Positions 1 to 64,000 are shown, counted from the stretch's first letter. The stretch is 64,000 nucleotides of DNA from Candidatus Bathyarchaeota archaeon (GCA_963815095.1 CAWFFH010000006.1:1-64000), one strand, 5' to 3'. The notes: generated by a model from the sequence alone, not told the origin. Made by a program: numbers and translations.

Positions 1-341
1 GATTTTCCTACTTTTAGGCGCACAAACTTTTTTCTTTTTATCTTTAGCCTGAGAGGTTTTTAATTGAATCAGAAGGAAATAGAAGCTGCAGCTATTATGA
101 TGCGGATTTTCCTTACTGGTTTGGCGCTTAATTTTGATGCTAACTATCATGAGCTTGAAGAAATTGCTAAAAGGGCTTTGCTTCAAGTCGAAGCGGAGAC
201 ACCCTAAATGGTATTTTCTGTTTCCAGTTTTCAAGTCAATTCAACGGCAGAACTCAAAGTTTTCTTTTTGCAGTGATTGCTTTTTTTGGTGTGGACGATG
301 TTCTGAGCCATCCTTAATAGGAAAGAAATCGCTTAACCAAC

Positions 342-1349
342 TTGCGTCTTCACCTGCTTGCGATAAGTTTTCAAGAACGAAAAGGTGCTAAATTTTTGAA
401 TAAGGAACCTGTCGATAGAAGTCAAAATATTTCGCTTTCAAAGTCCAAAGTCAAATTTGACTTCTCTACTGTTCGCTCCCGTGTCCTTCCGATCCTTAAG
501 GGCATTGAGGTTAAGATGTATCCTGCTAAGATAGGGCGAGTACGTGGATGGAGCAAACAGCACGTTGATTACTATGTAAAGAAGCTGGAGAAGGCAGGCT
601 TAATCCGCAGGTTAAAGCGTAGCAACTTTGTTGATTACGAGTTGACGGAGCGAGGTCAAAACTTTCTCATATCATGTGAGGGGGTATTTTTTAGCAGCGG
701 CGTATTTCGGCTTCATCGGTGTTTCTTCAAGTTTCCCGTTTTGCGAGAAGGGGCTTATCCATCGGCAGATTTCAAGCGGATTGAGATGCAGAATTGGACG
801 GCTCTTTTGGGGTTAGAGCAAGGCGTCAAAGTTAGGCATACGACGGCTTCTTGGATTGTTCACGTCGAAACATTGTATGGTCGAAGTCCCGGGGAGTTAG
901 TGACGACTGCTAAAACTTTGGCTGACCGAGTCGCTAAAGGTTTAATGAGCAAGTATGGCTGCGTTTTAGGAGATGGAAAAATCAACAAACGCCACGAATT
1001 AGGGGTTGATGATCCTGTTGCTAATCTTCTCAACCGCTATTTCACAGTAAGCACTCCCAAACGGGTTATAGATGATAGTCCAGGTGAAGATGAGGGTGAG
1101 CTTGATCACCTTGGTCGCGACGCTGCAGTCGAATACTTGCTAATGCCAGAGCGAGTCAAAAAACTTGAAGGCCAATTCGACAATGTGCTCTGTGATTTAG
1201 AGAAGATTTCAGGAAGCCTTTCTCGGCTGGAGAAGATGGGCTGTGATTTAGGAAGAGTAGCGGATATTTTGGGTAAGCTTGTGGATCCTGAAGGCACCCA
1301 AGACGTCGCTAAAGGTTCAGCAGATGGAGGAAATAGATATGTGTCTTAG
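342..1349 (+). CDS. N-terminal winged-HTH protein with uncharacterised C-terminal domain; possible replication/maintenance protein of an integrated element (likely start TTG 396)
   Basis: wHTH pattern AKIGRVRGWSKQHVDYYVKKLEKAGLI..YELTERG; AGGTG RBS at ~383; lies in integrase-containing region. Confidence 0.6.
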   Translation: MRLHLLAISFQERKGAKFLNKEPVDRSQNISLSKSKVKFDFSTVRSRVLPILKGIEVKMYPAKIGRVRGWSKQHVDYYVKKLEKAGLIRRLKRSNFVDYELTERGQNFLISCEGVFFSSGVFRLHRCFFKFPVLREGAYPSADFKRIEMQNWTALLGLEQGVKVRHTTASWIVHVETLYGRSPGELVTTAKTLADRVAKGLMSKYGCVLGDGKINKRHELGVDDPVANLLNRYFTVSTPKRVIDDSPGEDEGELDHLGRDAAVEYLLMPERVKKLEGQFDNVLCDLEKISGSLSRLEKMGCDLGRVADILGKLVDPEGTQDVAKGSADGGNRYVS

Positions 1350-1513
1350 GCTGATATCAGAAAATCCAAAGTTTAGAATCTCATTAATGGCAGTAAAAAC
1401 TTGTTCAAAAGCCATTTTAGCACTATGCGGTAGGCATGGGAAAAGTCCATGCTTTTCACAAGTCACTTTTCTGCAATTAGTTAGTCCTGATTACCCACTG
1501 CTAATTTTGCCCA

Positions 1514-2023
1514 GTGTTAATGGAGAAGAATTCTTGGAGTGTGCATTCTGACATGGAAGAAACGGAAAAACCTGTTCAAACCCAGAAAAAGAAGCGAAGC
1601 CAAAACGATAAGATAGGTCGATTGAAGTATAACCAGCAGCTCCTCAAACAGACCTTAGCCGAAGTAGAAGAAGTCAAGCTTATGCTGCGGACAATTTTTG
1701 CTGGCTTGAAGGGCTCTTTCAATTTCGAGCAATCACTAATCGAACGTGTTATCTGTGAAGATGAAGTTGACCGGGAAATTTTGCGTTTGCTTTTTGAAAT
1801 AGGTAGTTCAGGCTTATTGCCCAAGGACTTGGCTGCAAAGCTTGAGAGGTTTAATGTGCAGCGTTTTCAAATTAGCCGTAGAATTTTGCGGATGAACAAA
1901 AAGTTAGAGAATGAATTTGGAGAACATGTTGCTGAGCAGAGAGGATGGCACTGGGCTCTAACAAGTTTCGCGGGTGAAGTATGGGGAAAGAGCAAAAGAG
2001 AGGTTGAAGAAGATCTAACTTAA
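1514..2023 (+). CDS. Coiled-coil plus winged-HTH DNA-binding protein
   Basis: DEVDREILRLL..GLLPKDLAAKL..RFQISRRILRMNKKL..GWHWALT wHTH-like pattern. Confidence 0.6.
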   Translation: MLMEKNSWSVHSDMEETEKPVQTQKKKRSQNDKIGRLKYNQQLLKQTLAEVEEVKLMLRTIFAGLKGSFNFEQSLIERVICEDEVDREILRLLFEIGSSGLLPKDLAAKLERFNVQRFQISRRILRMNKKLENEFGEHVAEQRGWHWALTSFAGEVWGKSKREVEEDLT

Positions 2024-2186
2024 TCTCAGAAAGAATAAATCAGACAATTCTTTGTGCTAATGTTCGGCTCTGTTTTTCTTTCCCAAAGATCAGTAAGTTG
2101 TCATGAATTAAATATTGTAAGTCTTAAATAGGCATGAATACGAATTTGTTTAAGAATTGTCAGTATAATTTTTGTGAGGTCTGCAA

Positions 2187-2794
2187 GTGGCGCTAAAGAA
2201 AAACGATTTGAATGTACAAAGCTCTTCTGAAATCAAGAGTGAAATTCAGAGTTCCCTATTGTTGGGATTGGCGCTTCTGCAGGCGGATTAGACCCCATCA
2301 GAAAACTGCTGGAAAACTTGCCCATCGATACGGGCATGTCGTTTGTTGTAGTCCACCATTTGGCTCCGGGACAAGAGAGCCTGCTTCCTGAAATCCTTTC
2401 AAGATCTACCAAGATGAAGGTTTTACAAGTCCAAGATGGCATACAGGTTCAACAGAATCATGTATACGTAATTACTCCAGCAACAACCATGACGTTGAAA
2501 AACGGTCAGCTCAGGCTTGTTCCCAAATGCTTAGCTCTCAAACCCATAAACGACTTTATGGTCTCTTTAGCTTCTGAGCGAAAAGCTCAAGCAATCGGAA
2601 TTGTGTTGTCTGGAACGGGTAATGATGGAACTGAAGGCTTAAAGGCAATCAAAGCCGAAGGGGGAATAACCTTCGCACAAGATCCCGAAACAGCGCAATA
2701 TCCCGACATGCCCAAGAACGCCATAGGTGCAGAAGCGCCTGATTTTGTTCGTTCTCCAGAACACCCAGCCCAAGAAGGCGGCAAACCGAAATGA
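2187..2794 (+). pseudogene. CheB methylesterase-domain remnant (frameshifted near 2242, truncated at ~2760)
   Basis: PIVGIGASAGG, VVHHL and SGTGNDG motifs; GTG-initiated N-terminus is in another frame; similarity ends abruptly after PDFVRSPE. Confidence 0.75.
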
Positions 2795-3606
2795 GAAGAC
2801 CGCAAACGTACACTGGAGCATCTGTCATCTGTTCTGCCTTTTGGCGTTCTATAAAAGATGGCGGATTGGCCTCTTAGGATTCGGGGCTTAGCCATGACGG
2901 CGGGCATGAGTCTAGCATAGAAACAATATAATCAGACGTTTTCCCGAATGGTTGATGCTTACTGACCGCAAATTCCTCCTTAAATCGTGGATGCTTATTT
3001 TTGATAGTTTCTATGTATTCTCCTGAGGATTGTACGATAAACAATGAGCTAATGAAAAAAATAGCATTATTGTTGCCAGAAAAATTGGGCGCTTCCATAA
3101 TCGTTATGCAACATCATTCTTGGTCTCGCAATTCTGCTGCTAAGTTGATTCATAGGTGCTCTTTAAAACCCGTCCAACATAGCTAAGAAAAACCCTTCTC
3201 TATTTTTGAAGGCATAATTTCTGTAATTCGAGAAAAGGGATATTGTTTACATAAAACAGATGCTAATTTTCTAATCACTAAACAGAGAAAGAAATGTGAT
3301 GGCCTGTTTCTAAAATACCAGGATTTGGTGTGAGGATTGCTGCGTGGTTGTGATGCAGTTTAAGCAAACAGCAAATGGGAATAGAGCATACCTGATTCTG
3401 AAAAGAGAAGTATCTTAAAACCTTGGAAGACCAGATAAAGCGATATCACCAACATTCTTCAAACTTAATATCGGCAAATGAGAATCGTAAATCATGAAGG
3501 CTTAGTTCAGATTCGAGCTAGTAAATAGAAGAGAAATTGAAAAAATGTGATATGAAAGATTTTATATATCGAAGACCGGGTTCTATTCAATCGGAGCTTT
3601 AGCTGT

Positions 3607-4680
3607 TTGCAGAAAAAGAAACGCGATACAAGAGCTTTTATCGTAGAAAAATATTTGGTTTGGTTAGTACTAAGAATCTCAATTCTTGTTATTCTATTCG
3701 TGCTACTTGAGAGCAGCTATAGAGATGGCGCATTCTACATCTTTGGAACGGCAGAAATTCAAACAATAATCTACATGGTTCTGCAAAAGATCCTACTCTC
3801 CGGGTTAGTGTGGTTTTTCTTAGCAGTTTCCAAAAAAATTATCGTGCCAGCGGTAATAGTCACTATCTCTCCAGTGGTTGGAAAAGTAGTAAGAGACCCA
3901 AGCTCTAGAAGTAGAACTGTCAAATCAACAAAAACATATCTAACCTACATAATCTACTTCACTACAATAGTGGCTCTTGTACTAATTTGGGCTTACTCGT
4001 TTATAGGCGCATGGATTGCGGGATTTCTAGGAACTGGAATGATTGTCGCATTAACCTTCATTCTGGGATTGTTCACATCTAGTGTTCTTGGGAACGTTTT
4101 GGCATACAGTGTTCTTGAGGGGACAAACGAATTCAAGACCGGCGACAGAGTGCAGATTGGCGAAAGTTACGGGGACATAGTTGAAGTAGGCATATTTTAC
4201 ACAAGGATCAAAACGATAAAAGATGAAATAATTAGCATTCCAAACCTAACAGTCATGAACAAAGAGATGAAAAATTTTAGTGCTTTAAAAGAAGTCTTAA
4301 TTTATGTATCAGTCTCCTTAGGTTATGACGTGGATAAGGATCAAGCTAAAAGAATCTTAATCGAAAGTGCCGAAAAAACCAGAGGAATCTTAACAACAAA
4401 CAAAAAACCAACCGATTCTATAGTAGACATTGAAGGTGAGGAAAAAACGGGAGGCCTCTTGAAAGATAGAAAACCATTCGTTTTGTTAAGAGATCTCGGA
4501 AACTATTCAGTAACTTATGAAATCAACGCCTACACAGACCAGCCTAATTCACTTGTCAACATAAAAAGCGAACTTATTGACAATATTCTAAGTGAATTTA
4601 AAAAAGCAGGCATAGAGATATTATCGCCATTTCATGTTGCTCAACGACAACATCCCAAACTCACTGCTGTCGAAACCTAA
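3607..4680 (+). CDS. mscS: MscS-family small-conductance mechanosensitive channel
   Basis: N-terminal TM helices then FKTGDRVQIGESYGDIVEVGIFYTRIKT..IPN MscS beta-domain motif. Confidence 0.85.
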   Translation: MQKKKRDTRAFIVEKYLVWLVLRISILVILFVLLESSYRDGAFYIFGTAEIQTIIYMVLQKILLSGLVWFFLAVSKKIIVPAVIVTISPVVGKVVRDPSSRSRTVKSTKTYLTYIIYFTTIVALVLIWAYSFIGAWIAGFLGTGMIVALTFILGLFTSSVLGNVLAYSVLEGTNEFKTGDRVQIGESYGDIVEVGIFYTRIKTIKDEIISIPNLTVMNKEMKNFSALKEVLIYVSVSLGYDVDKDQAKRILIESAEKTRGILTTNKKPTDSIVDIEGEEKTGGLLKDRKPFVLLRDLGNYSVTYEINAYTDQPNSLVNIKSELIDNILSEFKKAGIEILSPFHVAQRQHPKLTAVET

Positions 4681-4933
4681 TAATATATGCATTGGACCCT
4701 AAACGTGAGAGACAATTAGTCCTTAATTGCATAAAGCAAGGAAAAGCAGTAGGCTATGGTATCTAACTATTAATGCAGAACGTTTTGCATACCAAGTCAC
4801 ATCTTCACTCGCACTACTCAGCAAGTCTCTTTTTATACTGTTCAATCTATGGCTGCCTAAAATAATTAAATCAAAATCTGAGGGACGCAAAAACTTATGA
4901 CTGCGCAAAGCACATATCAACAGGGATAAAGAT

Positions 4934-5170
4934 ATGCCTTTAAATAAAGAACAAATAAAGAAATTACACGACTGGATGGTTGCAAAAGGAGTTAGCAATA
5001 CTTGCCCTTCATGTGGCAAGAATGTTTGGGAAACAGGAGACATTATTGGACAGATTCCATATGCTAAAGGGGCGTTAACAATTGGAGTTAGCAGCCCTAT
5101 GGTTCAAATGGGATGCAAGAACTGCGGATTTGTTAGGCTTTATTCGGCAACACTAATAGGGTTGGCTTAA
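4934..5170 (+). CDS. Small Zn-ribbon protein
   Basis: CPSCG...CKNCGF pair of CxxC motifs. Confidence 0.7.
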   Translation: MPLNKEQIKKLHDWMVAKGVSNTCPSCGKNVWETGDIIGQIPYAKGALTIGVSSPMVQMGCKNCGFVRLYSATLIGLA

Positions 5171-5359
5171 TCTCTCAACAATCAGGAAAACCAATTCAAA
5201 ACCTCTTTTTTTAACATCCACAGTTTTTGTAGCACAATAGAAAACCATTTTCTAGCAGAGCATTTAACCTTTTGATATACATTCAGCATGAATGTAGAAT
5301 TCTGGATAATAGTTTGATCCGTCATTCACCAAGATCTGGGTTATAGTAGGTTAGTTTTC

Positions 5360-5611
5360 ATGGACTTTTCGGATGCAGTAGCGTTTGTAAAGAAATTTCC
5401 TGCTTGTAATCCAAAAATATTCAAAGGATTTTATGAGTGGGGGATTTGTGATATTGAAACAGAGGGCTATGTAGTTCTAGCTGATGCAGCTTCAAATAAT
5501 GAACCAATCTTCAAACAATTGGAAGATTACAGTAAGAATCATAAATTAAGAATAGATCAAGGCCAAGACTACTTAATCATCAGCACCCTATGCCAAGATC
5601 CCCAACGATAA
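5360..5611 (+). CDS. Hypothetical protein, paralog of 38513-38749
   Basis: Shares KKFPxCxPKxFKGFxEWGICD..GYVVLxDA with 38513-38749. Confidence 0.75.
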   Translation: MDFSDAVAFVKKFPACNPKIFKGFYEWGICDIETEGYVVLADAASNNEPIFKQLEDYSKNHKLRIDQGQDYLIISTLCQDPQR

Positions 5612-5945
5612 ATCACTTCTGAGTTTCCTACTTCTTTATGTGGGCACTATAGTCTCAATATCTCCATTAAAGAAGCAGAAGAATCCTGAGAATGAACAAG
5701 CGTCTGGAAAAAGAGTTAGGTGAGCATACTGCGGAGAAGCGTGGTTGGCATTGGGCACTTACTAGTTTTTCATTAGAAATATGGGGCGAAACAGAAAAGT
5801 AATGCCTCTGAGTTTCTTACAGTACTTTAAGCATAGCTTTTTATGCAGTTATCTTGTACATCACTACAATCAAATGTACGTCTTAGGGTTATCTCGACAG
5901 CATCTGTAGATTCTATGGGAGGGGAACAATATTTCCAATAAAAAG

Positions 5946-6716
5946 ATGAAAACAGCTAAGCGATCGGATAAAGAAACTATTGCAAACCAAAATAAAGAGG
6001 GCACACCAATAGTTGGAATCGGCGCCTCGGCAGGCGGCTTAGAAGCCATAACATCAATACTTCAACAACTACAACTAAACACAGGCTTAATCTTTGTCAT
6101 CGTACAGCACCTAGCCACAGGACAAGAAAGCATGCTCCCCAGCATTCTTGCACGAGCAACCAAAATGCCCGTACTTGCAGTCACAAACGAAATGCAGGTA
6201 GAACCCAACACTGTTTACGTTATCCCATCAGGAAAAATAATGACGCTTGATGGAGAATGCCTCAAACTAATTCCCAAAGGAGCTTCCTTAAAACCCATAG
6301 ATGCCTTTTTTGATTCTATAGCCAAACAACGAAAAACGCAAGCTATAGGAATCGTGCTCTCAGGCACAGGCACTGATGGAACTGACGGACTTAGAGAAAT
6401 TAAGAACGAAGGCGGAATAACGATAGCGCAAGACCCAAAAACCGCCCAGTACACAGGAATGCCTCAAAGCGCCATATCTGCCGAAATAGTTGATTTAGTG
6501 CTTTCACCAAGTCAAATCGCCCAGGAACTTTCAAAAATAGCCAGCAATCCCCAGTTGATTCGCGCCGAAATAGAAGCTGCAGAAAACAAAAATGAACCCG
6601 TCTCAGGGTCGTTATTTTCCTTGTTGAAATCTAATTTCAAAGTAGATTTCTCCCACTACAAAGAAGCCTTTCTAAATCGCCGCATCAAACGCCGCATGGT
6701 ACTAACTCTAATCTAA
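5946..6716 (+). pseudogene. Truncated CheB/CheR fusion (CheB domain plus start of CheR N-domain)
   Basis: GASAGG / VQHL / GTGTDG triad motifs; ends just after VDFSHYKEAFLNRRIKRRMV, where the paralog at 19469-20521 continues. Confidence 0.8.
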
Positions 6717-6859
6717 CTGGAACACTTTTCTGTGCCATAGGAAAAGCGAAAGAAGCAGTAAAAAGTGTTTCTTGTCCTTGTCTTGCATGTCCAGTCGCCA
6801 CCAAATACGGACTAAAACAAACATATTATTGCATTAACGGAAAAACCACAGAGACTTGA
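6700..6859 (+). pseudogene. C-terminal fragment of a Cys-rich DUF2769-like protein
   Basis: Reads LTGTLFCAIGKAKEAVKSVSCPCLACPVATKYGLKQTYYCINGKTTET*; no start, abuts the CheB truncation point. Confidence 0.55.
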
Positions 6860-7244
6860 TCTACAATATCGTACCCATTTTTTAATCCAACGATTACCCA
6901 TGAGGTAGCTGTTGTTTCGGAGTGTGACCACATCGTTTTAAATTGTATGCATCAAATTGCTCTAAATGGAAGTACCCATCCCCAGAAGTTGGGTGGGTTA
7001 AGCAGCTTATCTGGAGCGCTCATCTCCAGTGCATGCCTTCTCAAAAACTCCATCCGAAGTAGAGCTAGCTTAATCCGCCCAACCAAAAACTTAAGAAATA
7101 TCCTTAATTACGCAAAATTTTTCTAGTGGGGTCACCGCTTGCTGTTGCCGATGCATAAGAGAACTGGTCCAGTCTCTAGCAAATACGGACTAAAACAAAC
7201 ATATTATTGTATTAACGGAAAAAACCCGTGAAACTTGATCGACA
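6789..7244 (+). repeat. ~77-bp imperfect direct repeat (6789-6865 and 7167-7244)
   Basis: Identical 30-bp core CAAATACGGACTAAAACAAACATATTATTG at 6802 and 7180 with similar flanks. Confidence 0.9.
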
Positions 7245-7321
7245 CTTTCACTGTCCCCTCTACTTCCTCAAAGTGTCGTTTCAAGGGTTGCTTTTTAAAG
7301 GATTTTCTCTTAAAAGCAATT

Positions 7322-7600
7322 ATGGGCGTGAACGTTGAAGAATATCAGATTGCAGTAGAACAAGAAATCAGAAGATGGAGTTGTTTTGCTAAAGCTTTAC
7401 GTGAGCCTGATCGAGAAGCTTTTAACGATTTGATGGATACCTGCAAAAAAATTGCTTCAGAAAGCAGCTGCGCCACAAATCCTATAGTGTTTGAATCTTT
7501 GGTGATGTCAATTCTGCTAGCGCAGCAAGTTAGGATACAGACGCTCGAACGCCAGCTAAAAGAGGCATCTGAGAAAAGCGGAGGGACCATCCATGGCTAA
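7322..7600 (+). CDS. Small helical protein resembling the family encoded beside archaeal PolB2 (arCOG07300-like)
   Basis: RWSCFAKALREPDREAFNDLM..FESLVMSILL pattern; family recalled, not searched. Confidence 0.5.
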   Translation: MGVNVEEYQIAVEQEIRRWSCFAKALREPDREAFNDLMDTCKKIASESSCATNPIVFESLVMSILLAQQVRIQTLERQLKEASEKSGGTIHG

Positions 7601-7892
7601 TTTGACAGACGGCAGCATTCTCGATAAGCTCGATGACATAGAAGAACCATCTATAATCAGAATCTACAGTAATATAATTCGCACGAAATACAAGAGAAGA
7701 GATCCTTATGCTTATCCTAAGCATTTGGTACCTGTAAGCGCACGCTACAATGAGTTGATTGTGGATTTTTTGCGCAGACCTTTGGAACAAAAGATCTGCA
7801 TATTCGGTGAAACGATGTACTTAGCGTTAACCCAGCAACATAGCGGAGTAACCAAAAATAAGAAAAGTAAAGCCTGCAGGAAAAAGGCTTAG
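7593..7892 (+). CDS. Hypothetical protein
   Basis: ATG overlaps upstream gene end, GGAGGG RBS. Confidence 0.45.
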   Translation: MANLTDGSILDKLDDIEEPSIIRIYSNIIRTKYKRRDPYAYPKHLVPVSARYNELIVDFLRRPLEQKICIFGETMYLALTQQHSGVTKNKKSKACRKKA

Positions 7893-8203
7893 CAAGTTCC
7901 CGCAGCATATTGAAAACTTGACCCCAAAACACATTATGTGTGTTGGGCAAAAAATTTCTTACTAAAGAAAACACCCCCAAAAAACACATAACATTTCTCT
8001 CGTAAAGACGTCGTTAACTCATGTTTTTGCTGTAAAATCAGCAATTTTTAGCAAGTTAGCACTATAAGAAAATTTTGCCCCAGGCATTTCTTTAGAAAGA
8101 AAGATTTTGCCTCGAGCGTAGCGACCGATTTTTGTTGGGCTAATGTGATATGCAGCAACCCTCCATTTTGGGCTCCTGAGTGAGGGAGGAGGGTTAAGCA
8201 CAG

Positions 8204-8575
8204 ATGGCGGGCAAGAAATGCACAGGTACACCGCTTAAGGTGTTTAGTGGCAAAGAGGCAAAACTAAACCGCATTATCCTGCCTCTGGTGGAAAAGAAGG
8301 CTCTGGCAAAAGAAGATGTTTTCCATATACTAAGAATAACCAAAGGCTTCAGACATAAAACCTCTAAGATAGTATGCCGACGAATGGATGCACTAAATAA
8401 AGATGGCTTTATCGGGCCAAAAGGAACAAGACCTGGCGCCGTCAAAGGAGACTGCGTACTTTATCAAATCACCCCCAAAGGACAAGCGGCTCTTAAAATG
8501 GATCGGAAAAGCGGAGATCGATTCTTGGCCACGGCTACCGATGAAGAAATAAACACTTTCAACAAAATTTACTGA
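8204..8575 (+). CDS. Winged-HTH DNA-binding protein
   Basis: KIVCRRMDALNKDGFI..LYQITPKG wing motif; GGAGG upstream. Confidence 0.65.
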   Translation: MAGKKCTGTPLKVFSGKEAKLNRIILPLVEKKALAKEDVFHILRITKGFRHKTSKIVCRRMDALNKDGFIGPKGTRPGAVKGDCVLYQITPKGQAALKMDRKSGDRFLATATDEEINTFNKIY

Positions 8576-8721
8576 AATTTTGAAGTACTTCAGAAAAATT
8601 TATTCGTAAAGACTACTTGCTCAGAATAGCCAGCCATCTTTTACTTGAGGGAGGATATGTCCATTTTCGGAGAGGTGTCTTTGCGAGAGGTCACAAAGAC
8701 GTGCCGTCTTTGCAGCGATAG

Positions 8722-9009
8722 ATGATTTTTATTCTCAGCCTGCAAGAGATGGAAGGTGACAACAAAGTGGTAAATATTATTGAGGACTGGGATGTCCTAT
8801 CTGAGTATGCTGGAGAAAAATTAGGTTTCTATCAACTTCTTAGCAACGATGGAATCATTGAAATTAGGGTACAAACGGGCAGGATTGGATTTAAGAAAGA
8901 GTTTGATAAGGGCGACGATCCGCTCTTGATAAAGATCTTGGATTTCTGCAAGAAACGCCGCTTCATCCAAATTAGCGAAAACATGCGTGACGACCAATTC
9001 TTCAAGTAA
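8722..9009 (+). CDS. Hypothetical protein of the integrase operon
   Basis: ORF co-oriented and closely packed with 9024-9299 and the integrase. Confidence 0.6.
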   Translation: MIFILSLQEMEGDNKVVNIIEDWDVLSEYAGEKLGFYQLLSNDGIIEIRVQTGRIGFKKEFDKGDDPLLIKILDFCKKRRFIQISENMRDDQFFK

Positions 9010-9023
9010 GGAGCAAAGAAAAC

Positions 9024-9299
9024 TTGAGGAGACGCCTGAATCGCAACCGATGCGTAGTCTGTGGAAAGCCTCCAGCAGGGCATACAGGCTACGTTTACTA
9101 TGAAAGTGGAAGAACACGATTGTTTGCACCGTTCTGTAAGGAGCACTTAGACAAAGCTTCAGAATATGCCAATCCAGTCTTTGAAAATCCAGCTGCAGTT
9201 GAACTGTTTAGGCAAATGTTTCCGGTAACTTATTTGCAAGACGTTAAAGGTAAACCCATCTTGTTTTTTGGCAAGAAAATAACGGCAAATTCTAACTAA
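9024..9299 (+). CDS. Small putative Zn-binding protein
   Basis: CVVCG...FCKEH motif; AGGAG RBS. Confidence 0.6.
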   Translation: MRRRLNRNRCVVCGKPPAGHTGYVYYESGRTRLFAPFCKEHLDKASEYANPVFENPAAVELFRQMFPVTYLQDVKGKPILFFGKKITANSN

Positions 9300-9322
9300 A
9301 CTTGGAGCTGAGGTGGGAGGGA

Positions 9323-10600
9323 ATGGCTGAGCTTACATCGAAGTCTTCTCCAGACGTTTTTGGCACTAAAGTCGGTTTTAATTCTTGTAAGTTGGAGTCT
9401 GCCCAAGGCTCCACCGGCACCAGCCCCCTATGCCCACAATGCAGATCAAAAAAAGTCTGGCGCGACGGTACTCGTTCCCTAATGTTTGGTGAACCGATCC
9501 AACGTTGGCTCTGCCGAGAATGTGGCCTCCGATTTTCAGACCCTAACGACCTATTGCAGGCTAAGAAAGCTGTTGCAACAGTTGAAATGATTGAAACGAA
9601 GACATTAAGAAGCAAAGATAGCATAGTAAATACTCGCCAAATATGCGTTAAGGAGACGAAAAACTTGGTTGCGGAACAACAATCGTTAGCAGTTCCGCAG
9701 AGAAGTGAAGTGGACCTAAACAGCACTATCATCGACTTCCTATGGCAACTCAAAAAGGAAAACAAAGCTGACATAACAATCGAAAACTACGACTACGCAT
9801 TGCATACCCTCGTTAGCAAAGGAATTAACCTATTGCAACCCGAAGACTTCATCGAAAAAATGACGATGCAAACACAGTGGACAAGCACCCGAAAATATAA
9901 CCTAACTAAAGCCTACCGAAGCTTTCTTAACCATAAAAAAATTGAAGCAAAACTTCCAAAATACAAACCCACAAGAGCCATACCTTACATCCCACCAGAA
10001 GAGTACCTCGATCAACTAATCGCACACTGCAATCAAGCAATGTCAGCATTGTTCAAAACACTAAAAGAAACAGCCGCCAGACCCGTCGAAGCATTAAGAA
10101 TGCAATGGGACGACCTGGACATCGGCAACAAAAAACTAAGCATCAATCACCCAGCAAAGGGAAGCAACGCAAGAATTAGACCCATCTCAAACCAATTACT
10201 AAACATGCTTCAAGCTTTGCCAAGAAAAGACAAACGAATCTTTCCATACAAATCAACCCAGAGCGCAGGTAGATCATTTAGAAAAATGCGAAAAAGAGCA
10301 ATCACAAAACTCGGCAACCAGGAACTAAGCAAGATCGATTTCTACACCTGCAGGTACTGGCGAGCCACAGCTGAATATCATAAAACCCACGATTTCGGAG
10401 CAGTAATGGTACTACTCGGTCATACATCGCTAAGATATGTGCTGCTGTATGCTCAATTAAGCGAAACGTACTTTGGAGACGTTGGCTATGTTTGCAAAGA
10501 AGCTTTCACGCGCCAGGACGCAATGAAACTGATAGAGTTAGGCTTTGAATATGTGCTTACAGATAAGGAGGGCGTTAGTCTTTTCAGAAAAACTAATTAA
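9323..10600 (+). CDS. Tyrosine recombinase/integrase with N-terminal Zn ribbon
   Basis: TAARPVEAL (R), HPAKG (K), YTCR (HxxR variant), LGH, LLYAQL (Y); CPQC..CREC; strong RBS; ends 53 bp before tRNA-Pro. Confidence 0.9.
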   Translation: MAELTSKSSPDVFGTKVGFNSCKLESAQGSTGTSPLCPQCRSKKVWRDGTRSLMFGEPIQRWLCRECGLRFSDPNDLLQAKKAVATVEMIETKTLRSKDSIVNTRQICVKETKNLVAEQQSLAVPQRSEVDLNSTIIDFLWQLKKENKADITIENYDYALHTLVSKGINLLQPEDFIEKMTMQTQWTSTRKYNLTKAYRSFLNHKKIEAKLPKYKPTRAIPYIPPEEYLDQLIAHCNQAMSALFKTLKETAARPVEALRMQWDDLDIGNKKLSINHPAKGSNARIRPISNQLLNMLQALPRKDKRIFPYKSTQSAGRSFRKMRKRAITKLGNQELSKIDFYTCRYWRATAEYHKTHDFGAVMVLLGHTSLRYVLLYAQLSETYFGDVGYVCKEAFTRQDAMKLIELGFEYVLTDKEGVSLFRKTN

Positions 10601-10653
10601 TGCTCCTGCTGGTTATCTCCAAAGGTCCGTAGACCAACGGAAAGTATGTTCGT

Positions 10654-10732
10654 GGGGCCGTCGTCTAGCATGGTTCAGGATACATGCCTGGGGCGTATGC
10701 GATCCTGGGTTCAAATCCCAGCGGCCTCACCA
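10654..10732 (+). tRNA. tRNA-Pro(GGG), intronless, CCA encoded
   Basis: Acceptor GGGGCCG/CGGCCTC+ACCA; anticodon stem CATGC/GTATG with loop CTGGGGC; T-arm CTGGG-TTCAAAT-CCCAG. Confidence 0.95.
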
Positions 10733-10896
10733 CAATCTCTTATTGGAACCATAGAGCTTCACTTTGAAACATTCCCTTACTCATACAGGTTAGAAAACTC
10801 GGTTTAATTGAATGCCTTTCGCTTAGTATATTTTGAAGCTATCGCTTGTAGTCTCATTCATGTAACAACACAGTCTTAACTATCAGTTTAGGGTAG

Positions 10897-11157
10897 ATGC
10901 GAAACAGAGGACAGGAAAATATGATATCTGCAGTAGTTTTAGTAAATACTGACATAGGCGCCCAGGACAAAGTAGCAGAAAACATAAAGCTTGTTGAGGG
11001 AGTTCAAGAAGCACATTCCCTATACGGCGTTTATGACCTTTTAGTCAAAATCAAAGCCATATCACTGGACAAACTTAAAGAAATCATCAAATTAAAAATA
11101 AGAAACATCGCGGGTGTAACTAGCTCATTAACACTGATGATTATTGAAGACCGCTAA
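10897..11157 (+). CDS. Stand-alone Lrp/AsnC ligand-binding domain protein
   Basis: GVQEAHSLYGVYDLLVKI..IRNIAGVTSSLTL motif. Confidence 0.85.
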   Translation: MRNRGQENMISAVVLVNTDIGAQDKVAENIKLVEGVQEAHSLYGVYDLLVKIKAISLDKLKEIIKLKIRNIAGVTSSLTLMIIEDR

Positions 11158-11201
11158 AACCACGCTTCCACTTGTTTTAAAAGATTGCATTCTGATCCGT
11201 A

Positions 11202-11456
11202 TTAAGGCGCAAAAACGATTACGGCTCCATCTTCAATTTTCATTCTCAAACCATGCTTCTGCAGAATTGGCTTAATGCAGTCCCAAGAACCGCTATCAAA
11301 AGCACATCGCATCTTTATCTCAAAGCCCTTGGAGTTTTCACCAATCGAAACCTGACTAATCGAAACTGTTTCCTTGAGCGCATCATAAATTTCGTACATA
11401 ACCTCAATCGCTTTAGTTCGAGTAATATAAAATCCCCCAATATTTGTTACATTCAT
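11202..11456 (-). CDS. Hypothetical protein
   Basis: 84-aa ORF between convergent genes. Confidence 0.5.
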   Translation of the reverse strand: MNVTNIGGFYITRTKAIEVMYEIYDALKETVSISQVSIGENSKGFEIKMRCAFDSGSWDCIKPILQKHGLRMKIEDGAVIVFAP

Positions 11457-11531
11457 ACTACCATTCGAGGCTGTACGTACCTAAGATTTGCCTAATCGCA
11501 AAGCAAACCCAAACTGCGCTACAGAAAGACT

Positions 11532-13469
11532 TCAAAAAGTTTGCTTCCCTGATACCCCGTTTATCTTCTGGGGCAACCGTATGATGAAGGTTGTTCCTTT
11601 GCCTTCTTCGCTCTCAAAACTTACTATACCGCCTAAAGATTCAGTCATACGCTTAATAACTGCCAACCCAAAACCTTGACCCTTAGACTTAGTCGTAAAC
11701 ATTGGAGTAAACAATTTTCCCCTAACTTTTTCTGGTATGCCAACGCCGGTGTCCTTGACAGTTATGAGAACGTCTTTGGCTTCTTTGTATGCTAGAATTG
11801 TTAGTTTTCCGCCTTTAGGCATAGCTTGAACCGCGTTAGTTACTAAATTGTACATGATACGGTTTATGAAAGTAGAGTCAGCCACAACTTTCCTTGCTTC
11901 GGCATCCACTTTTACGGTTACTTTGACGTTTTCTGGCAAACCATTCTTTTTCAATAAGTCGTCAATTATGAGTTTCAAATCGGTTTCTTCCGCGTTAGGT
12001 CTAAGAGGTCTGGCAAAATCTTGCAGATCAGCCACAATTTTATTAATGTAATCGACATTTTTCTCAATTTCCGATAAGCTTTCTTGGATGCTGTTTTTTT
12101 CTTCGCTTTCTGGAATTGCAATTAACTCTGTTTTAGCTAAAAAAATATCACCGGTTATCGCTTGTAATGGATTGCGAATGTCATGTCCAACCATTCCCGC
12201 GGTAGCGCCTATAGTTGCTAAGCGCTCTGCATCCTTCAACTGCTCCGCTCTTTTGTTTGCGAGCTCCTCCATCTGATTGGCATATTCTTCAACTTGGACG
12301 GCTGATTCTTCAAGTTTCGACTCCAAATTTATCCGATCAGTAATATCCACATTTGACTCCAATATCTCAACAATTTTGTTATCTGCACCAGTTTTTCCCA
12401 GCCAATAGCTTTGAACAACTACCTTACTTCCATCTTTGCTTGTGTGAATGATTTCACCTGACCATTCACCATCCTGTTTAACTTTGCTTAAAATTTCTTC
12501 AATTGGTTGGCGAGACTCCGTCTTTAGCAGAATGTTGATATCTTGTTTATTTGCTTCCTCTTTTGTCCAACCGTACAGTTTATATGCGCCCTTACTCCAA
12601 AAAGTGATTGTACCGTTAAGCTTCTTAACAATTATAGCATCTGGACTAAGATCGATAAGCTCAGCCTGGCGTTTTAGTGCTTCTTCAGCTTTCTTGCGGT
12701 CAACAATTTCCCTCTCCAAATCAGTCTTAGAAGCGGTTACTGTTTTCAGGTTAGTTGTCATTTGGTTGAAGGTTTGGGATAATTCGCCGATTTCATCTTT
12801 TTTGTCTTCCTTGAGTTTAAATTCTAAGTTGCCTGATCCTATTACGACTGCGCCTGCTCGTAGGTCCGAGAGTGATTTGAGGGTACGGCGAAAAGTCTGA
12901 AGATAAATAACGCCGAGAAATGCGCTGAAAGTTCCAACAATTGCAAAAATCAAAACCGAATTAAAAGTGTTTAATGCATCAACTTGAATGCGGAGAAGCT
13001 GCGCTAATCGGGTCCCATCGGAAGAAACTGCTTGGGTTTGGATTGATATGCGGCTCCACGACACTTGGATTATTGACAAGGTCTCGCTCGGAGTTGCATT
13101 CTGGATCTTAGAAGTCCCGACGGTTGTAACTAAACTATCAAACACAGTTTTCATTCGCTGCTGATTAGCAATAATATCTGAGACAAGGGCCTGCTGTTCT
13201 TGAGTATCCACATTCAAGTTGGAAACGTCTTGGGAAAAAGAAGCGTATCTTGTTTGCCATTGGCTAAGCTGCTGGTCTCCCTGATAAATCACGTAGTCGT
13301 TTGAAAGATACGTTAAGTCGCTTGCACCTTGGACTACGCTATTGGCAAGGTTTTCCTGTGTACGAGTTTTGTCCACCTCTTGAAAGGTAAAGGCTACGGA
13401 TGCTGCAATAATAATCAGTAGCAAGCTAAAGACAAATAGGGTAATTTTGAATTGGGTTGACAGCCGCAT
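11532..13469 (-). CDS. Membrane sensor histidine kinase (TM-extracellular-TM-HAMP-PAS-HisKA-HATPase)
   Basis: DEIGELSQTFNQM HAMP; PAS; GHDIRNPL H-box; NAVQAM, DTGVG, GFGL boxes. Confidence 0.92.
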   Translation of the reverse strand: MRLSTQFKITLFVFSLLLIIIAASVAFTFQEVDKTRTQENLANSVVQGASDLTYLSNDYVIYQGDQQLSQWQTRYASFSQDVSNLNVDTQEQQALVSDIIANQQRMKTVFDSLVTTVGTSKIQNATPSETLSIIQVSWSRISIQTQAVSSDGTRLAQLLRIQVDALNTFNSVLIFAIVGTFSAFLGVIYLQTFRRTLKSLSDLRAGAVVIGSGNLEFKLKEDKKDEIGELSQTFNQMTTNLKTVTASKTDLEREIVDRKKAEEALKRQAELIDLSPDAIIVKKLNGTITFWSKGAYKLYGWTKEEANKQDINILLKTESRQPIEEILSKVKQDGEWSGEIIHTSKDGSKVVVQSYWLGKTGADNKIVEILESNVDITDRINLESKLEESAVQVEEYANQMEELANKRAEQLKDAERLATIGATAGMVGHDIRNPLQAITGDIFLAKTELIAIPESEEKNSIQESLSEIEKNVDYINKIVADLQDFARPLRPNAEETDLKLIIDDLLKKNGLPENVKVTVKVDAEARKVVADSTFINRIMYNLVTNAVQAMPKGGKLTILAYKEAKDVLITVKDTGVGIPEKVRGKLFTPMFTTKSKGQGFGLAVIKRMTESLGGIVSFESEEGKGTTFIIRLPQKINGVSGKQTF

Positions 13470-13477
13470 CCTTACGC

Positions 13478-14494
13478 CTACTTAATGATAGTTACTGCAT
13501 CGGGTATAACCGATTTAAGTCCATCGGTGAAGATGAAATCGGTAAAGTTAGGAACCTTTGTTTGATTGGTCAATTGGTTGTTTATCATCCATTGGGCTTC
13601 ATCCTTCATAGCTATAACAAGTGACTGCTCAAGTGAAAGCGAAAACTTGTGCTCGGCCCAAACAGATTTAATATATGAATCGCTGTAATTCAAAGTATTC
13701 TTCACAATAACTTTTGCCTGATCAGGGCGGTTTAGAATAAAGTTTTGTGCTTCATTAAGAGCAGTGAGAAAATTTTTCACTGAAATGGGATGTTGGGTTA
13801 TCCACTCGCTGTTACATATTAAAACACCATATGCTGTTTGACTGCTTTGTACGGGCCAAATAATGATATCGTTTACTTGATTTTGTATCTGGTTAATATA
13901 AGGTTGCCATGCTACTAATGCATCAACGGATCCAGCGGAAACTGTTCTTACGTATTCTTTTGGGTCAATGTTGACAATGTTAACATCTTTTTCAGGTATA
14001 TTGTTTAGATCAAGAAAACGGCCTAAATAAAATTCAGCTATCGTTCCTTTTGTCACGCCGATTGTTTTTCCTTTCAAATCGGAAATATTTTCGATTCCAT
14101 GATTTTTCAGCGCTACGATGTAGTCATTCACAAATTCGTCATTTACCGCTATAATGGATATTGAATTATTCTTTAGAACCGCAGCGGCAAACGGAAATTC
14201 GGCAGCTTCTGCGATATCTGCATTACCCGCTAACAATGCGTTTATAGAAGTTACACCTGAATCAAAGTTTTTTATCGTAACTTTTAAGCCATTATTGGCA
14301 AAATACCCTTGCTTAGTTGCAACATATAACAAAGTGTTTTGTTCTAAAGGTGGAATTGCAATAGTTATCGCTTCAGTTCTTCCGGAATTGGTAACTGAAT
14401 TTTTATTGTAGATGAAGGCTGCCAAAATCAATGACGGCACAATAACAATCATGAATAATATAACAATGGTCTTTCTATCAAGTCTCGGCTTCAA
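13478..14494 (-). CDS. NMT1/SsuA/TauA-like solute-binding protein, membrane-anchored
   Basis: N-terminal TM; SDLKGKTIGV, DALVAWQP motifs; 8 bp from kinase start. Confidence 0.85.
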   Translation of the reverse strand: MKPRLDRKTIVILFMIVIVPSLILAAFIYNKNSVTNSGRTEAITIAIPPLEQNTLLYVATKQGYFANNGLKVTIKNFDSGVTSINALLAGNADIAEAAEFPFAAAVLKNNSISIIAVNDEFVNDYIVALKNHGIENISDLKGKTIGVTKGTIAEFYLGRFLDLNNIPEKDVNIVNIDPKEYVRTVSAGSVDALVAWQPYINQIQNQVNDIIIWPVQSSQTAYGVLICNSEWITQHPISVKNFLTALNEAQNFILNRPDQAKVIVKNTLNYSDSYIKSVWAEHKFSLSLEQSLVIAMKDEAQWMINNQLTNQTKVPNFTDFIFTDGLKSVIPDAVTIIK

Positions 14495-14503
14495 TTTTTA
14501 ACC

Positions 14504-15520
14504 TCAATGTATGATCGTTACTAAGTTGGGATCAACTGCCTCTAACCCTTCTAAATAAACGTAGTTTAAAAAGTTAGGAACAACCGTTGCGTTGGTGAGG
14601 TTGTTATTAATTAGCCACCGAGATTGATCTTGCAAAGCTAGAAGTTGAGCTTGATCTAACGTAACTGTAAATACATATTCTGACCAAACCGATTCAAGGT
14701 AAGAGCTATTGTAGTTAAATGCCTTTTCAACAATAGACATTGCTTGACCCCTCTCACTGGTTACAAAATTTTCGGCTTGTGCTAATGCTTTTAGGAATCT
14801 TACAATTAAGTCTGGGTGTGCCAAAGTCCAACTTCTTGTACATATCGCATCGTAGTAGCTGATTTGGTCGGCTTGAGCGTCCCACTCAGCAACCTTGCCA
14901 ACTAATTCATTCTTTGTCTGGGTTGCATAAGGCTCAAGCGTTACTACGGCACTGACGGTTCCATTTGCTAAAGCCATACTCGATTGCGCATAGGGGACGT
15001 TGACAACGTGCACTTCATTTAAGTTTACACCGTTTAGTTCAAGGAGCCTGCCTAGAAAGAATTGTCCGCTTGTTCACACTGGAACGCCTATGTTTTTGCC
15101 CTTCAGGTCTGATATTGCATTTATGCCCATATCAGTTCGTGCTATTACAAATAGGTTGAAAGTCTTGCTAAAAGTCCCTATTGTCAAGATACCTTCATTT
15201 TGTAATGCTGCTTGCGCTAACACAAATTCAGCCGCCCCAGCTATGTTAACTTCACCGTTTAGGAGTCCTTGCACAGCGGCAAAGCCTGACGGATAGCTTT
15301 TCACAGTCACGTTTAAGCCGTACTTGGTGAAGTATTGCTGGTCATTGGCTATTGCAACTAAAGAGGTGGATTCAATTGGAAGAAATCCGACAGTGACTGA
15401 TTCAATATTTTTTTCATAGGGCTTTTGAGAATTCAGGTAAACAAATGAGCTTAAGACAATCGCTATCACCAAGATAATTACAGCTATGATTATGAGATTT
15501 CGCTTTTTCAGCACTGCCAT
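14504..15520 (-). pseudogene. NMT1/SsuA-like solute-binding protein interrupted by an in-frame TGA (15074-15076)
   Basis: GVPV*TSGQFFLGRLLELNG aligns with paralog GVPLGTISQFYIGRFLELNG; both halves in the same frame. Confidence 0.8.
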
Positions 15521-15643
15521 CCAATTTACCCTCAGAAATACAAAGCTTAACTACCCCTGATGGTCGAACGTATATATAATTATCTAAAAAACAGCTATTG
15601 AACTGGGCTTTTCATATATTGTTAGTTTAACTTGCATTTTTTC

Positions 15644-16664
15644 TTAATGTATAATTGTTACTGCCTCTGGCTTAACCGACAATAACCCGTCCAAGTAAAC
15701 GTTATTCAGAAAGTTTGGAGGAGCGGTTGCGTTTGTCAGGTTGTTGCTTATGAGCCATCGGGATTCGTCTTCCAAGGCCACTATTAGGCTTTGGTCGAGT
15801 GAGAGCGAAATCTGCTGGTTATGCCATACCGCAGCCATGTATCCTTCGGAGTAATTTAATCCTGTTTTTATCATAGTTTCCGTTTTAGACGGGTTATTAA
15901 CGTAATAGCTTTCTGCTTCTGCAAGAGATTCAACGAAACGCTTAACAACGTCTGGGTTCTGATTTACCCAGTTGTTATTTGCGACCTCAACTATGTAGAG
16001 TGCTTGGCTACTTTGCGGCGACCAGACAACAGCGTTATTGCCTAACTGTTCTTCTATGGCGTAGGCGTAAGGTTGCCAAATGACGACGGCGTCAATAGTT
16101 CCGTTCATCAATGATTCAATAGCGCCTGTTGGAGTTATGTTAACAATTGTTACGTTTTGAAGGCTTAAACCATTAAGTTCAAGGAATCGCCCAATGTAGA
16201 ACTGGGAAATTGTACCTAGAGGAACTCCAATTGTTTTTCCTTTAAGATCGGATACATTTTGGATTCCATGGTCTTTTCTGGCGATAAGATCTTGGAGCTG
16301 GAATTTACCGATGCCCGCTAACGCGCTAATGTTTTCTCCCTTTAAGGCGTTAGTGACTAATGGAAACTCGGCTGTTGCAGCAATATCCAATTTTCCATTA
16401 AGAAGGTCGTTGACGGCAGCCATGCCTGAGGTGTAATTCATGACTGTTACGTTAAGTCCGTTTTCGGCGAAGTAGTTTCGTTGTTGAGCGATATAGACTA
16501 AGGTGTCGCATTCGAAGGATTGGGCATTGCCGATAACGACATTATTTGCCGTCTTTTTATGTGGTCTCTGGGAATTTAGGTAAACAAATGAACTTAGAAA
16601 CAATGGCTATAACCAAAATGATAACGGCTATTATTACCAAATTTCTCCTTCTCAATATAGCCAT
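15644..16664 (-). pseudogene. NMT1/SsuA-like solute-binding protein with a +1 frameshift in the anchor region (~16599)
   Basis: ATG 16664 gives MAILRRRNLVIIAVIILVIAIV, matching the paralog N-terminus; an extra T shifts the frame before LSSFVYLNSQ. Confidence 0.75.
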
Positions 16665-17296
16665 CTTTAGGTCCTCAAATTGGTTAAATCCACTTAACAG
16701 TAAACATATTTATGACTTTCTAACATAAATGACAAAGAAAAAGTTAATTTCAGGTTTTGAGCAACATAAAAATGCTTAAATTAAGAATTACTTTCTGTCC
16801 ATTTTGCTTTCTCCAAAAGAACCAAAAACAAACTTTGTACGCGCCCAATGCCAACCTTTTCGCGCAGCAACGTGATCTCCGTGCTCTTTTTCCAATCGTT
16901 TATTAATTCTTATGATCCGTGGCTAATTAGGTGCTATGAAATCTTGAATATTCAAAGCTAAATTGCTAAGTCAAAAGTAACAATCCAAGTGAGCCCGCTT
17001 CAAAGAGCAAGCACAGAATTTCTCGATAGACCTCGTCTTGTCAGTAACTCGCTGTGTAAGTGATTGGTCAAAATTGAAAGAACCTTTCAACCCGAAAAGA
17101 TTGTCCGGAGAATAAACTTACTTCTTCAACCCATCCTACTTTTGTTTGAAGAGTTGCTGGTTGTTTGTATTGATAAAATCGATAAAGAACCCTCAAAAAA
17201 AAGAAAAAGTTAAAAAGTGAATTTTGTTGAGCTTCATTTTGAGACGTGATTTTTTGCTCGATAGGAACTTGAATACAAATTTTTCTGAAGCTCCAA

Positions 17297-20200
17297 TTAT
17301 CTTTTATTCTGAGGAGGCAAACGTACGATAAATGTTGTTCCATTTCCTTCAATACTTTCAAAGGTCACAGTCCCGTTTAACGCTTCAATCATCCGCTTAA
17401 CAACAGCTAATCCTAGACCCTGCCCCTTAGATTTTGTCGTGAAGAATGGAGTAAATAGCTTCGACTTGACTTTTTCGGGGATACCCATTCCGGTATCTGA
17501 AACAGTGATAACTAAATCGGCTTCTTTCTGAAATGCCCTTAAGGTCAGTTTTCCTCCATTAGGCATAGCTTGAACTGCATTAGAAATAAGATTGCCAAGA
17601 GCACGCTTCAATATATTACGATCAACAAAGCTTATTTTAACTGAACCCTCGATCTCGCACGAAGTCTCGATATTTTCTGGCACCGTTATTTTTTGAATTA
17701 ATTCACAACATAATTCTTTCAAATTAGTTTCTTGAGGTGAAGACTGAGTCGTCTTTGCATAGTCTTGCAGGTCAGCAACAATCTTGTTTATGTAATCAAT
17801 GTTCTTCTCAATCTCTACAAGGTTCTCCTCCATAGCTTGCTTTCCTTCTTTTGGAGGCATTCCCTTTAGCTCTTCTCTAGCTAGATATAAGTCGCTAGTT
17901 ATAGCCTGCAACGGATTGCGAATATCATGACCCACCATACCTGCAGTCTCACCTATCGCGGCGAGGCGCAGAGACTTTTCAAGGTTTTTTCTGTCATCAA
18001 TATCAACAAAAGACAAAACAGCGCCATCTATCTTGTCTTCAAGAGTAATGTAAGGTCTCACTTGCAAATCATAGTAGTGCGCGTCTTCATCTTTTACTTC
18101 TCTAGTAACAGAATGAAGCTTCGAAATCACTTCTAAAATCATGTTTTCTAAATCTTCAACATTTATTCTTAGTTTGATGCTCGTAATGGGCAATCCAATC
18201 GCTGAAGGCAAAAGATTTAGGATTTTTTGAGCTGAAGGAGAAAACATTCTAATCTTGAGACCTTTATCAATAATCACAATTGCTGGACCTATGTTTCTAT
18301 TCAAGTTGACTAAATCATCATTTAGATGCGATAGTGCTTCATTTCTGTTTTTTACTTCGTCATTTAGGGTTTTTAATTCTTCATTGCTAGACTGCAACTC
18401 TTCTTTCGCAGTCTCTAACTCTTCGTTTGTGCTCTGCAATTCTTCATTGCTTGATTGTGCCTCTTCCATAGTAGTTCTTAATTCTTCATTGGTTGCTTCT
18501 TGAGTTTCTATGATTTTCTGCAGAGAAAGTTTAGTGGACTCTAATTCCTCTCTGAGCTCTATAATTTGTCGATCTTTGGCATTTTCCTGACCTTGAGGAG
18601 TTGAAGCCAACTCCAGTGTCTTTCTTAGTAACGCGGCAGCTGTACTGATATCTTCCAATAAGACGAGAAAGAATGGCTCCTCAAACTGTTCAATATGTAA
18701 TGGAATAACTTGAATATTGATTGTTTTGTGTTCTCCAGCAAAATTTAAGCGTATTGCGCTTTCCTTTATGGGTTTATTCTCTTTTTTTGCTCTATAAATC
18801 ATTGTTTGAACTTCAGATTTCAACTCTTTTCGAGTTATCCTGGAAATATTGAAACTCGCTAGCCCAGATTCAGGCAAAACAAATGGCGCAATATTTCCTC
18901 GGAAAAGAAGGACATCTGAATTCGAATTAACTAGCAATGCGGCTGGGACATATTCCGTTACCAGCAAATGGTCAATTTCCTCCTTCAAAATCGCAAGGGC
19001 ATCTTTCTTTTCACCTGTTTGAACTTCCCTCAGCTTTTGTTGATACCGCGGCGAAACTTGCAAACCAAAAGTAATGCCTGGTTGGGCTCTCTTTTTTGCA
19101 TATATAGACGTCTTTTTTAAAGGCTCAAACAAGTTTGTAAATTTACCAATGCTCTCGGACTGCCCCAAAACCAAAAAGCCACCTATCTTTAATGCATAAT
19201 GTAAAGTAGGCACAACTTTTTCGTGAAGGTAAGCGTCAAAGTAAATGAGCATGTTTACGGCAGCTGATTAGATCCATATTGGAGAACGGTGGGTCTGCAG
19301 TGATGTCTTGCCTTGGCGAAAACGCACATGTCTCGAATATTTTTTGCGATTTGATAGTTTCCATTTAAGCTTTTGAAGAACTGTTTTAGTTGTTTTTCTG
19401 GTACGTCAGTTTCTATGGTTTTTGGATAACTTCCTTGTCTTGCTTTTTCAATGTTTTTTTCGTTGACATCAGTTCCGAAAATTTGAACTTGAATATTTGT
19501 AAGGGAGTTTTCTTCGATATATTCTTGTATCGCAATTGCGAATGAATATGTCTTCTTCACCTGTTGAGCAGCCTGGAATCCAAATTCTAATAGGTTCTTT
19601 GGGAGAACGATTCTTTACGAGTTCAGGAAACACTTTTTCTTTCAAAGCAGCAAAAGTTTCGGGTTCCCTGAAGAAGCCTGTAACCCCAATTAACATATCA
19701 TTGTATAATGCTTGCAACTCGTTTGGATGTGCCCGCAGAAACTCCATATAATCTGCAATTTTTTTAATATGATTAATTACCATTCGGCGGGCAACTCGTC
19801 GATTTACGACTGTTTCTTTATAATGCGAGAAATCTACATTGCAATTGGATTTTAGGATTGCAAATATTGAGTTTAAAGCTGTTTCTTTCTTTTGCTTTCC
19901 ATCTTTTGTTATTTCTTCGTCTCTTGATGCTATTTCACTTCTAGCCAATTGCGGGTTGAGTGCGATTTTTTTTAGTTCTAAGGCTATCTTGTCTGGAGTT
20001 AGAATAAAATCTGCGGCTTCTGCTGAAATGGCACTTTGGGGCATGTCGCCATACTGTGCAGAATTTGGAGTTTGAGCGAAAGTGATTCCACCCTGTGCTT
20101 TGATGGCTTTTAGACCTTCGGTTCCGTCGGAGCCTGTTCCTGAGAGCACAATTCCTATGCTTTGATTTTTAGAGTTTTCAGCTAAAGAAATAAAAAAGGT

Positions 20201-20521
20201 ATCGATTGGTTTTAACGACTTTATCTTTTGGTTAAGAATGAGTGTTTTGTTTTCCATGGTCATGGTTTTTCCTGGAGGAATAACGTAAACGTTGTCTGGT
20301 TCAACTGGCATTTTATTCTTGATGGCTTGGACCGGCATTTTAGTAAATCTTGAGAGAATATCGGTCAGCATACTTTCCTGACCAGCTGCCAAATGCTGGA
20401 CAACGACAAACGACAAGCCAGTATTGACAGGTAAACATTCGAACAAAACTTTGAACGCTTCTAAGCCGCCTGCTGAAGCGCCTATTCCTACCGTGATGAC
20501 CGATTGTTTTACTTTGGACAT
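17297..20521 (-). pseudogene. CheB-CheR-coiled coil-PAS-histidine kinase fusion with three +1 frameshifts (~19551, ~19311, ~19254)
   Basis: GASAGG CheB; IWIPGCSTGEE, GTDVN, DITADPPFSNMDLISCRN CheR motifs split across frames; EELQSTNEEL repeats; GHDIRNPL kinase. Confidence 0.85.
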
Positions 20522-20951
20522 TTTGTGAACTCCATTCTACATAATTGTTTGCTTTCTCGCGTTTTTACAACAATGTAATGCTACAGAGAAGACATTGTTC
20601 AATTTGTCACAATTTGTTTAAGCCCTTGAATGTTAATTATTTACTGATTGACTATCTAGTACTTATGCTGTACGCATGAAAAAGAAAAAAGTACGCCCCT
20701 TTGTCTATTGATGAATTTACTATCTTGAAATCAACTTTATGAAAAGACATACCTCACAGAAGTTCATTATTCGACTCCCTCTTCTGTTCACCCAGATCGT
20801 TAGAACAAAACTGGGAAGTACCCCATATCGGAACCTCTCTCAGCAATATGTTAATAAACTCATCATTCTGCCCTATCGCAACCATGAATGATATGCTATA
20901 TATTGTCGAATGGTCAGACAGACTCGTAACCCTTTGAATAAAAAATATCAT

Positions 20952-21599
20952 TTACTTCCTCAAAACAAGACCATAGTGATATGGTTTTAAGTCAAGCATC
21001 TTTTCAAAAATAAACCCTACAGACTCAGCCCATGCCTTGCATTGTTCAGGTCTCGGACGAATATCCATTGGAGGACCTCTAGGTGTTGTTGGGTCATAGT
21101 TCCAGTGAATAATTCCAACCCTACCGCCAACCTTTAAAATTCGGTAAGCTTCCATTAGCAATGATTCAGGTTTTTCAAGATGGAGGATATTAAAAAGAAA
21201 AACATAGTCAACACTTCCATTCTTGAGCCCCGACCCTTCTGAAATGAAATCATGAGTAAACGCCTCAACATTGCAAAGGCTAAGCGCATCTGCTTTCAAT
21301 TGTACTGCCTTAACCATTTCAGATTCAATGTCAAAAGCGTAGATTTTATCAGCAATTATTCTTGCCGCGGGAATAGTGAAAGTTCCATAGCCGCAGCCAA
21401 AATCCGCTACGTTCTCAACATTAGAATCTACACCCAACAGCTCGAGGACTTTGTTTGGGTCGAAAAACTCTGTCCACAACTCCTCTTCAGGCATGCCGCT
21501 ATCTCGAATCTTCACGCCCTTCACCTGTCGACTTCTTGGAGTCATTTCCATATTAACCTTCGTGAAAAAGTAAACCAAACTGGTCCATCGTTTGCCCAC
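20952..21599 (-). CDS. Class I SAM-dependent methyltransferase
   Basis: VADFGCGYGTF motif I, AFDIE, SVDYVFLFNILH, ILKVGG. Confidence 0.85.
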   Translation of the reverse strand: MGKRWTSLVYFFTKVNMEMTPRSRQVKGVKIRDSGMPEEELWTEFFDPNKVLELLGVDSNVENVADFGCGYGTFTIPAARIIADKIYAFDIESEMVKAVQLKADALSLCNVEAFTHDFISEGSGLKNGSVDYVFLFNILHLEKPESLLMEAYRILKVGGRVGIIHWNYDPTTPRGPPMDIRPRPEQCKAWAESVGFIFEKMLDLKPYHYGLVLRK

Positions 21600-21653
21600 T
21601 GACTAAGAGCCAAAGTTAACTTGAGTGAAAAATTATCCACAATTCTGCGTTAT

Positions 21654-21854
21654 CTATTCTTTCTCTGGCAACATTTGTGCATTGGGGAGATAAACCGCTT
21701 TTTTACTAATCTCGGCACTACATAAGCCAGCGTGAGCTCGGCAATAATCTTCACATTCTTGCGCAGTCTTCCTGTCCGCGTATCCAAGCCCACATATATC
21801 ACAGAGAAAAACAGTTTTGTCCCCAATCTTTTTCTCGCTAACCAAAAGCAACAC
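21654..21854 (-). CDS. Small Cys-rich putative Zn-binding protein
   Basis: FLCDICGLGY..AQECEDYC..C. Confidence 0.65.
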   Translation of the reverse strand: MLLLVSEKKIGDKTVFLCDICGLGYADRKTAQECEDYCRAHAGLCSAEISKKAVYLPNAQMLPEKE

Positions 21855-22197
21855 TCCTTATCAAACAATCAATAAACAGCAACTAAAAATACCTTCACCA
21901 TGATAGCCCATTTACATCAACCACTCCACTTTGATTTTAATTAGCTACGTAGAAGCATAATTGGCAAAATCGACAACGGACACGGGTTCAATCAAATCCT
22001 TGCCCTGAATATTAGCGGAAATAATAGAAAGAGCAGAATAAATTCTCTTCCAGAGGGGCGAATCTCGTGGGGTAAGCCAGTCCGACTCACACTTAACATA
22101 TTTTTACTGGTGAATTGGGGCTAGGATCACCCAGCACCTAAGAATTGTTCTGATCATAGTAACAATTAATCGGCCCGAACCATTTAGGGCTGAGACA

Positions 22198-22211
22198 CAG
22201 CGGCCTCACCA
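22198..22211 (+). repeat. attR-like copy of the tRNA-Pro 3' end
   Basis: Exact 14-bp match to 10719-10732. Confidence 0.75.
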
Positions 22212-22391
22212 ATCCATTTGCCCTTATTTATATAGAGTCTAAGAGAGTTTGTTAAGAAGAAAATTTTTTCAAACATTTTTTAGTAGATAGCTATGATTTC
22301 CCACAGTTTTTGTGAGATTGATTTTTAGGTATTTTGAATTCATAATGCATTTATTATGTCTTGATTAATTCTTTGAGTTGCAGTTGGTTTA

Positions 22392-24407
22392 ATGAGACTA
22401 CTCAATGAAAATGATACAGTTTTAGAGACTACTGATTTACCTATTTCGGCTGAAGTAAGGAGCAGTTCAAAAAACCAAGATACATCAGATTCAAAATATC
22501 AGGTGTTGGTAGAAAATTCACTTCAAGGAATAATGATCGCTCAGGGTATCCCTCTTCGCGTGATTTATGCCAATGAGTCTATGGGGAAAATATTGGGGTA
22601 TTCTCTTGCAGAATTCATTTTTCTATCATCTTCAGAAGTAGTGGCACTTGTCTATCCTGAAGATCGAGCGATTTTCTTTAATCGTTTTAGGGATCGACTA
22701 GAAGGTAAGCAAGCGGAAAGCACATATGAGTTTCGGGCTGTCCGAAAAGACGGTTCAATAATTTGGTTGGAAGCCTTTGCAACATTAATAGAGTATAACG
22801 GACAACCTGCTGTTCAATCTATATTCTTAAATATCGATAAACGTAAAAAAGTTGAAGAAGCGCTTAGGAAGAGTGGTGAAGAATACAATTCTCTTTTCTC
22901 GAACATGATAGATGGTTTTGCATTTTGCCAAATGATATTTGACGCATCTGGAAAACCTGATGACTTTGTATATCTTCAAATTAATGAGGCATTTGAACGA
23001 ATAACAGGTTTGAAAAAAGAGGAAGTTATCGGAAAAAAAGTAACTCTGGCAATACCCGGAATTAAAGAAGCAACTCCAGAACTTTTTGAAATTTACGGAC
23101 GAGTAGCACTCACAAGGCAAAAAGAAAAATTTGAAATTTTCTTCAAACCCCTAAAAATTTGGTTAAATGTCTCAGTTTATTCACCTAGAAAAGGCTATTT
23201 TGCAGCAGTTTTCGAAGACATTACTGAACGCAAGAAAGCTGAAGAATCTGTCAAATTTCAAGCCGATTTGCTAAATCATGTGGGACAAGCCGTTATAATG
23301 GCAGACGGCAAGAAAATAATTCGCTTTTGGAATAAATCCGCTGAGAAACTTTATGGTTGGACACAAGAACAGGCATTAGGTCGTGACGTCAATGAACTAT
23401 TAGGCGCCACCCCATCTGAGGAAGTAAATGAAGTAACAAAGAGATTAAAGGCCGGCGAGAGCTGGTCAAAAGAAGTCTTAGCAAACAATAAAGATGGCTC
23501 AGTTGTTCCAGTAATTTTGAATCGAACACCAATATACAATCAAGTTGGCGAATACCTTGGCGCTGCAAGTATATCTACAGACATATCCTTGCAAAAAACA
23601 ACAGAAGCTGACTTAACATATTCCTTAACTTCCTTATCAAAAAGCCTTGACAAAATTCAGGAACTAAATGAAAAACTCCGAGTAATCAGTGGCTTAACCC
23701 GCCATGATGTTCGAAACAAGCTATCATCAGTAAATGGTTACGCCTATTTACTTAAGAGAAAATACGAGAATCAATTCGAGATCGCGGATGGCTTAAGTAA
23801 GATAGAGCAATCAGTTAAGGAAATTGTTGAAATTTTTGATTTTGCCAAATTGTATGAACAAATTGGTGTTGAAGAGCTTATTTACATCAATGTAGAGGAG
23901 CAAATGGATGAGGCAAAAACTCTTTTTTCCGGATCAATGCCAACTATAACAAATAAATGCCAGGGATTAACAGTGCTAGCGGATTCTTTTCTTAGGCAGA
24001 TGTTTTACAATTTTATCGATAACACCAGAAAATATGGCAAAAAAACTAAAAACATTAGAGTTTACTTCGAATTAGAAAGTCAAAACCAACTAAAGCTAAT
24101 TTACGAAGATGACGGGATAGGTGTGCCGTTTGAGAATAAGGAGAGTCTGTTTAAGGAGGGGTTCAGCACGGGAGGCAGCACTGGTTTTGGGTTGTTCTTG
24201 ACGAAAAAAATGATAGATGTATACGGATGGTCAATCCAAGAGGTGGGTGAACCGGGCAAAGGAGTCAAATTTGTGATAACGATTCCAAAACTAAACAAAG
24301 ACGAAATCACAAACTTTCAAATAAACCTCGATTTCGAAAGATGCGAACCTAAAAAGACTGTGCAGAAACAATTGAATATTCGCACATCAAATGAAGTTAA
24401 AACTTAA
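22392..24407 (+). CDS. Cytoplasmic multi-PAS histidine kinase
   Basis: Three PAS/PAC repeats; TRHDVRNKL H-box; EDDGIG and GTGFGL-type boxes. Confidence 0.9.
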   Translation: MRLLNENDTVLETTDLPISAEVRSSSKNQDTSDSKYQVLVENSLQGIMIAQGIPLRVIYANESMGKILGYSLAEFIFLSSSEVVALVYPEDRAIFFNRFRDRLEGKQAESTYEFRAVRKDGSIIWLEAFATLIEYNGQPAVQSIFLNIDKRKKVEEALRKSGEEYNSLFSNMIDGFAFCQMIFDASGKPDDFVYLQINEAFERITGLKKEEVIGKKVTLAIPGIKEATPELFEIYGRVALTRQKEKFEIFFKPLKIWLNVSVYSPRKGYFAAVFEDITERKKAEESVKFQADLLNHVGQAVIMADGKKIIRFWNKSAEKLYGWTQEQALGRDVNELLGATPSEEVNEVTKRLKAGESWSKEVLANNKDGSVVPVILNRTPIYNQVGEYLGAASISTDISLQKTTEADLTYSLTSLSKSLDKIQELNEKLRVISGLTRHDVRNKLSSVNGYAYLLKRKYENQFEIADGLSKIEQSVKEIVEIFDFAKLYEQIGVEELIYINVEEQMDEAKTLFSGSMPTITNKCQGLTVLADSFLRQMFYNFIDNTRKYGKKTKNIRVYFELESQNQLKLIYEDDGIGVPFENKESLFKEGFSTGGSTGFGLFLTKKMIDVYGWSIQEVGEPGKGVKFVITIPKLNKDEITNFQINLDFERCEPKKTVQKQLNIRTSNEVKT

Positions 24408-24518
24408 AACAACATTCAAAAAATTAAGACACATTTATGGAATTCTACGGCTTCCGCTAACTCAGGAAAATGTAGCGAAAAAATAGAAAAAGAAGCTAAA
24501 CTTTTCTTTTTCAAAACT

Positions 24519-26093
24519 TTAGCGATCAGTACATGAGAAGCACGGGTCTAAACTGGCTAGATTCGCTGGAACGTCAGCTATGTTTTCATCAACAATTGTG
24601 TTAAGGAAGGCGGGCAAATTAGCAAAAGTAGGTGTTCGCACTTTAACTCTTTCAGGCATTGCGGTACCGTTGCTCTTAATGTAGTAGAACAATTCGCCTC
24701 TCGGTGCTTCAAGACGATGTATCGTTTCACCTTCGGGTACAGAACGGGGTAATTGAATACGGAATGGTCCCGTGGGAGGATGGTCTAGTGCATACTCAAT
24801 TATGTTGATGCTTTCTTCCACTTCATCCATGCGAACGTTCATTCTTGCCCAAGTATCTCCTTCAGTGTAAACTATCTTTTTGAAGGGAATTTCTCCGTAG
24901 GCTTCATATGGCGCGTCTTTGCGGACATCGATATCATATCCCGATGCCCTTGCTACCGGACCAACGCAGCATTGTTTTACTGCCTCTTCTTTGGAAAGTA
25001 CTCCTACGTCTATCATACGAAGTCTCAGGGAAGGCTCATTTGCATAGATTTGTCTATAGAACGGAAGCTTCTTTCTCAAATCCGCCATTACTGCCTTGAT
25101 TTTAGGGATATCAGCTTCTCTGATATCACGTCTTACGCCGCCTATACTCATTAATGATGCATAAACACGATTTCCACCTGTTAGTTCAATTAAATCCATT
25201 ATTGGTTCACGGTCTCTTCAAAAATACTGAAATAACGTTTCGAAGCCAATTTCTAATGCCGTATGGCCTAAACTTAGCAGGTGGCTGTGCAGTCTGTTAA
25301 GTTCTAAAGTGATTACTCGCAGGTATTTGGCTCGCTCTGGAGCTTCGGTCTTCAATAATTTCTCCACCGTAGCTACAAAACCGTAAGCGTGGCAAGCGTT
25401 GCATATGCCACATATTCGTTCTACCAAGTAAACGTCCTGAAGGTATGTTCGGGACTCAGTGGCTTTTTCGATACCTCGATGCACATATCCTAATCGGGGT
25501 TCAATACTTCTTACCGTCTCACCCTCAGTTATAACAGTAAACTTTTCTGGTTCACACAACGCTGGATGCTGCGGACCTATAATTACGTTGACTAGCCGTT
25601 CGTTCTCATTTAATTTGTTCACGTTATGCGGAGAAGGGTTAAGCTTAACCTCGTTTGCCTTAACATCTTTCCTTAAAGGAAAAATATTCTCAGGCCAATT
25701 CTCAGAAAGCAAAAGCCTACCTGGACTCGGATGACCCTCAAAAGTAACTCTCAGCAAATCTGCAACTTCTCTTTCATGAAAAGTAGCACCAGGAATTAAA
25801 TCTGTAATAGTAATAACACTAGGATTTTCTTTGGGAACATCCGAACGAACGGTGACAAATCCATCTGAAAGGCGAACGTGATAAAGAACGCCTATGTTTG
25901 CGCCAAGGTCTAAGCCGGTAATTGCAGTAAGAGCTGTTTTTTTATCCACATCCATCATGGCTTTTATTGCATCTTTGTGCTTGCCTGAACCCACGTGAAG
26001 GGTTACCATGCCAAGTACTCCTTTTTGGATTAGATATTGGCTGCCTTGCAGGCTCTTTTCAAGAACTTCAACGATATCTATTTTATTTTCCAT
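24519..26093 (-). pseudogene. Group 4 [NiFe]-hydrogenase large subunit fused to a NuoC-like domain (HycE-like), with an in-frame TGA at 25218-25220
   Basis: HEREVADLL..F.GHP..PLRKD; GPQHP; L1 ERICGICNACH; L2 DPCFSCTDR; FQYF*RDREPIMDL stays in frame. Confidence 0.85.
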
Positions 26094-26095
26094 TA

Positions 26096-26251
26096 TCATG
26101 CCCTTTTTATTGTGTCCACAGCTACGGGCCAAAACTGAATATCTGCAATTTTCAATACGTCAAGAATTTTCTCGTTAACGTCTAGAACTGCTATTTCGCA
26201 ACCGCCACAGCTTGCAGCCCAGCAAAAGGCTATTTTCAACTTTTGGCTCAT
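26096..26251 (-). pseudogene. N-terminal fragment of an MvhG/VhuG-type hydrogenase small subunit
   Basis: MSQKLKIAFCWAASCGGCEIAVLDVNEKILDVLKIADIQFWPVAVD then stop after 51 aa. Confidence 0.75.
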
Positions 26252-26411
26252 ACTTTCCAGTTATTGGAATAGCTTTCTTGTGTTAAAGATTTTTTGCTTA
26301 ACGCTAGCTTGTTTGACATGTTAAAGTGCGAAAAAGCAAAAAGTAAGGATTTGCATATCAATAAAAAAGAAATTCAACGATCGATTTCGTATGAAATGAG
26401 GAACCAGAACG

Positions 26412-26857
26412 ATGAATTGCCCGTCATGTAGCAAGGAAGGACAAAAAGTAGCTAATGAAACCGTAAAAACATTGTCATAGCCAAATGTCAGGGCAAGATT
26501 GTAGAAAAGGGCTACTTTATTTGTCTAAACCCGGACTGTGACGTGGCATACTATAATTCCGAATCAATTTTTGAAAAATCAGCATTAAACAAACCTTTAT
26601 GGTACAAGAAAAACGCAAATCCCAAGTATGCATGTTACTGCAGAGAGATTACCCAAGAAGAAGTCAGCAAAACAATCATGGAAACAGAACTAACAAAAGC
26701 AGATGATATTATGCTTCATTTACGTGGAACTGTAAAGAGTAACTGTAAAATTAACAATCCAACGGGACATTGCTGTCATCCTGCATTCAACCAGATGGTC
26801 AAGAACGCCCTCGAAACCAAAGCAGTAAAGAACCAAAGAAATATAACTGACCTGTAA
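26412..26857 (+). pseudogene. CopZ-N-like Zn/[2Fe-2S] protein with a one-base deletion in an A-run (~26467)
   Basis: MNCPSC..ETVK | IVIAKC..FICLNPDCDVAYY..ACYC..CKINNPTGHCC. Confidence 0.7.
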
Positions 26858-27000
26858 CGAAGCTTGATCACAAAAATACTAACTTAACACACAAAAAATA
26901 GAATTAATAAAATCAAATTGAAAAAAGAACAAATAAAGGAAATTACGCTGCAAAGCCTATAACGTGGGAACGATTCTTTAGAGGAGTTCAGTGGTCAAAA

Positions 27001-27582
27001 ATGGATGTACTGACGATAATACTGATTGCAGTAGGTTTAGCAATGGATGCTTTTGCAGTTTCAATAGCAAAAGGAATAGTCGTAAAAAGCCACAAAAGAA
27101 GGACTGCTTTGCTATTAGGACTATTTTTCGGCGGGTTCCAAATGCTGATGCCTGCAATTGGATGGCTTGTAGGCTTAAGTTTCAAAGAAATAATTATGGG
27201 TATTGACCATTGGATTGCGTTCGGGCTACTCGCTTTCATAGGCTCAAAAATGATTTATGACTCAACAAAAAAAGAAAAGATTGACACAGAAGAAAACCTC
27301 AAATTACACGTAATATTGACCTTGGCAATTGCTACAAGTATTGATGCCTTAATGGTGGGACTAAGCTTTGCTTTCCTTAAAACATCGATACTCGAGCCAA
27401 TCTTGATAATTGGGTTAGTAACCTTTTCACTCTCATTCACAGGGTTCTTCTTTGGATGTGGGTTAGGCCGAGTATTCGGAAATAGGATTAAGGTTGTTGG
27501 AGGGCTTATTCTAATAGGAATTGGTTTGAGAATACTTCTGGATCATTTACTTTCCACATCGTTTGTTTTAATAAACGCGTAA
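27001..27582 (+). CDS. mntP: Manganese efflux pump MntP
   Basis: LAMDAFAVS and ATSIDAL repeats, DHWIAFGLL. Confidence 0.9.
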   Translation: MDVLTIILIAVGLAMDAFAVSIAKGIVVKSHKRRTALLLGLFFGGFQMLMPAIGWLVGLSFKEIIMGIDHWIAFGLLAFIGSKMIYDSTKKEKIDTEENLKLHVILTLAIATSIDALMVGLSFAFLKTSILEPILIIGLVTFSLSFTGFFFGCGLGRVFGNRIKVVGGLILIGIGLRILLDHLLSTSFVLINA

Positions 27583-27586
27583 TCTT

Positions 27587-28330
27587 TCAAAGGCTGAGGA
27601 GCAAATCTGTGAAGTACATCAGAAGAATCCCGATTAGTAAGCCTGCGATAGTGCTTTTGGATGATTGTGCTCTTCTCAAAAGTTCCACAACTACGTAAAG
27701 TAGAGCTCCTGCTGCTATTGAAAAGAAAAGAGCACCTGCAAAGTCCGAATAAAACATCGATCCTATCACGCTTCCAACTACTGTAGGAAAACCTGCAAGA
27801 AATCCCATTAGGAGAAGTTCTCTTAGATGGACTGGAATATCTGAGACTGGTCCTGAAATGGCAATCCCTTCGGTTCCATTGTGAAGTGCAAAACCTACGA
27901 CTAATAATGTGGTCAATGCAAGCTGCCCGGCAGCATAAGAGGCTCCAAGTGCGAGACCCTCGCCAAGGTTGTGCATACCTATTGCAAAAGAAATTATGTA
28001 GACGGTTAAAGATTTTGAAGTAATATTTGAGGTGTTAGAAGGGTCTTTTGTTGAATGTCTTCTGGTGGATACAAGAAAGGGAACAAGAGCACCAATAATC
28101 AAGCCTGCAGCAAAAAGAAGCGACCCAAAATTAACTAGTTTTGACAAGTCGACGCCTTCTCCTGTGACATCAGCAAAAAGGAATAGTAGTATACCGATTG
28201 AGAAGCTTAAAAGCAAATTTCTCTTAGAACTAGAAAGTCTCCTGAACAGTGGAACTGGAAGAAGCCCAAGATACACTGGAACCAGACCAGCAACGATTCC
28301 CAACGTAATAGAATATAAAACGTCTACCAC
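27587..28330 (-). CDS. ZIP-family divalent metal transporter
   Basis: MHNLGEGLALG and LHNGTEG motifs. Confidence 0.85.
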   Translation of the reverse strand: MVDVLYSITLGIVAGLVPVYLGLLPVPLFRRLSSSKRNLLLSFSIGILLFLFADVTGEGVDLSKLVNFGSLLFAAGLIIGALVPFLVSTRRHSTKDPSNTSNITSKSLTVYIISFAIGMHNLGEGLALGASYAAGQLALTTLLVVGFALHNGTEGIAISGPVSDIPVHLRELLLMGFLAGFPTVVGSVIGSMFYSDFAGALFFSIAAGALLYVVVELLRRAQSSKSTIAGLLIGILLMYFTDLLLSL

Positions 28331-28630
28331 TATTGTCCCTTCTGATATTCATTAAGAAAAACTGTAGTAAATTCACTTATAACGCTTTAAATTCTTTTCT
28401 CGCAAAAATTAGCGAATAAACATACTTTTATTGTACTCTCCACTCAGATTTTGGAAGGTCCTTTGTACTGTCCTAAGTCCTGTTTTAGTGCAATGTTCCC
28501 ATGCAGTTTACACACTTAAACACATATGCTTATAAGCGCGTATGCACATATATGGTTATGTTAATAAGCGAACTCGAAGGGATAAAATATGGCTGCTCGC
28601 TTATTCCAAACCAAAAACAAGTGACTAAAA

Positions 28631-28768
28631 TTGGGCCGCATCAACGTTGAAATTTCAGACGAACTAGAAAAACAGCTCAGACTAAAAACCGTAGAAAGAT
28701 TCGGAGGAAAAAAAGGCGACTTATCCAAAGCTCTCCAAGAAGCAGTCAAAACATGGATCAAAAAATGA
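28631..28768 (+). CDS. 45-aa ribbon-helix-helix (CopG-like) protein, not in the ORF track
   Basis: TTG start; MGRINVEISDELEKQLRLKTVERFGGKKGDLSKALQEAVKTWIKK. Confidence 0.75.
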   Translation: MGRINVEISDELEKQLRLKTVERFGGKKGDLSKALQEAVKTWIKK

Positions 28769-28928
28769 AGCCGTCCCTCTTCAAATCCCAATAACTACCT
28801 TATAAGAAGCCTAGGTAAAAGGCAAGGGAAACCAGTTAGCCTGGAACTCCTCGAATGAGGATTATGGGCAATCTAACTGCAAAAACCCTTTTTAGAATGT
28901 CTTCCAAGCAAGCAAAGACAAATCGCTT

Positions 28929-29153
28929 TTAGCTGTTACCTTTCGTTTCATTATTGGCAGATTCGCTTTCGTTTCTTAATTCTCGTTTCAGATAAGCAAC
29001 TACTTCAAAACTTTGATTAATTTGAAGCGCAACGATAGAAACCAATTCCCACCCATCTAAACCATATTTATTTAACAACTCTTCTTGCGTTTTGACGCCA
29101 GCATCCTGAATGCCTTTTACTAGAGCAATTGAGACATATTCCCATTTTGTCAT
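28929..29153 (-). CDS. DUF4177-like small protein
   Basis: MTKWEY..LLNKYGLDGWELVS..YLKR; GAGG RBS. Confidence 0.75.
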   Translation of the reverse strand: MTKWEYVSIALVKGIQDAGVKTQEELLNKYGLDGWELVSIVALQINQSFEVVAYLKRELRNESESANNETKGNS

Positions 29154-30670
29154 GTTTTAACCTCTAACCTCATTTTTTTTTCTGTAGAACTGAATTAGTC
29201 AAGTAGTATTTTTCTTTTGAGGTTAATTTGGTTTAAGATTCAAAAGACTTCAGAACCTTGAAAAGTGTTGTTTGGATAGCTTTTTGCATTCTCCGGTCAA
29301 AAAAAAGTTCACATTATAGCCCATACGAGTACTCTGTTCCGGTAAAAGATTTTCGCGAATTGGAGCCTTTAGAGTAAGTCAAATCAAAATATTCGTTATT
29401 TATTTTATAGATTCTGATGATAAGAGAAAACCCGTCAAGCTTTTCTCGGTCTATACCCCAAAATTTGGAAGTCCGTAGGCGTACCTCAATCCATAAGGTT
29501 CCAAACACATTTCAAAGTTTGAATCAGCCGGTAGGATATTTAACTCGGGCCACTTTGAAAACATGCTGGCATTTATTGCATGTGTAATGCTTCAATGAGA
29601 AGAACGGGTTTTCTACTTCTTTTTGGAGCTGAGCAAATTCTGTTCTGCATCTAGGGCACTTAACCATATTTGGCGCACTTTCTATGTGCGTTACATCGTA
29701 CGATAAAAGTCTTGTGTGACGTTAATGTCGATGTTAACGTCAATAAACCGAAACCCAACTTGATAAACGGAGCAATGTGGAAGAAGGTCATTTACTAATT
29801 GGGCGGGCAGGATAAGTCAAATCAGAAATTATTTTTTGAATTTTCTAAGTTCTGAGGATAAGCTAATGTCATCTGTCTAACAGTCAAATTAGCCAAATTT
29901 ACTACCACGATAATGTAGCGCTCTTTGAATATTGGCTATTGAGCTTTCTGAATAATTTGAATTCACCGAAATCGCAGGCATCCAAAAAGCAACTTGAACT
30001 ATCATGGCTTTCATAAAAAGAAACCGAAAACCAAACTCATGGCACAGGAACAGAATCCCCAACATTCACCTACACTCACACTGCCCAAGATAGAAACCAA
30101 CATAGCAGTCTAAACCAGCTCCCAACCCGCAAACTACAACTCCAAAACCCTCAACCGCCTACCCCCTCACACTTATTCTGAACCCAACTCTCAACACACC
30201 TATCTACACACCAAACTTGGCCCAACGCTTAAAGTTGCTGCGCCATTTCAAGTCAAAAACCCTACCAAACACGACAAAACACCTCCAAAACAGGCCAAAA
30301 CACGCCAAAAAACGACAAAATAGGGAACCGCAAAAACCCCAAAAACAACCCCTTAACCAAAAACCACCCCAAACAAGCCATATCCAACACCCCAAAACCC
30401 CATTTACAACAGACACATTCATCATAAATTGGAACAATCCGCCAAATTTTACCAAACAAAACATAACATTTCACACATCAAACCACACTTTTTGTCACAC
30501 GCAAAAACCCAAAAAAACACGTTCACCCAACCAAACCTTCAAAAGGGCAAATCAAGCCCTCTTGTTGCATCACAAACAGGTAAACAAAACCAAACCCCAA
30601 AGACTAACGTGCAATTCTAACACAAAGAAAACAAAAAGAATCTTACAGATGATATCCGCCCTATTTTTTA

Positions 30671-30693
30671 TTCAAATCTCAAGCCCCTCACCA
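30671..30693 (+). repeat. Degenerate copy of the tRNA-Pro T-arm/3' end
   Basis: TTCAAATCTCAAGCCCCTCACCA vs tRNA TTCAAATCCCAGCGGCCTCACCA, 18/23 ungapped. Confidence 0.6.
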
Positions 30694-30835
30694 GACCCCT
30701 TCTGAACTGTTTAGAAACTTTCTATAATTGCAGCAACTTATTGTGGTTACGCATTTGTTTTGGGGTGATTGTGGGAAAACCTTCTAATTCGAGAGGCATT
30801 TTCCAATATGGAAAACGCAGCAAAGTCTTTGGGGT

Positions 30836-33800
30836 TTGGCTCAATTGTCAAGAAACCTATTCGGTTCACTAAACAAATTCATAGTTAAACGTCATCGTTG
30901 GATAATTATCGCTTGGGTTATTGCTTTAGTTATTTCGTTAAGTTTGGTTCCTAGTTTCTTCTCAGCCGTTTCCTACAACCTTGTAGGCGGCTTTGCCGCA
31001 CCTTCAAACAGCCAATCTGAAAAAGCCTCCGAAATAATGGATGCGCAGTTTCCAAATCACTCAAACCAAAGCTCCAGCAGCATCCTTATTGTAATTCAAG
31101 GCACACAACCATATTCCGACGCCTTAAAGAAAGCCATACTTGATCTAAACCAAACAATCACTCAAGACTCAAGCATCGTGAATTTTACAGGTATTTCAAG
31201 CCTCTATTCCACTGAGTACAGTTTACTTAATTCTTCTCTTCCAAGCATAATCCCACAAGTAAACGCCTTAGCATCAAATATCAGCTACATAAACACAGGC
31301 ATCTACACGTTAGCGCAAAACTTGTCCTCACTGAGCACAAACCTATTCCAAACCATCGAGGGAATCAACCAAACCGCCCAGTTGGTCTATGGAATCCCCA
31401 CGGTTTTTGTGGGTGCTTGGCAAGAAATAACCAGTCAAGGAGTATCTGACCCATACAATGCAAATCTCCAAGCCAACACAACCACATATCAAATTACAAA
31501 CAATTTTGGAGGCGACCCAAACTCCATTGGATACTACACAGCGTTCTTTAACGTTTGGAACTCCAGCTTCCTTAATCTGCCAAGCAACTCCAGCTCTGTT
31601 CTTGACAGAGAAACCTTAGCCATAAACCAGTCAGTCGCCCTGTTCTTGAGCTCTCCACAAATAGACAACCAAACCCAACAAATAGTAACCCTTGTCGCTT
31701 CAGGCCTTAACCCAACAAGCTGGAGCCAAAGCGACACCATAACAAATCTTGCAACTTCAACGCTGGCAGCAAACATCCCCAAAGACCTATCCAGCCAACT
31801 AGGTACATCACCCCAAACACTAATCAATCAACTATACAGCTACGGTTCTTCACCCTCAAACACAACAATTCTAAATTACGCAATAACATTAACAGAAAAC
31901 TCCATGGGAAACCTAACTGCCACAGACGTAGGTTTTTCACCAACCCAACTAGTAAATGAAACCGCCAACTTGGGAGCATCACCAAATTTCGCTCAACAAT
32001 GGACGTTAGCTTCAGAATTTATCGCAAACGCAACCCAAACCGCATTTATGGGGTCTCCACTTTTCTCCATCAACAGCACTGCTCTGGCTAACTTTCTTTC
32101 GAGCCTACCACAAAACGCATCATCAACAGAGATTGATGGAGCAATCTCAAACACAATCACAAACCAAAGCTACGCAAACTTCCCCTATCAACCAACCAGC
32201 GCGATAACCAAAAACTTTGTTGGTTCCGACAACAAAACTGTACTCATCATTTTGGGCTTCTCCTCAGAACCCGACGCTAAATCAATTGCCCAAGTAAAGT
32301 TAGCTATAGACAACTCAGCGCTCAAGAACCTCGGCACTGCTTACATAACTGGATCGCCCATTCTAGGGCGAGACATCGAAAACGCCTTCATACCCGCACT
32401 TGAAGTTACTGTGGGACCAGCAATTGGGATTTCGTTGTTGATTGTTGGACTCTTGTTTTTAGCACCCTTAGCTGCACTCATCCCACTAGTGATAGGAGGT
32501 TTTTCAACCGTTATTTCCCTCGCCTCTATCTATTTTGGAATAGTGATTGTGGGCAAAGGCAGCATAACCTTCCTAACTCCCACACTAACCATTTTGCTAT
32601 TGCTAGGACTGGCAGTTGATTACGCGGTTTTGCAGCTAAGACGAACAAAAGAAGAAAGACAACAAGGAAAATCCATAGAAGAAAGTGTGGGACTCTCAGT
32701 GCGGTGGGCTGGACAAGCGGTTCTGACAGCAGGAATCACCGTTATTGTAGCCTACATCGTGATGGCCGTAGTAAACGTACCTATCTTCAGCGACGTAGGA
32801 ACAGCCATAGCCATAAGCGTCTCCATCCTGCTTGCCGCCTCACTAACACTCCTGCCTGCCCTTGAAATTTCGTTGAAAGACAAAATCTTCTGGCCAGGAC
32901 TAAACAAAAACAAAAATAACACATCCAAAACCCCGCGCTTAAGAACCCTCGCAAAAAACATCTTAAAACGGAAAAAGGTAATAGTCATCTTAATCAGTGC
33001 ACTTGCTTTAGGAGCCTTCTACGTTGAATACACAACACCAACTGGCTCAGATTTCCTCAAACTTATCCCCAACTTCCAAAGCAACCAAGGCTTAACCGTC
33101 ATCTCTAACAGTTTTGGCAGCGCCTTCACAAGCCCAACTACAATAGTTATAACGACTCCCACTCAGATCGTTTACGCCGACAACCAATTTAACCAAACCC
33201 TAATGGATCAACTTGAATTAATCACTAACACAGTCGCTAATTCACCGGGTGTTGTTAGTGTGGCCAGTCCAACAAGACCATACGGGTCCACGTTCAACTA
33301 CGCCGAACTATCTATCATGTCAGATATTCTTCAACCACAATATGAGAGCCAAATTCTCTCCATGATAGGTAAAGATAACAAAACGGCTCAGGTCACAATA
33401 GGTCTTTCAAAGGAATCACAAAGCCAAGCAGCAATGACAACATTGAAGCAAATAGAGAAAAACGTTAACGCACTCCCACTCATTAATGACGTCGATGTTA
33501 CTTTCGGTGGAGAAACACAATCCTCAATCGATAGCCAAGCCTTTATGGCTAATCTGCTTCCCGAAGTCGTTATAATCCTCGCCATCGCAGTATACATAAT
33601 TCTTTTCATCCAACTCCGTTCAGCCTTCACACCTCTACGACTCATTTTCACAATACTATGCAGCGTCGCCTTTGCTTTAGCTATACTTGCCGCTATTTTC
33701 TATTACGGCAGCAACCTGCCAATCCTCGACTTCGCACCCCTCTTCGTAGTAGTAACTATGCTTGGCGTAGGAATAGACTATGACATATTTTTTGTCACCC

Positions 33801-34111
33801 GAATACGTGAAGAAGCCCTCAAAGGCAACAGTGACGACGAAGCCATAAAAACAGCCATAGAAAAAGTGTGGGTAACTATACTTGGGCTTGGGCTGGTTCT
33901 CTCAACAGTATTTGCATCCTTGATAATAACTGGAATAGCCATTCTGCAGGAAATCGCTTTAGCTGTATCAGCCGCCATCATTATCGATGTTCTTGTGGTT
34001 ATCCTCTTTTTTGTGCCGTCCTTGATGGGACTTGCGCAGAAACTAAACTGGTGGCCACATAAATCCTCAAAAATTCCTCAAACCCCAAAAGACAAAAACG
34101 AAAACAAATAG
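30836..34111 (+). CDS. MMPL/RND-family transporter
   Basis: Two TM blocks with GLAVDY and GVGIDYDIF..RIREE motifs; large extracytoplasmic loops. Confidence 0.88.
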   Translation: MAQLSRNLFGSLNKFIVKRHRWIIIAWVIALVISLSLVPSFFSAVSYNLVGGFAAPSNSQSEKASEIMDAQFPNHSNQSSSSILIVIQGTQPYSDALKKAILDLNQTITQDSSIVNFTGISSLYSTEYSLLNSSLPSIIPQVNALASNISYINTGIYTLAQNLSSLSTNLFQTIEGINQTAQLVYGIPTVFVGAWQEITSQGVSDPYNANLQANTTTYQITNNFGGDPNSIGYYTAFFNVWNSSFLNLPSNSSSVLDRETLAINQSVALFLSSPQIDNQTQQIVTLVASGLNPTSWSQSDTITNLATSTLAANIPKDLSSQLGTSPQTLINQLYSYGSSPSNTTILNYAITLTENSMGNLTATDVGFSPTQLVNETANLGASPNFAQQWTLASEFIANATQTAFMGSPLFSINSTALANFLSSLPQNASSTEIDGAISNTITNQSYANFPYQPTSAITKNFVGSDNKTVLIILGFSSEPDAKSIAQVKLAIDNSALKNLGTAYITGSPILGRDIENAFIPALEVTVGPAIGISLLIVGLLFLAPLAALIPLVIGGFSTVISLASIYFGIVIVGKGSITFLTPTLTILLLLGLAVDYAVLQLRRTKEERQQGKSIEESVGLSVRWAGQAVLTAGITVIVAYIVMAVVNVPIFSDVGTAIAISVSILLAASLTLLPALEISLKDKIFWPGLNKNKNNTSKTPRLRTLAKNILKRKKVIVILISALALGAFYVEYTTPTGSDFLKLIPNFQSNQGLTVISNSFGSAFTSPTTIVITTPTQIVYADNQFNQTLMDQLELITNTVANSPGVVSVASPTRPYGSTFNYAELSIMSDILQPQYESQILSMIGKDNKTAQVTIGLSKESQSQAAMTTLKQIEKNVNALPLINDVDVTFGGETQSSIDSQAFMANLLPEVVIILAIAVYIILFIQLRSAFTPLRLIFTILCSVAFALAILAAIFYYGSNLPILDFAPLFVVVTMLGVGIDYDIFFVTRIREEALKGNSDDEAIKTAIEKVWVTILGLGLVLSTVFASLIITGIAILQEIALAVSAAIIIDVLVVILFFVPSLMGLAQKLNWWPHKSSKIPQTPKDKNENK

Positions 34112-34450
34112 CAAACTAAAAGAAAAAGAAAAACTCTGCACCACTACTTCTTCTTCTTCTATCCAACACAAAGAAATTTTTGGCCCCCGGTTAACTCACA
34201 TAAGGAAAGAAGCAAACTTTTACTTCGTAGTCCATTCTTTTTTTTCAGAAGTACGTTGCTGTAAGTTGGTTCCGACCAAAACCGAATTTAAAGAAGAAAA
34301 AAAATTTTCTTCTTCTCATCGGTCGCGGAAATTTAGCGGGCAGAACAACATCGGAAGAGTTCAGTGTTGTTCTACTGACTCAAATAAACTTAATAGTTGA
34401 ACGAAAGAAAATAAAAACAAAAAATGAGCTTGGAGAATTCCTTTTATTAG

Positions 34451-34627
34451 TTAAGGAACAACTTCTGCGTCTGCACAGCCGCTAATCAGGTTTGTTATTT
34501 TTATTTTTACGTGTTCATTGGCTTTTGCGTTTTTGATAAACACTGGAAAACCTTTGATTTTAGCGACGCCTTCACCGTTGGGACTCATATCTATAACGTC
34601 CACTTCAAATTCTTCTCCAATTTCCAT
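34451..34627 (-). CDS. Stand-alone TRAM-domain RNA-binding protein (58 aa, not in the ORF track)
   Basis: MEIGEEFEVDVIDMSPNGEGVAKIKGFPVFIKNAKANEHVKIKITNLISGCADAEVVP. Confidence 0.85.
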   Translation of the reverse strand: MEIGEEFEVDVIDMSPNGEGVAKIKGFPVFIKNAKANEHVKIKITNLISGCADAEVVP

Positions 34628-34757
34628 GGGGTACTCAATACCTCTTCCGCGGTTTTTGGCGTTTCTTGGGGCTCTTTTTTTAGGGCTAAAAGCGCATCAT
34701 CCTCTTTTCAGATTAATAATGTGTTCCTAAGCATAAGGGTTTTGTTACCCATTTAAT

Positions 34758-35753
34758 TTATTGACGGTTTTTGCTAGTTTTTAGCGTTTCTATAGCATTC
34801 TCTGCCCATTGATGGTCTGTCCAAAATGCTCTGCCCACCGCAACCAAATCCACCTTGTCCTCTCGAACTAGCTTATCCGCAAATTCTGCCTCTCTGATTC
34901 CACCTACTCCGATAACTGGAACGTTGACTGCTTTCTTGATCACTTGTGCCTGAGGAACAAAGTAGCCTTTAACTTGCCTTAACTGCCTTGGTTCACTCCC
35001 ACACATACCACCAGAAACGTCTATTATATCAACTCCCAAAGCCTCAAGTCTTTTAGCAAAAATAACTGAATCTTCAATGTGGGTTCCATACGGAGCTAAA
35101 TCATCCGAGCCTAACCTGTAGAGCAAAAGTCTACGGCCAAGGTGCTCACGCACCTTTTCGGCGACCAATAAAGGAAAACGCATCCGTTTCTCTAATGAAC
35201 CTCCAAACTCATCTTCACGTCTATTAAAAAGTGGCGAATAGAACTGGTTTAACAGGTAACCGTGGGCTCCATGCAATTCAACACCGTCAAACCCAGCCTT
35301 AACCGCACGTTCAGCCGCCAAAGCAAACTCTTCAACTATTACGTAAATTTCACTCGAATCTAAAACGCGGCTTTTTTCCCTCGGCGAAGGGCCAACAGGT
35401 ATGGCACCGATGACTCTTTTATTCGTAACCGCGCCAGCGTGGGAAATCTGTACAACCGCAGGAGCACCAACCTCATGAATGGCATTGGCGAGCTTCTCAA
35501 AACCACCAATTAAAGAGTCATCGTGGATTGCAAGTTGTTTGGGTCCAATCTTACCCATTGGAGAAACGTAGGAGTGCTCAACAATCGGTAAGCCTGAATG
35601 GGCTGAGCGTCGAACATAAAAATTGATTAACCTTTTTGTTACCTCGCCTTCAAAACTTGCCCGTCCCGTTTGCATAGGCGGCAACACAATTCGGTTTCTA
35701 AGAGTGTAAGTCTTCACTTTCAAAGGCGAAATTAATTCCGGCAAACCCAACAC
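34758..35753 (-). CDS. NADH:flavin oxidoreductase (Old Yellow Enzyme family)
   Basis: RNRIVLPPM, AGFDGVELHGAHGYLLNQF..NRREDEFGGS. Confidence 0.92.
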   Translation of the reverse strand: MLGLPELISPLKVKTYTLRNRIVLPPMQTGRASFEGEVTKRLINFYVRRSAHSGLPIVEHSYVSPMGKIGPKQLAIHDDSLIGGFEKLANAIHEVGAPAVVQISHAGAVTNKRVIGAIPVGPSPREKSRVLDSSEIYVIVEEFALAAERAVKAGFDGVELHGAHGYLLNQFYSPLFNRREDEFGGSLEKRMRFPLLVAEKVREHLGRRLLLYRLGSDDLAPYGTHIEDSVIFAKRLEALGVDIIDVSGGMCGSEPRQLRQVKGYFVPQAQVIKKAVNVPVIGVGGIREAEFADKLVREDKVDLVAVGRAFWTDHQWAENAIETLKTSKNRQ

Positions 35754-35927
35754 CGATGCGATAAATGGGTAAAGTGGAATTATAAGAACATACCATTATA
35801 AAATTACCAAAAATACCGTTTGGGTAATGGTCTGAGAAGAAATTTTTTATACTTCATAAAGTTCTCTGTCTAGTGGAAACGTATAGTTTCTGGTTTCTGG
35901 AACTCAAAGTAAATTGAAGGATTCTTT

Positions 35928-36677
35928 ATGGATATAAAAGATAAATTTGCAATTGTTACTGGAGCATCTTCGGGGATAGGGCTATCGACTGCCCAATTGC
36001 TCTCTAAAATGGGCGCTAAAGTAGCGCTTGTTTCACGTTCAAAAGAAAAATTAGAAAAACTCTCAAACGAAATTCCCAACTCCATCGCGGTTCAAGCTGA
36101 CATGTCAAAGATTTTTGAAGTTAAACTCATGGTTAAGGAAGTTATGGACCGATTTGGCAACATCGACATTCTTGTTAATAATGCAGGTGTTGGATACGAC
36201 GCTTTTGCGGAGAAAATTGATGTTGACACGTACCACTATATTTTCGATCTCGACTTAGTTGGACCGCTCGAAGCCATGCAACAAGTCATCCCGATCATGC
36301 GTAAACATGGAGGAGGCACAATCATCAACATAAGCTCAGCAGTGGCCCTTATGACTCTACCCAACAATGCACCGTATGCTTCGATAAAACGCGCTTTAGC
36401 AGTTCTAAGTTTAACCGCCAGAGAGGAACTAAAAAATGACAAAATAACTGTCAGCGTAGTCTACCCCTACATAACACTAACTAATTTTGAGCGAAATACC
36501 ATCCGAGACGTCCCAGTTCCCGAAGCTGAGTTAGAACCTCATGGACCTTTTCCACCAGACTCCGCGGATTATGCAGCACAGAAGATTATTGATGGCATAG
36601 AAAGTGGGGAAGCGGAAATTTTTGCTCATGATTGGCTAAAAAATAGGGTTGGGGAAATCCACAGTAGAAAACATTAA
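35928..36677 (+). CDS. Short-chain dehydrogenase/reductase
   Basis: TGASSGIG, NNAG, YASIK catalytic motif. Confidence 0.92.
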   Translation: MDIKDKFAIVTGASSGIGLSTAQLLSKMGAKVALVSRSKEKLEKLSNEIPNSIAVQADMSKIFEVKLMVKEVMDRFGNIDILVNNAGVGYDAFAEKIDVDTYHYIFDLDLVGPLEAMQQVIPIMRKHGGGTIINISSAVALMTLPNNAPYASIKRALAVLSLTAREELKNDKITVSVVYPYITLTNFERNTIRDVPVPEAELEPHGPFPPDSADYAAQKIIDGIESGEAEIFAHDWLKNRVGEIHSRKH

Positions 36678-37222
36678 GCATATTTTCCAACGATTTCCCT
36701 GATTATATTCATATTTCGCGTTGATGCTTTCACCTTTAGTTTTGCTTCCAAAAAAGAATTTGGCAATGCGCCTTCTCCGCCGCCATGGGTTACGCTAAAA
36801 ACTTCGGTGTCCTTGGCCGAAAGTATTTGTGCGGTGGATTTGGGGATCGTGAGTGGAATTGTCAAAGGAAATAGTGAAAATTGTGCTGGCAGAAATTTTA
36901 CAAGGCAGCTTGTGCCTTCTGCAGTTTGTCCCTTGAATGGATCTATATCGAGAATGCGTTTGAGTTGAGGAATTGTGCGCACAAAAACAGCAACATCATA
37001 CCCCAGGGCGTCACGGAGTTTTTCTTCGATTTTACTCTTAATTTCTTGAGGATTCGCTATATCAGTTTCGAAAATTACGTTGCCGCTCTGCTTGTAGGTA
37101 GAAACGTTTTGGAATCCAATCGAAGAAAAAGCTTCCTTGAGTTTCTCTTTGCTAACGATGTGTCCGCCAACGTTGATTCCCCTCAGTAAAGCTACAAACC
37201 TCAACATAAGAAGCTGTGACAC
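36674..37222 (-). CDS. DUF1697 family protein
   Basis: ALLRGINVGG..TYKQSGNVIF..TRN. Confidence 0.85.
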   Translation of the reverse strand: MSQLLMLRFVALLRGINVGGHIVSKEKLKEAFSSIGFQNVSTYKQSGNVIFETDIANPQEIKSKIEEKLRDALGYDVAVFVRTIPQLKRILDIDPFKGQTAEGTSCLVKFLPAQFSLFPLTIPLTIPKSTAQILSAKDTEVFSVTHGGGEGALPNSFLEAKLKVKASTRNMNIIREIVGKYA

Positions 37223-37442
37223 AGGGCATTCTAATAAAATTTTGTTTGCTGTAAACTTGCAGCCAATTTGGATTCTAATAATATATTATTGCGGAAACCT
37301 ATTGGGAAGGAATGCAGGTATTGGCAGGTTCTTTGACAATCAACTATTAAAGTAGAAGAACCAGATGCCTGCTTTTGTTTGTTGTTGCCTCAGTACAGTC
37401 ACGTATGTTAATACAGCAATTACTGATGTTCTTTTAGGTGAG

Positions 37443-37616
37443 GTGAATATTTTTCCAGAAAAAAGCAAGAAAGGCGAATTTGTTATAGACCAGAGGAAAA
37501 AGAAACGAGAAATCATCCAGGAAGGCAAAAACCAGGTGGATATTCCACAAGAAGTTGGAGATGAAGAAAAGAAGGCTTTAGAGCAAACAGGAGACGATGC
37601 AACTTCAGGATGGTAA
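37443..37616 (+). CDS. Small charged hypothetical protein (~57 aa) ending in Trp
   Basis: AGGTGAGG RBS-like sequence near start; T-rich tract after stop; start uncertain. Confidence 0.5.
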   Translation: MNIFPEKSKKGEFVIDQRKKKREIIQEGKNQVDIPQEVGDEEKKALEQTGDDATSGW

Positions 37617-37770
37617 ATAATTCGTTTCAACACGACTCTTTTTTTTCTTTTAACACTATTCGAGCTAATAGCTTCTGTTTCGTTTAAAATAACGCCAATT
37701 TAGCTACTTTTATTTCAAAAACGTAAATCTTTTATTGCCATCGACTCCATTAAATCAATGAGGTAATTGC

Positions 37771-38028
37771 TTGGAAGAAGCCATAATTGAAATTGGGGAA
37801 GTAACTCATCTTTTCCCGAAAATTAATGTTGCAATAATAAGATTAACATTGCCTCTATACGTCAGAGATCGCATCCTCATTAAAGGGCCCTTAACAGATT
37901 TTGAACAAACTGTCCAGTCAATGCAAATTGACCGCAAAGATATCCAAAGGGCAGAAGGCGGACAAAACATAGGATTAAAATTGGAGCAATTAGCAAGAGA
38001 AAAAGACGTCGTATACAAGAAACTCTAA
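37771..38028 (+). CDS. Translation-factor-like beta-barrel protein (EF-Tu domain II / U32 C-terminal-like)
   Basis: IGEVTHLFPKINVA..GPLTDFEQTVQSMQID..AEGGQNIGLK. Confidence 0.75.
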   Translation: MEEAIIEIGEVTHLFPKINVAIIRLTLPLYVRDRILIKGPLTDFEQTVQSMQIDRKDIQRAEGGQNIGLKLEQLAREKDVVYKKL

Positions 38029-38187
38029 GTAAAATTCGAAAACGCGATCGGTAATTTACTTAATTCCACATTATTTTATTCTAGCAATCTATTATTGCAA
38101 TTAGCTAAGAAAAACAGATCGCTTTTTCCGCATCAATTTGGACAAGACTTATAGGTTTGCTGTGCTAAGATTGGTTGGTTTTCAGAA

Positions 38188-38274
38188 ATGTACATATACG
38201 AAATTTTTAGAGAAGAAGACGAAGAAGAAGATTGCGAAGACTGCGATTGCGAAGACTGCGAGGATGAAGAGTAA
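38188..38274 (+). CDS. 28-aa acidic Cys-rich peptide, not in the ORF track
   Basis: MYIYEIFREEDEEEDCEDCDCEDCEDEE; TATA-like CTTATA ~40 bp upstream; T-tract downstream. Confidence 0.55.
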   Translation: MYIYEIFREEDEEEDCEDCDCEDCEDEE

Positions 38275-38512
38275 ACTTCTCCCAACATCTTTTTTTTCCA
38301 ATATTGTTTTGTTTAACTTGGTAAATATAGGCTATTAATTGAACAATAAAAGAAAGTAAAATTTGTCTTTATGCAGTAGTTAACAAACTAGGTTGTTTTT
38401 TTATTGCTCTCATAGCAAAAACAAAATATATTCTGATTGTTGGTACCAATTTGTAACCACAATTCTTTATGTATTTTGTGAAGCTAATGTTTTGTAAGAT
38501 TGGTTATTCTGA

Positions 38513-38749
38513 ATGGATTTAGATGAAGCAATAGAATTTCTTAAGAAATTTCCCTTCTGTCACCCCAAAGTATTCAAAGGTTTTGTTGAATGGGGTATTT
38601 GTGATACTGACACAGACGGTTACGTAGTTTTAACGGATGCATTTTTGGCTAATGAACCATATTCCAACCAACTGCACGATTACGTTAAAAGTCATAATTT
38701 GAGAATAAATAACCAGAATGATTGTTTGATGATTCATTCGCGCTTCTAA
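38513..38749 (+). CDS. Hypothetical protein, paralog of 5360-5611
   Basis: Clear sequence similarity to 5360-5611. Confidence 0.75.
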   Translation: MDLDEAIEFLKKFPFCHPKVFKGFVEWGICDTDTDGYVVLTDAFLANEPYSNQLHDYVKSHNLRINNQNDCLMIHSRF

Positions 38750-38862
38750 GGTCTTGGGCTATAAAAAACCACTGTCGCAAGTTAGATTTGAGTATCATTC
38801 TGAAATTGAGGGGAATAAATTGTTTAGGAAAAGAAATCGATATAATGGATAATTTCCAAAAG

Positions 38863-39993
38863 CTAAGGTATAATTTCGCAGCCGTTGTACTTGAGGTAAT
38901 CGAAATCTTCAAGCCTAATTTTTTGGTTTTCTATTAGTTGCTGGATTCTTGGAACCTCACTTTTCACAGACTCGACTAGTTGCTCAACGGTGTAGCAAAC
39001 CTTGCTGTATGCTTCATCCGTCCATCTTTTTGTTATGTTTGTGTATAAGCATCTGCCGCCACAAATGTTGAGGATAGTGCATTGGCTACAGGGTTTTTCG
39101 TTAACAAACAGCTTCTTTAACTTAAGTGGATCAGAATCTTTAATGTGCCCCAAATAGTATTTTTTCATGCCCCACATCGTTGGACAAGGCATAATATAAC
39201 CATCCGTTTGGATGGCGTAATTTATCCAGCCACCTCCACAACGCATGAGACAGTTCTTCTCTTCATGCAAAAGCGACCCTGCAATACCCAGTAACGGATA
39301 AAGCTTCAGCGCCACGCCCTTTTCCTGCATTTGATCCACCCAGAACCGCGCGAGTTCTCGAACGCCTGGGATATAGTTAGTTTTTGTCCATTCTTCAAAG
39401 TTCCGTCTTTGATAATCGTTTCCCCAAAAACCGGCGTTAAGCTGCCAATGTATTGACGAAAACGAAAATTCTTCGTTATCCAGTAGCCATCGGACTTGTT
39501 TGTTGATGTCGGTTTGCTCCATTATTGTCATGCGAGCGATTAATTCGCCTGCGAAACCGTTTTTCTTTATTAGTTTTAGGTTATCGATGACTTTGCGGAA
39601 AGTGCCCACTCCACGGTAATAGTCTGTTAAGGCTTCTTCTCCATCTATGGAAACGAGGATTGTGTGGAAGCGATTAACGTACTTGGGCTCCAACTTGTCA
39701 AGAAGCAAGCCGTTGGTTTGAATCATAAAATGTTTTGGTTCAACTTTATCCATGATTTGCCGGAGTTTATCTATGCCCAGTAAGGGTTCGCCGCCGTAGA
39801 AAGTTAAAACGCATTCGGGGTCTTTACTGCAAAATTCTTTGAGTAATTCCAAATCATAGTTTAGTTTTCGAGGTAAATCGTAATCTACTTCGATGTCGTC
39901 GCCGAATTCTTCGTCGAAATCGTCTAGGCTCTCGCCAAAGCAGTATTTGCATTGCAGGTTACAATCACTTGTGAGTAGGACATGAAAGAACAT
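38863..39993 (-). CDS. Radical SAM/SPASM protein (AF0577/TIGR04084-like)
   Basis: CNLQCKYC; YGGEPLL; SPASM cysteines CGGG..CP..CSQC..CGGRC; C-terminal CEIIP. Confidence 0.85.
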   Translation of the reverse strand: MFFHVLLTSDCNLQCKYCFGESLDDFDEEFGDDIEVDYDLPRKLNYDLELLKEFCSKDPECVLTFYGGEPLLGIDKLRQIMDKVEPKHFMIQTNGLLLDKLEPKYVNRFHTILVSIDGEEALTDYYRGVGTFRKVIDNLKLIKKNGFAGELIARMTIMEQTDINKQVRWLLDNEEFSFSSIHWQLNAGFWGNDYQRRNFEEWTKTNYIPGVRELARFWVDQMQEKGVALKLYPLLGIAGSLLHEEKNCLMRCGGGWINYAIQTDGYIMPCPTMWGMKKYYLGHIKDSDPLKLKKLFVNEKPCSQCTILNICGGRCLYTNITKRWTDEAYSKVCYTVEQLVESVKSEVPRIQQLIENQKIRLEDFDYLKYNGCEIIP

Positions 39994-40185
39994 GGTTAAT
40001 AGTGGATAAGTCGGGTTTAATAGGATTTTTCCTCTACCATAAGGCTCCTCATATCAAAAACTTTCAAAATGCACTTGGTCAGAAGTGTAAATTTAAGAAG
40101 TTTATGCTTCGATATATTCTTTTTTTCAGAATTTTGTTTATAAGAGTAATCATAAATCACTTTTTAACAAATACATCTTAATTAT

Positions 40186-40413
40186 TTGGTGCGGGCTTTG
40201 GTAGGTCTTTCTAAAAATCAAAAACGACTTGTGGAAATGCTAAAGATAAAGCCTGACATGACAACCAAGGAACTTGCCGAAATGATTTTTGGGAAAATTA
40301 TAGATTACAAATCAAAAGAATACGCTTCTGTCTATCGAAGCTTAATTTCCTTGGAAAAACAGGGTTGCATTAAAAGAGTACAGGTTCAACTTCGCTGGCA
40401 AACGACTAACTAA
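40186..40413 (+). CDS. Small winged-HTH regulator
   Basis: LSKNQKRLVEML..MTTKELAEMI..SVYRSLISLEKQGCIKR. Confidence 0.75.
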   Translation: MVRALVGLSKNQKRLVEMLKIKPDMTTKELAEMIFGKIIDYKSKEYASVYRSLISLEKQGCIKRVQVQLRWQTTN

Positions 40414-40492
40414 AAAGGTATTTGCACTGTAAATTGCAGTTAGACACCGTTAATACACTGAAGAAAATATTTAGCTAAAGAATGAGTGTTGC

Positions 40493-41848
40493 TTAATAGT
40501 ATTTTTCAGCGAGTTTTCTTGCTTCAACTTCTTCAGGAGTTTCTTCCGCTTCATTTTCTTCTTGATCTTTTTCTTCCTTTTCGTGCTGGTCTGTTTCCTT
40601 TTCTTTTTGAACTTTCTTAAGCGCCTTGTTTACATAATTAAAAAGGTCTCTACTCTTCATTAATTTATCCGAAAGAGATTCGGGAGCATAAAGCAAAGGT
40701 ATAGTAGCTATAAACAGCAAGAAGCTTGCTAAGGAAAAAGCGGATCCAACCGGTTGGTCAGGTGGAGTAAGAAATTGAGCCATCACTTGAACAAATCCTG
40801 ATAGTAAAAATGGTAATCCTCCTAAGAAATAGTACTTCTCACGGTTGCTTGTTTCTGAAAGATCACCCCAGACAACAAAAACAAAATTAACATACAGGAA
40901 ACCCCAAGCAAGTCCATCGAAAACTGTAAAAAGAATTATGGCAACCAGACCTGTTGGAATTAAGCTTAGAAAGGCATAACCTATTCCTAACAGAACAAAT
41001 CCCACGATTCCAGTAACTTTTCTTCCTTTCAAATCACAAAGAAAACCTGCCGCGAGTGCTGTTAAGCTCGTTATTACAAGCGTTGCCAACTCATAATTTG
41101 AATAATAATTATTTGAATCAATACCGTCCATGTATCCTTTAACTAAGGGAGTTAACATAAAATTAACAAGTGTGAACATGAACCAAGGTAAGAAGTAAAG
41201 AATAAAAGTTCTGTCTCTCAAAATTTTTAATAGAGTTAATTTTCGTTCTTTGTCATTATTCTTTATTTCAATGAGAAAGAATATTCCTAATAAACCCATA
41301 ATTCGCCATATTGAAAAGATTAAAAATTTGTAATCTATAGTTGATTCACCTAAAATAAAAATAATTATCGCTGTCATTATTTGAATTATGAAGAACAAAG
41401 CTGCTCCAATTCTACCTAATTGTTCATTTTTGGTTTGGTTTGCGAACATTGAAAGGCATGTTGGAATTCCTAAACCGACCGATCCACCTAGTATAAACGA
41501 AATTACTCCCAAAATAACCCAATTTGTCTGAGGCACTAAGAAGAAATAGGTTAATAGTGACGACAAGACTCCCCAAAGTATCCATAACTTTAGAAATGAT
41601 TTCTCTTTCAGTTTTTGGGCTAAAAGAGTAGCTCCAATTAATGCAGAGAACAATAATGCCGCGAAATATGGAATAGAAACCACATAAAAAGTGTTGGCAC
41701 CACTAAATTGGATGTTATTTGGCAAATCCAATATTGTAACCATGGTTAATAAGAACCACGATATACTGTTTGCAACCACGAATAGCGGCAGTAAGGTCTT
41801 TAGTTTTGCTCCGAGCATCTTGTTTCTGAATATACTGCTTGTCACCAA
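40493..41848 (-). CDS. Divergent MFS-like ~12-TM membrane protein with acidic C-terminal tail
   Basis: Hydrophobic helices; AGFLCDLKGRK motif-A-like loop; YAPESL then Glu-rich tail. Confidence 0.75.
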   Translation of the reverse strand: MVTSSIFRNKMLGAKLKTLLPLFVVANSISWFLLTMVTILDLPNNIQFSGANTFYVVSIPYFAALLFSALIGATLLAQKLKEKSFLKLWILWGVLSSLLTYFFLVPQTNWVILGVISFILGGSVGLGIPTCLSMFANQTKNEQLGRIGAALFFIIQIMTAIIIFILGESTIDYKFLIFSIWRIMGLLGIFFLIEIKNNDKERKLTLLKILRDRTFILYFLPWFMFTLVNFMLTPLVKGYMDGIDSNNYYSNYELATLVITSLTALAAGFLCDLKGRKVTGIVGFVLLGIGYAFLSLIPTGLVAIILFTVFDGLAWGFLYVNFVFVVWGDLSETSNREKYYFLGGLPFLLSGFVQVMAQFLTPPDQPVGSAFSLASFLLFIATIPLLYAPESLSDKLMKSRDLFNYVNKALKKVQKEKETDQHEKEEKDQEENEAEETPEEVEARKLAEKYY

Positions 41849-41934
41849 TATATACTAACTTTATGAATTTACGATGCATTTTTTTGATTCATATTGGCTA
41901 ATTTTTTGTTTGTATTGTGTATAACTGTTTAACA

Positions 41935-41980
41935 CAAAGCTTAAATTGAGTTGTTCTACACATATACAATTAAGGTGAGG
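41935..41980 (+). promoter_or_regulatory. Putative BRE/TATA (CAAAGCTTAAAT) and Shine-Dalgarno (GGTGAGG) of the 17-aa peptide gene
   Basis: TATA-like box ~40 bp and strong SD 3 bp upstream of ATG 41984. Confidence 0.6.
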
Positions 41981-41983
41981 AGA

Positions 41984-42037
41984 ATGAAGAAGGCAACGAA
42001 AAAAGAAATGAGGAAACCAGTAGTATTCGCTTGGTAA
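41984..42037 (+). CDS. 17-aa peptide MKKATKKEMRKPVVFAW; candidate prenylated-peptide precursor, not in the ORF track
   Basis: Strong SD, TATA, stop 7 bp from the prenyltransferase stop; C-terminal Trp. Confidence 0.7.
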   Translation: MKKATKKEMRKPVVFAW

Positions 42038-42044
42038 ATTATCC

Positions 42045-43037
42045 TCAAAGATCCTCCAACATTGAAGCGATAACAAGCTCTAAAGAGCCTCTTTCTCTCT
42101 TGCTCTTTAATTTAGAGAGAGCTTGTATCGCTTCATTTTCTAACCTTTTTAAGTATTTCATCAATAAGGGAAGAGTATTCGTTTCTTGAATAATTTTCAA
42201 AAGCTCACGAGAATCATTTGAACTAATTTTATCTTTTGATAATAGTTCCCGAATTTTTGACGAATAAGCCTTGTTCTGAAGAGCATATAACAATTGAAGG
42301 GGAAGGCACCCATTTTTTATCCTATCAAATAACTCGTCTGGTTCAAAAAGATCAGCAAACTCTGCCCTAACAGCCAACAGCGTACCTAAATTTCTCCCAT
42401 AGACGCCCATTGCCTCGATTTCCTCTTCAGATCCGCCGCTAAAGATTGCACCTATTTTCATTCGACCTTCAATTTCTGCAGCTTTCTTAGTCAAAACCTG
42501 TAAATATGTTTCCGGCTTCACACTCCGACGTATTTTTTTCAATTCTATTTCAGAGATATGAGCGTTTACAACTTCAGCCAAGAAACTATTCATAATCTTC
42601 ATTATTAGATCCTGACGATCATTCGGTAATTTTGAAATACATTGATGAAGATAGTAGAAACTTCTTGTCATATACTCATCACCGATGAGCAAAGTGGTTT
42701 CTAGACCAAGTTTACCATAGGGAGTCTTTATTTTCTTTTTAGACAATGATCCATCAATTAAATCATCATGAATATCCATAGTAACATCAATGAATGATAA
42801 TGCAACTTGCAAAGGCACTATGTCTTCCAACTTGCCACCAACTGCTTCACTGGCAATTGCAAGAACGCCCGGTCTGGTCGTATCCTTCCATCTAGAAATA
42901 TATTGTTCAATTGCTCTATCGATTTTGCCATAACCGAAATTATTTTCATTAACAAGTTGCTGAAAAATAGCAAGAGCCTTTTCGCTTTTTTGATTAAGAA
43001 GCAATAAAGCTTTTTCAGCTTTGTTTTCTTGAGTCAT
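42045..43037 (-). CDS. Trans-isoprenyl diphosphate synthase-fold protein with degenerate SARM (ComQ-like prenyltransferase candidate)
   Basis: FARM DIHDDLID intact; RRG replaced by KKK; SARM region reads AVRAEFAD. Confidence 0.8.
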   Translation of the reverse strand: MTQENKAEKALLLLNQKSEKALAIFQQLVNENNFGYGKIDRAIEQYISRWKDTTRPGVLAIASEAVGGKLEDIVPLQVALSFIDVTMDIHDDLIDGSLSKKKIKTPYGKLGLETTLLIGDEYMTRSFYYLHQCISKLPNDRQDLIMKIMNSFLAEVVNAHISEIELKKIRRSVKPETYLQVLTKKAAEIEGRMKIGAIFSGGSEEEIEAMGVYGRNLGTLLAVRAEFADLFEPDELFDRIKNGCLPLQLLYALQNKAYSSKIRELLSKDKISSNDSRELLKIIQETNTLPLLMKYLKRLENEAIQALSKLKSKRERGSLELVIASMLEDL

Positions 43038-43226
43038 ATGGCTCTTATTGTGGGTAAATTGATATAATATTTTCGTAGCAAGAATTTTTGTAGAATTTAG
43101 AATTATTTTTTGACTGAGGTATGGTTGAATTCTTTTACAATCTGATATTATTCAAAATCATTATTTATGGGAATTATTTGTCGAATACAAAACTCTTAAT
43201 AGCTTTATTAATAATTCAACAGTTTC

Positions 43227-46109
43227 ATGAGCTCCAGCAAAGAAATTGAGGCTAAATGGCGTGGAAGTTGGGAATCAGCAGGGATTTTCGAATCAGATCC
43301 TGACCCAAAAAGACAGAAAATAATGGTTACTTTTCCCTTTCCATATATGAATGGTCCATTGCATGTAGGTCACACGTTCACAGCTTCCCGCGTGGATGCT
43401 TTCGCTCGATTCAAACGTATGCAGGGTTTTAATGTTCTTTGGCCTTGGGCTTGGCATTGGACCGGCCAACCGTTACTTGGAGCAAGTCAGCGTGTAGCTC
43501 GAGGTGACCAAGAATTCATCCGCGTCTTACGCGAAGTCGACGGTGTGCCAGAAGAGACAATTAAGAAATTCGTTGATCCCCTCTACATGGCTCAATATTA
43601 CACTGATGAAGGACGCTTAGCCGTCAAAGGCATAGGCTTCTCGGTGGATTGGCGACGAGAATTTACAACCGTTATGCCTACTTTCCAAAAATTTGTTGAG
43701 TGGCAGTATAAGAACCTTAAAGAAAAAGGATACGTCACACGAGGTACTCACCCAGTCGTTTGGTGCCCCAAAGACAAAAGCCCTACAGGCGACCATGACC
43801 GCCAAAGCGGCGAAGGCGTCACCCCCGAAGAATACACACTAATCAAATACAAACTCGAAAATGGCATCATTTTGCCAGCTGCCACTTTCCGACCAGAAAC
43901 CATCTACGCCATAACAAACATATGGATAAACCCGGAAGCCAAATACGTGGAAGCCACTGTAAATGGCGAATGCTGGATAATTAGCCAAGAAGCGGCAGAA
44001 AAACTAAAAGAACAGGAAAGAAAAATTGAAGTTAATCGGAGCTTCCAAGGCAAAGAACTCATCGGCAAAACCTTTGAGAACCCTGTCACAAAACTCAAGT
44101 TCCCAATTTTGCCTGGATGGTTTGTTGATCCCAAGACTGCCACGGGTGTAGTTTACAGCGTTCCCGCACATGCACCATATGATTGGCTTGCACTCAGAGA
44201 TCTTCAACAAAAACCCGAGGTTCTTACCCAGTTTGGAATAGACCCAGCAGTGGTTTGTCAGATTAAACCAATCTCAATTATCAAAGTTGAAGGCTTCGGC
44301 GATTTTCCTGCGATAGAAATAGTCGATAAAATGGGCATAAAAGATCAAAACGACCCAAAAGCTGACCAAGCTACAAAAGAACTCTACAAAAAAGAATTCC
44401 ACGGAGGAATCCTCAAGGAGAGTTGCGGTCCTTACGCTGGCAAGAGTGTGCGTGGAGTTAAGGATCTTCTTATCGAGGATTTTAAGAAGATGGGGGTGGC
44501 CGAAAGCATGTATGATTTGTCGGAACCCGTAGTTTGCCGCTGCATGACCCAATGCTTCGTAAAAATTCTCTCAGATCAATGGTTCCTAAACTATTCAGAT
44601 CCACAATGGAAGGAACAAGCCCACGCTGCCATCGCTCAAATGACAATTTACCCTGACTCCGCTAAGTCATCGTTCAACACAGTCATCGACTGGCTCCGCG
44701 AATGGGCGTGTGCAAGAACCACCGGTTTTGGAACGCCACTGCCATGGGGTAAAGGGTGGATAATAGAAACCCTCAGCGACTCCACAGTCTACATGGCGTT
44801 CTACACCATAAACAAACACATAAAACAACACAACATCAACCCACCGTCACTCAAGCCTGAAGTTTTTGATTACATATTCTACGGCAAAGGCAATTTGTCT
44901 GAACTTTCGAAAGACGTAGGAATCAAAACTGAGTTGCTGGATTCAATGCGTTCTGAATTCCTATATTGGTACCCATTTGACCTGCGAAACTCAGCCAAAG
45001 AACTTGTACCCAACCATCTCTCATTCTGCATCTTTCACCACGCAGCATTGTTTCCACCTGAACATTGGCCAAGAGCCATCGGCGTAAACGGCATGCTTAT
45101 GGTTGAAGGTCAAGGCATGCACAAAAGCAAAGGCAACTTTATAACCATGAAAAGCGCCGTCGAAAAATACGGTGCAGATGCAACCCGTTGCGGTTTATTG
45201 TTAGGTGCTGAGGGCATGGATGACCCAGATTGGCGAGCGGAAAACATAAGCGACTTACAAAGCAAGTTTACTGGGTTAATGGGTTTTGCAAGCGGCATTA
45301 TTGCGTCTGCCAAAAAAGAAGAAGACACAATGCTTGAGCGGTGGCTTCAGAGTAAACTTCAAACTCGAATAAAAGTGGTCACGGCGAGCTTAGAGGAACT
45401 TAAAACCCGAACAGCTCTGCAAGTGGCTTTGTTTGAAACTTGGAACGATTTACGTTGGTACATTCAACGAAAAGGCAACTCTGAATCTAAGGCATTGTGC
45501 GAAGCGGTTAAAGTTTGGCTAAAGATGCTTGCGCCTTTTGCTCCTTTCCTTTGCGAAGAGCTCTGGAACCAGACTGGTGAGGAAGGTTTCATTAGCGTTG
45601 CTTCGTGGCCAACTTTTGCAGCTCACAAGATTGATGTACCCGCAGAAGAGCAGGAGACCGAAATAACCAACTTAATGACTGACACATCCAACATCCTAAA
45701 AGCAACGAAAATAACACCAAAACGCATATGCTACTACACTGCTGCGCCTTGGAAATGGCAGGTTTACCTCAAAATCTTAGAAAAAACCGTGACTGGCGAA
45801 GCAAAAATTGGCGAGTTGATGAAGGAATTCGTCGCTGACAAAGACCTGAAACCTCACATGAAAGATATTGCAGGTCTGGTTCCGCGGGTGATTAAAGCTT
45901 TGACAAAAGTTTCAGGCGAGCGAAAAGTGAACATGCAACAAATCAAAATGGTGGACGAGAACGCCTTATTGATGGGTGCAGCCACTTTTTTGGGGGAACG
46001 CTTCAACGCAGAAGTATCAGTTTACAGCGAAACCAACCAAGAACGATTTGACCCCAAACAACGAGCAGCAATGGCAATGCCCTACCAACCAGCCATCTAC
46101 ATTGAATAA
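43227..46109 (+). CDS. leuS: Leucyl-tRNA synthetase, archaeal type
   Basis: PYMNGPLHVGH (HIGH), ATFRPET editing domain, GMHKSKGN (KMSKS). Confidence 0.96.
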   Translation: MSSSKEIEAKWRGSWESAGIFESDPDPKRQKIMVTFPFPYMNGPLHVGHTFTASRVDAFARFKRMQGFNVLWPWAWHWTGQPLLGASQRVARGDQEFIRVLREVDGVPEETIKKFVDPLYMAQYYTDEGRLAVKGIGFSVDWRREFTTVMPTFQKFVEWQYKNLKEKGYVTRGTHPVVWCPKDKSPTGDHDRQSGEGVTPEEYTLIKYKLENGIILPAATFRPETIYAITNIWINPEAKYVEATVNGECWIISQEAAEKLKEQERKIEVNRSFQGKELIGKTFENPVTKLKFPILPGWFVDPKTATGVVYSVPAHAPYDWLALRDLQQKPEVLTQFGIDPAVVCQIKPISIIKVEGFGDFPAIEIVDKMGIKDQNDPKADQATKELYKKEFHGGILKESCGPYAGKSVRGVKDLLIEDFKKMGVAESMYDLSEPVVCRCMTQCFVKILSDQWFLNYSDPQWKEQAHAAIAQMTIYPDSAKSSFNTVIDWLREWACARTTGFGTPLPWGKGWIIETLSDSTVYMAFYTINKHIKQHNINPPSLKPEVFDYIFYGKGNLSELSKDVGIKTELLDSMRSEFLYWYPFDLRNSAKELVPNHLSFCIFHHAALFPPEHWPRAIGVNGMLMVEGQGMHKSKGNFITMKSAVEKYGADATRCGLLLGAEGMDDPDWRAENISDLQSKFTGLMGFASGIIASAKKEEDTMLERWLQSKLQTRIKVVTASLEELKTRTALQVALFETWNDLRWYIQRKGNSESKALCEAVKVWLKMLAPFAPFLCEELWNQTGEEGFISVASWPTFAAHKIDVPAEEQETEITNLMTDTSNILKATKITPKRICYYTAAPWKWQVYLKILEKTVTGEAKIGELMKEFVADKDLKPHMKDIAGLVPRVIKALTKVSGERKVNMQQIKMVDENALLMGAATFLGERFNAEVSVYSETNQERFDPKQRAAMAMPYQPAIYIE

Positions 46110-46388
46110 TTATGCATGGTTTTTTTATTACTCTTATTTAAGAAAGGATATGTTATTGGGGCAAGACTTTTGGTCTTTCTTGTTATTTTTTACAACATTT
46201 TTAGAGTAAAAGCTAGCGGGTACCTTGTCTATCTTTTTCCCCTTAAATTAAAATGGCAGATTCTTGAGCAGCATCAGTCAAAGATATATTCAAAAAAATC
46301 GTTGCACTTACTTTGTTAAACAAAGGTTTTTAATGCAAAAAATAATAAGGTTAGCCGAGTAAGCTCTAACGATAACGAGGCAAACAGT

Positions 46389-47669
46389 TTGAAACTAATC
46401 TTTGTTGCAATAGATGGTATGGGCGATATACCAATAAAGTCATTAGGTAACAAAACTCCCCTTGAAGTAGCCGAAACTCCCAACATGGATGCACTTGCCA
46501 AAACTGGAAAGACTGGCTTGATGTATTCGGTCAAGAAGGGTGTCGCTCCAGAGAGCGACGTTGCGGTTATTTCGCTTTTAGGCTATGACCCCTTCAAGTA
46601 TAGTACAGGCCGAGGCGTCATAGAAGCGGCTGGTGTAGGCTTGAAGATGAAAGATGGAGATTTAGCTCTACGATGCAATTTTGCCACATTGGGGAAAGGA
46701 AAAAACATACTTGACCGTCGAGTAGCTCGAAGTTTAAGCACTGAAGAAGCTACTGAGTTAACTAAAGCGGTAAATAAAGAAGTAAAACTGGAATCGTACC
46801 CTGCCACTTTTGAGTTCCGCAACACTCTTGGGCACCGGGCAGTATTGTTAATTAAGAGTAAAGCTAAGCCTCTTTCGAGCAATATAACCAACAGTGACCC
46901 CGCCTACACAATCGTTAACGGCATTGGTGTAGCAAAAGCTGAAGTTGAAATGATACTGCAAACCTGCGAACCTACAGATAACACCGAGGCAGCAAAAGTC
47001 TCGGCGGGGCTGGTAAACGAGTTCATAGAAAAATCACATGAGCTATGGGAAAATCACCCAATAAACCAAAAGCGCGCTGCAGAAGGTAAACTGAAAGCAA
47101 ACGTGGTCTTAACACGTGACGCAGGGCATTTGCTTCCAAAATTCTTCAACATAGATGAGCGCTACCACGTGGATTTTGCTTGTTTAGCGGACATGCATGC
47201 AGAACGCGGCATAGCTCAACTAGCGGGTATGGAGGCTTCCCTTCTTCCGCCGCCTTCAGGAAACCTACAGAAAGATTGCGAAGTCAGAGTAAAGGCACTC
47301 CTAGAAGCCTTGCCAAAGCATGATTGCTTCTACATTCACCTTAAAGGACCCGACGAACCAGGACACGACGGCAACTGCACACTAAAAACCCAGATTATAT
47401 CAGCCATCGACAAATACTTCTTTGGACCACTACTGAAGCAGATTTCTCTTGAAGACAACCTTATCTGCATAACCACTGACCACGCAACACCTTGCGCACT
47501 TAAAGTGCATAGTGACACGCCGGTTCCAGTGATGATCTCAGGAGACAAAATTATTGGTAGTGGCAAAGCAGTTAAGTTCAGTGAACGGGAATGTGCAAAA
47601 GGTAGCCTTGGAACTATAGAGCGTGGCTGTGAATTGATGCCTAAACTTATGGAGCTATTAAAAAAATAG
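46389..47669 (+). CDS. apgM: 2,3-BPG-independent phosphoglycerate mutase, archaeal type
   Basis: IDGMGD..TPLEVAETPNMD, PESDVA, HLKGPDEPGHDG, TDHATP. Confidence 0.9.
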   Translation: MKLIFVAIDGMGDIPIKSLGNKTPLEVAETPNMDALAKTGKTGLMYSVKKGVAPESDVAVISLLGYDPFKYSTGRGVIEAAGVGLKMKDGDLALRCNFATLGKGKNILDRRVARSLSTEEATELTKAVNKEVKLESYPATFEFRNTLGHRAVLLIKSKAKPLSSNITNSDPAYTIVNGIGVAKAEVEMILQTCEPTDNTEAAKVSAGLVNEFIEKSHELWENHPINQKRAAEGKLKANVVLTRDAGHLLPKFFNIDERYHVDFACLADMHAERGIAQLAGMEASLLPPPSGNLQKDCEVRVKALLEALPKHDCFYIHLKGPDEPGHDGNCTLKTQIISAIDKYFFGPLLKQISLEDNLICITTDHATPCALKVHSDTPVPVMISGDKIIGSGKAVKFSERECAKGSLGTIERGCELMPKLMELLKK

Positions 47670-47923
47670 CCCACATTAATTTCTTTAAAAAAACAATTTT
47701 CCTATTGTTTTGTAATTAGACAATATGTTGCTTTATAAGGTTTTTTTTGGACAATTTTGTGATTAATTGGTTTTACCCGAATAATTGTTGTATGATCACA
47801 ACGCTTACGAGCATTTTGTTGGACATTTATCAAAATTTACCCTTCTATTCAATGCGAATGTATAGTTTAAATATTTGTTTGACAAAAATGGGGGATAAGC
47901 AATCACAAAGGAAGGGAAGAAGG

Positions 47924-49216
47924 ATGGCTGTAAATCCAGCGGACATAGCATGGGTTTTAACGTCAACAGCTTTGGTCATGTTGATGACTCCAGCCTTGGC
48001 CTTCTTTTACGGCGGTTTAGTGCGCAGAAAAAACCTCGTATCCACGTTGGTCCAATGCATTGCCATCTTCGCCGTTGTAAGCCTCGTGTGGTTCTTCTGG
48101 GGTTACAGTCTTGTTTTCGGACCAAGCGTCGGCGGAGTCATCGGAAACCTGTCACTGGTCGGCTTAAACGGAATAACTGTGAACACCATTAACACTACAT
48201 ATGCACAAGGAATTCCTGAAATCTTGTTTTTCGCATTCCAACTAAAATTCGCAGCAATCACCCCCGCACTCATTATCGGTGCCTGCGCAGAAAGAATCCG
48301 CTTCCGGTCCCTTCTAATCTTCGTCATCTTGTGGTCTACACTCATTTATTCACCAATCGCGCACTGGATTTGGAACGCCAACGGCTGGTTACGAGTTTTG
48401 GGAGCATGGGATTTTGCAGGCGGCATAGTAGTACACGTTGCAGCTGGATTGTCGGCGCTAGCGGCTGCACTTATTGTTGGTAGACGTAAGGGCTGTGTCT
48501 ACTGGAAAGACCAAATGAAAGCTTTAGACCACAAAAACCCAAATGCACCCGCCATGGGCACAGAGTTTAAACCAACAAACATTCCTTATGTGATTCTGGG
48601 CGCAGGACTGCTATGGTTTGGCTGGTTCGGATTCAACGGCGGAAGCGCACTTGGAGCCGACAGCATCGCAGTTTCCGCTGTCGTTGCAACTAATCTGGCG
48701 GCGGCTGCAGCGGCAGTAAGTTGGATGATTCTCGATTGGGTTATCAAGGGTAAACCATCCGCAATTGGAATATCGGTGGGTGCAGTTTGCGGCATGGCGG
48801 CGGTTACGGCGGCTGCGGGATACATTAACTTCACAGCAGCAGTCATCATCGGGTTGGCAGCGGGTATAATTTCGAATTTGGTTGCTAATTGGCGTGCAGG
48901 ACGCTCAAGAATCGATGATACACTTGATGTTTTTGCCTGCCATGGCATAGGCGGAATCATCGGTGCAGTAGCAGTTGGTTTGTTTGCCTCCGTCGCTGTT
49001 AACTTTACAGTCACTAACGGCTTATTCTATGGAAATCCCGCGTTACTTGGCATTCAAGTGTTAGCAGTGGTGGTTGTAGCGGCCTTCGCATTCTTCGGTT
49101 CTTATGCGCTTTTGAGGGTTGTGGATTTGTTCTCTCCGCTACGAGTGAGCCCAAAAGAGGAAGATGAAGGCTTAGACATGAGCCAGCATGGAGAAGAAGC
49201 ATACAACCTCGACTAA
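47924..49216 (+). CDS. amtB: Ammonium transporter (Amt) copy 1
   Basis: LMTPALAFFYGG, DFAGGIVVH, WFGWFGFNGGS, DDTLDVFACHG; start set at ATG after GGAAGG. Confidence 0.93.
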   Translation: MAVNPADIAWVLTSTALVMLMTPALAFFYGGLVRRKNLVSTLVQCIAIFAVVSLVWFFWGYSLVFGPSVGGVIGNLSLVGLNGITVNTINTTYAQGIPEILFFAFQLKFAAITPALIIGACAERIRFRSLLIFVILWSTLIYSPIAHWIWNANGWLRVLGAWDFAGGIVVHVAAGLSALAAALIVGRRKGCVYWKDQMKALDHKNPNAPAMGTEFKPTNIPYVILGAGLLWFGWFGFNGGSALGADSIAVSAVVATNLAAAAAAVSWMILDWVIKGKPSAIGISVGAVCGMAAVTAAAGYINFTAAVIIGLAAGIISNLVANWRAGRSRIDDTLDVFACHGIGGIIGAVAVGLFASVAVNFTVTNGLFYGNPALLGIQVLAVVVVAAFAFFGSYALLRVVDLFSPLRVSPKEEDEGLDMSQHGEEAYNLD

Positions 49217-49495
49217 GTCTTTGTCTTAAAATCTATAACGTTTGATTTAACGATAGGCGACTTATACTTCATTTAGCGCCCTTCATAATCGCTATACAAA
49301 TTGTTTTGAGTTGTCAATACGTTGTAATTCAGTCTTGGTCAAGAAATATTGACTAAAAGCTAATAGTTAGTTCAGAAACCTTGACAAAAAAGGTTTTATT
49401 TTCAATCAACCGAACGTAAGTCAGATCAAACGGTAAGAACGCATGCGGTTGTTTGCAAAGATATATGAATAAAGAACAAGAATGGGGTAGCATAG

Positions 49496-51130
49496 GTGTG
49501 GATAGGTATTAAACAGCGGACACTTCTCTGTTTACTTATTGCAGCCCTCATAGCTGTTTATTTTCTGAGCGTACAGGTCGCACCAGCCAGCTCCTGCTTC
49601 GGCCCCTGCATAACCGCAGATATAAACAGCACACAAGTTATCCTCAACGAAACCGTCACAGTAACAGGACAAGTCTGTCCGCCTGAAGAAAACAAGACCA
49701 TTAGAGTAGCTTTCACCCGTCCCGACTACACTTACGTGGAACAATATGCTCTCACAGACCCCGTGTCAGGCAATTTTACGGTTACACAAAAACTTGACAT
49801 GTCAGGATACTGGAATATTTTTGCCATTAACGGACATATCTGTGACCGATTATTCGCGCAAGTAACTGACCCAGCAAACCCTAATGCGCCGTTGCCAAGC
49901 CCCAGTGTTCCATTAAATTATAAACCTAACTATGCCGTTATCGGTGGAGCTGCAGTTTTATTAAGCATCGGTACAATTACGCTTCTTTTTGGGACCCGAA
50001 ACAAAACTCGAAAAATAAGTTCTCTGCGCTTGTTTGTTCAAATAGGATTAATCTTTGTCATATTCTTCGGTATCTTCGTTGACCATTATGGCTTTCCTGT
50101 GCCTGCTGCGCAAATTGACCCTCATGAAGTAGACATTTCAACCAATGTGCTTGGCGTGGGTATGCCTGATGGGTTGCCTGCTCCGTTTTTTGGCTGTTAC
50201 TATCCATGCGGAAGAGTGGCAACTTGTGCGTTATGGCAGATTCAAGCCTACATTTACCCTTTCTTTACGACAGGGGGTGGTTGGGGCGTACACTATGATT
50301 CTACTGGGCTTGCGCGATTAGCGATAGTTTTTGGCATTATCATTTTGGCAGCCGTTGTTCTAGGGCGTGTCTGGTGCGGTTGGGTTTGTCCATTCGGATT
50401 ATATGTGGACTTGATGACGCGTCTACGAAAAGCGCTAAAGATAAAACGTCGCAACTTTTCCGACAGGTTTAACCAGCGTTTCCACCAACTAAGCTACGTC
50501 ATCTTAGCTCTACTCATCATTGTAAGCGTAGTTTTTGCTTCCCAAGCCATCGCAGGCACCCAACTGGTAGCGGGAAGCCAAAAAGGCGGATTTGTCTATA
50601 CCTATTTCTCAACACCATTCTGTCAAGTTTGCCCTATGAAACCTCTCTGCGTCTTAGCAGAAACGGGCGTTGGTTTAATGAAGCCTCAATGGATAACCCA
50701 GAACACCACAGGACAATTCTGGCAGCTAGGTCAGTACATAACCTCAACCAATCTCATCATTCTGGGTGTAGTTACGGTTGCCGCGTTCTTTTTCCGTCGT
50801 TCATGGTGCCGAATTTGTCCTCTTGGTGGCTTAATTGCTCTTTTCAACCGTTTTCCTCCCTTCAAATGGATCAGTGGCGTACACCTAAACAAAGTAGAAG
50901 AAAAATGCACTAAATGCGGCATTTGCAAACGGGTTTGCCCCACTCAAGTAAAGGAGGTTTATGAGCAAAAAAGCGGCGACGTTGCATCTTCCCAATGCAT
51001 CTTCTGTCTGCGCTGCGTTGAGATGTGTCCTAATCAGAATTGTTTGCAGTTCAAGTTTTTCGGCAAAACTTTAGTTAGATCAAGGGATTGGTTAAATAAT
51101 TCGAACAATGTGAAGGTGGATGGTGAATGA
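49496..51130 (+). CDS. NapH/MauN-like membrane polyferredoxin with N-terminal extracellular domain
   Basis: GRVWCGWVCPFG, CQVCP, WCRICPLG, two CxxCxxCxxxCP motifs. Confidence 0.8.
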   Translation: MWIGIKQRTLLCLLIAALIAVYFLSVQVAPASSCFGPCITADINSTQVILNETVTVTGQVCPPEENKTIRVAFTRPDYTYVEQYALTDPVSGNFTVTQKLDMSGYWNIFAINGHICDRLFAQVTDPANPNAPLPSPSVPLNYKPNYAVIGGAAVLLSIGTITLLFGTRNKTRKISSLRLFVQIGLIFVIFFGIFVDHYGFPVPAAQIDPHEVDISTNVLGVGMPDGLPAPFFGCYYPCGRVATCALWQIQAYIYPFFTTGGGWGVHYDSTGLARLAIVFGIIILAAVVLGRVWCGWVCPFGLYVDLMTRLRKALKIKRRNFSDRFNQRFHQLSYVILALLIIVSVVFASQAIAGTQLVAGSQKGGFVYTYFSTPFCQVCPMKPLCVLAETGVGLMKPQWITQNTTGQFWQLGQYITSTNLIILGVVTVAAFFFRRSWCRICPLGGLIALFNRFPPFKWISGVHLNKVEEKCTKCGICKRVCPTQVKEVYEQKSGDVASSQCIFCLRCVEMCPNQNCLQFKFFGKTLVRSRDWLNNSNNVKVDGE

Positions 51131-52055
51131 GGAGTTGAAAGCTCAGAAAAAAGTGGTGTACGCTCTCATTGTTTTAATGCTTGCTTCACTAGTCGTCCTG
51201 GCCAAACCGGCAAATTCCCAAGTGCCTCTGCAAACCATAGTTATTAACGCTGATGGCAGCGTTTCTCCAAGCACGGCCCCAATCCAACGTAGCGGAAATA
51301 CTTACACCTTCACGGGTAACCTGTACGCTGCAATCAAGATTTTCAGAAGCAACATTGTGCTCGACGGCAATGGTCATACTCTGAGCGGGCCATATAATGG
51401 GACTGCATCGGACATTTGGGTTGTTGGCAGTGGACCCGACAAAAGTACATTGGCCCAATACGTGATAGGTGTAGACTTATCTAGTAGCAGCGTAAGTGGG
51501 GTCACAGTTGAGAATCTCAACGTTTTGAACTTTAGCATAGGCATGTACATTTGGACTGCAAATGACTCGGTAATTGGAAATGTAATATCCAACAACATAG
51601 TTGGGCTTCTTGTTTCGGGTTCAAACATGACTATAACCGAGAATTACATATCAAGTAATATTCGGGGGCTCTTTTTTGGTTTCACAACAGGAGGTATCCC
51701 TGAGGACATTTACATTTACAACAATGACTTCGAAAAGAATGATATTCAGATGAACGGTTGTACCTGCAAAGAGCTGAACATGTCCGAACTAATTCACGAC
51801 TGGGATTTTGGTAAAATTGGAAACTACTGGAGTGACTACAACGGCACAGACACAATTCGCGCCGGTATAGGCGATACACCCTACATCATCGACGCTCTAA
51901 ACCAAGACCGCTATCCCCTTATGGAGAGCCCGATTAAAACTTCCATTCCAGCAGCAAAAATTCCTGTTGAAGCAATAGCTTTGGGTGTTTCTGCTATGGG
52001 AGTGGTTGTTGTGGTCGGGGCTGCGTTTGTTTATAGGCGAAAAGAGAAAGCATAA
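51120..52055 (+). CDS. Secreted, C-terminally anchored NosD/CASH beta-helix protein
   Basis: Signal peptide, LDGNGHTL, N-rich repeats, GNYWSDY..GIGDTPY..DRYPL, TM plus RRKEK. Confidence 0.8.
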
Positions 52056-52102
52056 GGGCTGTTTGCGGTATTCTTTTATCTCAATTTCAATTAACAGTTG
52101 AT

Positions 52103-52693
52103 GTGATTTGTATGAAAGTTGTTGCCATAAACGGAAGCGCAAGAAAAGATGGAAACACGGCCATTTTGATTCGGCGCGTTTTTCAGGTTCTTGAGAGCGA
52201 AGGAATAGAAACTGAACTTATCCAGCTTGCTGGCGAGCAGATTCATGGCTGCATGGCGTGCGGAACATGCCGAAAAGTAAAGAATAAACAATGTAAAATC
52301 GTAAATGATAACGTTAATCTCTACATAGAGAAGATTGCTACCGCTGACGGGATAATTCTTGGTTCACCAACGTACTTTTCAATGATGACTTCAGAGATGA
52401 AGGCACTTATCGATCGAGCAGGATTTGTCGGCAGAGCCAATGATGATTTGTTTAAACACAAAGTCGGCGCAGCAGTAGTAGCTGTTCGAAGAGCAGGTGG
52501 CATCCCAACATTTGACGCCATCAACCACTTTTTCCTCATCAGCCAGATGATTGTTCCTGGCTCATCTTACTGGAACGTAGGTATAGGTTTAGCAAAAGGT
52601 GATGTCGAAAAAGATGAAGAAGGAATGAAAACAATGGAAGATTTGGGGAAAAATATGGCTTGGCTCTTAAAACAGCTCAAGCCATCTTCTTAA
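52103..52693 (+). CDS. Iron-sulfur flavoprotein (Isf/flavodoxin-like)
   Basis: [18 protein letters not shown]....C, GSPTYF. Confidence 0.88.
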
Positions 52694-52695
52694 GT

Positions 52696-54312
52696 TTATT
52701 TCATTATTGCTTTGAGGTCTTCGTCTGGTGTTGTTATTGGCATTATGTTGAATTTGTCGACGAGCACTTTGAGTATGTTTGGCGTAATGAATGCTGGTAG
52801 GCTTGGTCCAAGGCGGATGTCTTTTATTCCTAAAGATAGCAGCGAGAGCAATATAGCAACGGCTTTTTGTTCGTACCAAGAGAGCACCAATGAGAGCGGC
52901 AGATCGTTGACCTCTACGCGGAAGGCATCTGCGAGTGCAAGGGCTATTTTTACTGCTGAGTACGCGTCGTTGCATTGTCCGATGTCGAGTAGGCGTGGGA
53001 TGTCGTCAATAGTTCCGAGTTCTTTGTCGAAGAAGCGGAATTTTCCACATGCCAGTGTCAGAATGATCGTGTTAGTGGGTGCTTTCTCCACGAATTCGGT
53101 GTAGTAGCTGCGTCCGGGTTTTGCGCCGTCGCATCCTCCGACGAGTAAGAAGCGTTTAATGTGTCCACTTTTGACGGATTCGATGACTTTTCCTGCTACG
53201 CTTAGAACTGCGTTTCTGCCAAAACCGACTAAGACACTTTTGCCTTCAACGTCATCTGGGAACCCTGGCATTGAGAGAGCTTTTTGTATTACTGGTGAAA
53301 AGTCTTTGCCTGTTATGTGAGATACGCCTGGGAAACCGACGGGTCCAGCGGTGAAGATGTTGCTCTTGTAGCTCTCGATGGGGCGTTGGATGCAGTTTGT
53401 TGTCATTAAGATTGCGCCTGGGAATTGTGCGAATTCTTTTTGTTGGTTTTGCCAGGCGGTTCCGTAGTGGCCATAGAAGTTTGGGTATGCTTTGAGTTTT
53501 GGGTATCCGTGTGTGGGGAGCATTTCGCCATGTGTATAGACGGTTATGCCTGTGCCTTGAGTTTGCTTTAGGATGTTTTCTAAATCGATTAGGTCATGTC
53601 CTGAAACAAGGATAGCTTTGCCTTTTTTGTGTCCCAAAGGTACCTTAGTTGGAACTGGGTGACCATAAGTTTCGGTATTGCCTGCGTCAAGAAGTTCCAT
53701 GGCTCGTATGTTGATTTCGCCGCATTTTAAAACTAGACCCACAAAATCATTTACGCCTAGGGATTTGTTGAATGGAGCCACTAAGCCTTCATGGATGAAA
53801 TCAAAGACTTTTTGGTCTTTTTTGCCTAAAAGATAAGAGTGGTATGAGTAGGCAGCTACTCCTTTCAACCCGTAGGTAAGCAGCCACTGGAGTGAATGCA
53901 AGTCGGGGTCTATTGTAGAGTCAGAATTTATGCCATACTTTTTGCCCTGAGCAATTAAACCTTCCGTAGTTTTTTCTAACGGTAAATAGGTAGCTTGGAT
54001 TTGTAACTCCTTATGCAACTTTTCGTGCAATTCAGCGGTTTTTCTGATGTAAGCAACAATTGCTTCTGGATCAAAATTCACATTTGTCAACGTAACAAAC
54101 AAAGCTTCAGCGGTAAAGACACTGGTTTGCTCATCTTTCACTCCAAATTTACCAGCTTGTATTACGAGTTGGCTTAGTTCCCGAAGTTTGTAAACTAAAA
54201 GGTCCTGGAGGTTTGCGACGTCCGATGTTTTTCCGCAAACACCTGCAATTGTGCAACCCTGCCCTTTAGCTGTTTGTTCACATTGGTAACAGAACATTTG
54301 GTTTTGACTCAT
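52696..54312 (-). CDS. hcp: Hybrid cluster protein (hydroxylamine/NO reductase)
   Basis: MFCYQCEQT..GCT..GVCGK, SGHDL, THGEM, GGCDG, GQCND, WYEQKA. Confidence 0.96.
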   Translation of the reverse strand: MSQNQMFCYQCEQTAKGQGCTIAGVCGKTSDVANLQDLLVYKLRELSQLVIQAGKFGVKDEQTSVFTAEALFVTLTNVNFDPEAIVAYIRKTAELHEKLHKELQIQATYLPLEKTTEGLIAQGKKYGINSDSTIDPDLHSLQWLLTYGLKGVAAYSYHSYLLGKKDQKVFDFIHEGLVAPFNKSLGVNDFVGLVLKCGEINIRAMELLDAGNTETYGHPVPTKVPLGHKKGKAILVSGHDLIDLENILKQTQGTGITVYTHGEMLPTHGYPKLKAYPNFYGHYGTAWQNQQKEFAQFPGAILMTTNCIQRPIESYKSNIFTAGPVGFPGVSHITGKDFSPVIQKALSMPGFPDDVEGKSVLVGFGRNAVLSVAGKVIESVKSGHIKRFLLVGGCDGAKPGRSYYTEFVEKAPTNTIILTLACGKFRFFDKELGTIDDIPRLLDIGQCNDAYSAVKIALALADAFRVEVNDLPLSLVLSWYEQKAVAILLSLLSLGIKDIRLGPSLPAFITPNILKVLVDKFNIMPITTPDEDLKAIMK

Positions 54313-54412
54313 AAAATATCACTATAAACATCTAGTGTGGGTTATCATAAATAGGTATTGTCCCTAACATGTAAGGGATGAAAAAACTTGAGGAAAATTA
54401 CAACTGAAGTCG

Positions 54413-55873
54413 CTAACTCTTCAAGGTGGCAAAGAACCCTCTAAAGACATCTTTAATTGATTGAACCAACGGACTCTTAATTTTCTCATCCCCAAGATTC
54501 TCCAAACGGTCCACTCTGAAATAAATTGGCGGATGCGAATCCAAACCAACCCACTCTTGCAGACGGAAGCTCGGTGCCCGCTCGAAGAGGAGCCTGTGGA
54601 ATCCAATTTTCTCCAGTGACCTTGCCATGACTTTTGGTTGTCCCATCATTATAGCCGACGTTAAGTCCGCGCGAGCTTCAAAGAATTTCGCTATGAAGAA
54701 TATGAGGGTCATAACTGCGAAGAAGTAGACAAAGAACAACAGTGAAGTGAATATTAGTGGAAACAGAGTAAGTAGCACGTAGAATCGGAACAGGAATTCT
54801 GCACTTAGTAGCCCAAACAGTATTAAGGGGTCTCTTCCTTTGAGGTGCCCAAATTCGTGTCCCAAAACGCTAACTACTTCAGGTTCTTCCAATTGAACAA
54901 GCAATCCGGTAGTTATCAAAACTATTCCTCTGCTTGGACTAGGACCGGAAGCTGCAGCGTTGGGAACCATTGTGTTGGAAATCACTATTTTAGGCACTTT
55001 GTACCCGAAACGGTCAGCTACTTTCTTTACTGTTTCGTAGACGTTGATTTTTTTGGTTGACAAACTACCCATTCTACAAGATACGCTGTATTTGGCGAAG
55101 ATTTTTTCTGCTTCTTGGCAGTCTATTGTGCCATGTTTAGCTATTATTTCTTCGTAGACTTCTTTCTTTAAGGCAACCAGTTGCTCGGGAGGGATTTGTT
55201 TGTAGTCGTCAAGGGTGCCCAGCGAACCAATTGGAGGCTGATATTCTAGAAATGTTATTGTGGGATTGTCTTTGGTGATAGTCCAGTCGCTTGATCGGGC
55301 TATTATCTTGTTTGAGTAGAAAACAAACACGGATTGTGAAGCAATCAAAATTATTGGGACCGTCCAGAAGTAAGATGGATAAAAGGTTAAGACGACAACG
55401 AATAACCCCAATCCAAGCCCAATAAACACGAAGGTTAGCAGAACTTGGGTTTCCAGAAAAAGGCGGTTGAAGCTTTTTTCGTGGAGAGTCACTTTTTCAG
55501 GTACGATTTCTTCGCCTTCTCGCCATGCAAAGTACCATGTTACTTTGCGGGCTTTTTCTTCAAACAATTCCGTGGCAATTAGTACATCTTGTCTTGCTTC
55601 TTTGATGTTTCCGTCTGAGATATTCGATTCTAAGGGTGTTATAGTTGCGTTTACGGTATCTGTGCCCGTTATTTCAACTTTGATTATTTGCCTTCCTTGT
55701 GCGTCAATGACAACGTATGAGATTTTGTTGCTTGTCGGAGTTGTTTCTCTGGATAAGTTTGCGAATCGCTGTTTTTGGGGAACAAGGTATTGTGTATAAA
55801 TGAAGTCAAATAGCTTCTCAAAGTACATTGATGGGACTTCAGTTTCTATTGTGTAAGTAAAGGGTGAAGACAC
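54413..55873 (-). CDS. M48 (HtpX-like) Zn metalloprotease with N-terminal extension
   Basis: PNAAA, GHEFGH, EARAD, SHPP. Confidence 0.88.
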
Positions 55874-56150
55874 CTTTGGACCTCAAAACAAATTATTCTG
55901 TATTTCTGTTGGTTTTGCTTAGTTATAACTTTATTGTTAAACAAGTTTGCTTTGAGGTTTGGCTAAGGGGAATGTGTTTATTAATCTCGAAAAGTATTGT
56001 TAGAATTGCCCAAAGCTAAGGGCAGAGACGTCTTTGTTGAAATCAAACCCCTATCAATTTGGTTTGAAATCTCAAAGAATTTAACGGCTTATATTGACCT
56101 TCAAAGGTTTAAGAAAGCCGACATTGTGAATTTAAGAGGGAATGTAAGAA

Positions 56151-56549
56151 GTGGCAGCACCAAAAAAAACTATATTAGTTGTTGACGACGATAAATCAAT
56201 ACTTCGAACCTTCACACGTATTCTTCAAAAAAGCGGTTACGAGATTGAAACAGCCGAAACCGGCAAAGAAGCCATTGAAAAAGCTGAAAATAACCACTAC
56301 GACCTCGCGTTGGTTGACATCCGGCTTCCAGACATGGATGGTACAGATTTACTCGCAAAACTCAAAAAGCAACTTCAACACACCGTTAAAATTATGATTA
56401 CTGGTTTTCCTTCCCTTGAAACAGGTGTTAAAGCGCTCGATGAAGGAGCAGATGCTTATTTGGTAAAGCCTGTGAAGCCTCAGGAACTTTTGGTTCTTTT
56501 GGAAGAGAAACTCAAGAATCGAGAAGAATCCGCTGAATTAAGCCATTAA
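56151..56549 (+). CDS. Single-domain response regulator receiver
   Basis: ILVVDDD, DIRLPDMDG, ITG, YLVKP. Confidence 0.92.
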   Translation: MAAPKKTILVVDDDKSILRTFTRILQKSGYEIETAETGKEAIEKAENNHYDLALVDIRLPDMDGTDLLAKLKKQLQHTVKIMITGFPSLETGVKALDEGADAYLVKPVKPQELLVLLEEKLKNREESAELSH

Positions 56550-56632
56550 TCTTAGAAAGTGGCATTTGGATTCTATTTAATCAACTATTTTACAAAAAGC
56601 TAGTGAAAGTATTTTTTACTCTAAAAAAACCG

Positions 56633-57259
56633 TTAGAGTTCCTTTTTGAAGTAATGCTCCAGCAACCTGCGAGTTCCCCGCCGCATTATTTCTGAGAGTG
56701 TCGCCGCGCTAATTCCTAATTTAGCTGCCAGTTCTGCCATTCCAATTTGCCGGGGGTAATCAAAAAAACCGCTCTTAAGTGCGAGCCAAAAAATTCTCTC
56801 TTGGTTTTCAGTTAAAACTCCAATTTGCTGCTCAAACTTGCCAACTTTGCGGACGTTAACAGGGTGTCCCGCCTTTTCGAGGTCGCCTATAATACCCTTG
56901 TAGGCTTCAAAGGTTGGAACCATAAAACTGTAGGTTATGATACTGTTTTGCATGCTTTTGCCCGACACCAAAAAAGCGTCATGTGCAAGAATTGTGTTGC
57001 ATACTTCGCAGCCTTCGCTCTCCAGCCAAACCGCCGATTTTCCCTCAACATGACCTTTAGCAGCTAGTTCTTTAGGAACTTTCTGGGCTTGGTCCTCACC
57101 GACATCCATTAAGTGCCGAACGGAACCACTGGAGGAACTTCGAACATCGACTACTTTGAGATGTTTAAATCCTAGTGATGCAAGTTTCCCAACCATTTTG
57201 CATTGCTTATTCTCAATTTCAATTACTACATGATAAGGTTCACGCCAAGTATCGACCAA
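56633..57259 (-). CDS. HTH-10 (bacterio-opsin activator-type) regulator
   Basis: LTENQERI..ALKSGFFDYPR..ELAAKLGISAATLSE. Confidence 0.85.
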   Translation of the reverse strand: MVDTWREPYHVVIEIENKQCKMVGKLASLGFKHLKVVDVRSSSSGSVRHLMDVGEDQAQKVPKELAAKGHVEGKSAVWLESEGCEVCNTILAHDAFLVSGKSMQNSIITYSFMVPTFEAYKGIIGDLEKAGHPVNVRKVGKFEQQIGVLTENQERIFWLALKSGFFDYPRQIGMAELAAKLGISAATLSEIMRRGTRRLLEHYFKKEL

Positions 57260-57353
57260 ACCAATCAGCCTGCACTTTTAAAGAAGAAACAAACTGTTAA
57301 ACTTAGTTGAACTGAACCAAAAAAGTAAAAAAGAAAAAATTGGGTGGGTGAGC

Positions 57354-58634
57354 CTAATCCAGTTGGTAGGCTTCTTCACCGTGCTCGCTGAGATCTAAAC
57401 CTGCATCCTCTGCTTCTGGACTCACCCTAAGAGGCGAGAACAGATTGACTGCTTTAAGCAATAGCCAAGAGCCTATGAACGAGAACGGCACCACTACACC
57501 GACAGCCAAGAGTTGAGCGAGGAATTGGTGAACGTTTCCGTATATTAGACCCGTTGCGCCGATGGACGCGAATATGCCTGTTCCTATTGCACCCCAAATG
57601 CCGCCGACACCGTGACAGGCGAAGACATCCAGTGTATCGTCGATTCGAGATCTGCCTGATCTCCAGCTTGAAATGAGGTTAGAGAGTACACCACCGATTA
57701 GACCCATTATTATAGCTGCGGTGGGACCCACGAAACCCGAGGCTGGTGTGATTACGACTAAACCTACAACTGCACCGATTGCCATGCCAGTTGCGGAGGG
57801 TTTGCCTTTAAGGAGCCAATCCATAAGCATCCAACTTACTGCGGCAGCTGCTGCGGCTAAGTTTGTCACGACTAGTGCTGAGACTGCGAGGTCGTTTGCT
57901 GCTAGTGCGCTGCCTGCGTTGAATCCGAACCAACCAAACCACAGTAATGCTGCGCCTAACAGTACATAGGGGATGTTGGTGGGTTTGAATTGTGTTGCTA
58001 CGCTCTTTTGGTCAAGTTCCTGCATGTGAGCTTTCCATGGAACTGCACACCCTTTTCTTCGACCAATGACCAACGCGGCTGCAAGTGCTGAGACTCCTGC
58101 AGATATGTGGACAACGAGTCCTCCTGCAAAATCAATTGAGCCCACGCCTTTAAGCCACCCGTCTGGGTTCCAAACCCAGTGAGCGATCGGCACATAGATG
58201 AGGGTTGACCAGAGAACTATGAATATTAGCAGTGATCTGAAGCGGACTCTTTCTGCGCAGGCACCTATGATGAGTGCGGGGGTGATTGCTGCGAATTTTA
58301 GCTGGAATGCGAAGACGAGTAACGTTGGTATTGTTGCGGCTAAGGCGGGGTTTATGTCATGTATACCTACGCCGTTTAATCCTGCGAGGGACAAGTTGCC
58401 TATTATGCCATGATAACTGGGTCCGAAGGCCATGCTATATCCCCATATTGCCCATGTGAGGCTGATAACGGCGAATATTATGAAGCATTGGGCGATTGTG
58501 GATACTAGGTTTTTTCTACGCACCAAACCGCCGTAAAAGAATCCTAGGGCAGGGGTCATTAGCATTACTAGGGCCGTTGAGGTTAAGACCCAAGCTATAT
58601 CTCCAGAGTTTGAAGTCAAAGTAGTTACACTCAT
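57354..58634 (-). CDS. amtB: Ammonium transporter (Amt) copy 2
   Basis: Same Amt motifs as copy 1, twin His retained. Confidence 0.93.
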   Translation of the reverse strand: MSVTTLTSNSGDIAWVLTSTALVMLMTPALGFFYGGLVRRKNLVSTIAQCFIIFAVISLTWAIWGYSMAFGPSYHGIIGNLSLAGLNGVGIHDINPALAATIPTLLVFAFQLKFAAITPALIIGACAERVRFRSLLIFIVLWSTLIYVPIAHWVWNPDGWLKGVGSIDFAGGLVVHISAGVSALAAALVIGRRKGCAVPWKAHMQELDQKSVATQFKPTNIPYVLLGAALLWFGWFGFNAGSALAANDLAVSALVVTNLAAAAAAVSWMLMDWLLKGKPSATGMAIGAVVGLVVITPASGFVGPTAAIIMGLIGGVLSNLISSWRSGRSRIDDTLDVFACHGVGGIWGAIGTGIFASIGATGLIYGNVHQFLAQLLAVGVVVPFSFIGSWLLLKAVNLFSPLRVSPEAEDAGLDLSEHGEEAYQLD

Positions 58635-58674
58635 TTCATTACACCATTCAACATATGTTTAGTTATTTGTTTAA

Positions 58675-58695
58675 TGACTGTGCAAATATCAGTCA
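58675..58695. promoter_or_regulatory. Inverted repeat TGACTG-N9-CAGTCA just downstream of the amt2 TATA box; putative operator
   Basis: Perfect 6-bp arms between TATA (~58700-58708, minus strand) and the start codon. Confidence 0.45.
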
Positions 58696-58991
58696 CAAAT
58701 ATATAAAACTATCCGTTTGAAATGAAACAATCCATTTTAGTGAACTAACGTTTTTAAAACCCTTCATAAAACAGTTATTCATTCATTTTCAAATAGTCAA
58801 TTAAACATAAAAATAAGAAAAAATCCAAAATATTCCCAAAAATGAATCAAAACAGTTAAAACATTAACCTGTTAGATAAGCGTCCAAACAAAGAAAGCAG
58901 GTCCAAAACCCCAACTACCCATAAAAGTCCCTTTAGCACAAAAAACTTATAACACTATAATTGCTTCTTTGCCGTAAAAGGCGCAGAAATT

Positions 58992-59897
58992 ATGAAGTTT
59001 GGTTCATTCACGTTTCAACCACAAAAACCCAATGGTTTCGACTTCCATGTTTTTCGTGTCAAACCTGAAACAGGCGTAAGGCTTCCACCAAGGCAAGATA
59101 TGTACAGCAACATAGCTGTCTTCGCAGACACCTTAACAGTTCAAAACCATCCTGACTGGGTTTCACAATCTCCTCTGGGTCCAGCCAAATTTGGAAACAA
59201 CAACTTCAACATTTACTGGAGTGTAGTATGCGCGACCCACCCGGAGTACCGCGAAGAACAACTCAAATACATCGCCGAAGTGGACAGACAATCGCCCGGG
59301 GTTTGGTTAAACAGCCAATATTTTGCTGACCATGAACACTGCACCTGTCCGCGTTGCATAGAACTATGGCAAAAGAGCGGTTTGAGCTGGTTTGCATGGC
59401 GAAGAAAAGAAGTCACCGATTACATTGCCCAAATCCGAGATGTTGTCAAAAAAGAACTTGTCTTAAGTATCCAACCTGACCCCATAACCTCTTGCGAACG
59501 CTACGGTGTAGATTTTGATGATTTAGCTAAGTACGCTGATGATTTCAATGTTGTAATGTTTAGCAAAAACTATGCTACACCATGGTATTGGGAAATGCTC
59601 GCACGCGGCTTCAAAAAATTGTTGAAAAAACCATTCTACATTAGTTTGTATGTTTTTGGCCCAGGCGACAACCCCAAGGACGCGCCATTACCCGAAGAGT
59701 TGCTTACTGTCACAACTCGCTGTGCAAGAGCAGGCGCAGATGGGTTCCTTTACTTAACTGATGGTGCCAGCCAAATGTTGGATTTCCAGAAAGCTGTCGT
59801 TGGGCAGGTTGAGCTTATAAAAAAGCTTAGAACTTATGGTGGGCAACCTGTGCAGGATTTTCTGGATAGGGTTGAAAGCTGGCAAAAAATCCTATAG
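58992..59897 (+). CDS. Uncharacterised protein, possibly glycoside-hydrolase-like TIM barrel
   Basis: HPDWV, VCATHPEYRE, HCTCPRC, WRRKEVT, YGVDFDDLA pattern. Confidence 0.55.
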   Translation: MKFGSFTFQPQKPNGFDFHVFRVKPETGVRLPPRQDMYSNIAVFADTLTVQNHPDWVSQSPLGPAKFGNNNFNIYWSVVCATHPEYREEQLKYIAEVDRQSPGVWLNSQYFADHEHCTCPRCIELWQKSGLSWFAWRRKEVTDYIAQIRDVVKKELVLSIQPDPITSCERYGVDFDDLAKYADDFNVVMFSKNYATPWYWEMLARGFKKLLKKPFYISLYVFGPGDNPKDAPLPEELLTVTTRCARAGADGFLYLTDGASQMLDFQKAVVGQVELIKKLRTYGGQPVQDFLDRVESWQKIL

Positions 59898-60004
59898 TCT
59901 TTTTTACTTAACGATTTTTTGAGCTTCACAAATATATTTCTTTGAGTTGCCGCTAGGTTTTTATCGAGTCAACCTCAGACTATAATTAAGCTGGGACTGC
60001 TTGT

Positions 60005-60616
60005 TTGGATTTCATTTCAGACTTAATTAAAGCCATCATCGCCCTATTCATAATTGTCGACCCGCTGGGTAGCATTCCTATTTTTATGAGTTTAACCGAA
60101 AACGTACCAGAAACCAAGAGAAAAAAGATTTTCAACACAGCCGTGATAGTCGGCACTGTTCTGCTTTTGGTTTTTGCGTTCACTGGACAGGAGATTCTCA
60201 ATATTTTTGGTTTATCAATTTACAGTTTCGAGGTTGCAGGAGGAATCTTGCTTTTAATCATCGCTATCAGAATATTAATTTCTGGAACACGTGAGAACCC
60301 TGAATCCCTAGAAACTGTTGGAGCGGTGCCGATTGCTATTCCACTTCTTGTAGGACCCGGAGCAATTACAACAACCATATTTACTCTTCAAGTTAATCAA
60401 CAGATTTATAATAGTGCTGTGATGGCAACTTTAATCGCGATTTTGGCAGTTGTTGTAGTAATGACGCTGACATGGGTTATTCTCAGATTCATAAACGGCA
60501 TTTACAAGTTCTTAGGCAAAACAGGTTCTTTGATTATAGCACGAGTTATGGCTCTGCTTATCGCCGCCATTGCTGTCCAGTATATCTTAACGGGAGTAAC
60601 ACATTTCGTGGTCTAA
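60005..60616 (+). CDS. MarC family membrane protein
   Basis: IIVDPLGSIPIF, AGGILL, VPIAIPLLVGPGAIT. Confidence 0.9.
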   Translation: MDFISDLIKAIIALFIIVDPLGSIPIFMSLTENVPETKRKKIFNTAVIVGTVLLLVFAFTGQEILNIFGLSIYSFEVAGGILLLIIAIRILISGTRENPESLETVGAVPIAIPLLVGPGAITTTIFTLQVNQQIYNSAVMATLIAILAVVVVMTLTWVILRFINGIYKFLGKTGSLIIARVMALLIAAIAVQYILTGVTHFVV

Positions 60617-60662
60617 GCACGTCAAACATTAAATAAAAGCATATCCAAATGTAAGTTCCAAC

Positions 60663-61166
60663 GTGAACAATATGCGGTCAGAATGCTACGGTTGCAAGAA
60701 ATCTTTTTCCGGTAAAGGCTTGATTGTGAGTATAAACTGTGAAGAACGGACTTATTGTGCTGATTGCTTATGGAAGCTTCAAAAGGAATATTCCCTGAAG
60801 AAATCCTGTGAAAACTGCGGTCACTTCGATGAGGAATCCTGCGAGAAACGTGGAAAAACGTTGGTGCCCGTAAAGGCTGGGTTTAACACGTATTTTACTC
60901 AAGCAGAAAAATGCGGAGATTACTCCACTGAACAAAAAGCGAGCTCAAAAAAGAAAAATGAACCAACTGAGCAGGAAAAAGAAGCAACTGTCCTTGTAAA
61001 GAAGCTCTCTGAGAAAGGTCAAACTCTTACTATCTACTGTTGTCACTGTGGTGCACCAATGAAAATCGGCGCAAAAGCGCCTGAAATCCAAAGCACCTGT
61101 CCTAGATGCAAAGGCGATCTCGAAATAGTGAACCTGACCAAATTCATCAAGCAACACCAATCTTAA
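60663..61166 (+). CDS. Multi-Cys putative Zn-finger protein
   Basis: CYGC, CADC, CENC, CCHC, CPRC. Confidence 0.7.
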   Translation: MNNMRSECYGCKKSFSGKGLIVSINCEERTYCADCLWKLQKEYSLKKSCENCGHFDEESCEKRGKTLVPVKAGFNTYFTQAEKCGDYSTEQKASSKKKNEPTEQEKEATVLVKKLSEKGQTLTIYCCHCGAPMKIGAKAPEIQSTCPRCKGDLEIVNLTKFIKQHQS

Positions 61167-61230
61167 ATTTTCCTGCCAAATCAACAGTTTTAGAAAATAG
61201 ATTAATAGTGTTTTGGCGCTTAGAAGCGCC

Positions 61231-61353
61231 TTAAGGGATTTTTGTGTGTTCCCTAACTTGCACCGTTTTCCTTTTAGCCCTTGTACTCATAAGGAAAGCA
61301 GTTACCAAGGTACATACACCGTAGACTTCAACCTCTGTAGTTTCAATATCCAT
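61231..61353 (-). CDS. 40-aa small protein, not in the ORF track
   Basis: GGTGA SD; MDIETTEVEVYGVCTLVTAFLMSTRAKRKTVQVREHTKIP; hairpin after stop. Confidence 0.45.
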   Translation of the reverse strand: MDIETTEVEVYGVCTLVTAFLMSTRAKRKTVQVREHTKIP

Positions 61354-61371
61354 TCTAATCACCGCTTGACT

Positions 61372-61497
61372 TTAGTAGTTCCGATGGTTTAAATTGGCAG
61401 TTATTCCATTCACTTTCTTTGCCACATATATTTCAGTTGCCAATGCACCTATCGCACTTGTGATAAGGCTTAAACCGACTACTATTAGGCTCAACAT
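61372..61497 (-). CDS. 41-aa single-TM small protein, not in the ORF track
   Basis: AGGTG SD, TTTATA upstream; MLSLIVVGLSLITSAIGALATEIYVAKKVNGITANLNHRNY. Confidence 0.5.
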   Translation of the reverse strand: MLSLIVVGLSLITSAIGALATEIYVAKKVNGITANLNHRNY

Positions 61498-61960
61498 TTA
61501 ATATACACCTTTTAGTTACAACAGATAAACATTCAATCAAATATAAATATAGTTGTGATTTGTTCATAATTAGCAATAACTATTGAAATAATGGTGATTA
61601 AAAACGAATATTACTTAACACTCAAATATTATTCAGAGTGTACGCCCTTAACGATTATTTTTGAAGAAACAACAATTGATAATTGACAACAAAAGTCAGA
61701 TTACACTTTGTTTGAGACGTTTGATCTAAAAAACACCCAAATCTTCAATATCGAATAGAAGTTGTTGCTGCTGCGACTGCATTCTGCACAAAGGTTGCAA
61801 CAATAATTAATCAAACCATCTACAAACTAGTCAAATCAAAATATTCTAAATTTCACGGCGGCGACACATGATTTTTTAGGTTAACCCAAATAGAGAATTT
61901 ACAAGTAGGTGAACAACCCAGGATGAAATACTTATTTGCCTAGAAGCGGTAAACCTGATA

Positions 61961-63172
61961 GTGAAAGTTTTGGTAAACAGCAATCAGACGACCGGCGGCG
62001 TTCCTGTCAGCCGCTCAGCTTTGGCAGTGTTGTTCTCGGTTGTATTCCTTGACAACTTAGGCTTCGCAATCGTTGTACCCTACCTGTATTTTTATGTGGT
62101 TGCCCTTGGAGGCTCAGCTGTTCTGTATGGAGTGCTTTTGGCGTCGTATGCGTTGATGTCTTTTATTTTCACACCTTTTTTGGCAAGGTTTAGCGATCGT
62201 TTTGGGCGAAGAAAGATTCTGCTGTTAGGTTTGGCAATTTCTAGTTTAAGCTACTTTATCTTTGGTTCTGCACAGGTGATTTGGCTATTGTTTTTAGGCA
62301 GGATGCTTTCGGGAACCACTGCGGCTACGGTGCCAGTTGCACAAGCTTACGTTGCAGACATTACAACCCCAAACCAACGATTAAGGTACTTGGGGCTTTT
62401 AGGAGCGGCAGCGGGCGTTGCCTTCATTTTAGGTCCAGCCATCGGGGGAACCCTCAGCAGCCTTTTCGGCTATGGTGTGCCGTCTTTTTTGGCGTCGGGT
62501 TTGGCGTTCGCAAATTTGGTTTCGGCTTATTTTTTGTTGCCTGAACCAGCAAGTTTTAACATAAAGAAGACGGTTGTTTCCTTCGGTGCTCTCCTCGGCA
62601 TTCTGAGAAAGCGCAAAATCGCTCTGCTGTTGACTATTTATTTTCTGTTTTTTGTTTCATTTGTTTTTCTGCAGGCTTCTTTGTCGCCTTGGTTGGCAGC
62701 AGTTCTCGGATTCGGCGCCTTCCAAACAGGGCTGGTTTTCTTTTTAATCGGCGGAGTCAGCGTATTCACCCAAGCAGTGTTATTGCCTGTGCTGAGCAAG
62801 AAATTCAATCGCTTAACCTTAGTGTTGCTTGGAATTGCCTTCTTTGTTGTTGGGCTTTTGAGTTTAGCGATCGTTTCGAATCTTGCTGTTTTATTGGTAG
62901 TTGCTGTTGTGTTTTCGTTTGGTTTCGGAATCCAATACGTTACAATCAACACTTTAATTTCGGTAAATAGTCCAGAAAATGCTCAAGGCGGCGCGTTGGG
63001 GGTTGCTTGGGCAATTGCGGGTCTTGCGCAAACAATTACACCTGTTTTGGCTGCAATCGCATTATCCTTTGGGGTTTCAGGGGGGTTTGACGGGTTGGCG
63101 TTTGTTATTTCGGCAGTAATTTCCAGTGCAACCGTGCCGTTGCTTTTAAGTTTCAAAAAAATGTCGAATTAG
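61961..63172 (+). CDS. MFS transporter (TetA/DHA1-like)
   Basis: ARFSDRFGRRK motif A, GRMLSG, AYVADIT, GPAIGG. Confidence 0.9.
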   Translation: MKVLVNSNQTTGGVPVSRSALAVLFSVVFLDNLGFAIVVPYLYFYVVALGGSAVLYGVLLASYALMSFIFTPFLARFSDRFGRRKILLLGLAISSLSYFIFGSAQVIWLLFLGRMLSGTTAATVPVAQAYVADITTPNQRLRYLGLLGAAAGVAFILGPAIGGTLSSLFGYGVPSFLASGLAFANLVSAYFLLPEPASFNIKKTVVSFGALLGILRKRKIALLLTIYFLFFVSFVFLQASLSPWLAAVLGFGAFQTGLVFFLIGGVSVFTQAVLLPVLSKKFNRLTLVLLGIAFFVVGLLSLAIVSNLAVLLVVAVVFSFGFGIQYVTINTLISVNSPENAQGGALGVAWAIAGLAQTITPVLAAIALSFGVSGGFDGLAFVISAVISSATVPLLLSFKKMSN

Positions 63173-63376
63173 CTGATCGCCATATTTCGGTTCGGAAATA
63201 TCAAACTGAACAACCATTTCACAGTTGAATAACCAAATTAAACTTTGCAATGAATTTGATAATTATTCACTAGACTGCCACATTCAAGCTTGAGCAAATT
63301 AACGTTGGTTTGTGTTAAACCGAATTGTCCTAAAGCAATGCTTTAAAAGGAAAGCATATGTAAGCAACGGTAACAG

Positions 63377-63694
63377 GTGAAGACAATGAATAACTGGAGA
63401 ATCATCAAAAAATTCGCCGAATGGATTGGAACAGCATTCGCAATATTTACATTGATAGCAGCGATAATAAATTACGAGTTAAATTTAATGTACAATCCAG
63501 CTCCTCCTATGAGCTATTTTTTGATCAGCCTCATGACATCAATTTTGCCGTTCTTGCTTGGTGCAGTTGTTTTCTTCTTAGTGGCCGCTCTTAGTTCACA
63601 ACAAGAAAAAGCAGTTGAAAAAGAAATGGAAACAGAAAAAACATCAGCAAAATCAGTAGATACAGAGCCTAATCAAGAAGACGCCGTCAAATAG
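63377..63694 (+). CDS. Two-TM hypothetical membrane protein
   Basis: Two hydrophobic helices, charged tail, AGGTGA SD. Confidence 0.65.
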   Translation: MKTMNNWRIIKKFAEWIGTAFAIFTLIAAIINYELNLMYNPAPPMSYFLISLMTSILPFLLGAVVFFLVAALSSQQEKAVEKEMETEKTSAKSVDTEPNQEDAVK

Positions 63695-64000
63695 AGCCAA
63701 ACTAAACTCTTTTTATTTATTTTTCCATTCTCAGGAAACAAAATTTCTAAAAACTATCTTTTTAAAAATAAGACTTGCAGCAAAGACAAAAAATTTTGCG
63801 AAAATCTAATATGTCAAGTTACCTCAATTTGGGTTCGGGACTAACCTGAAAAAGGCTAATAGATCACCAGCTGATTTCGCGATATTAATTTGGATGAGTT
63901 TTAACGTTGTTTTCTACGTTTTGGAGCTGACCGTTTTTGGTGACATAGCAGACCTAAATAATTCAATACTGCTCATTCTGTGGATTTTGTCTATTGCAGG

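What the first reader, a model, noticed from the sequence alone, without database searches (positions are those of the whole stretch)
40186..43037. Candidate archaeal ComQX-like system: Trp-terminal micropeptide, prenyltransferase, MFS-like protein and wHTH
Seen: a 54-bp gene missed by the ORF track (41984-42037) with TATA-like box and GGTGAGG SD encodes MKKATKKEMRKPVVFAW, a basic leader with a hydrophobic PVVFAW end. Its stop is 7 bp from the stop of an isoprenyl-synthase-fold enzyme. It shares a 135-bp divergent promoter region with an MFS-like membrane protein, which is followed by a small wHTH gene. The block is visibly AT-richer than leuS. Established: Bacillus ComQ and related enzymes such as PalQ have this fold and prenylate a Trp at or near the C-terminus of a small adjacent peptide; ComX is a quorum-sensing pheromone. 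Inference: a prenylated-peptide signal or RiPP with exporter or receptor and regulator. I know of no description in archaea.
Basis: partly seen in the sequence, partly recalled or inferred. Interest (0 to 1): 0.92.

Follow-up and report, generated by a model that had tools for sequence, protein, structure and literature searches.

The report
Archaeal micropeptide–prenyltransferase–exporter cassette
A tiny, unannotated 17-residue peptide gene sits beside a remodelled isoprenoid enzyme and a membrane transporter in a fast-changing gene cassette that recurs across Bathyarchaeia, and it probably makes a lipid-tagged peptide of a kind so far known only from bacteria.

Summary
The 54-bp ORF 41984-42037 (+), with a Shine-Dalgarno site, ends 7 nt from the stop of a trans-isoprenyl-diphosphate-synthase (IDS)-fold gene. 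Comparable 10-25 aa basic micro-ORFs lie in the same convergent position at 76 of 81 homologous loci (63 of 81 at the strict score, against 12 of 298 control gene ends). They evolve under purifying selection. An MFS transporter follows in 79 of 81 loci. Paralogous enzyme-MFS pairs, including a second one in this genome, carry Trp-tailed micro-ORFs in other orientations. The enzyme keeps the donor-binding DDxxD motif but has lost the IPP-binding residues. Within one genus the block 40033-43187 is a hypervariable, AT-richer cassette between well conserved leuS and radical-SAM genes, which resembles comQXP polymorphism.

Limits:
- Trp lies in the last four residues in only 48 of 76 peptides, and one whole clade lacks it.
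- The most widespread motif is P-[VI]-R, which this window's peptide lacks.
- The enzyme descends from archaeal GGPP synthases, not from ComQ.
- There is no kinase or response regulator, and the wHTH gene is in only 9 of 81 loci.
- No expression or chemistry data exist.

Best reading (about 0.47): an independently evolved peptide prenyltransferase with its substrate and exporter.

The parts
41984..42037 (+). Micro-ORF of 17 codons plus stop. It encodes a polybasic peptide with a hydrophobic, Trp-terminal tail and is the proposed prenyl acceptor.
   Evidence: Sequence. Homologous micro-ORFs occur at 76 of 81 loci. In the window's clade, synonymous against non-synonymous single-nucleotide codon differences are 177 against 130, where 23% synonymous is expected at random.
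41974..41980 (+). Shine-Dalgarno-like GGTGAGG, 3 nt upstream of the ATG.
   Evidence: SD-like words recur 5-16 nt upstream of the ATG in the homologous loci.
41935..41946 (+). BRE/TATA-like promoter element (caaag-cttaaat), about 40 nt upstream of the ATG.
   Evidence: Read. A YTTAWAW word lies upstream in 29 of 71 loci, in 24 of them at -42 to -45. The near-identical aaagcttata element in the window's clade is visible. The promoter assignment is an inference.
42045..43037 (-). trans-IDS-fold enzyme of 330 aa, convergent with the micro-ORF. It is the proposed peptide prenyltransferase.
   Evidence: PF00348 at 64.5 bits, and all NCBIfam IDS equivalogs fall far below their cutoffs. D91, D92 and D95 are invariant. 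The second motif is AEFAD. The IPP-site motifs differ from the canonical paralogue. AF2 pLDDT is 93.4. The nearest solved structure is 1wy0 at TM 0.81.
40493..41848 (-). MFS-type membrane transporter, divergent from the micro-ORF. It is the proposed exporter or flippase. The true start is probably Met11, about 41818 by my arithmetic.
   Evidence: MFS_1 at 42.7 bits. Present directly after the enzyme in 79 of 81 loci. The conserved residues D272, G275, R276, K277 and a conserved YAPETLP stretch I read from memory as MFS signature motifs. There are weak profile hits to solved MFS transporters.
40186..40413 (+). Small wHTH-like gene inside the variable block. It is an optional passenger or local regulator.
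   Evidence: Only sub-threshold HTH hits. The homologous cluster c9 is present in 9 of 81 loci.
40033..43187 (.). Hypervariable, AT-richer cassette holding the wHTH gene, the MFS gene, the micro-ORF and the enzyme gene. It lies between the conserved radical-SAM and leuS genes.
   Evidence: blastn of the window against L121 (same genus) aligns 38771-40032 at 81% and 43188-44629 at 81%. In between, only 84 nt align. GC profile. Protein identities.
38863..39993 (-). Radical SAM/SPASM gene (TIGR04084). It is a conserved flank and probably not part of the system.
   Evidence: 305 bits against a cutoff of 225. It follows the MFS gene in 54 of 81 loci. However, it is found in 50 of 61 relatives, including genomes without the enzyme or the MFS gene, and is 51-91% identical in nearly all of them (four distant genomes 35-40%). 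In G024 leuS abuts it directly.

Best explanation
The block is a three-part module. It comprises a leaderless ribosomal micropeptide (polybasic N-terminal part, short hydrophobic and usually Trp-bearing tail), an enzyme derived from archaeal short-chain isoprenyl diphosphate synthases, and an MFS transporter.

Proposed mechanism:
1. The micro-ORF is transcribed from its own BRE/TATA promoter, divergent from the MFS gene, and translated from its SD site. The elements are shown; their use is inferred.
2. The enzyme binds an allylic prenyl diphosphate through the invariant DDxxD motif and Mg2+. This is inferred from conservation.
3. The pocket that holds IPP in chain-elongating synthases has lost its basic residues, and the canonical Lys aligns with an Asp. 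It admits the peptide tail instead. The loss is shown; the new acceptor is inferred.
4. The prenyl cation is transferred to the indole of the C-terminal Trp (W17 here), as ComQ, PalQ and StheQ do in bacteria. This is inferred by analogy.
5. The cationic lipopeptide is exported or flipped by the MFS protein. This is inferred from constant linkage.

The module is a rapidly diversifying cassette. This suits a strain-specific signal or an antagonistic, membrane-active lipopeptide better than a housekeeping product. The enzyme is functionally ComQ-like but is not a member of the ComQ family.
For: - Linkage: a convergent micro-ORF lies at 76 of 81 enzyme 3' ends (63 of 81 at the strict score) against 12 of 298 control ends. 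P-[VIMT]-R occurs in 57 of 76 picks against 1 of 87 controls. Trp lies in the last four residues in 48 of 76 against 5 of 87.
- Linkage independent of orientation: paralogous enzyme-MFS modules carry Trp-tailed basic micro-ORFs upstream on the same strand (L116 = G000 contig C4, L123, L134), convergent (L124, L135), or both (L133). This argues for a gene product that works with the enzyme rather than a mere antisense arrangement.
- Loss together: where leuS abuts the MFS gene and the enzyme is missing (L112, L113), no micro-ORF is seen. None of the four canonical-IDS loci L137-L140 has an MFS match or a family-like micro-ORF.
- Coding: synonymous changes make up 58% of single-nucleotide codon differences in the window's clade and 50% elsewhere, against 23% expected. 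There is no RNA family and no unusual fold.
- Enzyme: D91, D92, D95, K100 and D229 are invariant in 32 sequences. Against the genome's own canonical IDS, the GKxxR, RRG, GQ and FQ motifs and a GK loop are changed or deleted. In the window's clade the first Asp of the second motif is Ala or Ser. ComQ likewise keeps only the second Asp there (passages of PMC5331326).
- Substrate likeness: the minimal ComQ substrate is an 11-mer with a basic stretch, then hydrophobic residues and Trp at positions 2-4 from the end. PalQ takes a C-terminal Trp and prefers Gly before it. Tails ending in GW or GGW occur in the paralogous modules.
- Cassette behaviour: within one genus leuS is 73-87% and the radical-SAM protein 69-91% identical to the window's, but the enzyme is 28-56% and the MFS protein 28-49%. 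The rankings are decoupled. G011 has leuS 86, rSAM 91, enzyme 32, MFS 38. G015 has 81, 80, 56, 46. DNA similarity vanishes exactly across 40033-43187. comQXP is likewise highly polymorphic (passages of PMC4008528; abstract of PMC4408185).
Against: - 27 of 74 unique peptides have no Trp. One 18-row enzyme clade is Trp-less in 17 of 18 rows, with tails of the form PVR-x-[YFL]-P-[ILFV]. Nine peptides have no aromatic residue in the last five positions.
- All characterised trans-IDS-like peptide prenyltransferases target Trp (passage of the review PMC13290415).
- The most widespread peptide feature, P-[VI]-R, is not explained by the model.
- The second acidic motif stays acidic family-wide (x-[ED]-x-x-D, and full DDxxD in 13 of 73 tabulated enzymes, 11 of them with Trp peptides). 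For ComQ, a DDxxD at this site is reported as unsuitable for Trp prenylation.
- The enzyme is nearer to P. horikoshii GGPP synthase (128 bits, TM 0.81) than to the indole prenyltransferase Ord1 (85 bits, TM 0.72).
- More divergent enzyme-MFS pairs (L125-L129) and L130-L132 showed no micro-ORF under my criteria.
- There is no biochemical, transcript or peptide evidence of any kind.
Confidence: 0.47

Rival explanations
1. The micropeptide is an unmodified small-protein partner or regulator of the enzyme or of the MFS transporter. The enzyme makes a non-peptide isoprenoid, for example by hydrolysing, cyclising or transferring a prenyl group to a small molecule, and the MFS protein exports it.
For: The most widespread peptide feature is the basic stretch plus P-[VI]-R rather than Trp (57 of 76 against 48 of 76). 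A whole clade lacks Trp. The second acidic motif is retained, as would suit a class-I ionising enzyme acting on its own. Linkage with the enzyme and the MFS gene fits a binding partner equally well.
Against: The variable part of the peptide is the C-terminal tail while the N-terminal part is more uniform, which I read, from general knowledge of RiPP precursors, as a leader-and-core pattern. Trp is enriched about ten-fold over control micro-ORFs. From recall, known small partners of transporters are hydrophobic helices, which this peptide is not.
Confidence: 0.2
2. The micropeptide is the substrate of the neighbouring radical SAM/SPASM enzyme (TIGR04084), as tiny precursors are for PQQ or mycofactocin (comparison recalled). 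The IDS-like enzyme adds an isoprenoid tail to that product.
For: The radical-SAM gene follows the MFS gene on the same strand in 54 of 81 loci, often within 2-30 nt. Its nearest solved relatives act on peptides or proteins: 5wgg and 4k36, the latter an anaerobic sulfatase-maturating enzyme (the name CteB for 5wgg is recalled). NCBIfam's second hit is the PapB ranthipeptide maturase.
Against: The radical-SAM gene is more widespread than the module. It is in 50 of 61 relatives, against 39 of 61 for the MFS gene and about 34 of 61 for the enzyme at E of 1e-25 or lower, by my count from the table. It persists where the enzyme, micro-ORF and MFS gene are missing (G024, G031). It is far more conserved (mean column identity 75% against 48% and 40%). 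It lies outside the variable cassette. Loci where a ParA-like gene follows the MFS gene instead still carry the micro-ORF.
Confidence: 0.1
3. The micro-ORF is a cis-acting regulatory unit. Its transcription runs antisense into the 3' end of the enzyme gene, or its translation senses a metabolite, and the peptide itself has no function.
For: The convergent arrangement has the two stops 0-50 nt apart, or overlapping, in most loci (gaps -27 to +52). The promoter region is shared with the MFS gene.
Against: The amino-acid sequence is under purifying selection. Related micro-ORFs occur upstream on the same strand in paralogous modules. There is no conserved RNA structure.
Confidence: 0.08
4. An ordinary isoprenyl diphosphate synthase for lipid synthesis, with a chance short ORF beside it.
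For: Public annotations call homologues GGPP, heptaprenyl or octaprenyl synthase. The fold and best profile hits are IDS.
Against: The genome has a separate canonical IDS with all motifs (C5). All NCBIfam equivalog scores are 31-73 bits against cutoffs of 275-600. The IPP-site motifs differ from the canonical ones family-wide. The micro-ORF is conserved at 76 of 81 loci.
Confidence: 0.03

Closest known systems
ComQ/ComX of Bacillus (comQXPA quorum sensing)
   Same: A trans-IDS-fold enzyme with an intact first Asp-rich motif and an altered second motif. An adjacent gene for a small peptide with Trp close to the C-terminus. The minimal substrate is an 11-mer with a basic stretch followed by hydrophobic residues and Trp. 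The locus is highly polymorphic between close relatives.
   Different: ComX precursors are 53-58 aa or longer, and a leader is cleaved off. Here the whole ORF is 10-25 aa. In comQXPA the four genes are co-directional and include the ComP kinase and ComA regulator. Here there is no kinase or regulator, there is an MFS transporter, and the orientation is mostly convergent. The enzyme is not a ComQ-family member by sequence. A census found comQXPA only in Firmicutes. A third of the peptides here lack Trp.
PalQ/PalX of Paenibacillus alvei
   Same: PalQ prenylates a strictly C-terminal Trp. The core ends in hydrophobic residues plus Trp, and Gly before the Trp is favoured. The window peptide ends in Trp, and the paralogous modules end in GW or GGW.
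   Different: PalX has a long nitrile-hydratase-like leader, and the cluster has a histidine kinase. Neither is present here. Whether the archaeal enzyme resembles PalQ's pocket was not testable.
StheQ/StheX of Sphaerobacter thermophilus and the free-Trp prenyltransferase Ord1
   Same: Both have the trans-IDS fold, with the prenyl donor held at the first Asp-rich motif. [quoted passage not shown] Ord1 is a structural match at TM 0.72.
   Different: StheQ shows a single Mg2+ site and no metal at its pseudo-second motif, where an Asn is important. The archaeal family keeps acidic residues there. Chain-elongating IDS are closer both in sequence profile and in fold.
Archaeal short-chain isoprenyl diphosphate synthases (for example P. 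horikoshii GGPP synthase, PDB 1wy0)
   Same: Best sequence-profile hit (E 3.5e-36) and best fold match (TM 0.81). Probably the evolutionary source.
   Different: Canonical enzymes keep the GKxxR, RRG, GQ, FQ-DDxxD and GK-loop residues needed for IPP condensation. Those residues are replaced or deleted here. The functional roles of the motifs are recalled.

Membership tests
trans-isoprenyl diphosphate synthase superfamily (PF00348 fold) | All-alpha IDS fold | tested here: met
   PF00348 at 64.5 bits against a cutoff of 27. The AF2 model has pLDDT 93.4 and 16 helices. 457 PDB matches at E of 0.001 or lower, with the top matches all IDS.
trans-isoprenyl diphosphate synthase superfamily (PF00348 fold) | First Asp-rich motif DDxxD | tested here: met
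   D91, D92 and D95 are invariant in 32 of 32 sequences and in all rows.
Chain-elongating IDS (FPP/GGPP/long-chain synthases) | Second Asp-rich motif DDxxD | tested here: inconclusive
   The window has AEFAD. The family has x-[ED]-x-x-D, and full DDxxD in 13 of 73 tabulated enzymes.
Chain-elongating IDS (FPP/GGPP/long-chain synthases) | IPP-binding basic residues (GKxxR, RRG after the first motif, GK loop after the second) | tested here: not met
   In the alignment with the genome's own canonical IDS, Lys aligns with Asp, RRG with K-x-x, and the GK loop is deleted by 5 residues. The roles of these residues are recalled from the IDS literature.
Chain-elongating IDS (FPP/GGPP/long-chain synthases) | Score above the curated cutoff of any NCBIfam IDS equivalog | tested here: not met
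   13 IDS families hit at 31-73 bits, against cutoffs of 275-600.
ComQ-type trans-IDS-like peptide Trp prenyltransferases (ComQ, PalQ, StheQ, ChrPC P domain) | Adjacent gene for a small acceptor peptide | tested here: met
   76 of 81 loci, plus paralogous modules.
ComQ-type trans-IDS-like peptide Trp prenyltransferases (ComQ, PalQ, StheQ, ChrPC P domain) | Conserved Trp at or near the peptide C-terminus | tested here: inconclusive
   Met for the window and for 12 of 16 rows of its clade. Family-wide it is 48 of 76, and one clade is Trp-less in 17 of 18 rows.
ComQ-type trans-IDS-like peptide Trp prenyltransferases (ComQ, PalQ, StheQ, ChrPC P domain) | Pseudo-second motif that is no longer Asp-rich | tested here: inconclusive
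   In the window's clade the first Asp is lost (A or S), as in ComQ. Other clades keep EExxD, DExxD or DDxxD (ComQ description).
ComQ-type trans-IDS-like peptide Trp prenyltransferases (ComQ, PalQ, StheQ, ChrPC P domain) | Sequence membership (closer to ComQ-type enzymes than to IDS) | tested here: not met
   No ComQ-named family appears among the NCBIfam hits at E of 0.1 or lower. I did not verify that the library holds such a model. The only solved indole prenyltransferase in the lists (Ord1) ranks below many IDS.
ComQ-type trans-IDS-like peptide Trp prenyltransferases (ComQ, PalQ, StheQ, ChrPC P domain) | Demonstrated prenyl transfer to the peptide | not testable with these tools
   Needs an enzyme assay. 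A complex prediction was not run, because the tool asks for chains of 30 residues or more and the peptide has 17.
ComQXPA quorum-sensing system | Cognate histidine kinase (ComP) and response regulator (ComA) in the locus | tested here: not met
   The conserved neighbours I identified are an MFS transporter, a radical-SAM enzyme, leuS, PadR-like regulators, a ParA-like protein, wHTH proteins, a GGR-like protein, an amidohydrolase, an ABC ATPase and NAPRTase. Neither they nor the window ORFs I scanned include a kinase or receiver domain. I ran no dedicated whole-window search for these domains.
Major facilitator superfamily | MFS_1 profile above cutoff and signature loop motifs | tested here: met
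   42.7 bits against a cutoff of 33.4. D272, G275, R276 and K277 are invariant. Weak profile hits to solved MFS transporters. The identity of the loop motifs is recalled.

The most novel reading that the evidence does not exclude
Bathyarchaeia carry an independently evolved, pherotype-like system. It is a hypervariable cassette that encodes a leaderless ribosomal polybasic peptide, a GGPP-synthase-derived enzyme that lipidates the peptide's tail, and a dedicated MFS exporter. Together they would yield the first archaeal ribosomal prenyl-lipopeptide, used as a strain-specific signal or weapon. The Trp-less clade would imply a prenyl acceptor chemistry not yet seen in this enzyme superfamily.
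Probability: 0.3. Interest if true: 0.92.

Novelty: new variant of a known kind. Interest (0 to 1): 0.82.

Why it matters
Peptide prenylation by IDS-derived enzymes is known only from bacteria: ComQ, PalQ, ChrPC and StheQ. A 2014 census found comQXPA only in Firmicutes. In a 2026 review, 'archaea' occurs only in connection with archaeal lipoproteins (passages). My six topical full-text searches found no description of an archaeal system or of this cluster.

If the reading holds, three things follow:
- One of the most abundant uncultured sediment and soil lineages makes ribosomal lipopeptides from the smallest precursors known for such systems.
- The enzyme arose a second time from a housekeeping synthase.
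- Cell-cell signalling or antagonism in Bathyarchaeia becomes directly testable with one recombinant enzyme and a 17-residue synthetic peptide.

It also gives a concrete case of conserved genes of about 50 bp that gene callers miss. Finally, it offers a new set of natural peptide-lipidating enzymes with varied tails.

Tried and rejected
- Expression: the look-up of sequencing runs on 38863-43226 listed 9 DNA-type runs with small shares and no RNA holder. This says nothing about expression.
- Structured RNA: no Rfam family near its gathering score (best 22.4 against 55.8 bits). The fold z-score is +0.79. Rejected.
- Bacterial-type promoter and terminator scan: 0 sites. It is uninformative for an archaeon.
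- Radical-SAM link: I first took the ENZ-MFS-rSAM order (54 of 81 loci) as a RiPP cluster. I downgraded it after searches showed that the radical-SAM gene is a more widespread, much more conserved flank.
- 'Second motif lost': my first reading from the window alone was wrong for the family. The motif stays acidic.
- Codon test: the first version chose pairs by peptide identity (184 synonymous against 72 non-synonymous). That choice biases toward synonymous changes. I repeated it on pairs chosen by enzyme clade only.
- Fold search and PDB profile search do not separate IDS from indole prenyltransferases well enough to decide function.
- The Atlas search returned only Bathyarchaeota polyprenyl-synthetase clusters.
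- Dubious picks among the 76: L079, L087, L109, and the long form in L093.
- The 5 loci without a pick:
  - L032 and L100 hold a family-like micro-ORF that is visible in the raw translations.
  - L098 has one without a canonical start codon.
  - L068 and L073 are unclear.
- One 14-aa Trp-terminal basic ORF lies about 390 nt downstream of a canonical IDS in L138. I take it as chance.
- The third genome-wide hit, at C3:660093, was not followed up.
- Complex prediction was not used, because its text asks for chains of 30 residues or more and no family member reaches that length.
- Supplements of the papers were closed. Figures S2 and S6 of PMC10853753 (motif alignments) might bear on the motif comparison.

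Full report
**The observation**

The window holds, at 41984-42037 (+), an ATG-initiated ORF of 17 codons encoding MKKATKKEMRKPVVFAW.
- GGTGAGG lies 3 nt upstream, and a caaag-cttaaat element lies about 40 nt upstream.
- Its TAA ends 7 nt before the stop codon of a convergent 330-aa gene, 42045-43037 (-). That gene matches Pfam polyprenyl_synt at 64.5 bits. It scores only 31-73 bits against 13 NCBIfam IDS families whose cutoffs are 275-600.
- On the other side, 135 bp away, a 451-aa MFS gene (40493-41848, -) starts divergently. Its alignment suggests that Met11 is the true start.
- A 75-aa gene with sub-threshold HTH hits follows at 40186-40413 (+). A radical SAM/SPASM gene of family TIGR04084 lies at 38863-39993 (-).
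- The block is AT-richer, with GC of 0.32-0.37, than leuS (0.42-0.47).

All stated features are therefore present. Source names and record titles identify the organism as a member of Bathyarchaeia.

**Is it more than chance?**

Genome-wide in the window's assembly there are 20,777 ATG micro-ORFs of 12-25 aa. Only 3 combine a strong SD, net charge of +4 or more, and a terminal Trp. One is this ORF. Another lies directly upstream of the genome's second, paralogous enzyme-MFS pair on contig C4.

- In 30 loci from 61 related genomes, an SD-filtered scan found a family-like convergent micro-ORF in 21 by my count. About six more were visible in raw translations.
- In 80 loci from named public genomes, plus the window, I used a motif-blind pick scoring SD, ATG and net charge. 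It found a micro-ORF within -60 to +130 nt of the enzyme's stop in 76 of 81 loci, and in 63 of 81 at score 7 or more.
- At the 3' ends of 298 other genes in the same loci, 12 reached that score. The Fisher p of about 1e-42 overstates significance, because the loci are related.
- Of the 5 loci without a pick, 2 (L032, L100) clearly hold a micro-ORF and 1 (L098) holds one without a canonical start. A few of the 76 picks are doubtful (L079, L087, L109).

**What the peptides look like**

There are 74 unique sequences, with a median length of 16 aa and a range of 10-25 aa.
- They begin with a Lys/Arg-rich stretch.
- 57 of 76 contain P-[VIMT]-R, against 1 of 87 control picks.
- They end in 3-7 mostly hydrophobic residues.
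- Trp lies in the last four residues in 48 of 76 (controls 5 of 87) and is terminal in 21.
- 27 unique peptides have no Trp, and 9 have no aromatic residue in the last five.

On an enzyme tree, Trp status is clade-structured, with 6 changes.
- The window's 16-row clade has a terminal Trp in 12 rows. A 4-row subclade ends in Ile instead.
- A 28-row clade always has Trp.
- An 18-row clade lacks it in 17 rows, with tails of the form PVR-x-[YFL]-P-[ILFV].

The sequence is under purifying selection at the amino-acid level. For pairs chosen by enzyme clade only, 177 of 307 single-nucleotide codon differences are synonymous in the window's clade, and 295 of 589 elsewhere. Random change would give 23%. 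The pairs are not independent. No Rfam family reaches threshold, and the RNA does not fold unusually.

**Neighbourhood**

I clustered all ORFs of the 81 loci.
- The MFS gene follows the enzyme on the same strand in 79 loci, with the micro-ORF between them on the other strand.
- The radical-SAM gene follows the MFS gene in 54 loci.
- leuS lies upstream in 28 loci, and a pair of PadR-family genes in 36.
- A weakly GGR-like flavoprotein is present in 7 loci, and the small wHTH gene in 9.
- Where a ParA-like gene replaces the radical-SAM gene, the micro-ORF is still present.

**Which gene does the micro-ORF belong with?**

- Paralogous enzyme-MFS modules carry basic, Trp-tailed micro-ORFs in other arrangements. 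They lie upstream on the same strand in L116 (this genome, contig C4), L123 and L134. They are convergent in L124 and L135, and both arrangements occur in L133.
- In two genomes where leuS abuts the MFS gene and the enzyme is missing, no micro-ORF is seen.
- None of the four canonical-IDS loci L137-L140 has an MFS match or a family-like micro-ORF.
- More divergent enzyme-MFS pairs (L125-L129) and L130-L132 showed none under my criteria. That result counts against universality.

The radical-SAM gene behaves differently.
- It is found in 50 of 61 relatives, mostly at 51-91% identity and at 35-40% in four distant genomes. This includes genomes with no enzyme or MFS match.
- The MFS gene is found in 39 of 61, and the enzyme in about 34 of 61 at E of 1e-25 or lower, by my count.
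- In G024 it lies directly next to leuS.
- Its mean column identity is 75%, against 48% for the enzyme and 40% for the MFS protein.

I therefore treat the radical-SAM gene as a conserved flank.

**A hypervariable cassette**

Within the window's genus, leuS is 73-87% and the radical-SAM protein 69-91% identical to the window's. The best enzyme match is only 28-56% identical and the MFS protein 28-49%. The rankings are decoupled:

| Genome | leuS | rSAM | enzyme | MFS |
|---|---|---|---|---|
| G011 | 86 | 91 | 32 | 38 |
| G015 | 81 | 80 | 56 | 46 |

At the DNA level, the window aligns to G011's locus at 81% over 38771-40032 and at 81% over 43188-44629. In between, only 84 nt align. The block 40033-43187 is thus a variable, AT-richer island. 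It coincides with the finding's coordinates. G011 holds two enzyme-MFS pairs there.

**The enzyme**

- In 32 diverse homologues, D91, D92, D95, S97, K100, T105, G111, E163, G214, G218, D229 and L245 are invariant.
- I compared it with the genome's own canonical IDS (contig C5, with GKxxR, DDxxD-x4-RRG, GQ, KT, FQ-DDxxN and a GK loop). In this family, W-x-D aligns where the Lys sits, K-x-x replaces RRG, H or E replaces Q, and a 5-residue deletion removes the GK loop. The functional roles of these motifs are recalled from the IDS literature.
- The second motif is AEFAD in the window and x-[ED]-x-x-D throughout. The first position is A, S, N or K in 23 of 73 enzymes, and the motif is a full DDxxD in 13.
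- The AF2 model is confident (pLDDT 93.4). The nearest structures are chain-elongating IDS (1wy0, TM 0.81). The indole prenyltransferase Ord1 ranks 21st (TM 0.72). The profile search agrees, with 128 against 85 bits.

**Comparison with what is known**

From the passages I read:
- ComQ keeps the first motif, and only the second Asp of the second motif. Its minimal substrate is an 11-mer with a basic stretch followed by hydrophobic residues and Trp. The Trp must be 2-4 residues from the end (PMC5331326).
- PalQ prenylates a strictly C-terminal Trp and prefers Gly before it. All characterised trans-IDS-like prenyltransferases target Trp (PMC10853753 and PMC13290415).
- StheQ extends the family to Chloroflexi, and shows one Mg2+ site at the first motif (abstract and discussion of the preprint).
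- comQXP is highly polymorphic, with pherotypes. A census found such loci only in Firmicutes (PMC4008528 passages; PMC4408185 abstract).

I found no description of an archaeal counterpart or of this cluster in the searches.

**Verdict**

The micro-ORF is a real, conserved gene, tied to a remodelled IDS-fold enzyme and an MFS transporter in a fast-evolving cassette. The most economical mechanism is peptide prenylation followed by export. This works like ComQ/ComX or PalQ/PalX, but arose independently from archaeal GGPP synthases.

For this window, with its terminal Trp and the first Asp of the second motif lost, the analogy is at its best. For the family as a whole it is incomplete, because of the Trp-less clade, the unexplained P-[VI]-R motif and the retained acidic second motif. 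Everything beyond anatomy and conservation is inference. One enzyme assay would settle it.

Noticed in passing
G000 contig C4:139003-141494 (locus L116:2004-4486): A second module in the same genome. An 18-aa basic micro-ORF ending in Trp-Gly-Gly-Trp lies about 100 nt upstream, on the same strand, of a paralogous IDS-like gene (34% identical over residues 56-262) and an MFS paralogue (34%). Near-identical arrangements occur in L123 and L134.
   Followed up: partly
window 38863-39993 (-): The radical SAM/SPASM protein of family TIGR04084 is unusually conserved: 60-80% identity to the window in 19 homologues, and present in 50 of 61 relatives. Its function is unknown. Its nearest solved relatives are 5wgg (a radical SAM domain protein; CteB by recall) and an anaerobic sulfatase-maturating enzyme. 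No paper holding 'TIGR04084' was found.
   Followed up: partly
L098, L011, L021 (same type), L013/L093: Family-like micro-ORFs with a good SD but no ATG, GTG or TTG start. Reading the translations, ATT (L098 type) or ACG (L093 type) may serve as the start codon.
   Followed up: no
L133 (G014:C18:48800-53600): One enzyme gene is flanked by two micro-ORFs, one upstream on the same strand and one convergent downstream. Both end in Phe-Gly-Gly-Trp.
   Followed up: no
L121 (G011:C10:230500-239500) and L122 (G016:C102): Tandem duplication inside the cassette. G011 has two enzyme-MFS pairs between leuS and the radical-SAM gene. G016 has one enzyme and two MFS genes.
   Followed up: no
36 of 81 loci, upstream of the enzyme (for example L055:3592-3984): A divergent pair of PadR-family regulator genes (63 bits) replaces leuS as the upstream neighbour in one large clade. 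A weakly GGR-like flavoprotein sits directly upstream of the enzyme in 7 loci.
   Followed up: partly
window 41818-41848: The MFS gene's listed TTG start at 41848 is probably 10 codons too far upstream. Met11 is nearly invariant in the alignment. The position 41818 is my arithmetic.
   Followed up: no
L111:3000-3500 (G004:C28): A family-like micro-ORF lies divergent from an MFS gene, but a run of N follows where the enzyme gene would be. The apparent absence of the enzyme in G004 cannot be judged.
   Followed up: no
L053, L076, L084, L101: Modules with micro-ORFs on contigs whose record titles name Caldiserica, Hadarchaeota, Baldrarchaeota and Nanoarchaeia. This may reflect a wider range or mis-binning.
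   Followed up: no
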